DNA of 63,639 nucleotides, counting the filler, from Guillardia theta CCMP2712 (Eukaryota; Protista; Cryptophyta): the NCBI RefSeq assembly GCF_000315625.1. It is 7 parts of 7 records of this genome, joined end to end, with 100 filler letters (N's around TTAATTAATTAA, not from the genome) between each part and the next. Parts side by side here need not be neighbours in the genome. Positions count along the whole stretch, not along the records: positions 19,421 to 26,438 come from NW_005434227.1; 6 more parts are not named here. One strand, written 5' to 3'. Positions within the stretch are counted from its first letter, which is position 1, and each line of letters starts with the position of its first letter. The notes below the pieces were generated by a model. The model ran no database searches. It was not told where the DNA came from and saw only the letters and a list, made by a program, of their open reading frames with translations. This document shows positions 1 through 63,639 of this stretch, piece by piece. The position numbers and the translations under genes are program-made.

Positions 1-67
1 CCACCTTCTCTCTCTCGCTTCCTCCAACGTTTCCTTGCTCCTTGCTCGCCTCACCGCCGCCTGCTAG

Positions 68-2460
68 AAGAAGTTTCTGCCATCGACCGCAAGTCTCCGT
101 GGGCCCGAGGAAAGATGTATTCGTCCAGCTTTCGGTGCGCGTGCGAGAAGCGAGGAATGGCGAGGGAGAGAAATGCGAAGACAAATGAAATCAAAGGATA
201 GAGAAGGAGGAGGAGAGGAGCAGACGGAGGAGCAGACGGAGGAGGAGACGGAGGAGCAGAAGGAGGAGGAGATGGAGGAGGAGAGGGTCTAACTTTGTTT
301 TTCAGTGACTCGGCCATGGAACTTCACAACGAGATTCTTGACTTCGTCGCTTTCATCAAGGCAAGTCAAGTCGAGAAGTTGATCGAGCGAGAGCAGGAGG
401 AGGAGCTGAAACAGGAAGAGAGGACGAGGATGAGGAAGAAGAAGAGAAGGGAGAGGCAGCAAGGGGATCGAGCGAGGAGGGAGAGCGATGAAGTGGTAAC
501 ACACGTGAGACCAGCCTACCAACGCAGAAGTGAAGAGGAGGGAGATGCTCGTGCAGTTCTGTACGTCCGTCACCAAGGAGATCTGGCCGGAGGCGGAGCT
601 CAAAGTGTTCGGCTCCTACGCCACGGGGATGTTCCTTCCTTCCAGCGACGTGGACATGGTTGTTGTCAACTGCAGCGACTGTGATCCTCTAGTCAAACTT
701 GCGAAAGGTAAATGAGGAGAAATACCCCGAGGAGGAGAAGCGATGGGGAGGAGAAGCGAGGAGGAGGAGGAGGGATGAGGAGGAGAAGCGATGAGGAGGA
801 GGAGGTTGTGGACGAAAGGAGAGGGAGGGAGGAGGCTGTCGGCTCTTCTTTGCTGACATTCTGTTCTCTGCTTTCAGTTCTCAAGTCCGACGGAAATTTC
901 GATAAGATCCAAGTGATAGGAAAAGCCAAGGTGACGCTGCTGCTGCTGCTGCACTTGCTCAACGCTGCGATACCTCCAGGTTCCAATCATCAAGTTCGAG
1001 GACGTTCCTAGCGGCATCCCCTTGAACATTTGCTTCGGCCAAGAAGACGGACTCATCAATACAGAATGGGTCAAGGTAGCCTATCTCCTCCTCCTCCCTT
1101 CTCTCCTCCTCCTCCCCCTCCTCTCCTCCGCATCATCTCTCCTCTAGGACCTCCTCCTCTTCTCCTCCTCGCTTGCCCTTCCCTCCTCTCTCTCGCTCTT
1201 CTCTCCTTCAACCTCTCGTTCGTCTTCCCTGTCTAAAGTTATGATGCCTCAGGAGCAGAAGCAGAAGTGGCAGCCGCTAGAGCCGCTGCTTCTCGTCTTG
1301 AAGCAGGCAAGACCCCTCCCCTCCCCTCTGCTCTCCTTCCTCCTCTGCTCTCCTCTCTTCTCAATTCTCATATTTTTCTCTTCAGTTTCTCTATAATCGC
1401 GACCTGCATGAGACGTACACGGGAGGTAGGGAAGAGGAGAGAGAAGAGGGAGGAGCGAGGAGCGAGGAGGCTCACTGAGCGCAGGGATCGGCTCCTACCT
1501 CCTCACCATGACGATCATCAGCTGCCTGCAGCATCACCCAGGAGTTGGTCCCTCCTACCAGGAGGTGAGGAGGAGGAGGAGCGAGCCAAGAGGAGTAGCT
1601 TCTGAAAGGGGAGGATCAGGAGGAGGAGGAGGAGGAGGAGGAGGAGGAGGTTAGGATTGTATTTGTAAGATAACATTCTGGCTGGCACTCNNNNNNNNNN
1701 NNNNNNNNNNNNNNNNNNNNNNNNNNNNNNNNNNNNNNNNNNNNNNNNNNNNNNNNNNNNNNNNNNNNNNNNNNNNNNNNNNNNNNNNNNNNNNNNNNNN
1801 NNNNNNNNNNNNNNNNNNNNNNNNNNNNNNNNNNNNNNNNNNNNNNNNNNNNNNNNNNNNNNNNNNNNNNNNNNNNNNNNNNNNNNNNNNNNNNNNNNNN
1901 NNNNNNNNNNNNNNNNNNNNNNNNNNNNNNNNNNNNNNNNNNNNNNNNNNNNNNNNNNNNNNNNNNNNNNNNNNNNNNNNNNNNNNNNNNNNNNNNNNNN
2001 NNNNNNNNNNNNNNNNNNNNNNNNNNNNNNNNNNNNNNNNNNNNNNNNNNNNNNNNNNNNNNNNNNNNNNNNNNNNNNNNNNNNNNNNNNNNNNNNNNNN
2101 NNNNNNNNNNNNNNNNNNNNNNNNNNNNNNNNNNNNNNNNNNNNNNNNNNNNNNNNNNNNNNNNNNNNNNNNNNNNNNNNNNNNNNNNNNNNNNNNNNNN
2201 NNNNNNNNNNNNNNNNNNNNNNNNNTTCAACATTCGCAACGTTCAGCGAGCGCTTGAGTACGCCTTCTTCTCCCTCGCCCGATGGTCCAGAGGTCATGCG
2301 AGGGCGATGAAGCTTGCGCGCGTTTGACCAGAGGGAGCAGGAGGAGGAGAGACGAGGCTAGGCAGCATCTTGCGGTGGGACCAGCGCTGGGACAGGTTCT
2401 CCTCTTCCTACCTCCTGCTGCTGCTCCTCTTCCTACCTCCTCTTCCTGCTCCTGCCCCTG

Positions 2461-2491
<31 letters not shown>

Positions 2492-2903
2492 CTTTGCGTG
2501 CTGCCTCATCCTGCTCTTGATGGCTCTTCCCAGCGCCTTCGCCGAGCATCGGCTTCGTCGCTTCTCGTCCGCTCCCAGCAGCAGGTGATGCTGACGCCAC
2601 AGAGGAGGACGAGACTGACGTTGAGGCAGAGGAGGAAGAGAGGGAGACGTGCAGAGCAGCAGGGCAAAGGACGGAGAATCAGGAGGAGGGAGAGGTGGAG
2701 GGAGAGGAGGGGGAGTAGGAAGAGGAGGAAGGGGTGGTGGTGGAGGAGGAGGATGGAAGGAGGGAAACGAGAAAGGAGGCAGAGGAGCAGACAGAGGAGG
2801 AGACGTGCGGGGAGGCAGAGGAGGAAAGCAACAAACTCCCAACTTCTTCCGGAGGCAGCGACATCAGGAACTATTCAAGCGAGCCAAGAGGAGTAGCTTC
2901 TGA
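68..2903 (+). CDS. Non-canonical poly(A) polymerase, TRF4/PAPD5 (TENT4)-like; multi-exon, 5' end uncertain, internal N gap
   Basis: Spliced exons give LHNEILDFVAFIK|PTNAEVKRRE, the nucleotidyltransferase motif VFGSYATGMFLPSSDVDMVV, KAK|VPIIKF, LLLVLKQ|FLYNRDLHETYTG, IGSYLLTMTII, and FNIRNVQRALEYAF after the gap. Probable stop TGA at 2901-2903. Confidence 0.85.
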
Positions 2904-3009
2904 AAGGGGAGGATCAGGAGGAGGAGGAGGAGGAGGAGGAGGAGGAGGTTAGGATTGTATTTGTAAGATAACATTCTGGCTGGCACTCTCCCTCTCCTCC
3001 TCGCTCCTT

Positions 3010-5641
3010 CTAAAGGTTTGGCATCTTCAGCCCAAGTTTCCTGCAGAAGATGTTGCATGTATGACTCTGCAAAATATTTCAGCTCATCTCCTCCTGCTGC
3101 CCTTTTCCTTCCTTTCCCCTTCTTTACCTCGCTCTCCCTCTCTGCTCCCGCTAGTTCTTATCCTCGTCCTCTCCCTCGACTTCTCCATCTCTTCCCACCG
3201 ACATGAACCTTACCCTCTCGCCCCCTCTCCTCCTGTCTTCCTCCCTCCTGCTCCATCTTTACCTGGAAAAACGTCTTGATCCCCTCCTGCCGCTGCAACT
3301 TGATGTCAGGGTTCAAGAGGTGGGATTGTTGGGGGGGATAATTGATGATGGAGATGGAGATGGAGATGGAGATGACGCAGAGGAGGAGGAGGAGGAGAAA
3401 GAGGAGGAGGAGGAGGAAGGAGGAGGAGGAGGAGGAGGAGGAGGAGTTGACCTTGTTCGATCTGTGCTTCCACCCGTCCAATTTTTTGTCGGTGTGAATG
3501 GCAGGATCTGCCGCAAGCGTTCAGTCCTCCCTCTCTCCTTCCTCTCCTCCCGCGTCTACCTGTGAGCAAGAAACCGTCCACGGGGTTCCAGACTCCCTGC
3601 AGGTCACAGACGAGCGTATGGCCGTCGCTGACTTGGTAAGTGAAGTGGGAGAAGCACTGAGGGAGATCGTCGACACAGATCACCTCGTTGTCGTGCTCGT
3701 GCGTCAAGACTGCTTCTCCCTCGTCCTCCTCCTCCTCTTCGTCCTCTGCCTCTTCAAGAATCGCTCCGAGGCCTCTGTCAGCGGCAGGAGCGACGTAGGT
3801 CGAGGAGTCGCGGGAGCTCGAGGCGTCGAGCAGCTTGTTCTTGTGCGGCTCGATGGTCTTGCGGCAGACAGGGCACTTGTCATGCTCGACCTGGAAGTTC
3901 CTGAGGCACTCGAGGCAGAAGATCGCGTGACCGCAGGAGAGGCGTATCTGCCGTGGGTTGTCCCCGCAGACGAGACATTCCTTGGCCTTGCGCGAGCGCC
4001 GCACGAACCCATTGTTGTTGTTCCACTTGACAAAGTTGCCCTCCAGCTCCTCCTCCACGTAGACCCAGGCGACTCCGTCCTTGAAGCTGTCGTCCCGCAG
4101 CTCGTAGGCGAAGCAGGGGATGAAGTGAATGTTCCAGGCAGCAGGGCCCTGAAGCCGCCGGTTGAAGAGCACGGACATGGCATGCGCATCGCTCTGCACG
4201 TGGAAGGAGGGTAAGATATCTTTCAGCGTGTTCGCCAGCTCCATGTAGATGGACGACTTGGCGACCAGCCGCGGGCCCTGTCGCGTCACCAGACCTCCCC
4301 CCTGCTCATTGCGGAAGCTCACTTCCATGCATCGGAAGCGTAGCGCTCCGAGCCCTGCCCGAACCACTTGCGGTTGTGCACGAACCCGCCGACGACAGGG
4401 GCGACGCTGACTGGCTCCAGCGACTTGGTGGTGAAGTTCCACTTGTACTTGGCAGTGATAGTCATGTTTTCTCCGGCCCCGCTTGTCCTCCCCGCAGGCC
4501 TCACCACGTAGAGGTCCCAGCCGCGACGCAAGTCTACAGTGTCTGTGCTCGCCGCCCCCCTGTCCGACGTGTCTCGCTCGACGTTCCTGTTGCTGAGGGA
4601 GGCACCAGCCAACTCGTTGCAGAGCGAAGTGACGGTGCTGGTGAGAGAGGAAAAGGCCGTCCGCAAGCAGTTGGACGACAGCCCCAGCTTCTGGAAGGAA
4701 GAGTTGGGCAGCACCTTCGACATCTTCTCAAGGACCTCGTAGTCCTCGTTGCTGGGCCCGAAGGCAACCGTGCAAACAAACACTCGATCTCGACCGTAGA
4801 TGTCTCCAATCATCATCATCTTGTCCAGACACTCTGACGTCACCTCCTCCACCACCGCTCGCCGGCACCGGGCGTTCCCCGGGCACCTACGGAGTGACGG
4901 CTTGCTGGTGTAGTGGGAAGGAATCGACTTCCAGACGAAGACGCCATGGCAGCAGACCCTGTCGACGTGATCGCTCGGTACGCCATCGCTCAAGAAGAAG
5001 AGGAAGAGCTTCTCCTTACTTCCTCTCGACAGCTTCAGCAGTTCGAGCACAGCATCCAGCGCAGGGACATAATGGCCATGGCACCTCGGCGAGCTGATGG
5101 TGGCTCTGATCATAGGGATCAGCTCCTCGTTGATGGGATGCCTGCGGAGGACGATCGTCGGCTCAGTGGACATGTGCACAAGGGAGATGACGTGCTTCTC
5201 CTGCAGCGGCCCCTTCCCTCGCAGCAGCTCCACCCTCGGCTGGATGTGATCTCGGATCAGACAGTCATACACCGCGGAGATCCTCGACTCGTATCCTAGC
5301 ACGTCGTTCTTCCGCATGGACCCGCTGTGGTCAACGACGATGACGGTGTGGGTGGCCCCTGAGTCGAGGACCTCAGCTTCTCTCTCCTCTTCCCCGTTGA
5401 TTCTCCAGGAGCAGATGAGATTCTTGCCGCTGTGGTCCGTCAGGAACACTTGCCCCTTGTGAAAGACGCGCAGCCGAGCCTGCCCGTCCCGTCCCGGGTT
5501 TGCATACTCATACCTGCCGTGCTTCATGGCCTCGCGAAGCCTCTCTTTGGCCGATGATGCCATGCTGTCCTGGCTCTTGCTGCTCGGCCAGCAGGTCAGT
5601 GGGTTGACAGCAAGCGGGCGAGGAGAGCATGCACGGAGCAA
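3010..5641 (-). CDS. vWA-domain alpha-kinase (eEF2K/MHCK family) with an inserted RING finger; two apparent 1-bp frameshifts
   Basis: vWA MIDAS VIVVDHSGSM and LFFLSDG. Alpha-kinase motifs FGQGSERYA/FRCME, LVAK, VEEELEGNFVKWNNNNG, PQCFSHFTY, LVCDLQG, LT|DPAIH, GSTDR, GIKTFFQ|SHTCNIFCRKLGL; stop at 3010-3012. RING CLVC..CGHAIFCLEC..CPVCR. Start uncertain (Met at 5563 or an upstream exon). Confidence 0.85.
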
Positions 5642-6009
5642 GGAAGAAGAAAAACAGTCGGACAGCGAGGGGGGAAGAGGATGGTGTAGGTGGCAGTTTC
5701 AAGGCATTGGTGCGCGATAGTGTCGATAAAGGATCAAGCAAAGGCGGAACGTCAGAAGCAGGGACAGGAACAGCGGAGGGCAAAGAAGCAACAGTGAAAA
5801 ATCCTACAGGAGCTTGGAGGTACTGAAAGAAGCTAAGATTTAAGAAGAAGTTTAGATGAAGCTGGGTTTCTGACAACAAGCAGGAGCAGCAGGAGGAGGA
5901 AAAGCAAGAGGACGAGGGATGATGACGGAGAGGAGGACAAGGACAAGAACAAGCTTGGGAGGAGCAGGAGCATGAGAAAGGAGCAGGAGAAGGAGAAAGG
6001 ATCAGGATC

Positions 6010-6204
6010 AGGAGCAGGAGCAGGGGCAGGGGCAGGGGCAGGGGCAGGACCAGGGGCAGGACCAGGAGTAGGTGAAGGAGAAGGAGAAGGAGTAGCAGTA
6101 GGAGTAGGAGTAGGAGTAGGAGTAGGAGTAGGAGTAGGAGTAGGAGTAGGAGTAGGAGTAGGAGTAGGAGTAGGAGTAGGTGAAAGAGCAGGAGCAGGAG
6201 CAGG

Positions 6205-6275
<71 letters not shown>
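6010..6275. repeat. Compound hexamer microsatellite (GGAGCA/GGGGCA/GGAGTA)n
   Basis: Directly visible tandem hexamers. Confidence 0.95.
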
Positions 6276-6276
<1 letters not shown>

Positions 6277-6589
6277 AGGTAGGAAGAGGAGCGTAGCTAG
6301 CTATAGCTAAGAAACCTCGGGCTCGCGGTTTGTGGCTGCACCAGTCGCAGTACCGTAAATAAAAAACTGGTATGTTGGTGGAAGAAGCAGTACAAATACA
6401 AAAAGTCAAAAAGAAGCAGAGTACACTTTATTAGTACTGTAAGGGAACTTATATATTTATTCAGAGGAAAGACTCGTACAGTGATCAGTCTCGCTGTAGT
6501 TTACTGGGTCGTAGTAGATTTATATATGGTACTCTTGGCCTCAGCCTTCAAGTTATTTGCCTCAGCGGAGTCTGATCCGTCAATCCGAT

Positions 6590-6990
6590 CGGACCGACGG
6601 CGCTCCGGGCCCGGCCGGGCCCAGCCGGCTGTCACTGAGTCCTTCTCAGCCGCCATCCGAGTCATTCAGTGCGGGTGCGTTCGGCTGGCACGGTGCCACG
6701 GTGCGGGCGCCGCGTGGGGCCTTGGAACTTGATAGGCCTTCGCGCACTGTGACTTAACTTGACTTAGTGAACCGGGCCCGCCCCCAGTGGCCCCGGGCCC
6801 GGGGGCCCGGCGCGACGGTAGCCAGTGCGGCGTCCGACCTCTCATCGGAGTCGGATCCGGATGACCCAGTGACTCATCCCGGCCCGCCCGGCGTCTCCTG
6901 ACACTCCGAGACACCCGGGCCGCACCGTGCCAGTGGCCAGTGGCCGGGCCCCGCTGGCCGCCCGGCCCGGCCGGACTCGGGATTGTGACT
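6590..6990. other. CCGG/GGCC-rich intergenic island between divergent genes
   Basis: Dense CCGG, GGCC, CCCGGG, GTGAC and TGAGTCA-like words with no credible ORF; similar tracts near 37430-37640 and 39100-39260. Confidence 0.55.
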
Positions 6991-7040
6991 ATCATAGTTG
7001 ACTATAACGGCTTACAGTCCTTATTAGGCAAGGGAGGGGA

Positions 7041-8519
7041 ATGCCAGGATCGCAGGCGCTGCTGCTGGGGTTGGTGGCGCTGGCGAGCTTGAGGAGCTTA
7101 GGGTCGTGGGAGTTGAGCGAATGCCGAAAAGATGGGAGAGAGGACGAGGCATGCATCCTCTCTCGCCTCGACACAGAGGACGATGTTCGGTCTGCGTTCG
7201 ATGCTACCTCGGTCAGGTACAAAGTGATCCCAAACTATCTGCACTCTCGAATCCCAGAAAAAGACCGAGATGTCACGCTTGTGACTCAGGGGAGTCTCGA
7301 CAGACTGTCTCGGCTGAGAGATCAGGCACTGTCATGGAAGGGATCTTTGTCTGCAGCCATATACTTCAGGCACCATGAGCGGCAAGGGGAGAACTTGGAG
7401 AAAAACCTAGAAGCCCTGCGGGAGCTGCATAGAGAGATTGAAATGCTCGGTAGCTGCCGGCTACGGATATCTTTGCTGTTTGCACTTGATCCTGAAACCG
7501 CGGACAAAGAGTATGATACCTTGTGAGTTTCTGCCTGCTTTTCTTTTCGGCTGAGGATTGTACACTTCTAGGTACCCGATCAACGCCCTCAGGAACGTGG
7601 CGGTCAGAATGTCGTACACTGACCTCATCATGGTGATAGACATCGACTTTGTCCCTTCCAAAGGCTTCTGGGAGTACCTGACAGAGGAAGAGACCTACCA
7701 GTCCCTAGTCAGACGCGCGCAACAAGACCTGCACGTATGGGGGTTGGTGTCTCTCGAACTCCACGAGGTTACTGCCCGTTACACTGCGTTATCGACATCG
7801 TGACCTGTTGGCTTCTCCCCAGACGTTTCTCTCGCTCCCTCTCACCATCGGAGGGGTTGCCGAATGTCTCAAGAACGCGAGCGTTGTGGTGGCAGAGACT
7901 TACATTAACCCGGGAGCCCACGGCCCGGTGCAGATCGAGACATGGCTGGAGGCAAAGGAGGCAAAAGACTCTAGCAAAGTTCTCTCTGCTGATCTACACA
8001 GCAGATCTATGGTCCTCTCCCAGACTTGAGCGGGTTCGAACCCTTCGTTCTGGGATCAAGGCATGATTCTTCGGGAGCCCTGTGCCAGGACTGATGGAAG
8101 TGATGCAGGAAGCACCTTCCTCTCTACGATGAGCGTTTCCGAGGATATGGGTGGGACAAGACGACGCACGCGGCACAGGCGAGGCTTCTGCTTCTTCTGC
8201 CTCTTCTACTTTTTGTGCTGTAAACGTCTCTTCGACTGACGTACTCGCTGGCAGTTGCGACGGCTGGGTTTCTCTTACTTCATTCTTCCATATCACTTCG
8301 TCATCGCTCGTTACCATCAGCCGACCCCAACTGCAGTACGTCTCTTGCAGCGGCTGCCATACTCGTTGACGGGCCCTCAAGGTTCGGATCTTCGGCGATC
8401 AGCCCGACACGCTCCTGACGATGCGCATGGAGTGGCTGTTCAACCGATTCCTCATCCAGCTGGAGGAGAACTCCAGCTCAGTCCCCGTCTTAGCCTCTCA
8501 CGAGATATCATCCTTGTAA
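7041..8519 (+). CDS. Glycosyltransferase family 49 (LARGE/B4GAT1-like), multi-exon, N-terminal signal or anchor
   Basis: Motifs DVTLVTQGSLDRL, YPINALRNVA, the DxD motif VIDIDFVPS, DERFRGYGWDK and FILPYHFVI. The last exon reads WLFNRFLIQL to TAA at 8517-8519. Confidence 0.85.
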
Positions 8520-8592
8520 CTCGTCTCCGCGACCTCAACAGATGTTTGCTTCGCGGTGCCATCCACCAGCGAGATGATGCGACTTGGGCCAG

Positions 8593-9132
8593 CTACCGCA
8601 CCTTGCTGGGGTTATCCCTGTGAGCGCTCTTGCTGTGCCTGCTGTCGACCTGATCATCGGAATCATCCGACAGCTTCATGTCCTCTGCCATCGTTCTCTG
8701 GATGTCTGCATCCAACTCTGCAGTCAGTCTCTCGACGTCCTGCGCCTCGGCCTCGCTCAGGTCGTCCAACTCTGACGGGTCGGCACCTGGACGTCGAGCA
8801 TGTTTCTCGTGTGAGGGTCTTGACTGTCGTATGGGGGTATCTGCGAAAGGATCTCCATCTGAAGAGTGTTCAGAACCATAGTGGATGTCTCCTTGCAGAA
8901 TCTCCGGAGGCTGTTGTTCGAGGACGGAATCCTCCACTCCCTCCACATGAAGAGTCGGGATCTTTTCAGCTTCAGCTTCCTCTACCTCCTTGCTGATGTC
9001 GAAGAGACTGTCATCATCTGCCCCACCCCGCAGGCCGATGCACCGCATTCCCATCTGCGTGCACGTCGTCGCTTCGAGAGCCACCAGTGACAAAGATATT
9101 GCCATGAGGAAAACGTATCTTCTCACCTGCAT
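8593..9132 (-). CDS. Hypothetical acidic protein with signal peptide followed by an LRGG motif
   Basis: 179-aa ORF with hydrophobic N-terminus (VFLMAISLSLVAL), GLRGG, then an acidic region with coding-like composition. Confidence 0.6.
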   Translation of the reverse strand: MQVRRYVFLMAISLSLVALEATTCTQMGMRCIGLRGGADDDSLFDISKEVEEAEAEKIPTLHVEGVEDSVLEQQPPEILQGDIHYGSEHSSDGDPFADTPIRQSRPSHEKHARRPGADPSELDDLSEAEAQDVERLTAELDADIQRTMAEDMKLSDDSDDQVDSRHSKSAHRDNPSKVR

Positions 9133-9289
9133 TTTGAATGTTCAACCTTGCTCTGCCTGTTGTGATCTGTTTGGATACCTTATCCCCCTCTCACTTCCCA
9201 GAGTCCTTCCTACTTCCCTCCTCTCCGCCTCTCCTCATCCTGTGCTTCCTTTCCCTTCCAAATCTACCTCGAGCCTGCCTCGGGATTCA

Positions 9290-9830
9290 AAGTAGCCCCG
9301 GGCCACCGGGCTGCCGATCCCGAGAAAGCACCGGGTCACTGAGAGCTATAAAATCTTTTTGGGGGTATGACGGGGTGATGGAAGTAGTTTCAGGGGGTGG
9401 GTGAAGATTAACTTACATTTCATACTACCCCCTCATTTCCCTATATGGACCCACCTTTGGCTATTCTTGGTTTTCACTGTGCGTCCACGTATTTTTGCGG
9501 CTCACATTACCCCTACCCCATACCAGTAGACCTCGAACATACCCCTACCCCCAAGAATCATTCAGTACCGGTAGTCTCAACCTATAGACCCACAATTTTC
9601 CCCAGAAAAGTACCCTATGTGAAATACTATTTGGGTACCCCAGGTGAAAAAAAACAGCGACTTATCATTGCTATCCCTACCACGAGTACCTACCACCAAC
9701 AATGTCAGCTACCCCTGTCCATGATTTACCGATCTTCCGTTAAAAGAAATTCTCGAATTATTTTCAAAAGATAACATGATTTCAATCCTATTTCAGAGTT
9801 TCCCAGTACCCCACCCCCTATCTACCAGCG
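9290..9830. promoter_or_regulatory. GGGGT/ACCCC motif island between divergently oriented genes
   Basis: Clustered GGGGT, TACCC, GGTACC and ACCGGT words. A regulatory role is inferred from position only. Confidence 0.35.
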
Positions 9831-10039
9831 ATGTATACATCACTGCTCCTGCTCGAATGCCCCCTTTCAAGTAAGCCAGGGTGGCCTTGCTCACCACTGC
9901 TGATCTCAATCATATCGCATCATTCCCTCTCAAGGATAGACGTGTACCAGCTTTGCTTCAGTTGTCTCAATCTTTATCTCCTCACCTGACTATCGCATCC
10001 TCTTGTCTCTGAAACGAAAACAGAGCGTTCGATCCTAAA

Positions 10040-11582
10040 ATGAGGTTCACAACCGGGCACTCCTCCGGCATAAGGGACATACTCCATGAAGAAACATCCA
10101 AGCTTCGTGCAGAGTTTGATCGTGCAAGACTTGAGTTTGGCATACGCGACGAGGTGCTTGAGGAGCCAGCAGTCACATTCGACGGAAGCGACGCCTCGAT
10201 GGATAGCAGGAGCTCGTCGTCGTCGGAAATCTTTCGCCACGGCATCCTCAAGCCTCAGTATTCATCATCCTCTGCTCAGCATTCCTATCCACTGAATGAC
10301 CTCAGAGGAAGAGCTGACACCAGCGCTCCGCTGGAGTCATTCTGCTGGCCTGATTTATACCAGACCCTCGGCGACATGGCAGAACCCCCGGGGAGAATGC
10401 GCGACATGCCCTCGACCGCCAGGCAGCCGTCGGAGAGAAGACCAGCTCGACATGAAGAGGAAGCAGCGCGACTTCACAGCGCTCACTTTGAGCCTTCGAG
10501 ACAACCCGCGGTGGGGTATTCCGTGATGAGCCCGCGAGATCGGTACGAGAGTGCGGCCGTGCTCTACAAAGAGTCGCAGAACCTCATGAAGTACCTCGCC
10601 ACCATCTCCTCCGCTGCGGCCCGTCTCCAGCATGCGGTGGTCCGTCAGCAGTCGGAGTCTGTCATGTATCAGGATGAAGACGACTGCCCCTCTCCCGCAG
10701 CATGCCGATGCCGAAACAAACTTGGGCTGGAGCCTGTGAGCCAGCCGAGCCCAAGGCTGGAGCTGCTATGGAGCGAAGAAGTTCTCTTTCCCTCTCCAAC
10801 CGCACACAGGGCTCAGCCAAAGCACTTTGAGACCGTCCTTCCTCCTCAGAGCAGAAGTGTTGGTACACAGGTCAGTGCACAGGCAGCTCCCTGTTCAAGG
10901 CCTCCTGCTCGCAATGCGGACGATCATCATTCTCGGAGAAGAATTGAAGCAAGAACCAAGACAGTGCGCGTCAAGGATGTGGCAGTTGAAACTGAACCTC
11001 TCGCTGAACCCGATGAGCCTGAAGCACATCTCTCTGCGCCCCGCAGACAAGTGCACCGTCAAAGTGCAGACACTTCTTGCCAAACCGATCGGATTTGTCA
11101 GACCGAGCCCAAGGAAATGTCGGCGAGGTGCAGACTTGGAAGTGGAATCGCGGAGTCTTCCAAACACAAACAGCACGAAGAATCGAATCCGGTGCAGCAT
11201 CGGAAGCTTGCTAAGTCACAGGAAACACATGCGTCTGCTCGTAGCAAGAAGATGAAGAGAATTCTGATTAGAAGGTTGGATGGAAGCCCTGCTACACATG
11301 TTGCTGATGTGATGATGTCTTCAGGCTAAACGAGATCAACAACAGTATCACGGCATGCATCAATTCGTTTGATGGCATGTCGAACACCACAAGCCTTGAA
11401 GGTGTGCTGTCCTTGCTTATCAATGCTGCTCATGACTCTGATGTTCAGACATGCAAAATCTTGAGGTCAAGATTGAGTCATTGCAATCAGAATACTCGCA
11501 AGTTTGTCAAGTACTGGAGGAGCTGGGTGTGGATGTGAATAGAGAGCAGAGCGGTGGTTATGACAGCGACAGCGACAACTGA
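10040..11582 (+). CDS. Hypothetical protein with C-terminal coiled coil; 5' end may extend upstream
   Basis: 429-aa ORF plus two further spliced exons (RLNEINNSITAC.., MQNLEVKIESLQSEYSQVCQVLEELG..) ending TGA at 11580-11582. Confidence 0.6.
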
Positions 11583-12593
11583 ATCATAGATTGATTGAGT
11601 GAAGAGATGTGAGTGATAGCGGCGATCTTCATTGTGCTGTTATGCTTCAATGAGTTATAGACCTCGTCGTTGTTTGCCTACTCTGCCTCTTGTTGCGTGT
11701 CGGAGTCCTAGTGTGTGATCGAGAGTCCAGCATGACGACGATCTCAAGCATACCTGAGTCTCTTGCATGCTGACAGCATGGGTTCGGAACGAGTCCTCTT
11801 CCTCTCGCCCTGACGCGCCCCTGGGCCCTGTACTGCCATACCTGACTAGCTCCGCTTTCTGCACCTGGAGGCCGTGACCACCCCTCCCTTACATACTCAC
11901 AAAAGGGGGTGGGTAGTTTGCTCAGCAAAGACGGAGGGGTGGGGTGTATTGTGGGATATTGAAGGGTAGGGGTACATATTGAGTAAAATTTGAAAAATCG
12001 TTTGAAGGCGAGTAGAAAAATGGCAGACACACCAAGACAGAGAAGCGAAGAGAGGAGAGGAGAGGAGGATGGCAGAGGGCAGGACAGCGCAGGACACGAG
12101 GATAGACTAGGATAGACTAGGAGAGCATAGGTGAGAGATTATGAGAAAGCAGAGCACAGTGGAGCCGATTCGAGCCGAGCTGAGTGATGTGGAGACAAAG
12201 GAATCGCCGAGGCATCATGGGAGTAGCAAACACACTTTAGTGGACGATTGGATAGGCTGATGAGAGCCAAGTTGATAGAAGGGAAAGTTTTGCAACAGGT
12301 TGGGTTGAAGAGCTGATGCAGGAGGATGCGATGTAATGAGAGTTTGCTTACATAACATCCTGTTTTCTGGATCGTATTGATGGACCTTCTACATATTTGG
12401 CTTGTTAAGATATTCGTAAAGAGAGGTGTTAACTCCCAGTGAAAGATAGACTGAAGAAGTCTAAGTTTCCAATGAATGCAATTTCGGGACTTGACTTCGA
12501 GTGGCAGTGAGAATGATAACAGATCTGAATGATGCACCAGATCTTCCTATGATTATCATTGGCAACATTTGATTGTTCTTCAGGTGGACAAGG

Positions 12594-15500
12594 ATGGAGT
12601 TCGTAATTCCATCAAAACCGGATGACCTGCTTGATCCGAATGCGGCATGCCATGTGCAAGATTACGATCTCTCGGAAGCCCTTCCAAGACTCGATGGTTG
12701 AGATGGATGTTTCAATGTTTCAAGTCGCTCAACTGCATTGACAGGCTTGATTGATTTGCTGTGCGAAAACTCGACAAACATTTGCGAAGACGATTCGTTC
12801 GATTTGCTGTATTGCATCATCAGGTGAGCGGAAGCTTCTCCCCTCCCGCCTCCTCCGTCTACCTCAACGCCAACATCAGCTCCAGCTGACGATGATGGTG
12901 GCAGGTCGCATGAGGAGCTGACAGAAAATGTGAGGAGCAGAGTGTTCGATGTCCTGGTTACTGGCCTCTCGTGCCTCGGCGTCTACATCGACAGCATCTC
13001 CTCCTCCTCCTCCTCCTCAGAGCTCGCAACGGCCAGGAGTGCCTTGCGAATGCACGTCTTCCTCCTCAGGTGGCTCAGCTCCCTGGCCGAGAAGAGCTCT
13101 AGCGAGGCCTCGGGCATCGAGAAGGCTGCCCGACCAGCCAAGGGGAAGGCCAAACCTCGAGGAAGAGCAGCAGAACTCTGGTCGTGGGACTCCCAGCGGC
13201 TGAAGCTGCTTCAGACCTTCCGCAACATCCTGCAAGCAAACCTGCAACGGTTGTGGTCGCCCTCGAAGCCGGAGGAGAACTTTGTGAACCTCTTCCTCTC
13301 TGTCGCCTTCAACGCTCTCGCCATCCCTGCCTGCGGCAAGGACAAGGACACACGAGCATGCATCAACAACATCATCCTCTCCTGCGCCGGACACCTGGGG
13401 CAGCACGTGAACGCTGCAAGCCACCTGATGAACGCGCTGAACCATCACGAGCACGCGACAGTTGCTGCGGCAGAGCTCCTGGTTGTGGCGTCACAGCACT
13501 CCTTCTCCTCATTCATCGCCGAGGTCATGAATGAGATCGGTCGTATGCCCATGGCGGATCTCGCTAGGGACGCGGCAGTCGCTCGCAACTTCTCCTCCTT
13601 CCTCTGCGAGCTGGCGGAGATGGCGCCTTCGGTTGCTCTGAGCCATATGAGCGTGTTGAACCCGCACCTTCAGGTCTCAACTCGCTCCCTCCCCTCTCTT
13701 GGTCTGACGTGCCTGCCCAGTACGGCGAGTCGTACGTCATGAGGAACGCCGTCCTCCACGTCATCGGCTGCACCATCATCGAGCTCGCGGAGATGGTGAG
13801 GAAGGAGAGGTCGGAGACTCTCATCAAGACGCGCGAGAGCCTCCTGCAGATCATGCGCGAGAGGACGCATGACGTGAACGCCTTCACGCGCAGCAAAGTC
13901 CTGCAGGTCTGGTCCATGCTCTGCGACAAAGACGCCATCCCCAAGAAGACTCAGGTCAATCCCTCCCCGCCTCCCTCCCTCTCCTCCCTTCCCTGTCCCT
14001 TCCTCCCTCTCTCTTCTCCCTAGCTCTTCTCCCCTCCCCCTTCATCTCTGCAACTGACACCCCTGTAGCCTGCGGTGGTTCAGCTCGCCACAGCTCGGCT
14101 AGAGGACAAGTCAGCTCAGGTGCGCAAGAGCGCGATCCAGCTTCTGCGGGGCCTCGTGCAGAAGAATCCGTACGCACACTCGCTTCCTCTCTCCGTGTTC
14201 CGCGGGAAGCTCGCTGAAGCTGAAGCCAACCTGACCAAGGCAGAGGAGGAGATCGCTGTGACCTTCCCTACCAAGGAGGAGGGAGATGGTGAGGAGGGAG
14301 AAGTGAAGAAGGAAGAGGCAGAGGAGGAAGAAATGAAGGAGGAGGAGCCGGCTGAAGGAGTGAAGACTGAAGAGGGAAAAGATGAAAAGCTGGAGGAGCT
14401 CAGATCGAGGGTGAACTTCTATCAGGCAAGTCCCAATCCTCCTCCTCCTCCTCCTCCTCCTCCTCCTCTTTCCTAACTACCCTCCTCCTCCTCCTTCTCT
14501 GACACTCTGGTCAACCTGCAGGCAGCTGTCACGTTTGTCACCACCATCCATCGCGCTGTCGTCATCATCGAGTCGCTCCTTCGCTCCTCCACCGTCAGCG
14601 ACGTCACCGAGGCCATCCACTTCCTCGTCGCCGTCTATCCCTTCCAGATGGAGGTGGCGCAGCAGAGTGTCCGCCGCATGCTCCTCCTCGTCTGCAGCAA
14701 GGAGCCGTCGGTCTGCGAGAGCGTGGTGGAGGCCTACGGCAGCATCTTCCTTTCCCCGCTCCAGGAGGACCAGAGCAGAGATGCGCTCCTCTTCACTGCT
14801 CAGCGACTGACGGAGCTGATCCGAGAGGCGACGGTGGGAGAGGTGGCATCCCTGGAGCAGGTGCTGGAGAAGCTCTGCGACAGCGGGGCGATGCCTCTTC
14901 CTCTCCTCACAGCTCTGTGGGAGAAGATGGAGGAAGGGAACGAGGAGGCAGCGATCTTCCTGTCTCTCTGCGCGAGCAAGGCTCCTCTCTCCCTCTCCTC
15001 CAAGTTCCTCGAGCTCGTCCGTGGCAAGAAGCTCGCGGAACTCCAGCGCTCTCCCGTCATCAGCCGCAGCCTCTGCCTGGTAGCAGAGAGGCTGGCAGGT
15101 CGAGGCGCGAAGATGGAGGAGCAGGATCGCTCGCTCGTCTCGCGGTTTCTCTCCTCTGTCGTCCTCTACGAGGATGCGGCACGTCACGACTTGTGGCTCC
15201 CTGCCGCAGAGCAGGCGATCAACGCCCTTGTGCTCCTGCACCCCCGCCCTCACGACGCCTTCGCTGCTCTGCTCCGGGAGGCAGCCGGTCAGGTGCTGGC
15301 TAGGAGGATGGAGGGCGTGGAGGGGTCCAAGACATGCGAGGCCTGGCGACTCGCTCGCTTCCTGCACGTGCTGGGACACGTGGCGATCAAGCAGCTCGCG
15401 CTCGCCGAGTCAGTTGGAGCAGCTCAGCAGAGGCAGAAGCAGAAGGAGGAGGAGAACAAGCAGAAGAAAAAGTCCAAGGACGAGGAGGAAGGCATCGAGG

Positions 15501-17483
15501 CCACCGTAGGAGGTGAAGACGCAGCCATCCAGGACACCCGGGCGGAGAGGGCGAGGGAAGTGGGAGAGCGGGACCTGCTGCAGGAGCAGCACCTGGTGGG
15601 GATGTACGGGAGGCTGGTGAGGGTCGTGTGCCTGGATGAGGACGGGGCCTTCACTCAGAGCTGCGTGAGGACGGCAGCGGTGCTGGCGCTCTCCAAGCTC
15701 ATGTGCGTCAGCAGCAAGTACTGCGAGGAGAACCTCCAGCTCCTCTTCTCCATCATGATCGCCTCCCCAGACCCCCAGGTGCTTTCCTTCCTTGCCCCTT
15801 CCATCACCCTCGCCCTCCTCCCTCTCCTCCCTCTCATCTCTCCTCCCTTCTCTCTCCTCTTACTCCTCATGCAGGTTCGCTCCAACATCGTCGTCGCCCT
15901 CGGCGACTTGACGTTCCGCTGGACCAACTTGACGGAGCCCTGGATGACTCACATCTACGCCCTCCTCCGTGACCCGGTGCTGCGAGCCTCCCTCCCCCCT
16001 CCCCTTCTTCTCTCTCTTTCCAGCTTTACTTTCCCTCCCCCTGCTCTCCCTCGATGCTTCTTTCCCCCTCGCCTCTCCTTGCTCCAGGAAGTGACGTGGC
16101 ATGCAGGAGGTGAAGGTGCGACACAACACGCTGACTGTCCTCACCCACCTCGTCCTCAACGACATGGTCAAAGTGCGGGGGCAGGTCAGAAGAGGAGGAG
16201 GAAGCAGGCGAGGGGGGCAGGAAGGTGACGAGGTTTCCACAGATCAGCGAGATGGCGCTGTGCCTGGAGGACGGGGACGAGCGGATCGCAGAGATGGCAA
16301 AGCTCTTCTTCTTCGAGTTCAGGCACAAGAACCAGGGCATGCTGCTCTACAACCTCCTGCCCGACATGATCGGGAGGCTGTCGGCTGCCCAGCTGGAGGA
16401 AGCGAAGTTCCGCCGCATCATCCGCTTTGTCTTCTCCTTCATCGACAAGGCAAAGCAGACGGACGGACTCGTGGACAAGTTCTGTCAGGTGCCCCAGCGC
16501 TCCTCCCCCTCCCCCCCCCTCCTCCTCTTTTCTTCTTCTCTACACTCACTCCCTCTGCTCCCAGCGCTTCCGTGCCACGGACGATCAGCGGCAGTGGCGA
16601 GACATCGCCTTCTGCTTGTCGAACCTTAACTTCTCCGAGAAAGGAGTCAAACGGCTCTGCGAGGAGTCAAACTTCAAGGTCAATCCTCCCTCCCTCCCTC
16701 CCTCCTCTCTCTTTCCCTCCCTCCATCCCTCCCTCCATCCCTCCATCCATCCCTCCCTCCCTCCCTCCCTCCCTCCCTCCATGTTCTCGGCTGACGCTCA
16801 CTCCAGGCGTTTGCTGACAAGCTCTTCGATGAGGACATCAGCGCGTCCTTCGCTCTCATCGTCTCCAAGGCTCGCAAGCTGCCGAAGGCCGGGGAAGGGA
16901 AGTGCGTCGGCGACGAGCTTGAGAGCAAGATCCAGGTGAAGGAGGAGGAGGAGGAGGAGGAGAAGCTGACGGGCTCCAAGGCTGTCCTCGAGTCGTCTCA
17001 GGAGGCGAACAACCCAGAAGAAGGAGAGGCAGGAGAGGGCTCTGCTCCTCGCTCTGCCGTCAAGCCTGCGAGGAAACCGGCAGCAGCTAGAGGAGGCAGG
17101 AAGCCGCCGGCAAGAGGAAGGAAGAAGAAAGCGAGCGAAGACGTGGGTCTCCTTCTCCTCCCCTTCGCTTCTCATCTCGTTGCACAGGAATGTGACGATG
17201 AGTCTGAGCCAAGCGATGAGGAAGAGACGGTGAGGCTTGCTTCCCTCCCCCAACCCCCTGACATGCCTGACAGCCCAAGCCCACCCGAGCAACGCGTGGC
17301 AAGGAGAGCAAGCGGCACGTGGACGAGTCGTTGGAGGAGGAAGAGGAGGAGGAAGAAGAGAAGGAGAACACCAAGGTTCAGCTCGTCCTTCCCTCCCTCC
17401 CTCGCATGCTGACGTCTCCTCAGGTGAACGTGTCTCGAGCAAAGGCAGGAGGGAGAAGTGCAAGAGCTAGAGCTAGAGTGTAA
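12594..17483 (+). CDS. NCAPD2: Condensin I complex subunit 1 (CAP-D2/Cnd1/Ycs4), multi-exon
   Basis: N-terminal MEFVIPSKPDDLL; ESYVMRNAVL; ERTHDVNAFTRSKVLQ; RLEDKSAQVRKSAIQLL; LALSKLMCVSSKYCEENLQLLF; VRSNIVVALGDLTFRW; LTHLVLNDMVKVRGQ|ISEMALCLED; LYNLLPDMIGRL. Confidence 0.93.
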
Positions 17484-17502
17484 TGCGAGTAACTGACTAA
17501 CA

Positions 17503-18509
17503 TCAACGGTTGAGCCCGATGTCTTGAAGGAAGTTCACAGTCAGATCGCAGAGCTGTCGCAGCTGAGGAACAGCCTGCGAGAGTTTCTGCACGGCCAGTG
17601 AGCGAGGGCGCAGCAGCATCCTCGTACCTCTTCGTCGAGCTTCTCCTTAGCCATGAACGGCTTCACTTCACACCCTCCTGTCTCCTCGCCGTCCTGCTGC
17701 TCCTGTTCAGCTGAGAGAGGTGAGTTCGCCAGGAGGGTGCGAGGGCTCAGAATCTTCTTCTCGTACGTGTCGTAGGAGGCTGCTGGCACGTCAAACATGT
17801 CCAGTCATAACACCACATAACCTGTCTGCGACTGAGTGGCGAGCTCGAGTAGCGTGTCCCGGATCTTGTAGAGTCGTGGGCGTCAAGAGGAGGGAGGGAG
17901 AGGGTCAGGACTGACCTCGTCGTCCATACAGACAAGAAAGTCGAAGTTGTCGAGGTCCTCCATGCTGAAGGCTGCTCGCGGGTTAGTGTGCGTGAGATCG
18001 ATGCCTTTCTCAGCCGCCGACGCGATGAGCGGGAGGGGAACTGCCTCCCCGGGAGCATTCCGCAGCCCAGCTGACAGCACGAGGAGGCGCTCGAGGGCGA
18101 CGGCGCTGGCGGTGGAGGAGGGGGGGGCCTGGAGGCGCTGTATGATCTGAGTCATGAGCCTCTCGGCCAGCAGGGCTCTGTAGCACATGTTGCTGACGAA
18201 GAGGACGGGAATGAAAGTTCTGCTGCTTCCCCCGCTGATCGTCAACGCGTCTTGGTCGAACCTCCTTGTCGCCTTCCATTGCCGGATCAGCTCCTGAGGA
18301 GACTGGAAGCCTCTCCTCTCCCCAGCCTCCCCGGGCCCCTCCCTGCCCTGCCCTGCCCTCCTGCTCATCTTCAGTGACCGCATGCACCTCCTACTCGGCG
18401 CTGAGTGAAGGCTCGAGCTCGGCGAGAGTGCAGGGAGAAGGACGAACTGAAGCGTGGATGGCACGTTCAGGACGAGGAAGAGGAAGGATAGGAAGAGCCT
18501 TGGTCCCAT
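17503..18509 (-). CDS. Low-molecular-weight phosphotyrosine phosphatase-like protein with a bipartite leader; catalytic loop degenerate
   Basis: VLFVSNMCYRALLAE, SAG, EKGIDL and EDLDNFDFLVCMD resemble LMW-PTP/ArsC motifs. Leader MGPRLFLSFLFLVLNVPSTLQ-F. Spliced end LRQLCDLTVNFLQDIGLNR*. Confidence 0.65.
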
Positions 18510-18685
18510 CGCGTGCGCTGGAAGAATCTGAAGTGGCAGGAAGACGAAAGTAGAAGCGAAGGATAACAGAAGAGAACCAGAGGGGTGTGGGCAGGTGGGG
18601 GGAGCTAGAGACGAGGAGGAGAGGGATGGGTGGAGAAGCGAGCACGAGGGATAAGGGGTGGGATGGAGGCGGTGTTCGATCGCGA

Positions 18686-19012
<327 letters not shown>

Positions 19013-19320
19013 GTCCCAGTGAGCAGCCTCTTCTGATCCCACCCCCACCCCCTTGTTTGACTTGGACCACCCCATGTCGGCAATTAGATCAGCGGGGATG
19101 GAAATGGCAGAACTTGACCCGAACCTTCGGCTGTGGAAGACAGAAGAGGTACGAGAAGATGAGAGAGGGAGAGGAGGAGAAGAGGAGAAGAGAGGAGGAG
19201 AGAGAAGAGGAGAGAGAAGAGGAGGGTTCAGAGAGGAGCAGGAAGGAGGAAAAGAGGAGAGGGGGGAAGAGTGTGGGAGGTGGGTAGAAGTGAGAGCGAG
19301 GGGAAGGTGTAGGAGCGAAG

Positions 19321-19420
19321 NNNNNNNNNNNNNNNNNNNNNNNNNNNNNNNNNNNNNNNNNNNNTTAATTAATTAANNNNNNNNNNNNNNNNNNNNNNNN
19401 NNNNNNNNNNNNNNNNNNNN
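19321..19420. other. Artificial assembly spacer (44N-TTAATTAATTAA-44N); identical spacers at 26439-26538, 34333-34432, 55250-55349, 60258-60357 and 62428-62527
   Basis: Identical 100-bp construct with stop codons in all six frames, seen six times. Confidence 0.97.
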
Positions 19421-22400
19421 CCTTGACCCCCCTGTTTCTCGACGGATCCTGCCGGCCGGGCCCGTCAGTAGACCGACTGCAGCCTTCAGCCCCGCCTCAG
19501 ACCCCCTGGAGGCCCGCCAGGAGGCTAAGTGTCCGGAGATTGGCCGGGGGCCTGATCTCTCCGGGCGGCCGTGACCGGTCAGCGGACCGTGTCAGCAGGC
19601 CCGTGACATGTCAGCCGGCTGACAGGGTCCGTGACCCGGCTGACAGGCTCACCTGACCGGTCACGTGACACATCACGTGACCGAGACAAGACTTTTTTAT
19701 ATCGCAGATCCAAAAACCCATAGGACATTTCTCCCAGGGGGAAGAAAACCTCCCTTGACCCCCCTGTTTCTCGACGGATCCTGCCGGCCGGGCCCGTCAG
19801 TAGACCGACTGCAGCCTTCAGCCCCGCCTCAGACCCCCTGGAGGCCCGCCAGGAGGCTAAGTGTCCGGAGATTGGCCGGGGGCCTGATCTCTCCGGGCGG
19901 CGTGACCGGTCAGCGGACCGTGTCAGCAGGCCCGTGACATGTCAGCCGGCTGACAGGGGCCGTGACCCGGCTGACAGGCTCACCTGACCGGTCACGTGAC
20001 ACATCACGTGACCGAGACAAGACTTTTTTATATCGCAGATCCAAAAACCCATAGGACATTTCTCCCAAGGGGAAGAAAACCTCCCTTGACCCCCCTGTTT
20101 CTCGACGGATCCTGCCGGCCGGGCCCGTCAGTAGACCGACTGCAGCCTTCAGCCCCGCCTCAGACCCCCTGGAGGCCCGCCAGGAGGCTAAGTGTCCGGA
20201 GATTGGCCGGGGGCCTGATCTCTCCGGGCGGCCGTGACCGGTCAGCGGACCGTGTCAGCAGGCCCGTGACATGTCAGCCGGCTGACAGGGGCCGTGACCC
20301 GGCTGACAGGCTCACCTGACCGGTCACGTGACACATCACGTGACCGAGACAAGACTTTTTTATATCGCAGATCCAAAAACCCATAGGACATTTCTCCCAG
20401 GGGGAAGAAAACCTCCCTTGACCCCCCTGTTTCTCGACGGATCCTGCCGGCCGGGCCCGTCAGTAGACCGACTGCAGCCTTCAGCCCCGCCTCAGACCCC
20501 CTGGAGGCCCGCCAGGAGGCTAAGTGTCCGGAGATTGGCCGGGGGCCTGATCTCTCCGGGCGGCCGTGACCGGTCAGCGGGCCGTGTCAGCAGGCCCGTG
20601 ACATGTCAGCCGGCTGACAGGGGCCGTGACCCGGCTGACAGGCTCACCTGACCGGTCACGTGACACATCACGTGACCGAGACAAGACTTTTTTATATCGC
20701 AGATCCAAAAACCCATAGGACATTTCTCCCAGGGGGAAGAAAACCTCCCTTGACCCCCCTGTTTCTCGACGGATCCTGCCGGCCGGGCCCGTCAGTAGAC
20801 CGACTGCAGCCTTCAGCCCCGCCTCAGACCCCCTGGAGGCCCGCCAGGAGGCTAAGTGTCCGGAGATTGGCCGGGGGCCTGATCTCTCCGGGCGGCCGTG
20901 ACCGGTCAGCGGGCCGTGTCAGCAGGCCCGTGACATGTCAGCCGGCTGACAGGGCCCGTGACCGGCTGACAGGCTCACTGACGGTCACGTGACACATCAC
21001 GTGACCGAGACAAGACTTTTTTATATCGCAGATCCAAAAACCCATAGGACATTTCTCCCAGGGGGAAGAAAACCTCCCTTGACCCCCCTGTTTCTCGACG
21101 GATCCTGCCGGCCGGGCCCGTCAGTAGACCGACTGCAGCCTTCAGCCCCGCCTCAGACCCCCTGGAGGCCCGCCAGGAGGCTAAGTGTCCGGAGATTGGC
21201 CGGGGGCCTGATCTCTCCGGGCGGCCGTGACCGGTCAGCGGACCGTGTCAGCAGGCCCGTGACATGTCAGCCGGCTGACAGGGTCCGTGACCCGGCTGAC
21301 AGGCTCACCTGACCGGTCACGTGACACATCACGTGACCGAGACAAGACTTTTTTATATCGCAGATCCAAAAACCCATAGGACATTTCTCCCAGGGGGAAG
21401 AAAACCTCCCTTGACCCCCCTGTTTCTCGACGGATCCTGCCGGCCGGGCCCGTCAGTAGACCGACTGCAGCCTTCAGCCCCGCCTCAGACCCCCTGGAGG
21501 CCCGCCAGGAGGCTAAGTGTCCGGAGATTGGCCGGGGGCCTGATCTCTCCGGGCGGCCGTGACCGGTCAGCGGACCGTGTCAGCAGGCCCGTGACATGTC
21601 AGCCGGCTGACAGGGTCCGTGACCCGGCTGACAGGCTCACCTGACCGGTCACGTGACACATCACGTGACCGAGACAAGACTTTTTTATATCGCAGATCCA
21701 AAAACCCATAGGACATTTCTCCCAGGGGGAAGAAAACCTCCCTTGACCCCCCTGTTTCTCGACGGATCCTGCCGGCCGGGCCAGTCAGTAGACCGACTGC
21801 AGCGTTCAGCACCGCCTCAGACCCCCTGGAGGCCCGCCAGGAGGCTAAGTGTCCGGAGATTGGCCGGGGGCATGATCTCTCCGCGCGGCCGTGACCGGTC
21901 AGCGGACAGTGTCAGCAGGCCCGTGACATGTCAGCCGGCTGACAGGGGCCGTACCCCGGCTGACAGGCTCACCTGACCGGTCACGTACACATTACGTGAC
22001 CGAGACAAGACTTTTTTATATCGTCAGATCACAAAAACCCATAGGACATTTCTCCCAGGGGGAAGAAAACCTCCCTTGACCCCCCTGTTTCTCGACGGAT
22101 CCTGCCGGCCGGGCCAGTCAGTAGACCGACTGCAGCCTTCAGCCCCGCCTCAGACCCCCTGGAGGCCCGCCAGGAGGCTAAGTGTCCGGAGATTGGCCGG
22201 GGGCCTGATCTCTCCGGGCGGCCGTGACCGGTCAGCGGACCGTGTCAGCAGGCCCGTGACATGTCAGCCGGCTGACAGGGTCCGTGACCCGGCTGACAGG
22301 CTCACCTGACCGGTCACGTGACACATCACGTGACCGAGACAAGACTTTTTTATATCGCAGATCCAAAAACCCATAGGACATTTCTCCCAGGGGGAAGAAA

Positions 22401-25400
22401 ACCTCCCTTGACCCCCCTGTTTCTCGACGGATCCTGCCGGCCGGGCCCGTCAGTAGACCGACTGCAGCCTTCAGCCCCGCCTCAGACCCCCTGGAGGCCC
22501 GCCAGGAGGCTAAGTGTCCGGAGATTGGCCGGGGGCCTGATCTCTCCGGGCGGCCGTGACCGGTCAGCGGACCGTGTCAGCAGGCCCGTGACATGTCAGC
22601 CGGCTGACAGGGTCCGTGACCCGGCTGACAGGCTCACCTGACCGGTCACGTGACACATCACGTGACCGAGACAAGACTTTTTTATATCGCAGATCCAAAA
22701 ACCCATAGGACATTTCTCCCAGGGGGAAGAAAACCTCCCTTGACCCCCCTGTTTCTCGACGGATCCTGCCGGCCGGGCCCGTCAGTAGACCGACTGCAGC
22801 CTTCAGCCCCGCCTCAGACCCCCTGGAGGCCCGCCAGGAGGCTAAGTGTCCGGAGATTGGCCGGGGGCCTGATCTCTCCGGGCGGCCGTGACCGGTCAGC
22901 GGACCGTGTCAGCAGGCCCGTGACATGTCAGCCGGCTGACAGGGTCCGTGACCCGGCTGACAGGCTCACCTGACCGGTCACGTGACACATCACGTGACCG
23001 AGACAAGACTTTTTTATATCGCAGATCCAAAAACCCATAGGACATTTCTCCCAGGGGGAAGAAAACCTCCCTTGACCCCCCTGTTTCTCGACGGATCCTG
23101 CCGGCCGGGCCCGTCAGTAGACCGACTGCAGCCTTCAGCCCCGCCTCAGACCCCCTGGAGGCCCGCCAGGAGGCTAAGTGTCCGGAGATTGGCCGGGGGC
23201 CTGATCTCTCCGGGCGGCCGTGACCATTCTGGGGTCAAACCGCGTTGGTCTTTATTAACGCAAAAGAGGAATGCGTATGCTGTTCTCATAGGATACCGGT
23301 GGTAGTGTACCCCATGGTTTTTGAGGGGTGTTGCTCGGTAATATCAGTGGTAGGGGTGCTTCAAATTTTGAACTGGCGTGCCCATTTGTTTTAACGGCAA
23401 TGAATTGTTTATTCGAATCCGTGGTACAAACAGTTGTACTGAGTAACGGTTCATAACTGCTAATTTGTACCATCTAAAACAATTTTGATGACCCACCCTA
23501 TCAATGAGGGTGGGGAAACGCTCCCCATCATTCCCATCGTCTAATCGCACTCCGAGCCGTCATGCTGAGCCGCCGGGCGAGCACAGCAGCAAGCCTCCGG
23601 TCAGCGAGCTGCCACCATGAGCACAGGTGAAGAACCGCCAAGTAAGAACATGATCGCAAGGTACAATTGGCATCAAGAATCCAGCACATATTCTGACATG
23701 GTATTCTTGTAGAAGTGGATCAAGGCTGCATGAGTTCGTCATCCTACATTTCCAACGACTAAGTCAATCGTATCATCAATTTTCTCTTCAAGACTTCTGG
23801 GCTCTCAGAGTAATGTACTTTATCTGAAAAGTGAACTGAATAAAATAATCTGTAAGATAATGACGAGTCCGCTTAATTATGGTGCAATCACATCTCACTT
23901 GACTTACATCGTTGCTTCACATCATCAGAACAACTTTGATGATTTCTGAATCTTTGAAATATGCCAATTAGTTGACTCTCACGACGCTCTTGTTGATTCT
24001 TCCCTCCTCTCTTCAAACTCTCCTCATTCAGGTTATTTGCATGTTTGCATATTTGCTGAAACACATCAACTTTGCTTTGCCTCCCTAATGGTGGAGCTTT
24101 TGACGTCCAATTAAGCCTCAGATCATATCAGGGATCAAGACTCAAGCTTGTAAGCTGGCAGGCAAGAATCCATTGTGCGTTGCAACCAGACTGACATTAA
24201 TGTAGAATCAAGGTTGGAGGTGATATCTGATTTGACGTTTATAATTCATTCGAAGCGTTTATCTCAGGATGTCGAACTATCAGCAAATTGACACGGACTC
24301 CCAGACAATGATAATGACAACCACAATGTCATATGGGACTTCTCCAACTGCGCGCACAACAGAATGGAAGCACATCTGCCATCCAACACCGTGCGGTTGA
24401 GTTTGCTGTCTTGAAGAGGTTTCAATCTTGTTTGTCACAAAGAGGCAAGGCTTTGAGCATGTGGACATGGATATATACAAGACTATGCATCTTCACAAAG
24501 TGTTTTTAAGTCATGCAACAAGAGATGCATCATTCAAAGGCGGAGAAGTTCAAACATGATCTGAAGTCATATGGCACAGTGAAGCATCTCTCATAAATAT
24601 GATATCCCATCCAGCACATGAAGATGAAAGTCTGCATGGAATAAAGGTCTTGGACTTTTGTAATACGCTTCAGCTACAAGCATGCAGAATCTAGTTCTCA
24701 ACATCGCCAGGCTTTTGCTACCTGTGCACAACGATTAGAAAATGAACAATCCACAGAAGAACTCCATACCTGTGTGATGGAACGAGTTCATTTGCACCTT
24801 CTCCTCTCACAAAATACTTTGGAGTCTCTTCATGCTCGTGTGTGTTCGTGGTTTACTCGTCCCCTTCCATGGATGCGTTCAAAAATATGATCCAGACTTT
24901 GAAACAGATAATGGCATAATAACATTTTCACCAACCGACGCAGAGGGTTTGACGAAGAGAGATGTTGATGAGAGTCACCTGCTGCGAGTCACTGCAACTT
25001 GGGCTAACATGCTCGCACAAAACTCAAACACTGAAGACAAGGATCCGCAGAGAAGAGCTTCGCGATATGAGAGAAGAATGGCGAGGGAAGACCCACTGGG
25101 GTAGTGGGTGAAGGCGTGTAGAATTAAAACATTTTAGAAGGTACCAGGAAATAGGTGAAGCGACTACTCGCACTTTTAATCACAGTTTTGAACATGGTTT
25201 GAATTTCAACAGTACAGAATTTCAACCTGCGCGAATCACACGCCGTGTACCCCCATTTTCCCATGCACCACCCCCTTGAAAATATGGGACGAGAACCAAC
25301 GCGGTTTGACCCCAGAATGGACCGGTCAGCGGACCGTGTCAGCAGGCCCGTGACATGTCAGCCGGCTGACAGGGTCCGTGACCCGGCTGACAGGCTCACC

Positions 25401-26438
25401 TGACCGGTCACGTGACACATCACGTGACCGAGACAAGACTTTTTTATATCGCAGATCCAAAAACCCATAGGACATTTCTCCCAGGGGGAAGAAAACCTCC
25501 CTTGACCCCCCTGTTTCTCGACGGATCCTGCCGGCCGGGCCCGTCAGTAGACCGACTGCAGCCTTCAGCCCCGCCTCAGACCCCCTGGAGGCCCGCCAGG
25601 AGGCTAAGTGTCCGGAGATTGGCCGGGGGCCTGATCTCTCCGGGCGGCCGTGACCGGTCAGCGGACCGTGTCAGCAGGCCCGTGACATGTCAGCCGGCTG
25701 ACAGGGGCCGTGACCCGGCTGACAGGCTCACCTGACCGGTCACGTGACACATCACGTGACCGAGACAAGACTTTTTTATATCGCAGATCCAAAAACCCAT
25801 AGGACATTTCTCCCAGGGGGAAGAAAACCTCCCTTGACCCCCCTGTTTCTCGACGGATCCTGCCGGCCGGGCCCGTCAGTAGACCGACTGCAGCCTTCAG
25901 CCCCGCCTCAGACCCCCTGGAGGCCCGCCAGGAGGCTAAGTGTCCGGAGATTGGCCGGGGGCCTGATCTCTCCGGGCGGCCGTGACCGGTCAGCGGACCG
26001 TGTCAGCAGGCCCGTGACATGTCAGCCGGCTGACAGGGGCCGTGACCCGGCTGACAGGCTCACCTGACCGGTCACGTGACACATCACGTGACCGAGACAA
26101 GACTTTTTTATATCGCAGATCCAAAAACCCATAGGACATTTCTCCCAGGGGGAAGAAAACCTCCCTTGACCCCCCTGTTTCTCGACGGATCCTGCCGGCC
26201 GGGCCCGTCAGTAGACCGACTGCAGCCTTCAGCCCCGCCTCAGACCCCCTGGAGGCCCGCCAGGAGGCTAAGTGTCCGGAGATTGGCCGGGGGCCTGATC
26301 TCTCCGGGCGGCCGTGACCGGTCAGCGCACCGTGTCAGCAGGCCCGTGACATGTCAGCCGGCTGACAGGGTCCGTGACCCGGCTGACAGGCTCACCTGAC
26401 CGGTCACGTACACATCACGTGACCGAACAAACTTTTTA
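19421..26438. repeat. Tandem array of a 332-bp GC-rich unit, about 11.5 + 3.4 copies, open at both ends
   Basis: Near-identical units recur at 19665, 19996, 20328, 20660, 20989, 21321, 21653 ... 22982, then 25412, 25744 and 26076. Confidence 0.98.
23225..25319. mobile_element. Non-autonomous TIR DNA transposon (2,095 bp) inserted in the tandem array
   Basis: Perfect 25-bp TIR CATTCTGGGGTCAAACCGCGTTGGT at 23225-23249, reverse complement at 25295-25319. GAC is duplicated at 23222-23224 and 25320-25322. The array resumes in register. No ORF over 100 aa inside. Confidence 0.9.
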
Positions 26439-26538
26439 NNNNNNNNNNNNNNNNNNNNNNNNNNNNNNNNNNNNNNNNNNNNTTAATTAATTAANNNNNN
26501 NNNNNNNNNNNNNNNNNNNNNNNNNNNNNNNNNNNNNN

Positions 26539-31701
<5,163 letters not shown>

Positions 31702-32326
31702 GGTCCTTGTATTCCCTTTCCAACACAACCCTGATTCGCAGGAGCAGGGAGCAGGGAGCAAGGAGCAAGGAGCTTTTTCCTAGCTGAGAGATCCGAGCTC
31801 TCTCATCTTCATTGCCATCCCCTGTCACCGGCAGGTCTACACTGATCGCTCACTCCACAAGCTCGTCATGTCCGTGCCGTCATCAATCCTCCCCCCATGG
31901 TCGGGATCCAGACCATGAACGATGCTGCTGCACCCTCATCGCCAGGTTGTTCGTTCCATGGCACTGTCTCCTCCTCCCATGTTGATTCCTCTACCCTTCA
32001 CTCTCCTGGTTCTCCTCCTCCTCCTCCTCCTTCGTAGTCGGCATCACAACCCGCTCTCCCTCCACTCCATGCCATGATCCGGTATGAGGACGCAAAAATC
32101 ACGTTACACCCCGTTGTGTAACCGTTATTTCACCGTTGTAAATGAAATGGTACAAGATGAGTAAAGTCTACAGTCAATCTTCCTACAAATAGAGCGAAAG
32201 GCCGATGGCGTGGAAGGGGGGGGAAGGGAGAGCGGGAGAGCGGGAGAGGGCAGGGAGATTGGAGGACAGAAGAGAGGACAGGAAGAGAAGACAGGAAGAA
32301 AGGAAAGGAGAGGAGGGATGCAGAGG

Positions 32327-33774
32327 CAGGTCCATGAAGGGGAGTCTGCCATCGGTGCTCCTGTCCTGGTGGGACTAGTTGGCAGGCTCTGCTGATGGCA
32401 TGGATGCAGGCATGTCACCATTTCGCCCGAGTTCGAGCGGAGGATTCAAGTTGATGCAAGCAGGAGGGATGCAGAATACGAACCTGCCGCCGGTGAGGAT
32501 TACGAGGACGGGGAAGGGACGGAGGAGGGATGGAAGGACAAATGAGCAGGGACAAAGAGGATGGAAGGAGAGACGTGAAGGGAGAAGGAGGAAGGAAGGA
32601 GGGAGGAGAAGGGAGGAGACCTGAGACTGTCTGCCATTAGGTTGCAGGACTCTTCCCAGGCGTTCTCGCAGACATCGACCAAGATCTCAACTCCCTGTGC
32701 GTACTGTGCATTCTCCGCCATAGACCCTGCTTCACACTGTTCTCCTATCTCCTCCAATTACTCGCCTCCCCGTCTCCTCTAGCTCGCTCGCTCCACTAGT
32801 TGCCCTCAGAACAATTCTCCCGCCCTGACGGAACATCAGGAGGCTCGACCCGGACGAATCTGTTGGACTGGGGCTGACCATGGCACTGGTGAGAAGGAGA
32901 GGGGAGGACGAGTGATGAGGAGCAGGGTGGACATGGAGAGTGAAGGGAAACTGGGGCAAGAAGGTGTTGGCAAGAGGAGGAGGGGGCAGCAAGGGAGAAA
33001 GGGGCGGGTGTGGGACAAAGAGGAGGACGAGGACAAGGTCAAGGACAAGGACAAGGACAAGGACAAGGAGGATGAGAGGGACGAGGAAGAGGGCGAGGAC
33101 GAGGATGAGGACGAGGAGCTACTCACATTCTCCTCTGCGATGGGGCAGATCGGGAACATGGTGACAACCCTCGGGCTGAACCTTCAGCGGTATGCGCACA
33201 CTAAGGCAGAGGCGTCGGTGTCATACACTCAAAGCCGCCTATGGTGGATTGGAGTCTCCCTAATGATCACGGGCGAGGTACGAAGAAACGGCTGTCTTGC
33301 TCTTGCCCCCCCAGCTGGTCTCTGCCAGCCATCTCCTTTTTCCAGAGTTTTCTTCCTCTCTGTCTGCTTGCTTCAATCCTGTTTCTTTTTGTCATCTTGT
33401 TTGTCGCCTGCTTTCCTATTCTGCTTCTTTCCACTCCCTTCCCCTCCCTGCCCTCCCCTCCCCTCCCCTCCCTCCCTTCCCTCCCTCCCGTCCTTCCTTC
33501 CCGTCCTTCCTTCCCTTCCCCTCCCTCCCTTCCCTCCCTCCCTTCATTTTGATTCCTCCTAGCTTCCCTGTGTTTATTTGGTTGTTCTCTTTCCTCGGCC
33601 CTGCTGATTTTCTTTTCTCCAACCAGATGGGAAACTTTGCTGCTTACGGTTTCGCTCCTGCGACTCTTGTGGCGCCAATGGTGAGATGACGAGGTCAAGG
33701 TCTAGAAGAGTGCCGAGGAGGAGAGGAGAGGAAAAGGCGGGACAGGGGGCTAGGGGGGCAGGGGGGCTGCTGAG

Positions 33775-33809
<35 letters not shown>

Positions 33810-34240
33810 TTAGACATGGGATAATGCTGGAGCAGGGAGCTTTCTCGGTCATCGCAAACGCCGCTTATGCGACCATGTAATGAAATTGATGTGGCAGGAC
33901 GTGTTAAAATGTACCATGATATGATATTGTGTGACATGACTTGTTGTGTTGTTGTGATAAAGTGTTATTTGACTTGTGAGGGCGTGTTATGGTGTGATAT
34001 GACTTGTGATGGTTTGATATGACTTTGTATGTGACATGGTGTGTGGTGTGCAGGTAATGAGTTCATGCCCCATGACATGTCGCATTGTGATATGAGTTCA
34101 ACCTTGCTGTCTCCCTTACCCTCCGCTCCTCTCCTTGCAAAGCTCCACATTGTCGTAGCTGACGAGATCCACCAGGTTGCTGGGGGAGGAGTTCAGGAGG
34201 AGGGATGTTTCAGGCAGCTTGCTGATCATCGTGGGAGGAG
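32327..34240 (+). CDS. NIPA-family magnesium transporter (DMT superfamily), partial
   Basis: Exons VGLGLTMAL|IGNMVTTLGLNLQRYAH..RLWWIGVSLMITGE|MGNFAAYGFAPATLVAPM|GAFSVIANA..LLGEEFRRRDVSGSLLIIVG. The start is uncertain and the end is cut by a spacer. Confidence 0.85.
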
Positions 34241-34596
34241 TAGGACTGGGTAAGCTAAACAACAAGAGGCTCTCATGACGATCGTCAAGATCTTCTTGCT
34301 CCCTTTGCAGCCTTTCCTCTGCTCTCTTGCTCNNNNNNNNNNNNNNNNNNNNNNNNNNNNNNNNNNNNNNNNNNNNTTAATTAATTAANNNNNNNNNNNN
34401 NNNNNNNNNNNNNNNNNNNNNNNNNNNNNNNNGAGGAGGAAGGAAGAAAATTCCGCAAGTTTCTTGTTTATTCGATTTGCAAGTATTACAGGCGATTTAC
34501 AAGTCCTCTCCTCCTCCCTCCTCTCCTCCTCTCCTCCTCTCCTCCTCCCTCATCATGATACAAATCCCGCTGCCATGGAATGAATTCTGCTGCTGC

Positions 34597-37142
34597 TCAC
34601 TTGGCGGGTCCACACTTCTTGCCGGTGACCTTCCATCGACTGGATTCATCACAGTCAGCGAAGCGATGAAGAGGAGGAAGGAGGAGGGGAGCAAGTGAGG
34701 ACGAAGAAAAGTTCCGAAGGGAAGGGCAAGGGGCAGGGGAAATGCGGAGAAGGGGAGAAAGTGAGGAAGGAAAAGGTAGAAGGGAAGGAAGAAGCGGGGA
34801 AGAAGCGAGGAGGAGGAGGAGGAGGAGGAGGAGGAGGAGGAGGAGGAGGAAGCGAGCAGAAACAAGAGGAAGAGCAGGGAGGGGAAGAGGAAGCGAGGAG
34901 GAGGAGAAGGAAGCGAGGAGGAGGGGGAGAAGGAGGTGGAGGGGGAGGAGGAGGATGATGAAGAGGAGGAGAAACTTACTTCATCAACTCTCTCTCCGAG
35001 ATCGGGTCGACCTTGCACGCAGGGTCCGGGATCTTAGAGATCCTCCAAGTGTCCGGCTTCCATTCCTTGGGCACGGCGACCTTGGTCGGCTCCTCGATGT
35101 TGGCGGCGATTTCGTACGCGGAGGTCGGAACGTAGATGGATCCTCCCCCGAGGGCATCCGGTACAGGGATCTTGAAGCCGGGTTTGCCCTTGGGATCCAG
35201 TTCTTGCACAAGGAGAAACTTCTTCTCCTTATCTGCTCGTTGAAGTCACGACCAGCGCAGGGGAAAGAAGAGCGAAACTCACAGGTCTGGTCCCAGATCT
35301 CTTTCTTCTTCTTCTGGTACTCCTCAACCTCCTGCACGGCTGAGTCAGCAAGCCCCGAGATCGATGTGCCTGCCGCCCACCCTGTCGGCGCAGTGCCTCG
35401 GTCGCATTTTCATGTTGTTCTCGATCTTCTTGAGCTTGGTCTCAGAGGCGTTTGGCGGAACTTTGTTCAGCAGCTCCACCACCTGACGTCCGGCCCTTGA
35501 GATCCTCCACACCCCGCACGAGGTCTTACCTCCAGGTGCCCGTACGTTGCAGCATAGTGCATGGCAGTGCAGCCAAAGTTGTTGGTTTGATACGGGTCGA
35601 CGCCACTGCAGCGCAACAAGAATTCCACAGACTTGGTGTGCCCGTTTCCTGTGCAAGTCGAAAGATCAGCCCACCTCGCCGCCAACATGAGAGAGCATTA
35701 CGAGCGGCAAGCATGAGCGGAGTGAAGCCATCTTCGTTGGTGCCTGAACAACAGTCGTGAGCTGTGGGTGTGAGACAAGAGATACAGATGTGATCAAAGA
35801 TGATGGATACAGGAAGTGATGCACGATGGAGGGGAGAACCCACCATTGATGTCCGCCCCTGCTTCAATCAATTTCTGGCCGACTGTTGGTGAGTCGGGAT
35901 ATTTCTTCTTGATATCTTCGTCTTCGTTAGCCAGCCTGAACGCTCAACTGAGTAAGGATCAACGTCATGTCTATCGAGGCCCACCGGATGAGCTCTCCTC
36001 GCTCGAGTACTTTCCCGTCTTCAGTTCTCTTAGAGGCATTACGAGGAATCGTCGATCCTAAAGCAAGGGTGTGAGACGAGGGGAGTTCTTGCTCGGCAAG
36101 TTCAGCGGGCCATACTCGACTCAAGGTCTTTGATCCTCTTGCGATAATCTTTAATTTCGTTCTCCATCTGAACTCTCTTCTGGTAGGTCTGAGCGTCGAT
36201 TCTGATTTTGTTCAGGCGCTTGAGCTAAAACATCAATGGTCAAGCTATACAAAGTTATCAATTCCAACACAAACTCCTTACCAATCTCTCGTACTCTTTG
36301 TATTCAGGAGTTCCAGGCTTCGCATTCGGTTTTTTGGGCTTGTTCTGCCGTCAAATATCACCAGTATGATCATCAAGAACTTAACTTTGATTGCTGCTCG
36401 CAGCATCGACAACAGAACGTCTTTGCCGTGTTTCTTACCTCCCAAATGACTTCTGGCGCTTTCGCCTCCTGCAACCACATGAGCGACACAGAAGCGGATG
36501 AGTCGATGCTTCAACTGACCACAACAAGGGGCCTCTCTTCTCCAGGCTTCACGCTGTCATCCTTTGGGGGGGGCTCAGCCTTCAAGAACAGTCTCTTCAG
36601 AGCTTGCGGCATCTCGACTTTGAGCTTGGACAAAACGCCGGCTCCACCATTCCCTTTGTAGATGGGGAGGATTCTGAAACGTCCTTTGCCAAGGTCGACA
36701 AAACTTCCAGGAGGGTATTTCTTGTTGAACTCTTTCTTGAGGTCCTCGAGCCTCTTGTTCAGCCTGTAGGTGTCTGCAATCTCATATATCAACCAGGAGA
36801 TATTCATCGATGCGATGGGAACATTCAACTGCACTCACCATCGTCGATCTGCTTCTTCTTCCCCGCATACTGCACGGGCAAGTGGCAGACGCCCATGAAA
36901 GCCGCTTCCCTCAACTGCTTGTTGAGCAGGTCCTTCTCTTTCCTCATCATCTGTGGAGTCATCTTGTTGGGGTCGACGCTCCTTCCTTTGTCATCCTGGT
37001 ACTCTCGCACAGGCTCAAACTCCTCAAGAGGGTTGACGAAGGGCATGAACAGTGCTCCCGCTCCTCCTATGATCGCCTCTCCCACCGTATCCCTGGCCTC
37101 CGCGATGGCCCCCTGCGCCCATCGCGCCACAGAATCCACCAT
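34597..37142 (-). CDS. Ankyrin-repeat protein, multi-exon
   Basis: KLIEAGADING, NEDGFTPLMLAAR, NGHTKSVEFLL and TNNFGCTAMHYAATYGHLE|VVELL. ATG at 37142; spliced end RWKVTGKKCGPAK*. Confidence 0.8.
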
Positions 37143-37746
37143 GACTATTCGCAGCAACAGGAACAAGGTAGGGTCCAAACAAGAGTATTCAGGGGGTGGG
37201 GGTCCAGTCAAGGGGACTACAGGGGGCGGTGGTGGGTGACTTCATAGGTAGGCAGGGTGGGGGTTAGTACATGTTGACATTGTTCTATGATATTTGGGGG
37301 TAAAAGCTGGGAAAAATAAGGGTAGGGGTACTCAATTGACCGGTAATATCTTGTTTTCTGGGTGTCGAGCAGACTCATGACTTCATTCGTAGGTAGTCAA
37401 TGTGCGGTTACATCGTAACGGTCTCCTGCCATGATCCCCGGGCACTCAGCGGCCTGGGAGTCGCCCGGCCCGGCGCCGGGTCGTCGGGCCGCAGTGAACT
37501 TCGGAACTTGTGACGGACCCCGGCGTGGGCCGGCGGGCCATGTTGGCCGCCCGGCATGCCCGGCGCGGCTCGTAACTGTGACTCATTTACTATCCGAGTG
37601 GCCCGGCGTGTGGCCCGCCGGGCGGCCTGTCACCCGGGTGGTGCAACAGTGTCTGAGGGTCAAGTCTACTGATTCAACGGTGGCTCTATTACTTGCCATG
37701 CGTCCCAGTGGCTCATCAAGTTACTCATCCACTGGCGCGCATGATT

Positions 37747-38964
37747 TCACGTGCAGGTGTAATAAATGTGCTCTAGTAGGACAGCAGAGTTCAAGTGCAT
37801 GTTCAAGGGTTGAGGATCAGGGGGAGACGATGTAGCGGTACTACCGTTGGGCGAGACGGTACAAGCGTACATGGCGTAGCAGAGGATAAGCTCCTCAAAC
37901 CTGTCGATCATCGCCTGCCTCATCAGCTCGCCGCCCTTCACCTGGCTCACCGTTATCCAGGTACAGCTGATTGGGTTCAGTTTCAACGGTACTACGGTCT
38001 GCGAAGTACTGAGGAGTCGAGAGTTTCAGCTCGCGATCCTCCGAGTACATCGGCATGAAGTCAGGTACTCCATCGCGAGACAATGGATCATGAACACGTA
38101 ATGCAACTCCTCCAGCATTGGCGACGTCCTCGTGCGCGCGTCCAGCCCCACCATGCGGTACAGGATCGCGCGCATCAGTGTCACTTGCCGTCGCATACGG
38201 CACACCAGTCCATCCGGACGCAGGCCATCACATGATTCCCAGGCCGTGGATGTCGTAGAGGGCCATGCCCTCGCAGAAGTTGTCGAAGCAGAAGGGGGAG
38301 ACGTACCTGGCCCGGGATATCCCAACATCGAGTCTCCAACTTAGGTCGAGTCGTGTAGATGCGCTGGCACCTGCTCGCCACATGATGCGCCGGTACCCGA
38401 TGCTGCCGAGCTGTTCGAGCATGAGGGAGAGGACGTGACGGAAGCCCTCGCTTGCCCCGGGGAAGAGCCGCTGAGCCGCTTGCCAAGTTCAAGTTGTCAC
38501 GCGGCTTGATGAGCATGTTTCAAGTTTCTTGCAAACTCCAATGCGCGGGTGCCGGGTGTGAAACCGGTCGTCCCGCATGTACACGCGGTTCACGTTCAGG
38601 CATCGATGGACAAGATCTACCATGTAACGCTGCGACATGGACCGGAGCTCCTCGACATTCAAATCCGACCAGCTCCTGCCCGAGTCGGGGAAGCCTCTGG
38701 CAAGATCCTGCTCGACGCTCCTGCACTTCGCAAAGACCGAGTAGGCCGCCAGGAGGAGGTCGTAGCAGCTCGCCAGGGTGTCCAACTTGGTCCTTCCGCA
38801 GGGAGCGTATGGAGCGCTCCCTGCATATCGTCGCCATCACCGTACGAGTAGGCGTTGCAGATGTTCCGAAGTTCAAGAGCTGTGCAGCATGGCATGCCAT
38901 TGTCCGTCGTGAAGAGGTACTCCATGCCAGGAGAGTTCCGCATTGAGCCCATCTGAGTCTGCAT
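37747..38964 (-). CDS. Apparently intronless orphan gene (~400 aa) broken by several frameshifts; sequencing error or pseudogene
   Basis: Overlapping ORFs in alternating frames share C/G-ending codons. They join into one protein if single bases in short homopolymers are removed, e.g. DMQ/ERSIRSLR/RTKLDTLASCY near 38790-38822. Confidence 0.55.
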
Positions 38965-39319
38965 TCGAAACGCGGGCCCAAGTTTCAAGCTCGAAGTCCG
39001 CGAAGTTGCCGCCGGCTCAGCGACTCTAATAAGTTCAAGTTGAGTACGAGAATCAGTTGAAGTTTCAAGTTTCAAGTTTGCGGTCCGTCATCGGTAGGCG
39101 GATCATCACATGGCCGGGCATCAGTTGGCTCAGTACGTATCGGTAAGCCGGGAACTTGAGTTACTGACAGCCTCAGCCGTCGGATTACTCCGAGGCCCGG
39201 ACAACTACCCCGGTACTCGGACTGAAAAGAGGTGGGGCCGGGCCTGTGGTTCACGCGCGGCTCAATTCCTTGGACTATATCATCATCGATTAGTACAAGA
39301 CTTAATAAAAGTTGGAGCT

Positions 39320-39770
39320 TGAGGGGGGTAGCGAGGCGATCTTGGGGTTCCATGTGGTATTGGTGGTGCCCTACACGTAAAAGGGGTGGTGGTGGATGAT
39401 GGTTAGGGTGGGGTTATCAGAATGATGCAGAGTACCTTCATTTATTCTGTGCAAGGCAGTGAATAGTAGGGGTGGGTCTAAAATTAAAGGGGTGGGTGAA
39501 TCAAAGGGAGGGGGTGGTACCTCCGATCTTTCCCCAAAACTAAAAGCATCAAGGATCCTCCACCCCCTACCCCCTGGGTTCGTACTACACCCCCGACATA
39601 CCCTACCCATTACGTGTTACACCCCTTCTTTCTATGATGATACCCGTTCAGATAACTGTAAAAATACCGGTGATTTCATAACCCTACCATGAAATCGATA
39701 CCACAAAGCAAGGGGGGTGGGGGTAAGGAGGGGGCTTTATACCTTGGGGGTGGACTGGGGGTCGGCAGAC
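39320..39770. promoter_or_regulatory. GGGGT/ACCCC motif island between divergent genes
   Basis: Dense GGGGT, TACCC and GGTACC words ending just upstream of the tryptophan synthase ATG. Confidence 0.35.
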
Positions 39771-39780
39771 ACACGTGGCC

Positions 39781-42700
39781 ATGGCACAGAAGTTGGCGTC
39801 TGCTTTCGCGCGATGCAAGGCGAGCAACAGGACGGCGTTTGTAGGGTGAGAGCAGCAGCTCATGTCACCCTCCTCCTCCTCCTGCCTTCTTCTGGCTCAG
39901 AGCTCTTTGCTTTCTGGCCGGATTGACTCGTCCTCATCGGTCCTTGCTATCCCTACACTCGTGGATCCCCTGCAAATGCTCTTGCGCTCCTGCTGCATAT
40001 CACATCTGTCTCTGTTGCTGGAGGGATCAAGATCGTTATTCCATCCCGTCTTCCTTCTTGCCGCAGCCTCCCGGTCCTCTTCCTCTCCAGATCTCATGCA
40101 ATCATATGCCATTTCCCTGTCACCTTCACGACATTCCTGCGATTTCACGGGGCTCGGCGACTATTGCATGTGCTGTGTGGGGGAGTGGAAGAGCGTTTCA
40201 TGGAGTCTTTCTGCTGATGACGCTGACAGATATCTCACTGCCGGTTTCTTTGAGAAGGACGACACCATCCCTCTCATGCTTGCGCTGGAGGAGGGAGGCG
40301 CTGACGTGAGTCCCTTGTGACGGTTCTCGTGCGATCCAGACTTTGATATTCACCATGACGTTGTTTCAACGTGGTTTTCCTTTCATGTTCATCATGACGT
40401 TTTTCCTCTAATGGTCATCATGACACTCTTTCAACGTGTTTCCTTGTGGTTCTGAACTATGTTGCCATCGTGCGGGGAGCGTGCTTGTCAACATCGTGCA
40501 CCTTGCCTCATCCATGTTGTTCTACTTGCCGTCTCTCTATTCACAGCTTGTTTCCTCTCTCCTCTCCCTCCTCCTCCTCCTTCCTCCCTCACGAGTTTCC
40601 TCAGGTCATCGAGTGCGGCGTCCCCTTTACTGACCCCATGGCGGACGGCACAACCATCCAGAAGGCCAATGAGGTGACGCTAACATCGCAGGAGAAGTCG
40701 GAGTCTGACGAACATTCGCAGGTTGCCATCGCTAATGGCGTGGTGGGGACCAAGGGATGTATCGACATGGTAAAGTTTGAGGAGGAGAGAGGAGGGGAGG
40801 AGGGGAGGAGGGAGGATAGGAGTGATGAGGAACGCAAGGTCAAGGAAGCGCGCAAGAAAGGTCTCAAGGTTCCTGTCGTGCTCATGGGATACTACAATCC
40901 TTTCTTCATGTAAGTCCTGGTGAGTGCAAGGGAAAGAGCCCCTGATGCAGCTTCAAGGTATCCTGGAGGTATGGAACAACTCGGGAAAGATTGTCAGGAA
41001 GCGGAAGTGAATGGATTCATCATGGTCGATCTTCCAGTGGAAGAAGCAGGAGAGGTGATCAAAACTTGTCTCCTCAAAGTTATGTGCTTCTTCTTCTTCT
41101 TCTTCTTCTTCTTCTTCTCCCGTCCGTCCTTTCCATCCTCCCGTTCCCCCCTTCCCCCCTCCTTGCCTTTCTCCTCCTCTTTGACCTTTCACCTACCTTG
41201 AGACGGTTCTGGATCAGGTGTTGACCATGTGCCGGAAGTACGACCTCAGCTTCGTCCCCCTCCTCGGTGGGTCTTGACAATCTCAGGGATCAGCTTGCAT
41301 GACACTGTCTGCAGCTCCGACAAGCACTGATGAGAGGATCGAGAAGTTGGCAAAGACTGCATCCTCGTGGATTTATGCTGTGAGCCCGAGGAAGGAGCAG
41401 AGGGGAGAGGAGAGGGTTAGACGATGGAGATAAGGTCGAGGAAGAGAGGAAATGCAATAGGGGGAGGGAGGGAGGGAGGGAGGGAGGGAGGGAGGGAGGA
41501 GCGATCTTCAGATGATGTGAGTGGTTCAGGAGATGACTCTGCTGCTTGTGACAGGTTTCCGTCACTGGCGTCACTGGCGCTCGTTCCGATTTGTCAGCTG
41601 GTATGGATGAGCGTTTCCTCTCCTCTCCTCTCGTCGTCGGCTCCTCTTTTCATCAAGCTTACGTCCCTTGCTCCGTTCCTCCTCACTCTCCATCCTCTCA
41701 CACCTTGGCCAGATCTCCCCTCCTTTCTCGCCAGGATCAGGAAGCACACGGACGTTCCTGTTGCCGTTGGCTTCGGAGTCTCCAAGAGAGAGCATGTTCT
41801 GCAGCTTGGCAAGCTTGGTCAGAGAAGAGAAGGCGGAGGAGGCGAGCGAGAGGACTGAAAGCGTTGCAGGTGCTGACGGAGCTGTCGTTGGCTCTGCGAT
41901 CATCAATGCCATCCAGAACGCCAAGAACAGTGAGGATCGTGTGGTGCAGGTACAGGAGGAGCAGGAGGAGAAGCGGCTGAGGGATTGAGGAGCGAGAGGA
42001 GGGAGAAGGGGATGCAAAAGGAGAGGGCGTGTGGTTGAACTTTTCTGTCAGATCAAGAAGTTGGTCTCGGAGCTCACGGAAGGTCCTTGCGACCCGGCAG
42101 TGCAGGATGGTGGAGCGAAGCCACGAGTCGTTTCTGAGCCCGAGAAGAACCCTGCGGTATTCCCCCTCCCCTTCTTCCTCTTTTTCCCTCGCCCCATCAC
42201 TCTCTCCCCCTTCTCCGCTTGCTGACGTGCCTCCCTGATCTTCCTGCTCATGCTTACAACTGTCTCTCTTTCCTTGTGCTCTTTCTGTCCTCCCCTGACC
42301 TCGTTCACAGTACGCCTTTGGAGAGTTCGGAGGAAGGTACATCCCCGAGACGCTTGTAGAGGTGCAACAGCAACACCTCAGCTTCTCCCTCCTCCCTCCT
42401 CCACCTTCTCTCCCTTTGCTCTTCCTCTCTCTCTGTACCGCTCCCCTCCCTCCTCGTCTTTCATCCCTATCCCTGATCCCCCCCCCCTCCCTTCCTCCTC
42501 AACAGCTCCTCCTCCTCTCACCGACTCCTGGGCAGGCGCATGAAGATCTCGAGAAGCGCTACAACGAGGCCATCAATGACCCAGAGTTCCTCAAGGAGGT
42601 CGACAGATATCGCAGAGAGTACATCGGAGGACCCACCCCCCTCTACTTCGCCAAGAACCTCACTGAGAAGGTCCTGCTTCTGCTCATTCTTCTTCCGCCG

Positions 42701-44986
42701 CTTCTGCTCCTCCTCCTCTACTGCCGCCGCCGCCGAAACCACCACCTGCTCCTCCTGCCGCTCCTCCTCCTCCTTGTCCCGCAGCTCCTCCTCCTTCACC
42801 ACCACCGCCACCACCTGCTCCTCCTGCCGCTCCTCCTATGTTCTCACACCCTGCACGAGCTCGTCCTCCTTCTCCATGTCTTATCTGTTTGCAGATGGGA
42901 GGAGCTCAGATTTGGCTCAAGCGCGAGTGCCTCGCTCACACTGGAGCCCACAAGATCAACAACGCTTTGGGACAGGTGAATCCCCCTTCCCCTCCCTCTT
43001 CCCTTGTTGCTGCTCCTGCTCCTCCTCTTTTCCGTTCTACTTTCCTTCTTTCTTCTCTTCCGCCTCTTCCCCCCCTCTGATTCTTGTTCAGGCTCTCCTC
43101 GCCAAGCGTCTGGGCAAGGAAAGGATCATCTGTGAGACCGGAGCAGGACAGCATGGCGTTGCCACCGCGACTGCCTGCGCGCTTCTTGGCATGAAGTGTG
43201 TGGTGTACATGGGAGCAGAGGACTGCAGGAGGCAGTCGCTCAACGTCTTCCGCATCAAGATGCTCGGAGCTGAAGTTGTTCCTGTCAAGACCGGCTCTGA
43301 GACCCTCAAGGTCCTATCTCGCTCCCCTCCTTGCTCGCTCCCCTCCTTCCTCGCTCCCCTCCTTCCTCTTCGCTTCTCTCTTCCTACTTTTGCCCTCCCC
43401 ACTTGCCGCTTCCCTCCCTCAATCATGAGCATCTTCCCTCCTCCCGTGATCCTCACCGTCCTCATCCTCCCGCCTCCTCTCCTCTCCTCCCTTCCCTACT
43501 CACCTTTCTCCAGGATGCCATCAACGAGGCCATGCGCGACTGGGTCACCAACGTGAGGGACACTCACTACATCATCGGCTCAGCCATCGGCCCCCATCCC
43601 TTCCCCACCATCGTCCGCGACTTCCAGTCCGTCATCGGTAAGGAGGCGCGAGCTCAGATGCTCGAGAAGGTTGGGCGACTTCCCGACGCCATCGTCGCCT
43701 GTGTGGGAGGAGGTTCCAACGCCATCGGCCTCTTCCATCCCTTCGTGAATGACAAGTCCGTCAAGATCTACGGGGTGAGGACCCTTGTGTCCTCCTCACA
43801 GCGCTCCATTCTCCCTGCTCTCCCCTCCCTCCTCCTTGCCTTCTCCCTCGGCCTTGTTCTCCCTCCCTTTCTCCCACTCCTGCCTCCTCTCTGTTGACTT
43901 GCCCCCCCCCCGCCCCCCCCTCGCCTCTCTCTCCGCCTACGTTTCCTTCCTCTCTGTTACTGTTCTCGGGATTGAAGAGAGCCGTCAGGTGGAGGCAGGA
44001 GGAGAGAAAGGTCTTGAAGGCAAGCACTCAGCCACTCTCTCTGCTGGCCGTCCGGGAGTTCTCCACGGCACTCGCACCTACTTGCTCCAGGATGACGAAG
44101 GGCAGATCCAAGAAACCCACAGGTACCACAACCACAACCACCACCACCTCCACCTCCACCTCCACCACCAGCTCCTCATCCTCCTCATCCTCCTCCTCCT
44201 CGTGCACCACCACCATCACCACCACCATCACCGTGCTCTGACGTCACTCTCTGACGTCACTGGCAGTATCTCGGCAGGCCTTGACTATCCTGGTGTCGGT
44301 CCTGAGCACGCCTTCCTCAAGGACAGCGGACGCGCTGAGTATGGCGTCGTCACCGACTCGCAAGCGCTCGAAGCTATGCAGACCCTGTACTTTCCTGCCC
44401 CTCCTCGATTTCTTCCTCCCTCGCTCTCCTTCTCCCGCTCTCCTCTTCACTCTCCCTCCCCCCTCTTACTCTCGTTCCTCCTCCCTCCTCCCCTCCCTCC
44501 TCTTACTCTTCCGTCTTAGCTATCCCGTGCGTTCATTTCCTCCCCCTTGGCTTGTTCCTCGTCCCTCCCCTGAAACGTCTGGCAGGTCCAAGTGTGAGGG
44601 GATCATCCCGGCCCTCGAGCCTTCACACGCCATCTACTACGGCATGCAGCTCGCCAAGAAGATGAAGAGCGACGAGATCGTCCTCATCAACTGCTGCGGC
44701 CGTGGCGACAAGGACATGATCACGGTGAGGGTGGGGAGAAGGAGATGTGGAACGAGTGCAGAGATCGGAAAGAGAGTGTCCGAACATGCTCTTGCTCTCA
44801 GATACAGTTGCTTGTGCTCCTTGACATTACTCGTGGAGTCTTTTGACTGTCATCTTTATATGTTCTGGTTGTTACTGTGTCGTCTCCTCATCTCTTGTCC
44901 AGGTTGCAAAGGCGCTCGGCCATGAGGTCGACATGAGCAGTGAGGGGCAGGAGATGGGCCGTGAGAACAAGAAGCAGAAGATCTGA
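39781..44986 (+). CDS. TRP5: Tryptophan synthase, fused alpha+beta polypeptide (TRP5-like), many exons
   Basis: Alpha part: [75 protein letters not shown]. Beta part: [37 protein letters not shown] (PLP Lys), [55 protein letters not shown]. Confidence 0.96.
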
Positions 44987-45289
44987 GGTGCTTGTCTTGC
45001 TCCGGGTCAATAAATCCTACTGTCACGTCCTAGCAAACTGGCCAGGAGGACAACTCGCTGTCCTTGCACGTTCTCTTCTCACCTTGAACTATGATAATGT
45101 CCTAGTGCTCCCACGTACACGTCCGCGCAATAGCTGATCCTCTTAATCCTTCCGATCCCCTCTCCTCTCCCCTCGATCCCCTCCCCTTCTGCAGATCCCC
45201 TCTCCTTGTGCAGATCCTCTCTCCATTCATGACCATTCGCCAAATTCAGGATAATTTTTCGATTTCTTCAAATCACTTCTACTAATTTT

Positions 45290-46030
45290 GAATATTTAAC
45301 CATCCACATTAGGGTACGCACCCGTAGCACCAACCTGAGGCAAGCTCAGAGCAAGCAAGGCTTGCGACCCTACTGATGACCCCACCCACTCAAGTATTGA
45401 AAAAGGACCGGTGGTGAGATAGGAGCATGAGTTCCCAAGGAAAGATAGAGTGTACTGAGAACCCCGTAACCAAGTAAAATCTCCAGATCTCAATCTCGAG
45501 ATCGCAACGTCTCGCATTCCACGTATGTTTCTGACTGTCAGCAAGGAATCGCATTCAACTCCTTGAACAAGGGGAAGGGTGGGGTTCGAGGCGTATCCAT
45601 CTTATGACGGGTCCTTCTCTGTGTTTTAGTATTCTATTTTCTCCTAGGGGGTGGGGTCATATTTGTGTTGCCGAAACGACGCAAGGAGATCCCTTGGGTG
45701 TCGCAATCTCCGTATCACTCAGACTACCCACCCCTAAATAGACCTCACATCTTGGGGGTATTTCGCGCAAAGGCAAGGATTAACTCAGATTCGACTACCC
45801 CTACCCTAACGATGTTACCCTCTTCGGCACGTGGACGGATGTACCGGACATCCCTTCAAAACCATAGGAGATTCATTGAAAATCTCTACTGCTCACCCCT
45901 ATGCCAATTTTGACCCTCACCACCACCCACCCCTCTCGGATGCACCCTCTCGGTACGGTGCCCGAAACGTTGTGAATTTGGATATATCCACTCACGTCCC
46001 TCCGGCTCCTCCCCCCTATAAAATAACGAC
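45290..46030. promoter_or_regulatory. GGGGT/ACCCC motif island
   Basis: Same word set as the other islands; contains a 27-nt motif shared with 62940-62966. Confidence 0.35.
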
Positions 46031-46111
46031 GACCCTCCTCTCTCCGCCGTCCCTCCCGCCTTCACTTCGTCCTCCAATTCTTCACCTCGCCGGTTCGAAC
46101 AACGATCAACC

Positions 46112-46426
46112 ATGAGGAGAACCCTTGAGCACTCCCATGCCGAGCAAATTCCACCACCCATCTTTCAGCAGCTTGCTTCCCGCCCAGATGACATGATGGA
46201 TTCGAACTACGACCAAGAAGAAACGGAAATGGAGCTATCCTATGTTCCTGACCAGTATCTTTCACCACGAAGGGATGGCAATATCGAAGGAAGGACACTT
46301 AGAAAGGGAGTGCACGACGGATTTCCAGACAGAAGCAAACAGTTAGCAGCCTTGCAAGCTTCGATCAGAATGATCGAAGAGAAGAGAACGATCTTGAGTG
46401 CATTGGGAGAGGAGCTTGAGCTCTAA
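46112..46426 (+). CDS. Short hypothetical protein with C-terminal coiled coil
   Basis: 104-aa ORF with a good ATG context (ACCATG) directly after a motif island; no recognised family. Confidence 0.4.
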   Translation: MRRTLEHSHAEQIPPPIFQQLASRPDDMMDSNYDQEETEMELSYVPDQYLSPRRDGNIEGRTLRKGVHDGFPDRSKQLAALQASIRMIEEKRTILSALGEELEL

Positions 46427-46885
46427 AGCCATCTAAGGCTTGAGTGAGCTATGTAAAATATGAATATTGATTGTAAAGAAGTAAAGGACGATACCAATGA
46501 GCCAAGAATTGGAAGGCACTGGTACCGGTAGGCAGTGGGGCAGTAGGAGAAGAGAAAGTCACCGGCGGTATGTCGGGTCATACAACCGTGACTCTTGATG
46601 AGGCCCATGACTCTGATCGCACCATCTGGAGGGCAGAAAATTTCACTAGAACCTAAAGGTCGTATCGAAAATTTCACAGACACAAAACTTCCAAGCTTTT
46701 TGAGAGTGAACAAATGTACAACAGTAAATGTGCAATGCCCCGAGCATCGGTATCTGAGCAGACTAGTCCCGTCAATAATTCTACGCTTTAGCATCTATTC
46801 ATCCTCAGGTCTCTATGGTGAGGTGGTAAAAACAAACACGCATCAGCGACATTCCAATGAAGCCTGCATCAGGTTCGACAAACAG

Positions 46886-48026
46886 TCACGTGAGCTTTTT
46901 GATAAGAAGTTCCAGTACGAGACCCATCGTAACATTCAAAGCAGATACGTCGCTCCTTAGCCCGGATACGTCGCTCCTCAGCTCATCGAGCCTCCTGGCC
47001 ACATCCTCCTTCAGATCTTGTATGACACCAGAAATATTCCTGTACGGAGTGTAAATCAAAACAAACGGTATGCTTCCAGTATCCACAAACGACGTCAATG
47101 CATTATGATCAGAGATCAGAGATCAGAGATCAGAGAGAAGAATCTGCTTAAACATCCACTGACAACCTCAAACTCCTGTCTGTTAACAAACCCATCGCCG
47201 CAATCTTGCTGTCTTCGCCCATCATCTCACTCTTCAATATATTGTACAGCCGATTGACCTGGAACAGCTTTTCAAAGATTTTGCCAGGCGTCTCCGTGAT
47301 TTCAAAGCAGATGTACTCGACTCCATGCTTTCCATATATCCTTATATCCTGAGCGGGGTTGACGACCACGTCCTTGAAGATGGTTTGAAGATCAGTGTCC
47401 TTTTCAAAGGTCAAGCACAAGTCCGCTTGATATTCCGATATTGTTGCGGGGTCAATACGTTTACCTTCCATCCCACTGATCCTCAAAGGATCATTCTGTC
47501 TTGTGGTGCACTCTGTGTACTACACTTCGCACGCGGCGAACACCACTTGGTTTAATCTTTCAGCGAATTCTTTTGTGAGAATGCCACTCTCTACGAGCTT
47601 GCTTCTCGTCTCCTCGTCCACTGGGAGTTTCTCCCGTCGATGAAAGCCTACACTTGCACATCTGCTGAAGATCGAGCTTTCGAAAGAGCTCATGCTCGGG
47701 TGGTTGGCGGGAGAATTGATGTATTGGCAGTCAGCCTTGCCCTGCTGCATGATTCTTGGCAGCATTTGCGGCGAGGTCTGCCTGTGATAACACCTCTGCT
47801 GCAAGCTCTGCCTGTGGTAGTATGTAGAAGACCTCTGCTGCAAGCTCTGCCTGTGGTAGTATGTAGAAGACCTCTGCTGCAAGCTCTGCCTGTGGTAGTA
47901 TGTAGAAGACCTCTGCTGCAAGCTCTGCCTGTGGTGGTATGTCGAGAAAGATTGGAAGTAGCTGTCCACATGCTCTGGCAAGAACACGAGCACGAGTGCC
48001 AGCACGACTGCTTGTGCTGCAAGCAT
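46886..48026 (-). CDS. Hypothetical protein: signal peptide, repeat-containing transit-like region, possible PD-(D/E)xK-like domain, coiled coil
   Basis: MLAAQAVVLALVLVFLPEHVDS-YF; about four copies of SSTYYHRQSLQQR; EYQADLCLTF...YICFEITETPGKIFEKLFQV; heptads LRSDVSG-LRSDVSA. Exons are separated by short GT-AG introns. Confidence 0.6.
47792..47945. repeat. 39-bp coding minisatellite, about 4 copies
   Basis: Unit ACCTCTGCTGCAAGCTCTGCCTGTGGTAGTATGTAGAAG starts at 47792, 47831, 47870 and 47909. Confidence 0.95.
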
Positions 48027-48049
48027 GGCACCATAACGCACACCATAAC

Positions 48050-48480
48050 GCACAGGACCCCTACCCCCAAAAGATCCGGAGTAGTGTGCCACGTGGGCAC
48101 CTCCCTCCACCATTTCCCACCCCTTACATCACCAAATGTCCCACCCCTACCCCACCTTCTTATTGCTCCACCCACCCAGTCGGGCTCGACTCATGATCTC
48201 GTGGGGTACTTGGGACTGGAAGGATGATGGGGTGGGATATTTTTTCAGTCATTGTGGGGGTAGGGGTACCAGTTTGCTACACCTGCTCCTCAATGTTTTG
48301 AAGTGATGTTCGAACCACCCCTTTATATACCACCCCACCTACAAAGTACCCCACCTACAAATAGTACCCCACCATTGATGTTACTACCCACGGTATATAA
48401 TCATCTCCCCGTGGGAGCAAGGGTCCTGAGTTTGAGGATCATGCTGGGCAGGGAGGGCGGGGCGGGGGGGAGGGTGACGA
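48050..48480. promoter_or_regulatory. GGGGT/ACCCC motif island between divergent genes
   Basis: Dense TACCCCACC and GGGGTA words, with a local repeat ACCCCACCTACAAA x2. Confidence 0.35.
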
Positions 48481-48851
48481 TGGCGGAGGAGGCGGCGGTT
48501 TGATGAAGGAAGAAGAAAACGTGTATGTTGAGGAGCAGAAGATAAAGGAGAGAAAGCACACAGATTGTTGTTGATGCTTTAGAATTTGTGCACGCACGAC
48601 TTCTTCTGCTCGTGAATTCGCGCGCCAGTGGCCCGAGCGCCGAGTTTGAAACTAGCTCAGAAAGTGAGACTATGCAAAGTGATGCTCCAAGAATACTTGA
48701 GACTAGGAACCAATAGTTCAAACCATCACGAGCTCAAACTGACTCTGCAACCCTACTTTGGTCACCTTGGCTCCTCTATTTGTACTGACCGCTTGCTTTC
48801 CAGATGCGTTCCCTCTGAACTTGCTAGTAGACAGTGACTGAACTCGGTGCC

Positions 48852-51800
48852 ATGATGATTCCTACAACTGTTTTGATCCTCAGTTCCTTCCTCTGCCTCA
48901 CCTCTGCCTTCTACCTGCCTGGAGTTGCCCCGAGGAAGTACAGGCATGGCGAGAAACTGACCGTGAAAGTCAATACGTTAACGTCGGATTTGACCCCTCT
49001 TCAGGTCCTCTCCCTCACAACCCCTCCCCCTTGTTTGTCTTCTCTCCCTCACGATCCCCCCTGCCCCCCCCCCCCCCCTCCCCAAACTATTCATCTTCTG
49101 ACCCTCAGATCCTAGTTCGATTACTACAACCTTCCTTTCTGTGAGCCCAAGGGCGGAGAAAAAGAGCTCGCAGAGAATCTCGGTGAAGTGCTGGCGGGGG
49201 AGAGGACGGAGACCAGTGCTTACAAGCTGCACACCAACGTCTCCCGACTATGTGAGGGCCGGCAGGACTCTTCACGCCATGATCCTGACCCATGGAACCT
49301 CTACAGGCAAGGTTGCTTGCAAGAAGAAATGGAAGCCCAGGGCGGTCCAAGATTTCCGCAACTTCGCCAGCACCAACTTCCGTAAGCTCCTGTGATGGCT
49401 GGGGCACTTGTCTGACGAGGAGATGATGATGATCAGGTGCGAACATGCGACTGGACAATCTTCCTGGAGCAGAGCTCGTTGTCTTCCGCGATCAGCGAGG
49501 ACAGGAGTTCGTCTCGTGAGTGGAGGAGCAAGACGACTTTCTTGCTTGCCTGACCTTGTTGCTTGTTCCGCTACTTGCAGTTATCGTCTTGGATACCCTT
49601 TGGCAGAATCTTACGGAAAGAATGGATCGCAGTTCTATGTCAACAACCATCTCCGCATCACCATCAAGTGAGCATCCTCCTGCATTGCTCAACTTCCATC
49701 GTCTCGCGCCATCATCTGCTAATGGTCTTGGTTCGCCCAGGTATCACGATGTGCAGACTGCAGGCACTCGCCTGGAGAAGATCGAGGAGCCCGGAGTTCT
49801 CATCGTCGGGTTCGAGCTCAAGGCTATGAGTGTGGAACATCAGTATGTTGGTACGAGCGACAGCCTCCGTTCTCACCCTTCCTCCTCACCCTTCCTCTAG
49901 GTGACTGGGACGATTCCTGTGTTGCAAAGAATACCTGCCCTCTCCTGACCTGCTCTCCTACTCGCGGTCCACTTCCAACAGCTCCCAGGATGAAGCTGCC
50001 TCCTCCCCGCAAGCCCATGGACATCATTTTCACCTACGATGTGTTGTGGGTGTACAGTGACGTCAAGTGGGCGTCCAGATGGGATGTGTACCTCAAGATG
50101 CAGACGCAGGACGACGAGATTCACTGGTTCTCTATCGTCAACTCCTCAGTCATCCTCTTCTTCCTCTCCGGAATGGTCGCCATGATCATGCTCCGCATCC
50201 TCCGCAAGGACCTCTACAGGTACAACCAGCTGGAGCAGAGCGAGGAGGCGAGAGAGGAGGCAAGGGAGGAAACAGGATGGAAGCTGATCAGTGGAGACGT
50301 GTTCCGACCTCCCAAGTTCGCAGCTCTCCTCGCCGTCTTCATCGGTAGCGGAGTTCAAGTCCTCGGCATGTCGACTTTCACCATCATCTTTGCTGTGCTG
50401 GGCTTCCTGTCTCCTTCCAATCGAGGATCCATCTTGCTATCGATGCTCCTCCTCTTCGTTCTTATGGGTCTCCCTGCTGGATATGTGAGTTGCCTCCTCT
50501 TCCTCTTCTCCTCCCTCCCCTCCTCAACATCACTGCCGTCTCCTGCTTCCCTCGCCTCCTTTCCTCCCTCCTCGCTCTCCGTCTCATTGTCTCCTGCACA
50601 GGTCTCGGCTGTCTTCTGCAAGATGTTCCGAGGCGCTGGAACCGACAGGCTGCGCAACACTCTGCTCACTGCCGTCCTCTTCCCCGGCGCCGTCTTCTTG
50701 GTTTTCTTCCTCCTCAACATGGTGCTGTGGGCCGTCAAGTCGACAGGAGCCATCCCCTTTGGAACTCTGGTGCGCAACTCAGCAACTTCCTTCGCTTCAA
50801 CTTCCCCATGCACAGGCTCCCTCAACCGCCTTCCCTCCCTGTCCCTCTTCCGCCAAACTCTCTTCGCTGCGCTGCTCCCCCTTCCCCTTCATCCTTCTGC
50901 TGCTGCTGCTCATCTCTTCTCCCTGGCTCTTGTTAGGATAGAGTTCCTCACGGCTTGTCTCAGGTTGCGCTCCTCTGCTTCTGGTTCGGCTTTTCTCTTC
51001 CCCTCGTCTTCCTCGGGAGCTACTTGGGCTTTCGCAGACCAGCATGGGAGCCGCCCGTGCGCACCAACCCGATCCCTCGCCAGGTCGCGCTCCTCCTCCT
51101 CTCTTGATCTCTTCCTCCTGGTCTATTCCATCCTGTCCGTATCTCCAACGTCCCTCCCGTTCCAGTTTCCTCCCTCTTCCCCTCTGCCGTATTTGATCGT
51201 CCGCTGCTTCCTCTCTCCTTGGCGTTCTATCTTGTTGCTTCTTATGTGCAATCAGATCCCAGATCAGCTCTGGTACATGAAGTCACTTCCAAGCATTCTC
51301 ATGGGAGGAGTTCTGCCCTTCGGAGTCGTCTTTGTCGAGCTTTTCTTTATCCTGTGTGTATCCCTAAGATCTTCTCTCCTCCTCCTCCTCCTCCTCCTGC
51401 TGCCTCTCCTCTCCTCTCCCCTTCGTCTTCCTCTCCCCGCTGATGGCGCCGCAGATCGTCGATCTGGCAGCATCGCTTCTACTACCTTTTCGGCTTCATG
51501 GCGCTGGTCCTCCTCATTCTTGTTGTCACCTGCGCCGAGATTACCATCGTCATGTGCTACTTCCAGCTCTGCTCGGAGGACTACCACTGGTAAAGTCTGT
51601 GTGGAAGTAGGACAGGGGAAGGAGGAAGGAGGTAGGACGCAGCAGTTTGAAGGCAGGAAGAGTAGAGACGAGAAAGAGGAAGAGGAAGGGAAAGAGGAAG
51701 AGGAAGGGAAAGAGGAAGCAGAAGAGGAAGAAGAGGGAGCTGCTAATCTGTGAGCAGGTGGTGGCGATCATATCTTACATCAGGAGCAAGCGCTATCTAC

Positions 51801-52258
51801 CTCTTCCTCTACGCTGGTTACTACCTGATTACTCGCATTCATCTTGCCAAGGTTGTGAAGGAGGACGAGGGAGGGATGAGGGAAGGGTTGGGATGGGAGG
51901 AACTGCAGTAAAGGGGGAGAGGGCGAAGTTGGGGCCAAAGCATCTTATCTCATACTCAGGCGACGGTTGCTTCAGCCTCAATCTTCTTCGGCTACATTGT
52001 CATCCTCTCCTATGGCTTCTTCGTCCTCACTGGTGATGATAAGGAAGAGATGGTAGTGCAGGAGCAGGAGCAGGAGCAGGAGTATGGAAAGGAGGAGGAG
52101 AGGAGAAGGAGGAGGAGGAGGAGGAGGAGAAGCGGAAGGAAAAGGGGGAGGGGGAGGGGAGGTTTCGGAAGGATGATGACTGTCTGGCAGGCTTTGCAGG
52201 ATTCATCAGCTGCTTCTTGTTCATTCGGATCATTTATTCCTCAATCAAATGCGATTAA
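48852..52258 (+). CDS. Transmembrane 9 superfamily protein (TM9SF2/4, EMP70 family), multi-exon
   Basis: Signal peptide then AFYLPGVAP; FDYYNLPFC; ENLGEVL; WASRWDVYL; IHWFSIVNS; [16 protein letters not shown]; [10 protein letters not shown]; GAIPFGT; GGVLPFG; C-terminal IYSSIKCD* (KxD/E motif). Confidence 0.95.
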
Positions 52259-52441
52259 TCGCCTCCTCCGAATCTTAAAATATTTACATGACCTATCTCC
52301 CGCTGCATCTACCACACTACTTCCTCCTCCTCCTCCTCCTTCACCTTGCTCCTCCTTCTCGCGTTCTATGTCATCACCGGCGTGTTTCTCCTCTCCCATG
52401 TTCGATCAAGCTGTCAGCTGCTCTCCTTCAGCATCCCCTCC

Positions 52442-55249
52442 TCACAAGTTCAAGGATTTCTCTGATTTCTTCCTCAGCGCCATTGCCTTCCTTGAGCTCA
52501 AAACCTGCAGCCACGATTACTCCTCCTCCTCATCATCCTCCCCCTCCTCTTCCTCTTCCTCGTCCTCCATCTTCACTGTTCCCTCCTCCCCTCCTTCTTC
52601 ACTGTTCCCTCCTCTCCTTCCTACTCTTACCTCCGCCAGCACCTTCTCCTTGTACTGTGTGTACTTGTTGTCCTTGACAAACCCTTTGGGGAGCGAGCGA
52701 ACCCAACCAGCGAGCGAGTCGCGGAGGATCTGAAGAGAAGATGAGGAGAGGAGAGGAGGAGGGGAGGAGAGGAGGAGGGGAGGAGAGGTCGGGGAGCAGG
52801 AGCGGGAGAGAAAAGGGAAGGAAAGAACGAAGGAGCTTCGAGAGACGTCACAAGAAGAGGAGGAGGAAGGGATGGGGCGGTAGGCAGGAAAGGGAGGGAG
52901 GGAGGAAAGTGCAGGGAGGGAGGGAGGGAGGGGGAGGACCTGAAGAGATCTGCCTTGCAAGTGGAAGAGAGAGCTGCGTTTGAGGAGGAGGAGCTGAGAA
53001 GGTTCTGTGGTGACAATCTGAAGAAATGACGTAAGCGAAGAGAAAGAAGAGGAAAAAGAGGAGAGAGGGAGGGAGGGGAGAGATGAGGGGAGGGAGAGGA
53101 GGGAGAGAGAGGTGACGGAGAAAGGGAGCGAGAGAGGAGAGGGAGCGAGAGAGAGGAGGGAGAGGAGGGGAGAGATGGAGGGAGAGGAGGGGCGAGAGAG
53201 GAGAGAGGAGAGAGGAGCAAGAGGAGGAAGGATGTAGAGGAGGGTATGCGAGCTGACCGTGTAGAAATAAGGAACGTGACCATCTTTCAGGACTGTTTCT
53301 CCTCCGAACCAATCCCCCAGATCAAGCTGACCAACCTGAAAACCTGCCAGTCACCGACTAGAGATTCCACTTCCTCTACCTTTCTCCTCCTCCTCCTCCT
53401 CCTCCTCCTCCTCCTCCTCCTCCTCCTTACCAAGAAGTTCTCGGTTGTTTCGCTTCCTCTGCTCAAGAATTTGTTCTTCCCGTTCGACTGCTGCTGCTCC
53501 ATCGTATCTTCATCCACTTTCCTGACCTGATCCTCCTCGTCAGCCCCCCACTGCCTCCTTCACCAACCTTCCTCCTCCTTCTGCTCTCTCCTCGTCCTCC
53601 TTCTGCTGCTGCTGCTCTTCCTCTCTCTTCCCTCCTCCTCCTCCTCCTCCTCCTCCTCCTCCTCTTTCCCCTCTTCCTCTTCCTCCTACCGCTGCGTGTA
53701 TCTCGCGCAGAAGCCCGTAGTACTTGCCGGAAGACGAAAGATCAGGAGTGCGAAAAACTTCACACCTTCAATGAAGTCAGTGAGAGAGGAGAGGAGAAAG
53801 AGGAGAAGAGGGGAGGAAGGGAGGGAAGGGGAGGGGAGAAGGAGAGGAGAGGAGAGGAGAGGATGATTAACTACTTACTTCCCCCGCCGGATAAAAAAGA
53901 GAGCTTCTGAATTATCTCCCTGCCTACACACCTGAAGACACTTTTAGAACAGATGAGAAGGAGGGGAGGAGGAAGATTACAATGAGGACGAGGATCAGCA
54001 TGGAGGAGGAAAATTGGACAAGCAAGATAGCAGGGAGGAGGGAGGAGGGAGGAGGGAGGAGGGAGGAGGGAGGCGGGAGGCGGGAGGAGGGAGGAGAAGG
54101 AGGGGGGTTCACCACGTGTTTTCCCGCTACAGAGAGAAACTCCATATTGTTGAGCACGAGATCCTCCAATACTCCTGCCTTCCCCCTGCAGCAAGAATCA
54201 TCATCCTGCTCCCATCCCCCGTTCTTCTGAGATCTCGCTACTGCCATCAACCCCAGTCGACACCCTATCCTCCTCTTCCTCTTTCTTCTTCATCTGCACC
54301 TCCTCCAATTCTTCTTCCTCCTCCTCCTCCTCCTCCTCCTCCTGCTTCTGCTCCTGCTCTTCGAATTCTTTTTCTCTTACCACGCGCTGTTGCGAGGGAA
54401 GAGGTCTAGCCTGGGGCTGCAGAATGTTGAGAAGAGGAAGAAAGAAGACGGCGAGAGAGCAGCAGGGGAGGAGAGGAGGAGGAGAAGAGACATGGAAAGG
54501 AGAGAGAGGGAGAGGAGGAAAAGGAGGGAGAGTAGAGAAGGGAGAGGGAGGAGGGAGGGAAGGAGGAGGAGGAGGCGAACCTTGAGAAGAATGCTCTCAG
54601 AAACTGCGCGTCCTGCTCAGCTCGCTCGATCTGCGAGGCTCTGGTTGAAAAAGACAGTGAGATAGGAGAAGGAGGAGGAGGAGGAGGAGGAGGAGGGACC
54701 GCAAGAGAGGGTTTGGAGGAGGAAAAGGCAACAAGGAGGAGAGGATAAGAGAGCCGAGAATTGGGAAAGGAAAGGGACGGGAAGGAGAAGAATGAGGGTG
54801 GGTGAATTGAAGAAGGCTAGAAGGAGGGAGAGAGGGAAGGAGGAAAAAGAGGAAAGGGAGGGACGGGAGGAGGGAGGGACGAGAGGAGGGAGAGGAGGAC
54901 AGGAGGGAGGACAGGAGGGAGGGGGAGGGAGGGGGAGGAGAGGAGAGGAGGAGGACCGGAAGGCCTTGAGGTAGTTCTCCCTCGAGATCGACAGGAGGAG
55001 AGCTCCATGGGGCCCAGCCTTGGCGAAGTTTGCTCGCGACTTGCCCTGCATCACCTCGTCGATCCCGATAGTCATCCCTTCCTGTGCTGGGATCAGGAGG
55101 AGAAGGAGGAGAAGGAGGAGAAGGAGGAGGAGAAGGAGGAGAAGGAGGAGAAGGAGGAGGAGATGGTGGTGGTGAAGAAGAGGTACAGCAGTAGCAGCAG
55201 GAAACAATGGTGATGGTTGTGGGAGGAGGAGGAGGGAGGAGGGAGGGGT
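52442..55249 (-). CDS. Cyclic-nucleotide-binding domain protein, 3' part only
   Basis: EGMTIGIDEVMQGKSRANFAKAGPHGALLLSISRENY; QGDNSEALFFIRRGK; VGQLDLGDWFGGETVL..PYFYT|IVTTEPSQLLLL. These form two cNMP-like blocks. Confidence 0.65.
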
Positions 55250-55349
55250 NNNNNNNNNNNNNNNNNNNNNNNNNNNNNNNNNNNNNNNNNNNNTTAATTA
55301 ATTAANNNNNNNNNNNNNNNNNNNNNNNNNNNNNNNNNNNNNNNNNNNN

Positions 55350-58300
55350 ACTTGTCTACGGAGGTTGAAATTTCAGAGCAGGCTGAAAATAGATTAATAC
55401 CTTGCCCAGCAGGATTTTATTGTGAAACACAGACAATAGAACCAAAGCCATGCAGAGCGGGGACGTACACAGACCAATCAGGCCAAACAAATTGCTTGGA
55501 TTGTCCAGCTGGATTTGTATGCAGCGACATTGCGACCATCCAACCGACGGTATGTCCAGCAGGATACTACTGCGAGTCGAACTGCTCGTCGCCTACTCCG
55601 TGTCCCATCGGCACATACAGCAGCTCGCTCGGACTCGAGGCAGAGTCTGAGTGCCGCCTGTGTCCGGCGGGTCGGTACTGCGCCTCAGTAGGTATTACGC
55701 AGAGCACGGGGGAGTGCATAGCGGGGATATTCTGCGAGGCAGGGGCGAATGACTCGTCGACGCTTGTCGACGTGGAGTCGCCCTCAGGGCGGCGGAGAGT
55801 CATACCGTGTCCAGCGGGGCACTACTGCATAGCAGGGTCCGAGGCACCCTCGCCTTGTCCTCCAGGGACCTACTGTGCAGGCGGAGACTCTCTACCCGCT
55901 CCATGCGAGCCCGGGACGTACAACCAGGAAGCGATGCAGACGAGCTGCAAGCCATGTCCGCCCGGGTACATCTGTAGCCCACGCGCAGTCGTGGACTATG
56001 CGAGAGGGCGAGCGTATGCAGTAGAGGGGCTCGAGGCGTGCGCCGATCCTGACGTCGGGATGCCGAGCTGGACGCAGGAGCTGGTCGGAGGGGGCGGCCA
56101 GTCTGATAGGCGGGGTAGCGCATGGACGGGACGACAGCCGGTATGTCAGCGTGAGCGTGTGGAACCATAGCGGGGGCCAGGGAGGTGCAGGGGGGATACG
56201 AGGTCTACGTAACCAAGCACAGGGTGGACGGGACCGAAGTGTGGAGAAGGGAAGTAGCAGGAGGCGAAGGAAGCACCATGGCGGAGGGGATCGGAGTAGA
56301 CGAGGCGGGGAGTGTGTACGTAGGCATGCGGTGGGAGACAGGGTCCAGGGTATCGAGTCTCGCGGCCTCGACAGGAGGTAGCATGTGGTCAAGGGACCTG
56401 GGAGAGATGATGGCTGGGAGCCGGCTGGGGCTTGCTGGGGGGCAGGATCACGTGTTTGTATCTTGGCGGGGGGCGGGTGGAGGCTCATGGCTGTATAAGT
56501 ACAGCGGGAACGGAAGCTTAGCCTGGGGCAGGAACGTAAGCGTGAGAGGGGATGAAAGCATCAGAGCAGTAGCAAGCGACGTGCTGGAGGAGCAGTCGTA
56601 GTAGCGAAGTGTACAACGGGTCTGCGGGAGCTGCACAGGAGCGGGATGTCTATGTCTACCATGTCAACAAGACGGGGTCCATTGATTGGACGNNNNNNNN
56701 NNNNNNNNNNNNNNNNNNNNNNNNNNNNNNNNNNNNNNNNNNNNNNNNNNNNNNNNNNNNNNNNNNNNNNNNNNNNNNNNNNNNNNNNNNNNNNNNNNNN
56801 NNNNNNNNNNNNNNNNNNNNNNNNNNNNNNNNNNNNNNNNNNNNGCTTGTAGGAGCGGAGTGAAAATGGTTCACGTTAGCAGAGGGACGCTTTTCTTGCC
56901 GTGGTTTCTGCAGAAGGCAAGGAGCGATGGAGGGCCGTGGTGGGGTCGGAGTGGAACGAGGAAGGGGAGTCGGTGAGCACAGACGCGTACGGGGGCATAT
57001 ACCTCCTGGGGTACACGGACATGCCAGCAGAGCAAGGGAGCATACAGGCAGGGAGCTACAGCGCTTTCGTTATGAAGCTGAACGCTTACGGCGAGCGGGG
57101 GTGGACGAGGGTCGTAGCAGGGGAGCGCATGGGCGGATTGGGAGGGATCATAGCCGAGGGGAGCAGCGGGCTAGAGGTAGCTGTCGTACTCAACACGAGC
57201 AACCAAGGACAGGGAGTCCAGGTGTCAGCTTTCTCGTCGTCAGCAGACTGCAGGGGAGTAGGAGACATTGGCAGCCTCGTATGTCCCTTGGGGCACTACT
57301 GTCCGGAAGGCATGGAGAACCTTGAGGCCGGACGGTGTCCGCGGGGCACGTACGGAGGGCAGGAGGGGCTTGCAAATGTGTCGCAGTGCACGAGCTGTCC
57401 TGCTGGGATGTACTGCAACGATACAGGGCTCACGGCTCCAAGCGGGCCTTGTAAAGCAGGATGGTACTGTACCGGAGGGTCTGCGGACGAGCGAGCGCTA
57501 TCATGCGATCCACGGTCTCGGGTATGTCAGAGCGGAGAGTGCAACCAAGATATAGCAAGAGTCATGCCCAATGGGACTTGCGGCGGGGAGTGTCCCTTGG
57601 GCTCCATATGCCCTACGGGCTCGTGGGAGCCCACAGATTGCCCAGCAGGAATGTACTGTGGTACAGCGGGGCTGCGACACCTGCCGACAGGACCCTGCGA
57701 TGCAGGGTACTACTGCCAAGGTGCTTTGGGCGGGCTTGGGGGCAGTACGCCAAGGCCCTGGGAGGGCCTCAGGGGTCGGGGACCATGTCCGCAAGGGCAC
57801 TACTGTCCAGCCGGGACCTTGCAGCCTATAAGCTGTCCTCGGGGGACGTTCTCAGGGACTGTTGGAAACAGAAATGTCAGCGATTGTGAAGCTTGCCCAG
57901 CAGGATACTTTTGTCCTGAAGAAGCTCTGACGTTTGGAACTAATTTTACCTGTCCTTACGGATATTACTGTCCTTTAGGCATGTCGGTGGGATTCGACCT
58001 TGCTTTCATTTGTCCTGTGGGTCACTTCTGCGATGGTCGAAATGCAATTCCTACCGCTTGTTGTTTGGGACAATACCAAGATCAAGTAGGCCAGAGCGCC
58101 TGTAAAGAAGTGCCTGAACGGTATTACTGCCTCCAAAAAATCCGATGGCGTCTGAAAATAGATTAATACCTTGCCCAGCAGGATTTTATTGTGAAACACA
58201 GACAATAGAACCAAAGCCATGCAGAGCGGGGACGTACACAGACCAATCAGGCCAAACAAATTGCTTGGATTGTCCAGCTGGATTTGTATGCNNNNNNNNN

Positions 58301-60257
58301 NNNNNNNNNNNNNNNNNNNNNNNNNNNNNNNNNNNNNNNNNNNNNNNNNNNNNNNNNNNNNNNNNNNNNNNNNNNNNNNNNNNNNNNNNNNNNNNNNNNN
58401 NNNNNNNNNNNNNNNNNNNNNNNNNNNNNNNNNNNNNNNNNNNNNNNNNNNNNNNNNNNNNNNNNNNNNNNNNNNNNNNNNNNNNNNNNNNNNNNNNNNN
58501 NNNNNNNGCAGGGGCGAATGACTCGTCGACGCTAGTCGACGCGGAGTCGCCTCAGGGCGCGGAGAGTAATACGTGTCCAGCGGGCACTACTGCATAGCAG
58601 GGTCCGAGGCACCCTCGCTTGTCTCAGGGACTACTGTGCAGGCGGAGACTCTCTACCCGCTCCATGCGAGCCCGGGACGTACAACCAGGAAGCGATGCAG
58701 ACGAGCTGCAAGCCATGTCCGCCCGGGTACATCTGTAGCCCAGGCGCAGTCGTGGACTATGCGAGAGGGCGAGCGTATGCAGTAGAGGGGCTCGAGGCGT
58801 GCGCCGATCCTGACGTCGGGATGCCGAGCTGGACGCAGGAGCTGGTCGGAGGGGCGGCCAGTCTGATAGGCGGGGTAGCGCATGGACGGGACGACAGCCT
58901 GTATGTCAGCGTGAGCGTGTGGAACAATAGCGGGGGCCAGGGAGGTCAGGGGGGATACGAGGTCTACGTAACCAAGCACAGGGTGGACGGGACCGAAGTG
59001 TGGAGAAGGGAAGTAGCAGGAGGCGAAGGAAGCACCATGGCGGAGGGGATCGGAGTAGACGAGGCGGGGAGTGTGTACGTAGGCATGCGGTGGGAGACAG
59101 GGTCCAGGGTATCGAGTCTCGCGGCCTCGACAGGAGGTAGCATGTGGTCAAGGGACCTGGGAGAGATGATGGCTGGGAGCCGGCTGGGGCTTGCTGGGGG
59201 GCAGGATCACGTGTTTGTATCTTGGCGGGGGCCGGGTGCAGGCTCATGGCTGTATAAGTACAGCGGGAACGGAAGCTTAGCCTGGGGCAGGAACGTAAGC
59301 GTGAGAGGGGATGAAAGCATCAGAGCAGTAGCAAGCGACGGTGCTGGAGGAGCAGTCGTAGTAGGCGAAGTGTACAACGGGTCTGCGGGAGCTGCACAGG
59401 AGCGGGATGTCTATGTCTACCATGTCAACAAGACGGGGTCCATTGATTGGACGGAGGTACTGCAGTGGGCAGGAGAGCAGGTCGCCAGAGGAGTGACAAC
59501 AGACAGGCTGGGGAGGACAATAGTGGTAGGGTATACAGGATCGGTCGGGACCGGAGAAGGGAGCAGCGGTACAGGCAGTGACTTCATATCAGCATCGCGG
59601 GTCAGGCTTGTAGGAGCGGAGTGGACAGGAGCGCTTGAGCAGAGGGACGCTTTTCTTGCCGTGGTTTCTGCAGAAGGCAAGGAGCGATGGAGGGCCGTGG
59701 TGGGCTCGGAGTGGAACGAGGAAGGGGAGTCGGTGAGCACAGACGCGTACGGGGGCATATACCTCCTGGGGTACACGGACATGCCAGCAGAGCAAGGGAG
59801 CATACAGGCAGGGAGCTACAGCGCTTTCGTTATGAAGCTGAACGCTTACGGCGAGCGGGGCTGGACGAGGGTCGTAGCAGGGGAGCGCATGGGCGGACTG
59901 GGAGGGATCATAGCCGAGGGGAGCAGCGGGCTGGAGGTAGCTGTCGTACTCAACACGAGCAACCAAGGACAGGGAGTCCAGGTGTCAGCTTTCTCGTCGT
60001 CAGCAGACTGCAGGGGAGTAGGAGACATTGGCAGCCTCGTATGTCCCTTGGGGCACTACTGTCCGGAAGGCATGGAGAACCTTGAGGCCGGACGGTGTCC
60101 GCGGGGCACGTACGGAGGGCAGGAGGGGCTTGCAAATGTGTCGCAGTGCACGAGCTGTCCTGCTGGGATGTACTGCAACGATACAGGGCTCACGGCTCCA
60201 AGCGGGCCTTGTAAAGCAGGATGGTACTGTACCGGAGGTCTGCGACGAGCGAGCGCT
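55350..60257 (+). CDS. Fragment of a very large Cys-rich protein: GCC2/GCC3 (ephrin-receptor-like) repeats plus an SBBP-like beta-propeller, in a ~2.76-kb tandem module
   Basis: Many CPxGxYC..CPxGTY repeats; propeller blades AEGIGVDEAGSVYVG, GESVSTDAYGGIYLLGYT and AFVMKLNAYGERGW. The sequence at 55385 recurs at 58154 and that at 56845 recurs at 59606. No introns seen; indels lie near gaps. Confidence 0.85.
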
Positions 60258-60359
60258 NNNNNNNNNNNNNNNNNNNNNNNNNNNNNNNNNNNNNNNNNNN
60301 NTTAATTAATTAANNNNNNNNNNNNNNNNNNNNNNNNNNNNNNNNNNNNNNNNNNNNCA

Positions 60360-62427
<2,068 letters not shown>

Positions 62428-62779
62428 NNNNNNNNNNNNNNNNNNNNNNNNNNNNNNNNNNNNNNNNNNNNTTAATTAATTAANNNNNNNNNNNNNNNNN
62501 NNNNNNNNNNNNNNNNNNNNNNNNNNNGTTTCCAGCGAGTTTTTCAGCGATTCAAGGAGACGACGAGGCGAGGAGTGGAACAACGGTTTCGTGTTGGGGA
62601 ACGAGAGTCGCACGGGGTTTGTTTGTGTACAACTTAGAGCAGGAGGAAGCACGAGAGGATCCAAGAATAAAACAAGGCAAGTGCGTGGAGGAAGGGAGCT
62701 TGTTTGGGAGGATTTGGCCGTGAAGAGGAAGTAAATGCTGTTGCCCTTGTACGGGGCCATTGGAGCACTTTGAAGGATG

Positions 62780-63290
62780 GAGGACCGGTCCCTTCTCCAT
62801 GTAATCTCTGGTAGGGGTGTGTTTACTACCCCCCCGAATAAGCTCAAGAACTATGAAAAATTCGTGGTAGGGTCCCTTGGTATGCTAGTGGGGGAGCTGA
62901 TGGGAACTCCACGGGCTAGTAGGTAGGGGTAGGGTGATCATTGAAAAGGGACCGGTGGTGTGATAGAACTTGTCAACAACTACCCTCTTTTTTTGGATCA
63001 CTATCAGCTATTATACCAGGGTAGGTAGGAAAAAAGTTTGTCCTGGCTAGGCACTTAGTGGGTGAAGGGTGAAAATCGGGGGTAGGGTGATGGAATGGGG
63101 GACTGAGACCCCAGGACATCATGGGGGTACTTAAGCTATTTCACTAGGGTAGGGGTCGTACAGTGTAGCAGGTTCGGAGGGGGGTAGGGTTTCGAAATGG
63201 ATCTACTACAGGAAGTCTTTGGAGTGGGGGGTGGTAAAATGGATTTTGAGGGGTAGGGTGATAATTCAGGGGTAGGTCGGCAAGATTTTT
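62780..63290. promoter_or_regulatory. GGGGT/GGGTAGGG motif island followed by an AT-rich tract
   Basis: Dense GGGTAGGGT and GGGGTA words; no ORF. Confidence 0.35.
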
Positions 63291-63639
63291 AAAACATTTG
63301 TAAAAGAAACGTAGTAAACACTTGATTTGTACTGAATATCAATAATATTTATAAATACGATACGAAGAGAGTTCAAAAAACTATGATTCGCTCTTTACAA
63401 CATATTTAAAAGTTTCTATAAGTTTCTATACTCAAAATAGGTTATAGACATGGAAACAGGAATGTTCTGCTGACACATGTCAGCAGCAGGAGAAACGAAA
63501 AGCGCAGAAAGGAAAGATGCCGAGAGGCAGGAGGAGGGATGAGAAGGAAAGAAGAATGTAGGATGGATGGATAGATGGGATCAGTGATGAGGAGGAGGGA
63601 GGGAGGAGAGAGGTGGGAGCAGAGAGGAGGGAGCAGAGA

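Follow-up and report, generated by a model that had tools for sequence, protein, structure and literature searches.

A 332-bp tandem repeat of Guillardia theta with the properties of satellite DNA, interrupted by a non-autonomous TIR transposon

The tandem array and its inserted element

The window analyzed here is a 63,639-nucleotide stretch of DNA from Guillardia theta CCMP2712 (assembly GCF_000315625.1), in which parts of seven records are joined end to end, with 100 filler letters between each part and the next. Positions 19421-26438, derived from NW_005434227.1, form a 7,018-bp piece with no N inside. It is made up of two blocks of a 332-bp tandem repeat and, between them, an element bounded by terminal inverted repeats (TIRs; Table 1). 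Tandem Repeats Finder detected the 332-bp period twice. The stretch 19421-23225 holds 11.5 copies with 98% matches and without indels, and the stretch 25320-26437 holds 3.4 copies with 99% matches. Satellite DNA accounts for 4,923 of the 7,018 bp (70%), or about 14.8 units of 332 bp. When an anchor word from the unit was used to locate unit starts, these were spaced 329-333 bp apart, with a single exception of 2,430 bp.

Table 1. Features of the tandem array, of one example unit and of the inserted element (positions in the window).
Feature	Position	Strand	Description and basis
Satellite block A	19421-23224		11.46 units of the 332-bp repeat, truncated by the contig start; Tandem Repeats Finder, unit starts, unit alignment
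GC-rich part, example unit positions 1-149	22406-22554		70% GC, no subrepeats, short hairpin-forming inverted repeats; consensus, GC, fold
Palindrome block, example unit positions 150-262	22555-22667		TGAC/GTCA half-site palindromes; motif counts against shuffles, DNA fold
AT-richer part, example unit positions 263-332	22668-22737		43% GC; T6 (22678-22683), A5 and A4 tracts
Left target-site duplication copy	23222-23224		GAC; sequence, in-silico excision
TIR element	23225-25319		2,095 bp, 44% GC; sits in the first of a unit's two TGACCGGTCA palindromes; composition, TIRs, ORF and Pfam scans
Left TIR	23225-23249	+	25 nt, begins CATTCTGGGG; 100% complementary to 25295-25319
Decayed ORF-like stretch in the element	24832-25134	+	About 80% identical relatives in four metagenome contigs; no Pfam family
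Right TIR	25295-25319	-	25 nt; pairs with the left TIR
Right target-site duplication copy	25320-25322		GAC; sequence, in-silico excision
Satellite block B	25320-26438		3.37 units, truncated by the contig end; Tandem Repeats Finder, unit starts

The first base of the piece is a unit start and its last base falls at about unit position 279, with N runs adjoining on both sides. The contig therefore breaks inside the array at both ends, and the true array is longer than 4.9 kb. An earlier note on this DNA had described about 15 near-identical copies of 332 bp running into spacers on both sides, and both observations are borne out here. It had also described the array as filling the whole piece, which is incorrect, as the remaining 30% is the 2,095-bp insertion that the note overlooked.

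The 14 full units share a mean pairwise identity of 98.8% when aligned, and six of the 14 are identical to one another and to the consensus. Part of the remaining variation looks like sequencing error. The unit at 21741-22073 carries 13 differences, mostly transversions, together with two homopolymer insertions, and three 1-base deletions fall within the final 40 bases of the contig. Both stretches resemble long-read errors, so that the true identity among units is probably higher than 98.8%.

The element leaves 11.5 units on its left and 3.4 on its right, and shows as a stretch of lower GC content (40-50%) from about 23300 to about 25300. When 23225-25319 and one copy of GAC are removed in silico, what remains is a 332-bp unit that matches the consensus exactly, which indicates a clean insertion that duplicated 3 bp of its target. 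The insertion point lies within TGACCGGTCA, a perfect palindrome that occupies unit positions 152-161. The element contains no ORF longer than 108 aa, and ten of its ORFs, searched against Pfam, gave sub-threshold matches only. The top match, UCR_hinge (18.2 bits against a cut-off of 27.2), was dismissed as chance, being below the cut-off and lacking PDB sequence support. The combination of TIRs, target-site duplication and a precise empty site, with neither an open frame longer than 108 aa nor a credible Pfam match to represent a transposase, identifies the element as a non-autonomous class II (TIR) DNA transposon.

One stretch of the element, 24832-25134, retains traces of coding capacity. 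Relatives that are about 80% identical occur as ORFs of 63-107 aa on four short JGI/ENA metagenome contigs, and these ORFs belong to no Pfam family. In the window copy the homology runs through three reading frames and includes an in-frame stop, showing that this copy has decayed. No relatives of the ORF were found in viral contigs or GTDB contigs, and an ESM Atlas look-up of one relative gave recognition below a useful level and was disregarded. Exact-word searches with the TIR returned nothing from viral contigs or JGI metagenome contigs, and blastn with the element returned nothing from plasmids.

With its perfect 25-nt TIRs, 3-bp duplication, lack of a transposase and length of 2.1 kb, the element resembles non-autonomous TIR transposons that make 3-bp duplications (CACTA/EnSpm-, PIF/Harbinger-, Zator- and Academ-like). 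CACTA/EnSpm agrees in the length of the duplication, but the termini of the element read CATTC instead of CACTA. PIF/Harbinger is set aside because the duplication is GAC and not TWA. A 3-bp duplication suits several superfamilies, but with neither CACTA termini nor a TWA duplication none is assigned; an autonomous copy would be needed to do so.

Monomer anatomy and the palindrome block

The monomer is 63% GC overall and is composed of three parts. Positions 1-149 are 70% GC and free of subrepeats, positions 150-262 form a 113-bp block of TGAC/GTCA palindromes at 66% GC, and the final 70 bp (positions 263-332) are AT-richer, at 43% GC. The AT-richer part holds a T6 tract at unit position 273, A5 at 292 and A4 at 325. 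The earlier division of the unit into a long GC-rich and a short AT-richer part with these three tracts thus agrees with the base composition.

The proposal that 332 bp represents 2 x 166 bp, a dinucleosome period, fares differently. Base identity within the unit is 0.23-0.28 at offsets of 164-168 bp and 0.27 at 166 bp itself, the same as the 0.27 expected, so that a 166-bp sub-period was not found. Even the offsets of highest self-identity (21, 34 and 62) reach just 0.33. The two halves of the unit are no more alike than shuffled sequence, aligning with a score of 27 compared with a shuffle maximum of 25. The 332-bp unit is not a dimer.

The palindrome block is unusual. It holds 13 of the 14 TGAC/GTCA sites of the unit, where dinucleotide-preserving shuffles predict about three for a whole unit. 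The word CGTGAC occurs six times on the two strands (0.2 expected from dinucleotide shuffles), and there are five perfect 10-bp palindromes (0.36 expected). The palindromes of the block are TGACCGGTCA, present twice, TGACATGTCA, the 16-bp TGTCAGCCGGCTGACA and GTCACGTGAC. All are built on one half-site, TGAC. Such sharing of a single half-site would be just as expected of clustered binding sites of a dimeric protein, or of simple descent from a short subrepeat, as of a centromeric satellite. Folded as single-stranded DNA, the block reaches -45.2 kcal/mol compared with -26.0 kcal/mol for shuffles (z -6.9). It ends in a hairpin at unit positions 239-262 (22644-22667 in the example unit), whose stem measures 10 bp and whose loop measures 4 nt. 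This hairpin is followed by GAGACAAGAC and lies 10 nt upstream of the T6 run. The palindrome block may extrude hairpins or cruciforms (non-B DNA), or may gather sites for a dimeric DNA-binding protein. In either case it would be the only sequence-level handle on a putative chromatin function.

Coding potential, RNA features and database searches

Every unit contains a 107-aa open frame. It has no protein relatives and, as 332 is not divisible by three, does not continue in frame from unit to unit; such a frame is what GC-rich DNA would be expected to give. A tRNA scan found none, and scans for bacterial promoters and terminators gave nothing. At E <= 1, Rfam returned a single match across the 7-kb piece, to a plant-virus translation enhancer. 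Its 21.5 bits are far below the gathering score of 80, and we regard it as a chance result of the palindromes.

The strong folding of the unit raises the question of whether it might instead be a gene for a structured noncoding RNA of about 300 nt from an undescribed family, with transcription driven by a TATA-like element of the AT-richer part and ending at the plus-strand T6 or at a minus-strand T5 or T4. The GC-rich 260 nt do fold far better than shuffles, the sole plus-strand T run of at least four follows the 10-bp-stem hairpin, TATAAAAAAG is present on the minus strand, and strong structure with T runs flanking the GC-rich part would also fit. However, the whole unit folded as RNA departs from shuffles to a similar degree on the plus strand (z -4.4) and on the minus strand (z -4.0), as expected of dyad symmetry in DNA and not of a strand-specific RNA. 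As the monomer also has no Rfam match above chance, the array of small-RNA genes suggested in the earlier note is very unlikely.

Subtelomeric repeats and the subrepeats of rDNA intergenic spacers typically have units of this size, copy numbers in the tens and high homogeneity, properties that the present array shares. The T-rich tract behind a strong hairpin could likewise be a terminator-like spacer element. We nevertheless consider it unlikely that the array belongs to either kind, whether as a subtelomeric repeat or as subrepeats that form part of an rDNA spacer or descend from one. Within the 7 kb of the piece, Rfam identified no rRNA and there is no tandem telomere-type repeat. Moreover, persistence of a transposon insertion in an actively homogenized spacer would be unusual. 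The rDNA-spacer alternative of the earlier note gains no support from the 7 kb of the piece, beyond which both flanks lie.

The unit length of about 330 bp is reminiscent of satellites that bear hammerhead ribozymes, and the contig consists of repeats alone. Both points recall a tandemly amplified mobile or rolling-circle element, such as a Helitron, a retrozyme or a ribozyme satellite, or else an assembly artefact or contaminant. Against the rolling-circle readings, which the earlier note had also listed, the hammerhead core (CUGANGA ... GAAA) is absent from both strands and no ribozyme family appears in Rfam at E <= 1. Nor were ends of the Helitron type found, which would be a 5' TC, a 3' CTRR behind a hairpin and an A|T target: the sole CTRR+T site, at unit position 132, does not adjoin a hairpin, and GAGACAAGAC stands behind the hairpin at 239-262. 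Searches with the monomer gave no exact-word match in IMG/VR viral contigs or JGI metagenome contigs, the monomer hairpin gave none in GTDB genomes, and two units gave no blastn match in plasmids or phages. These results speak against contamination from a bacterium, plasmid or virus and favor a repeat that is specific to the lineage. The clean transposon insertion with its target duplication argues in turn for real chromosomal DNA, leaving mobile-element or artefactual origins highly improbable.

Together, the head-to-tail arrangement of units longer than 100 bp at high identity (332-bp period, 14.8 units, 98.8%), their non-coding character (a unit ORF without protein relatives, no Rfam or tRNA match) and the breaking of the contig inside the array at both ends support the assignment of the 332-bp repeat to satellite DNA, as the earlier note had read it, on the basis of one 7-kb contig.

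Uniformity of the array and the centromere question

Variants common to several units are few and are found in neighbors: 166G is shared by units 3 and 4, 43A by units 7 and 8, and 208G by units 1 to 3 and again by units 12 and 13. Units at lag 1 show 3.7 differences on average and those at longer lags 4.3-5.0, a weak trend that derives partly from two error-rich units. No periodic pattern of variants, and hence no higher-order repeat, was seen among the aligned units. Near-identical units with locally shared variants fit homogenization by local unequal exchange or gene conversion. The array is likely a non-coding, lineage-specific satellite that is locally homogenized, lies in insertion-tolerant DNA and is interrupted by a defective transposon. 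Local unequal crossing-over or gene conversion would keep the 332-bp units uniform. A defective cut-and-paste TIR transposon of 2.1 kb landed in one unit, duplicating 3 bp, and the surrounding DNA, gene-free and probably heterochromatic, would have tolerated the insertion.

In several respects the array resembles plant and animal satellites with monomers of about 330-360 bp. It is a head-to-tail array of near-identical non-coding units, carries A/T tracts within a monomer of otherwise biased composition, interrupts the assembly and hosts a transposon insertion. It differs from them in being GC-rich (63%), in having no sequence relative in the databases searched, and in that its monomer neither consists of two nucleosome-sized copies nor forms a higher-order repeat.

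Could such a satellite be centromeric? The possibility considered is that CENH3 nucleosomes would assemble on the array and that its dyad symmetries would help to specify the centromere. That the tandem array is homogeneous, interrupts the assembly and tolerates a transposon insertion is consistent with this, and the strong short dyad symmetries of the monomer add to the likeness. Such symmetries, which are predicted to form non-B DNA, are reported to be enriched in the centromeric satellites of species without a sequence-specific centromere-binding protein (PMC5889037). Compared by sequence alone, the 332-bp unit is similar to these satellites in its many perfect palindromes of 8-16 bp and in a hairpin energy far beyond that of shuffles. 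In contrast, its palindromes share the TGAC half-site and are thus more like a protein-site cluster or a degenerate subrepeat. Dyad symmetry of this kind is neither diagnostic of centromeres nor exclusive to them.

Other properties of the monomer offer little guidance. GC-rich centromeric repeats exist, and such repeats conserve neither monomer length nor GC content nor motifs (PMC4053949), which makes the length of 332 bp uninformative. The argument from 2 x 166 bp fails, as there is no 166-bp period. A higher-order repeat, which is common in centromeric satellites but not obligatory, is also absent.

The centromeres described in other algae also weigh on the question. Those of Chlamydomonas, Coccomyxa and Chlorella are transposon-rich, with LINE/L1 elements of the Zepp type in the first two, and those of Cyanidioschyzon are short low-GC regions (PMC11005252). 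Ectocarpus centromeres contain LTR retrotransposons (ECR; PMC11541908). These regions and the present array have in common that they are repetitive, gene-free DNA. However, these algal centromeres are transposon-based or short unique regions, and not tandem satellites (PMC11005252, PMC11541908), which makes a centromeric role less likely a priori, and more interesting should it be true. Nothing computed on the sequence supports or refutes such a role, and we consider it unlikely that the array is a centromeric satellite. The fuller proposal, in which the 332-bp repeat would be the centromeric satellite of an algal lineage and its TGAC block would specify the centromere, either as non-B DNA or as a site for a dimeric centromere protein, is improbable.

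As found, the locus adds one more species-specific satellite and one more defective DNA transposon, an unsurprising pair that is useful for repeat annotation and for explaining a break in the assembly. If the repeat does mark centromeres, it would provide a FISH probe and a ChIP target for the study of how chromosomes segregate in an alga with undescribed centromeres, and would set it apart from other algae, whose centromeres are of the transposon type.

Palindromes and variation in the satellite array

The palindromes in one block of the 332-bp satellite unit share the half-site TGAC and occur as TGAC-N2-GTCA (three times), as GTCA-N6-TGAC and as GTCAC/GTGAC with a CACGTG core. From its sequence, this block looks like a site cluster for a dimeric DNA-binding protein. 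The insertion point of the transposon, a non-autonomous TIR element that splits the array, lies exactly inside one TGAC palindrome. GC content is 44% in the element versus 63% in the flanking satellite, which would make the satellite unusually GC-rich for its host if the element mirrors the genome-average composition.

One satellite unit carries 13 differences, mostly transversions, with T6 to T7 and A5 to A6 expansions among the rest; at the contig end, three deletions of one base each set the sequence apart from the consensus. At both places, sequencing error in long reads seems a better explanation than true variation.

Features of the satellite and the inserted element (window positions)
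Feature	Position	Strand	Details
Divergent satellite unit	21741-22073
Palindrome block, example copy	22555-22667		unit positions 150-262
Inserted element	23225-25319		2,095 bp
Open frame in element	24645-24887	+	sub-threshold Pfam match, ubiquinol-cytochrome c reductase hinge protein
Decayed ORF-like stretch in element	24832-25134		~60-100 aa; core NPDFETD...HLLRVTA.WA.ML
Contig end	26400-26438

Possible coding traces in the inserted element

The hinge-protein match of the open frame (E 0.0026; 18.2 bits against a cut-off of 27.2) is probably due to chance, and a PDB sequence search with this frame returned no match. That the frame is instead a captured gene fragment is a remote alternative.

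The window copy of the ORF-like stretch contains frameshifts and a stop, and its protein family has no match in Pfam. Because short ORFs on four JGI/ENA metagenome contigs are ~80% identical to this stretch, sequence comparison indicates that environmental samples contain this family of elements, or else a gene fragment carried by the element.
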